In this document: positions 1 to 8,037 of the stretch, piece after piece
How positions within the stretch are numbered: position 1 is the stretch's first letter
Layout of the letters: the number at the start of each line of letters is the position of its first letter
DNA from: a virus
Taxonomy: Duplodnaviria > Heunggongvirae > Uroviricota > Caudoviricetes
IMG/VR virus record: IMGVR_UViG_2531839237_000019
Length of the DNA stretch: 8,037 bases
Reading direction: 5' to 3' (one strand)
Notes under the pieces: model-generated
Seen by the model: the letters and a program-made list of their open reading frames with translations, nothing else
What the model was told of the DNA's origin: nothing
Databases searched by the model: none
Program-made: the position numbers and the translations under genes

Positions 1-6136: not shown

Positions 6137-6164
6137 ATGTTGATTACAAAAATGTAATCAACAT
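6137..6164. promoter_or_regulatory. 28-bp perfect palindrome (12-bp arms, 4-bp spacer); candidate dimeric regulator site
   Basis: ATGTTGATTACA-AAAA-TGTAATCAACAT; the arms are exact reverse complements. It lies about 27 bp upstream of a TATAAT hexamer and about 165 bp upstream of the ModA-like gene start. Confidence 0.45.
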
Positions 6165-6190
6165 GTAAGGTTTATACTCTTCAATATGCG

Positions 6191-6196
6191 TATAAT
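6191..6196 (+). promoter_or_regulatory. Candidate -10 hexamer (TATAAT) for the moron gene
   Basis: Perfect TATAAT in an AT-rich region with no convincing -35. A second candidate, TTGACT, lies at 6210-6215. Promoter assignment is unverified. Confidence 0.3.
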
Positions 6197-6328
6197 TTTC
6201 CTTATTTTGTTGACTTTAAATAACAAGCTATGCACGAGGTAAAGTCGGATAAGTTTATCTGGATGTAATATATATTATTTGTAGTGTTTATAACTTTATT
6301 TCATGATAACCAATAAAAGGAGTTTTTT

Positions 6329-7087
6329 ATGAGGAACATAATGGCAGGTTTTTTAATATTCCTGTCTTCTGCTGCTTATGCTGATATCAATCTGTATGGT
6401 CCTGGTGGCCCGCATACAGCCTTGCTTGATGCAGCCAAACTTTATGCCGAAAAAACAGGTATTATAGTGAACGTTCATTACGGCCCACAGAACAAATGGA
6501 ATGAAGATGCCAAAAAAAATGCAGATATCTTGTTTGGCGCATCAGAACAATCTGCTCTGGCTATCATTCGGGACCATAAAGACAGCTTCAGTGAAAAAGA
6601 TATTCAGCCTCTTTATCTGCGAAAAAGTATTTTACTGGTAAAGAAAGGTAATCCTAAAAATATCCGGAGTATTGACGACCTGACCAGACCTGGGATTGGC
6701 GTAATTGTTAATGATGGTGGTGGTACCAGTAATACATCAGGCACTGGCGTCTGGGAAGATATTGCCGGACGTAAAGGGAATATAGAAACTGTCGCCGCAA
6801 TCCGAAAAAATATTATTTTATATGCGCCCAATAGCGGAACTGCACGTAAGGCTCTTGAGAATCAGCCTGGAGCAGATGTCTGGATAACCTGGGCTGACTG
6901 GGCAGCCAGTAATCCAGAAATTGGTGATGTCGTGGAAATAGCGCCAGACTACGTGATATGGCGTGATATGAACATTACAGTACGTCAGGATGCAAATGAT
7001 GAAACCCGTCGATTTGCAGAATGGCTACAAACCGATGAAGCGGCGCCTGCATTCAAAAAATATGGCTGGACCAGGAAAGGCACTTGA
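6329..7087 (+). CDS. Secreted periplasmic substrate-binding protein, ModA-like (type 2 PBP fold), 252 aa
   Basis: AAGGAG SD lies 6 nt before ATG 6329, with a second in-frame ATG at 6341. The N-terminus MRNIMAGFLIFLSSAAYA-DIN looks like a signal peptide with an AYA cleavage motif. The C-terminus ...RRFAEWLQTDEAAPAFKKYGWT aligns with ModA ...KAFYDYLKGPQAAEIFKRYGFT, and the overall pattern matches molybdate/tungstate-type binding proteins. No permease or ATPase genes are adjacent. The gene is AT-rich. Confidence 0.8.
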   Translation: MRNIMAGFLIFLSSAAYADINLYGPGGPHTALLDAAKLYAEKTGIIVNVHYGPQNKWNEDAKKNADILFGASEQSALAIIRDHKDSFSEKDIQPLYLRKSILLVKKGNPKNIRSIDDLTRPGIGVIVNDGGGTSNTSGTGVWEDIAGRKGNIETVAAIRKNIILYAPNSGTARKALENQPGADVWITWADWAASNPEIGDVVEIAPDYVIWRDMNITVRQDANDETRRFAEWLQTDEAAPAFKKYGWTRKGT

Positions 7088-7090
7088 CAT

Positions 7091-7119
7091 CCTCGTCCTT
7101 CAGGACGTGGATTCTTTTT
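7091..7119 (+). terminator. Candidate intrinsic terminator after the binding-protein gene
   Basis: CCTCGTCC-ttca-GGACGTGG hairpin (one mismatch) followed by ATTCTTTTT, starting 4 nt after the stop codon. Confidence 0.4.
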
Positions 7120-7206
7120 CCGGATGCCGCGCCAGCGGCATGTAGGGGCAGCTCACAAAACGGAAAAAATTGTACGCTAAGCCTCGCCAGGTGAACTGAA
7201 TTCATT

Positions 7207-7230
7207 CCGATATGGGAATTCCCATATCGG
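7207..7230. promoter_or_regulatory. 24-bp perfect palindrome upstream of the hok promoter region
   Basis: CCGATATGGG-AATT-CCCATATCGG, exact 10-bp arms. No T-run follows, so a protein-binding site or RNA structure is more likely than a terminator. Confidence 0.35.
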
Positions 7231-7324
7231 GCGAAAACGGTTTGCTGTAACGGCAGAGTTAAGTAGGATTGCTGCGGGTGCTTGAGGCTATCTGCCTCGG
7301 GCATGAACACCAACGGCAGATAGA

Positions 7325-7378
7325 TAAAAGCCCCACCCGACTATAAATCGAAGTGAGGCCCCTATATGCTCGTCACAT
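7325..7378 (-). ncRNA. Predicted Sok-like antisense RNA of the hok locus
   Basis: On the minus strand a TTGACC -35-like hexamer (plus 7404-7409) overlaps the hok SD, with a weak -10 about 17 nt downstream. A hairpin GCCUCAC...GUGGGGC followed by UUUU (plus 7326-7362) could act as terminator. The transcript would be complementary to the SD and ATG of the upstream in-frame leader ORF (ATG 7366). Boundaries are approximate. Confidence 0.25.
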
Positions 7379-7422
7379 ATAGATTGCCTCTTACGGACCG
7401 AAAGGTCAAGGAGAAGCAGGCT

Positions 7423-7578
7423 ATGAAGCAGCAAAAGGCGATGTTAATCGCCCTGATCGTCATCTGTTTAATCGTCATAGTGACGGCACTGGTAACGAGG
7501 AAAGACCTCTGCGAGGTACGAATCCGAACCGGCCAGACGGAGGTCGCTGTCTTCACAGCTTACGAACCTGAGGAGTAA
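7423..7578 (+). CDS. hokD: Hok-family type I toxin (HokD/RelF-like), 51 aa
   Basis: MKQQKAMLIALIVICLIVIVTALVTRKDLCEVRIRTGQTEVAVFTAYEPEE is near-identical to HokD/RelF as recalled; the paralog assignment is from memory. AAGGAG SD at 7408-7413 with a 9-nt spacer. An in-frame upstream extension from ATG 7366 (the 70-aa track ORF) may be the mok-equivalent leader ORF. Confidence 0.9.
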   Translation: MKQQKAMLIALIVICLIVIVTALVTRKDLCEVRIRTGQTEVAVFTAYEPEE

Positions 7579-7647
7579 GAGACCAGGCGGGGGAGAAATC
7601 CCTCGCCACCTCTGATGAATCAGGCATCCTCAACGCACCCGCACTTA

Positions 7648-7673
7648 ACCCGCTTCGGCGGGTTTTGTTTTTT
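7648..7673 (+). terminator. Intrinsic terminator of the hok transcript
   Basis: ACCCGC-ttcg-GCGGGT hairpin followed by TTTGTTTTTT. Confidence 0.7.
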
Positions 7674-7745
7674 CCTGGCATTCTGGTTTACAATTCGCAC
7701 GCCAGCCTGAACAACTGGCACCTGCTGCGCCAGCAGAGACAACCG

Positions 7746-8024
7746 ATGGCGCACGATACCAAATTATACAATTCTGATGATTCTGCCGTCTTTGCCAGCA
7801 GGCGCGGACGGTGTTTTCACGCATTCAAATCTGACTGGTACCAGCATCCCCCATGCACTGAAGAACAGGCCGAATGGCTCATTCAGTGTTACCGCAGGCG
7901 CGGATGCGAGGTTAAAAAAGCCCTTAGCCTCGACTACCGTCACTGGATAATCTCCGTCAGGCTCCCTTACTCCGAACGGCCACCGCGTCCGTCCCGCACA
8001 TTCCAGCAACGGATCTGGAGGTAA
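7746..8024 (+). CDS. Small Cys/His-rich hypothetical protein (92 aa), possibly the rem-position gene next to hokD
   Basis: The track ORF starts at TTG 7665, inside the hok terminator; the first ATG is 7746 (MAHDTKLYNSDD...). It contains CFHAF...HPPC...QCYRRRGC, with spacing suggestive of a metal-binding motif. Position matches the gene adjacent to hokD in Qin from memory; identity is unverified. Confidence 0.45.
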   Translation: MAHDTKLYNSDDSAVFASRRGRCFHAFKSDWYQHPPCTEEQAEWLIQCYRRRGCEVKKALSLDYRHWIISVRLPYSERPPRPSRTFQQRIWR

Positions 8025-8037
8025 TGTGCGGGTATTA

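Follow-up and report, generated by a model that had tools for sequence, protein, structure and literature searches.

A predicted CusR/HprR-type operator upstream of the prophage-borne adhesin gene paa/adfO

Introduction

The CusSR two-component system senses copper and silver, the HprSR system senses H2O2 and HOCl, and their response regulators, CusR and HprR, both belong to the OmpR family. The two regulators have a single recognition sequence in common: the published CusR and HprR box in the hprR-hiuH spacer of E. coli, within the promoter of hiuH (yedX)-msrPQ, is CATTACAAAATTGTAATG. Both hiuH and cusC are activated by HprR and by CusR. In K-12, CusR and HprR have essentially one or two targets, or two binding regions. 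In the K-12 sequences of the two promoters (L244, 1508-1537, and L245, 2870-2902) we also observe a third half-site, TGTCAC in cusC and TGTAAG in hiuH, located 5 bp past the published inverted repeat and followed 22 nt further on by a -10-like hexamer, an arrangement for which we found no description in the literature that we searched.

The gene paa/adfO encodes a product described as an adherence factor that contributes to attachment in porcine EPEC and in EHEC, and it is in wide use as a virulence marker. No regulator of paa/adfO was found in the literature searched, and a review of EHEC O-islands names none for adfO. Here we analyze a palindrome in the leader of this gene and compare it with the hiuH and cusC promoters.

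Results

A lambdoid prophage carries paa/adfO as a moron

The window, by which we mean the whole stretch of 8,037 nucleotides that was analyzed, is part of a lambdoid STEC prophage. Its genes encode a CI-like repressor, Cro, a YdaT-like protein, replication protein P and a DUF1627 protein, with DicF and sok/hokD nearby. Matches to Rfam place the DicF antisense RNA at 109-158 (minus strand) and the sok antitoxin RNA at 7276-7425 (plus strand), as expected for such a prophage. The features on which the analysis turns are the following.

5635-6127, plus strand: pixH/papH-like fimbrial pseudogene with 86% identity to plasmid pixH; left junction, outside the predicted operator
6123-6136, plus strand: left flank (ATTCCAAACAGG...), the point in the alignment from which all paa-like modules are homologous; related to the left flank of the hiuH box
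6137-6164, no strand: 28-bp perfect palindrome, read from the sequence; only the prophage lineage has the perfect 12-bp arms
6142-6159, plus strand: predicted CusR/HprR box, G-ATTACA-AAAA-TGTAAT-C, two 6-bp inverted half-sites around a 4-bp A/T spacer
6164-6172, plus strand: predicted third half-site TGTAAGGTT, a direct repeat 11 bp past the right half-site (TGTAAT-N5-TGTAAG); same 9-mer and spacing in K-12 hiuH
6191-6196, plus strand: predicted -10 hexamer TATAAT with no recognizable -35, third longest invariant block of the leader; the start site downstream of it is putative
6317-6322, plus strand: Shine-Dalgarno sequence AAGGAG of paa; AATAAAAGGAG is kept in all lineages
6329-7087, plus strand: paa/adfO (z2053), the gene predicted to be controlled, encoding an adhesin of the AcfC family (SBP_bac_11, "binding-protein-like")
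7094-7107, plus strand: terminator-like hairpin and T run after paa, from the terminator scan; the right edge shared by the modules is at about 7150

Because the gene downstream is paa/adfO, an AcfC-family adhesin gene in a lambdoid prophage, the label "moron promoter region" that the first-pass annotation had given to this leader is a fair one. The homology to pixH ends at about 6127, which is 38 bp short of the pixH stop codon and about 10 bp ahead of the palindrome. Since this pixH-like pseudogene is fused to the paa module, the prophage moron is a composite of two plasmid-type fragments. We rejected the idea that the module had inserted into pixH, because the 3' remainder of pixH was looked for past the paa module and is absent.

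AdfO has been linked to type II secretion in EHEC. As a separate observation, the paa homologue on the Raoultella planticola chromosome (L246) adjoins remnants of type II secretion genes (PulS/OutS-like and GspL_C).

The palindrome is far from chance expectation

The perfect palindrome, ATGTTGATTACA-AAAA-TGTAATCAACAT, has exact 12-bp arms and a 4-bp spacer, as had been reported from the first reading of this DNA. The accompanying claim, that such a repeat is far beyond chance in a 270-bp leader, held up in simulation: only 17 of 20,000 simulated leaders of this length and of the local A+T-rich composition contained one, and when perfect inverted repeats are counted across the whole window (minimum arm 12 bp, maximum spacer 8 bp) there are two, compared to 0.005 expected per 8 kb (400 first-order Markov simulations). 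TATAAT was also correctly placed just downstream, as it begins 26 bp past the right arm. The second perfect palindrome of the window, CCGATATGGGAA/TTCCCATATCGG (7207-7230; 24 bp, no spacer), sits between the right edge of the paa module and sok/hokD, and its chance improbability is equal to that of the first.

A repeat of this kind can also be read at the level of RNA, as a hairpin that would serve as a terminator, insulator or stabilizer on transcripts that read through from the early region of the prophage or from what is left of the fimbrial gene. A pseudogene and phage early genes do lie upstream of the site, and the 12-bp stem folds in its context at about -17 to -18 kcal/mol (z = -3.2 against shuffled sequences). 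Nevertheless, we regard this explanation as extremely unlikely. The stem has 3 G-C pairs in 12 and is followed by GTAAGGTTTATAC; it lacks the combination of a G+C-rich stem and a U tract that marks an intrinsic terminator, and the terminator scan made no call there. In other lineages the outer stem is not maintained, and only a 6-bp A/U-rich stem is kept, without covariation. Furthermore, the homology to hiuH and cusC described below is that of a DNA site, and the element is upstream of the conserved -10 and so outside the paa mRNA.

The conserved unit is offset from the palindrome

The leader is present in 604 of 5,426 complete E. coli genomes, at a median of 1 place per genome, and in every case paa or a paa-like gene accompanies it. 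In E. coli, E. albertii and Shigella, many F-type plasmids have diverged versions of the leader (69-76% identity) ahead of their paa-like genes. We aligned eight paa-like lineages from prophages and F-type plasmids to obtain a footprint of the leader, and the three longest blocks that are invariant across them are ATTACAAAAATGTAATCAA (6143-6161), GTAAGGT (6165-6171) and TATAAT (6191-6196). The outer 6 bp of each arm vary among the lineages with no compensating pattern: left variants include ATGTTG, CTGTTG, TTGTAC, CTGTGC, CTGGGT and GCACTC, and right variants include CAACAT, CAATAT, CAATGT and CAACGC. Therefore, the 28-bp perfection belongs to the prophage lineage only. What is conserved is not the palindrome but its inner 16-19 bp (ATTACA-AAAA-TGTAAT-CAA) together with the third half-site TGTAAGGT, whose first base doubles as the last of the right arm. 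The predicted functional unit stops short of the palindrome's left end and reaches past its right end, and the extra outer symmetry of the prophage lineage (12-bp arms versus 6-7-bp arms) is probably dispensable. Template switching that corrected a quasi-palindrome might be the source of this extra symmetry, which could make binding stronger or change it.

A small open reading frame in the leader (12 codons, ATGCACGAG...TAA) was rejected as a feature because its start and stop vary across lineages. We also note that the E. albertii plasmid pEA50_1 (L008) carries the only lineage altered inside the box (ATTGCA); it has no annotated paa-like CDS and has an IS481 transposase gene (3901-4947) at the expected 3' end of paa, and this paa-like copy may be decaying.

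In all lineages, homology sets in 20-35 bp left of the palindrome, with divergence upstream of about 6123, and in at least seven contexts the DNA beyond this edge differs, consisting of the pixH remnant, a Tn3 transposase fragment, IS21 or other sequences. A boundary of recombination or of a mobile element, such as a site-specific recombination site, an IS or MITE end or a rearrangement hot spot, might explain a left edge shared in this way; perfect palindromes can be fragile, and the Providencia locus has a tyrosine integrase gene whose end is about 260 bp upstream. We consider such a boundary very unlikely on several grounds. The left edges fall 20-35 bp away from the palindrome instead of at it, the right end of the module has no matching repeat, and the 4-bp spacer is too short for the core of a tyrosine-recombinase site. 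The conserved part runs rightward into the third half-site and the -10 and matches hiuH, a chromosomal promoter that is not mobile. The leader also does not behave as a repeat element, IS or MITE with many copies at unrelated sites: genomes have it about once each and never apart from paa, which disposes of the concern, raised at the outset, that the palindrome might be a fragment of a widespread repeat. Breakpoints piling up at the edge of a selected promoter explain the shared boundary. On the operator reading, the box would be the outermost cis element that is needed, so that rearrangements may approach it without entering it, and the loss of homology 20-35 bp to the left of the box in all lineages is what would be expected.

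Outside this group, a paa homologue of Providencia alcalifaciens (67% protein identity) has a leader that is otherwise unalignable by eye but keeps TTACA-AAAA-TGTAAT-TATTC-TGTAAT followed, 22 nt on, by TATACT. The box is absent, and the upstream regions are unrelated, in the paa homologues of the E. albertii chromosome, Citrobacter, Edwardsiella, Salmonella, Raoultella, Enterobacter and Yersinia. A regular-expression scan of 52 loci of more distant AcfC-family genes from GTDB species found the box in Providencia only, with more than 40 distant taxa lacking it. Given that several paa homologues lack the box, control by this element would be lineage-specific. In the box-less loci of Citrobacter (L017) and Edwardsiella (L018 and L022), we observe a common block, TTTTCGTGATAAC, about 60-75 bp upstream of the paa-like start codon, which suggests that another regulator controls the gene in these genera.

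The leader matches the hiuH and cusC promoters

The layouts of the two K-12 promoters and of the paa promoter in the window are as follows.

hiuH (K-12): ATTACA-AAAT-TGTAAT, N5 GCTGC, TGTAAGGTT, 22 nt, TATCCT
paa (window): ATTACA-AAAA-TGTAAT, N5 CAACA, TGTAAGGTT, 21 nt, TATAAT
cusC (K-12): ATGACA-ATTT-TGTCAT, N5 TTTTC, TGTCAC, 22 nt, TAAAGT

We took a CusR/HprR box to be an 18-bp inverted repeat like that of hiuH or that of cusC (AAAATGACAANNTTGTCATTTT), and the paa site is such a repeat. Relative to the hiuH box, GATTACAAAAATGTAATC in the window is identical at 15 of 18 positions and CATTACAAAAATGTAATC in the plasmid lineages at 16 of 18, with both 6-bp half-sites and the 4-bp spacing the same. 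The likeness extends past the box, to the identical 9-mer 5 bp on and to a -10-like hexamer 21-22 nt further: the distance from the third half-site to the -10 is 21 nt in paa and 22 nt in hiuH, cusC and Providencia. This promoter layout, with a third half-site 5 bp on, a -10 about 22 nt further and the box centered near -53, is our own, unpublished reading of the K-12 sequences with putative -10 hexamers and start sites, and the paa leader conforms to it. A search of the window for the 27-nt pattern ATTACA-N4-TGTAAT-N5-TGTAAG gives one exact occurrence (0 mismatches), whereas 0.01 occurrences would be expected even with 3 mismatches allowed. The left flank is related as well. A 12-mer in the left flank of hiuH, GAAACAGCCTGG, is found again in a plasmid lineage (L013: GAAACAGCCTGG), its offset from the box almost unchanged, and the window reads CAAACAGGATG. 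This resemblance suggests that the promoter descends from a spacer of the hprR-hiuH type.

There are also differences. Compared to hiuH, the paa site has AAAA in place of AAAT as its spacer, has G...C in place of C...G as the bases flanking the box in the prophage lineage, and is extended to a palindrome with 12-bp arms; in addition, its -10 lies 1 bp closer than those of hiuH and cusC. The hiuH site is chromosomal and precedes a repair operon with the regulator gene divergently placed, while the paa site is on a prophage or plasmid moron before an adhesin gene, without a regulator gene diverging from it. The CusR box in the spacer between cusC and cusR (AAAATGACAATTTTGTCATTTT) is like paa in its 6-4-6 inverted repeat, its N5, its third half-site and the matching distance to the -10, and it too forms an extended perfect palindrome (22 bp); its half-sites are TGACA/TGTCA as opposed to TTACA/TGTAA.

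The match to the box, the shared layout and the retention of both in Providencia make it likely that the palindrome marks an operator for the OmpR-family regulators HprR and/or CusR, and we predict from these sequence comparisons that 6142-6159 and the third half-site at 6164-6172 form it. The first-pass annotation had proposed a site for a dimeric regulator and had left its factor unnamed. A regulator site as such is borne out by a conserved box upstream of a conserved -10 in a single-copy leader, but the geometry of a symmetric dimer is not: the hiuH/cusC-like box and layout fit an OmpR-family regulator at three half-sites in a promoter without a -35 rather than a symmetric dimer repressor. 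A candidate for the factor can now also be given, since the core is a near-perfect CusR/HprR box with the layout of the hiuH and cusC promoters.

Other regulators explain the leader less well

We compared the site by eye with the consensus sites of IHF, FNR, CRP, LexA, Fur, Zur, ModE, TyrR, EvgA, GacA/UvrY, CpxR, RstA, OmpR and KdpE. The earlier statement that the palindrome matches none of CRP, FNR, LexA, Fur or ModE was upheld, the arrangement or spacing being wrong in each case, and a published negative result for z2053 agrees with the exclusion of Fur. The arms do contain the FNR half-sites TTGAT and ATCAA (consensus TTGAT-N4-ATCAA); these are 12 bp apart, not 4, and TTGAT is not conserved in other lineages. 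Zur, TyrR, EvgA and the GacA/UvrY box likewise fail on arrangement or spacing. The IHF consensus is WATCAANNNNTTR; a partial match, AATCAACATGTAA, is present in the E. coli lineages and missing in Providencia, and IHF was rejected.

TGTAA pentamers are used by several other proteins, and the resemblance to CusR/HprR boxes could therefore be one of family only, with the site serving a different winged-helix regulator of the OmpR/ToxR type or another TGTAA-recognizing protein. Candidates would be a plasmid-borne PcoR or SilR, a ToxR/TcpP-like membrane regulator, KdpE, CpxR, RstA or OmpR. PcoR and SilR we take to be close CusR paralogues, for which the same box would be expected. CpxR (GTAAA-N5-GTAAA), RstA (TACA-N6-TACA) and OmpR have similar half-sites, with a repeat period of 10 bp versus 11 bp here. 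KdpE (TTTATA-N5-TTTACA) has the same 6-5-6 geometry, and its half-site match is weaker than that of hiuH.

BceR-like OmpR-family regulators have the consensus TNACA-N4-TGTAA with an AT-rich spacer, which TTACA-AAAA-TGTAA in the window satisfies, and TcpP of Vibrio cholerae binds in tandem at toxT, adjacent to the -35, with the site TGTAA-N6-TGTAA, to which 6153-6168 (TGTAA-TCAACA-TGTAA, next to the -35 position) is an exact match. The half-site grammar is therefore that of winged-helix OmpR-family proteins. BceR-type systems are found in Firmicutes, with another regulator subfamily and other target genes, and neither a BceRS two-component system nor a BceAB-type ABC transporter is present at the paa loci, whose hosts are Escherichia or Providencia and whose downstream gene is of the AcfC family. 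For TcpP, the paa gene is homologous to acfC, which belongs to the same ToxR/TcpP/ToxT virulence island in Vibrio. The toxT site has no upstream inverted half-site, unlike paa, and its distance to the -10, from the published coordinates, reportedly differs by about 3 bp from that in paa. To our knowledge TcpP, a membrane-bound regulator, is known only from Vibrio, and we know of no counterpart in paa hosts.

We scanned metagenome and viral contigs for TTACAAAAATGTAA-N6-TGTAA and found 175 instances, of which 44 are paa modules. The other 131 are mostly in very A+T-rich DNA and include a recognizable family upstream of BceA-like ABC-transporter ATPase genes; an ABC ATPase lies within 700 nt downstream in 33 of these 131. 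In A+T-rich gut contigs (L071-L243), sites of the form (C)TTACAAAAATGTAAG-N5-TGTAAG-nnAAATCGATGG stand 80-140 bp upstream of BceA-like ABC ATPase genes, and they resemble operators of the BceR type with a downstream tail that is conserved. The compound motif of an inverted repeat and a downstream TGTAA thus precedes BceA-like genes in metagenomes, and Fang and colleagues are said to have described in 2017 a main inverted repeat and a secondary downstream site in BceR-like operators.

Overall, we find a different TGTAA-recognizing regulator unlikely, because none of these alternatives explains an identity with hiuH that spans about 45 bp and takes in every half-site, the 9-mer TGTAAGGTT, the two spacings and the left flank. 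Nor is any regulator gene consistently linked to the module: the neighbors of the modules are AraC/GyrI-like genes, integrases, IS elements and Tn3 fragments, and no HprR/CusR-like gene adjoins paa in any enterobacterial homologue examined.

Published data bearing on CusR/HprR control

Published RNA-seq of EDL933 offers circumstantial support for control by CusR or HprR in that cusC, cusF and z2053 (acfC, i.e., paa) are all induced in rumen content; counting against it, z2053 is induced in rectum content without cusC or cusF. Circumstantial support also comes from a recent report in which HprR is required for EHEC adherence; counting against it, the defect of the hprR mutant was attributed there to ler (Virulence 2026;17:2653855). 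HprR ChIP-seq in EDL933 gave 41 peaks, and the main text makes no mention of paa/adfO (Virulence 2026;17:2653855). In the literature searched there is no report that ties Paa/AdfO to CusR or HprR.

Discussion

Based on the comparison with hiuH and cusC, we propose that the paa leader would be occupied by HprR and/or CusR in phosphorylated form, at the inverted repeat ATTACA-N4-TGTAAT and at the TGTAAG that follows it. The site would be centered about 52-53 bp upstream of the putative start and would abut the missing -35, such that the bound regulator could recruit RNA polymerase to the TATAAT promoter. Binding at paa is predicted from the sequence, and the direction of control, activation, would follow by analogy with hiuH and cusC. 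Because no regulator gene travels with the module, the regulators would come from the host chromosome and act in trans. Copper or silver would then signal through CusS, and H2O2, HOCl or chlorite through HprS, to induce the adhesin; paa/adfO is thus predicted to respond to copper and/or to reactive oxygen or chlorine species.

In a wider reading, which we hold to be as likely as not, a short promoter-operator cassette derived from a spacer of the hprR-hiuH type would move together with paa-like adhesin genes. In E. coli, E. albertii and Shigella its vehicles would be prophages and F-type plasmids, it would also occur in Providencia, and it would plug these genes into the chromosomal CusSR and HprSR systems of the host. 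The CusR/HprR box is a known type of site, and what is new is its predicted place, a horizontally transferred adhesin moron. The case illustrates how a moron may bring its own operator for a host-encoded regulator.

If the prediction is right, CusR and HprR would gain a horizontally acquired virulence target in pathogens, in keeping with recent work reporting that EHEC depends on HprR to adhere and to colonize. Adhesion would then respond to copper, for instance from copper-supplemented pig feed or in phagocytes, and to neutrophil oxidants, and adhesin expression would be tied to metal supplementation of livestock and to gut inflammation.

Follow-up and report, generated by a model that had tools for sequence, protein, structure and literature searches.

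Genes and signals of the locus

The window analysed here is a stretch of 8,037 nucleotides of viral DNA (IMG/VR record IMGVR_UViG_2531839237_000019). Toward its 3' end lies a gene for a small toxin of the Hok family together with a leader reading frame, mok, and the signals expected of a hok mRNA. The toxin ORF, hok (7423-7578, plus strand), codes for 51 amino acids. We found a full-length match of this ORF to the Pfam profile HOK_GEF (PF01848; E = 1.7e-21, 75.9 bits), as anticipated in an earlier note made from the sequence, and the protein was aligned with its K-12 and phage 933W counterparts. A single substitution, Ile17 for Thr, separates it from K-12 HokD, and the ORF is annotated as hokD in hundreds of genomes. 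The Shine-Dalgarno (SD) sequence of hok is GGAG (7410-7413, 9 nt before the ATG at 7423), which was partly paired with UCUU (7389-7392) in the fold of the full-length RNA.

The leader ORF mok (7366-7578, plus strand, 70 codons in the ORF list) starts at the ATG at 7366, in frame with the hok ATG at 7423, and has its own SD, GAGG (7355-7358), 7 nt upstream of the start; here too the earlier reading was right. For comparison, 34 loci that code for relatives of Hok were collected from GTDB genomes, and their leaders were located with Rfam. In most of the loci a mok-type ORF, preceded by a GAGG SD, begins about 57 nt before the hok ATG; in 933W it is annotated as mokW. The GAGG was invariant in an alignment of 28 loci. 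The mok frame coincides with that of hok in most loci, 933W included, and is shifted by +1 in four of them (L009, L010, L025 and L027). As the mok start is conserved in position but not in frame, it appears to be the act of translation, and not the peptide, that is conserved.

The Rfam family RF01794 matched 7276-7425 of the plus strand over its whole length (model positions 1-157 of 157) with 103.9 bits, compared to a gathering score of 59, and in each of the 31 loci tested the matching strand was the hok-sense one. The consensus of this family, named 'sok', runs from the 5' end of the hok mRNA to the hok AUG and therefore models the hok-sense leader.

A candidate hok promoter proposed earlier (7242-7269, plus strand) consists of a -35 hexamer TTGCTG (7242-7247), a 16-nt spacer and a -10 hexamer TAGGAT (7264-7269), with 7 of 12 positions in agreement with the consensus. 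The hexamers are where they had been placed, and the -10 element stood the comparison, with TAnnAT or TAnnTT found at a fixed distance from GGG(+1) in 30 of 30 loci. The -35 region, on the other hand, showed no conservation across the same loci, and the promoter fell below the threshold of a sigma-70 consensus scan. In the closest relatives the -10 element is TAGAAT, so that TAGGAT is one step weaker. We placed the +1 position at G7276 because of this fixed distance between the -10 element and GGG; G7276 is also position 1 of the RF01794 model. The predicted full-length hok mRNA then extends over 397 nt on the plus strand, from G7276 to the T-run of the terminator (7276-7672).

Toward the 3' end of the mRNA there is a stable stem-loop seen among the minimum free energy (MFE) helices (7567-7624, plus strand), with a core GGCGGGGGA/UCCCUCGCC at 7586-7607; the core hairpin is kept across the 28 loci. 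The stem-loop lies directly 5' of the fold-back element fbi described below, where the processed form would be expected to have its protective 3' end, and by analogy with the R1 model (PMC9841398) it likely serves as that protective end. The transcript would finish at an intrinsic terminator, AACCCGC-TTCG-GCGGGTT followed by a T-run (7647-7674, plus strand; stem 7647-7664). This was the only terminator found in a scan of 7100-7750. Every sequence string quoted in the earlier note was found at the coordinate assigned to it.

Prophage context

The window belongs to a lambdoid prophage of the kind found integrated at ompW in E. coli O157:H7. The EDL933 genome (NZ_CP008957.1) matched window positions 350-7672 with 99.6% identity, the homology thus ending at 7672. 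We observed that 555 genomes match the window over at least 80% of its length, and that phage records named 'PPompW' match it as well. The hok cassette itself recurs in 547 E. coli records with an identity of at least 99%. The only RefSeq annotation at the locus is 'hokD', which could be extended by mok, sok and the RNA elements.

The gene order was read from Pfam and from the RefSeq annotation of near-identical records. The DicF sRNA (109-158, minus strand) is followed by a cI-like repressor and Cro, then YdaT, DnaT-like and lambda-P-like replication proteins, DUF1627, a frameshifted fimbrial gene and the adhesin gene paa/adfO (6329-7087), which directly precedes the hok locus. The next gene after the locus is an ORF of 92 amino acids (7746-8024). 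In related prophages DUF968, RusA and Q come after this ORF. The slot that the hok locus occupies belongs to a Qin/Rac-like lambdoid prophage and is flanked by the replication genes and by the DUF968-RusA-Q genes. The cargo upstream of the slot varies; it is paa in the window, relBE in K-12 and a DUF551 gene in an O103 strain. The locus marks the boundary of a recombination module adjoining the paa/adfO adhesin gene. The prophage carries pseudogenes and may for this reason be defective. An inverted repeat (7138-7149 and 7358-7369) was regarded as due to chance.

It had been suggested earlier that this copy of hok lies in a neighbourhood different from that of K-12 hokD. This did not hold up. 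The K-12 gene sits in the same slot, upstream of the 92-aa ORF, DUF968 (ydfU) and Q; the downstream genes are common to both and only the upstream cargo differs. The gene rem, located downstream of hokD in K-12, is absent from the window.

Pairing between the two ends of the hok mRNA

The two ends of the predicted mRNA are complementary. The 5' element TGCGGGTGCTTGAGG (7273-7287) and the 3' element CCTCAACGCACCCGC (7628-7642) share a complementarity of 14 nt with one bulged C (7634). Two named elements of the hok family fall within it on the plus strand, tac (GGGUGCUUGAGG, 7276-7287) as the 5' arm of the fold-back helix and fbi (CCUCAA-C-GCACCC, 7628-7640) as its 3' arm. When the full transcript was folded, as had been proposed earlier, its 5' end paired with the 3' element. 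The MFE structure of the 397-nt RNA (7276-7672; -164.1 kcal/mol, z = -8.4) is closed by GGGUGC/GCACCC and UUGAGG/CCUCAA, with tac paired to 7635-7640 and 7628-7633.

Could this complementarity be a coincidence, the locus being a plain leader and toxin gene devoid of long-range control? Judged from the window alone, the duplex is moderately unusual. Nucleotides 7276-7289 bind the 3' UTR with -21.5 kcal/mol, an energy equalled by 14 of 2000 shuffled UTRs and, for the actual 3' UTR, by 12 of 7522 other 14-mers. Such figures leave some room for chance, as do the three outermost pairs discussed below, which are not conserved. Against it stand the closing of the MFE structure by this helix, the retention of the 3' arm as a relic in K-12 and, above all, the comparison with other hok leaders that the earlier note had asked for.

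In that comparison the partner of each 5' end was sought 50-70 nt past the hok stop. The tac/fbi duplex turned up in 28 of 30 loci, which come from five genera (Escherichia, Kluyvera, Photorhabdus, Pantoea and Erwinia), and its relative position was the same throughout. The two arms differ between genera in a compensatory manner, with GGGUGC/GCACCC in Escherichia and Kluyvera versus GGGCGC/GCGCCC in Photorhabdus and Pantoea, and likewise GAGG/CCUC versus GAGA/UCUC. We counted covariation on a plain, unbiased MAFFT alignment of the 28 whole mRNAs. The tac/fbi helix had 82% paired cells, compared to 35-53% when the partners were slid; the pair at nt 4 was U-A in 18 loci, C-G in seven and U-G in two. 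We consider this comparative evidence decisive for the predicted tac/fbi helix, and on the same data we regard the chance reading as refuted.

The extent of the pairing needs to be trimmed, though. A complementarity of 14-15 nt had been claimed and is indeed present, with its inner helix conserved. The outermost pairs, formed by TGC at 7273-7275 and GCA at 7641-7643, were ruled out by the alignment as part of the conserved helix, since at two of them 16 to 18 of the 28 loci were unpaired. These outer bases probably lie upstream of the transcription start at G7276. With this correction, the fold-back arrangement of functional hok mRNAs described earlier was borne out.

Predicted structural switch of the mRNA

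We folded the RNA at increasing 3' lengths by free energy minimization, a calculation which bears on no folding kinetics. Three states were obtained. The shortest RNAs, of about 55 nt or less, pair tac (nt 1-12) with its immediate downstream complement (nt 20-29; window positions 7295-7304, plus strand) in a hairpin that would be metastable, at a stage when the mok SD is not transcribed yet. In the folds of the first 25-55 nt the pairing joins nt 3-12 of tac to nt 20-29, and the 35-nt fold has an energy of -18.8 kcal/mol.

In RNAs of 365 nt or more, where fbi is present, tac pairs with fbi and the upstream complementary box, ucb (AAGCCCCAC, 7328-7336, plus strand), acts as an anti-SD of mok by pairing with the mok SD. 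Removal of the 3' end changes both pairings. In RNAs of 85-353 nt, tac (nt 1-8) pairs with ucb (nt 53-59), while the mok SD (nt 80-83) pairs mostly with nt 112-115 of the downstream complementary box, dcb (GCCUC, 7386-7390, plus strand). The pairing of dcb with the mok SD appeared in most of the 3'-truncated folds as well as in a centroid fold, and GCCTCTT at dcb is invariant in the 28 loci. The truncated state presents the mok AUG in a hairpin with the loop CUCGUCA.

Both the nascent 5' hairpin and the alternative pairings after 3' truncation were thus recovered in silico. The three computed states are those published for plasmid R1 (PMC9841398).

Predicted Sok antisense RNA and its target

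The hairpin exposed in the truncated state (7362-7382, plus strand) has a stem CUAUAUG/CAUAUAG around the mok AUG in the MFE folds, and its loop CUCGUCA (7369-7375) contains CUCG, a motif of the YUNR type. A predicted antisense RNA, Sok, has a single-stranded 5' tail whose sequence is complementary to the loop and to the 5' side of the stem.

A Sok-like transcript had been thought plausible on the minus strand around 7325-7378. The comparison with 933W agrees with this placement, as the sokW annotation maps to window positions 7374-7326 of the minus strand. From the homology to sokW and from folding, we predict a minus-strand Sok RNA of about 50 nt (GACGAGCAUAUAGGGGCCUCACUUCGAUUUAUAGUCGGGUGGGGCUUUUAUCU) with its 5' end at 7374 and its 3' end near 7322. 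It folds into a long hairpin with a single-stranded 5' tail of 9 nt and a U-tail (z = -4.7). The 5' tail is complementary to the mok start region in addition to the target loop.

The putative sok promoter (7381-7409, minus strand) was read from a minus-strand alignment of 27 loci and consists of a -35 hexamer TTGACC (7409-7404), a 17-nt spacer and a -10 hexamer CAATCT (7386-7381). The -10 element is poor, with 2 of 6 positions in agreement with the consensus. An identical layout, with CACTCT as the -10 element, is found in the hokC-like loci. Position, fold and promoter layout of the predicted Sok are conserved across loci. In the sigma-70 consensus scan of 7100-7750 on both strands no promoter was called, neither for hok nor for sok; we retained the two promoters on comparative grounds, not on their agreement with the consensus.

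Relative to 933W, the locus has two 1-nt indels which cancel each other, so that neither the mok frame nor the sok promoter spacing is changed. This argues for continuing selection.

Transcript starts in EDL933 and possible activity of the locus

Transcript starts were taken from the EDL933 Cappable-seq data for eight conditions (PMC10469882, Table S5). For the paralogous hokC locus of EDL933, the transcription start site (TSS) at 15721 is exactly the first G of GGGTGCTTGAGG, and the sokC start at 15620, predicted by homology, coincides with a TSS called in all eight conditions. The canonical hokC TSS, compared to that, was called in one of the eight. The hokC and sokC starts fall on nucleotides homologous to the starts predicted in the window.

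In the near-identical EDL933 copy of our locus the predicted +1 falls at 1854352, and for none of the eight conditions does the gene-TSS table give a TSS there. At face value this speaks against the model. The promoter is weak, however, and as the first 50 nt or so are identical to hokW of the same genome, reads may be ambiguous and multi-mapping may account for the absence. The only entry of the table at the locus was 1854439, from a single condition. It corresponds to window position 7363, 3 nt before the mok ATG; at hokC, a capped 5' end at 15629, flagged as differentially regulated, lies 1 nt before the mokC ATG. One could read these two ends as a second, internal start that gives a nearly leaderless mok-hok mRNA, mainly in stationary phase. 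Such an mRNA, made without tac, ucb and the mok SD, would escape the fold-back control and rely on Sok alone. We found no promoter in the sequence upstream of 7363 and think this reading very improbable.

The data raise the question of whether the cassette, intact in structure, is silent, a hitch-hiking remnant that makes too little hok mRNA or has Sok always in excess and so has no killing or stabilising effect. The weak promoter hexamers on both strands, the missing call at the canonical start and the ratio of calls at hokC and sokC all point that way. So do published results on chromosomal relatives. According to bioRxiv 10.1101/2025.08.07.668861, hokA, hokB and hokC are reported to give no killing after rifampicin, and no post-segregational killing in a study cited there (Pedersen and Gerdes 1999); the activity of the present copy is therefore not assured. 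On the other hand, every regulatory element is kept, the cancelling indels speak for selection that still operates, and the cassette is spread nearly unchanged over the 547 records mentioned above. The combination of a weak hok promoter with a strong sok promoter is the normal design of the family, and the hokW-sokW locus, 85% identical to the present one, is active (PMC8621323). Altogether we consider a silent cassette unlikely.

Proposed mechanism

We conclude, with a probability of about 0.9, that window positions 7242-7672 are a complete hok/mok/sok type I toxin-antitoxin locus of an O157:H7-type lambdoid prophage which most likely works as hok/sok of plasmid R1 does. This analysis established the sequence elements and the way they are conserved and covary, and it predicted the structural switch. 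Transcription, processing, toxicity, the action of Sok and the biological role are inferred from relatives, and so is the functional status of this copy; it is the relatives that provide the experimental support, since killing or growth arrest by Hok, its neutralisation by Sok and the cutting of the duplex by RNase III were demonstrated for hokW-sokW (PMC8621323) and for R1 (PMC9841398).

In this mechanism, the weak promoter would start a hok mRNA of about 397 nt at G7276, and during synthesis tac would be kept in the local metastable hairpin. In the finished RNA the pairing of tac with fbi would leave ucb free to sequester the mok ribosome-binding site; this form of the mRNA would be stable, untranslatable and poorly bound by Sok. 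Slow trimming of the 3' end would then take off fbi, upon which tac would move to ucb and the mok SD would pair with dcb. The switched form would expose the hairpin with the mok AUG and would be either translated or bound by the short, unstable Sok.

In the case of translation, ribosomes on mok would give access to the hok start, and the membrane toxin of 51 aa would be made. When Sok is bound, its single-stranded 5' tail would cover the mok start and RNase III would destroy the duplex. Since Sok would neutralise the switched mRNA in this way, toxin would appear only when the synthesis of Sok stops or Sok is lost. Loss of the element may bring this about, and so may prophage induction, as was shown for hokW-sokW.

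The same mechanism might serve a role other than addiction or maintenance, either lysis and phage release at prophage induction or abortive-infection defence against other phages. In its lambdoid prophage the locus is part of the early-right operon, with the replication genes on one side and Q on the other. Deletion of hokW-sokW halves the release of phage Sp5, and SokW falls after mitomycin C (PMC8621323). In addition, hok genes are about four-fold enriched in prophages, but the same study found no enrichment near defence systems (bioRxiv 10.1101/2025.08.07.668861). The position of hokW in 933W is also a different one, near the right end, and the present prophage may be defective, as its pseudogenes suggest. 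We hold such a role to be possible, at somewhat worse than even odds.

Comparison with known systems

The locus is a member of an already known kind of element, widespread and annotated. O157 genomes carry 12-14 hok genes (PMC2887945), and prophage copies with mok and sok are annotated in phage 933W (AF125520). Beyond annotation the importance of the locus is slight; it does show the ancestral form from which the truncated hokD of K-12 descended.

K-12 hokD (relF, Qin prophage) is 97.7% identical to the window over 7409-7672. The earlier note had described it as appended to relBE, and this is correct: hokD follows relE directly, and homology to the window exists only from 7409 onward, 14 nt before the hok ATG, where relBE abuts. 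The further claim that the K-12 gene lacks the regulatory elements is true of its 5' half, where the hok promoter, tac, ucb, the mok start, dcb and sok are gone and RF01794 gave no match to the gene. In the 3' half it keeps the hok SD, the ORF, the 3' UTR, fbi and the terminator.

A close known system is hokW/mokW/sokW of the Stx2 phage 933W (Sakai Sp5; AF125520), with about 85% nucleotide identity over window positions 7234-7650. Both loci are carried by O157 prophages, each has a mok of 70 codons that shares the frame of hok, and they are identical in fbi and over the first 50 nt of the mRNA. The N-terminal 44 residues of Hok match except for one, while the C-terminus differs. We also observed differences in the hok -10 element (TAGGAT here, TAGAAT in 933W), in the sok promoter (TTGACC-17-CAATCT here, TTGCCT-17-TAACCT in 933W), in the Sok hairpin, which is 21 nt shorter here, and in the terminator; hokW is situated near the right end of the phage genome and not in the nin region. 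The 933W system is toxic, is neutralised by sokW expressed from its own promoter and depends in part on RNase III and Hfq (Takada et al. 2021, PMC8621323).

With hokC/mokC/sokC (gef) the locus shares the short Sok hairpin and the sok promoter TTGACC-17-CAnTCT, features common to the hokC-like loci L014-L016. The Hok proteins are 78-80% identical; the 3' UTR and the genomic site (dnaJ-nhaA for hokC) differ, and the hok -10 element of hokC is the consensus TATAAT compared to TAGGAT here.

Textbooks have covered the hok/sok mechanism since the 1990s. The Sok of plasmid R1 has 64 nt, compared to about 50 nt predicted here. In a blastn search against plasmids, R1-type loci were not reached as the DNA similarity is too low; an R1-type IncFII locus, coding for the identical R1 Hok, was obtained by tblastn with the R1 Hok sequence. 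Its mok ATG is in the +1 frame relative to hok, while in the window the two are in frame, and R1 hok/sok is plasmid-borne whereas the present locus is carried by a prophage. The R1-type locus has the same architecture, with a -10 element, GGCGCUUGAGG at the 5' end, CUGAAGCGCC as fbi, the terminator, a mok start about 57 nt before hok and a match to RF01794 with 87 bits.

Boundaries of the hok cassette and neighboring genes

The near-identity of the window to the E. coli O157:H7 genome EDL933 (99.6%) ends exactly past the hok terminator, at window positions 7672/7673. Beyond 7673 the match to EDL933 picks up again in the 92-aa ORF (7746-8024), where identity is 86%. We also observed that a rem-like gene present in both EDL933 and K-12 is missing from the window. 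Given the identity break and the missing gene, the end of the hok cassette looks, on sequence comparison, like a recombination module boundary.

On the other side, two cargo genes (window 5599-7087) lie between the replication module and hok. The first, at about 5599-6077, is a fimbrial-protein pseudogene with a frameshift, and the second is the adhesin gene paa/adfO (6329-7087), a member of the AcfC family with the Pfam domain SBP_bac_11. A homolog of the DicF sRNA was found on the minus strand at 109-158; its score of 49.4 bits is just over the gathering threshold of 48. A related prophage (L001) has a copy that reaches 71.5 bits; by this difference in score, the DicF of the window is a divergent variant.

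Sequence elements near the hok promoter

A perfect 24-bp palindrome, CCGATATGGGAA/TTCCCATATCGG, with an EcoRI site inside, is situated at 7207-7230, 12 nt upstream of the hok -35 hexamer. The palindrome is kept, with the exception of one outer base, in an O103 prophage whose upstream gene differs, while sequence comparison with the Stx2 phage 933W showed no counterpart there. No T-run comes after the palindrome, so it does not readily read as a terminator; a protein may bind at this site.

The hok -10 hexamer (7264-7269) reads TAGGAT in the window and in the O157 strain Z1723. The copies from the panda strain, O103 and 933W have TAGAAT. Thus, the O157 hexamer is one step farther from consensus.

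Mapped 5' ends

In the Cappable-seq data for EDL933, a plus-strand 5' end at 1854439 (window 7363), detected in stationary M9 only, is located 3 nt 5' of the mok ATG. A similar 5' end in the paralogous hokC locus, at 15629 on the minus strand, is located 1 nt 5' of the mokC ATG; this one was seen under two stationary conditions and is marked as differentially regulated. We looked in the sequence upstream of these two ends for a -10-like hexamer and found none at either. They could be leakage of ends made by RNase III or other processing, or else mark a start that has gone unrecognised.

Another plus-strand 5' end, at EDL933 1854667 (window 7591), was detected in three stationary-phase conditions within the hok 3' UTR, where it falls in the 5' arm (7586-7594) of the 3' core hairpin. 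The authors of the data set attribute this end to the gene downstream; it may mark a fragment derived from the 3' UTR.

Variation and conservation within the coding region

Compared to the 933W locus, the window carries two 1-nt indels of opposite sign, at 7385/7386 and at 7406-7408. With both indels, mok on the plus strand stays in frame and the TTG-to-start distance of sok on the minus strand is unchanged. Two other loci with Hok relatives (L009 and L010) have the extra base only; there mok is in the +1 frame and the sok promoter spacer is 18 nt long.

The Tyr47 codon of hok, TAC, is followed by G, producing TACG (7561-7564), and the hexamer TACGAA at this site showed no variation among the aligned loci (28 of 28). 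TACG is the motif at which TadA performs A-to-I editing; in hokC, hokD and hokE this editing turns Tyr into Cys (PMC5630033).
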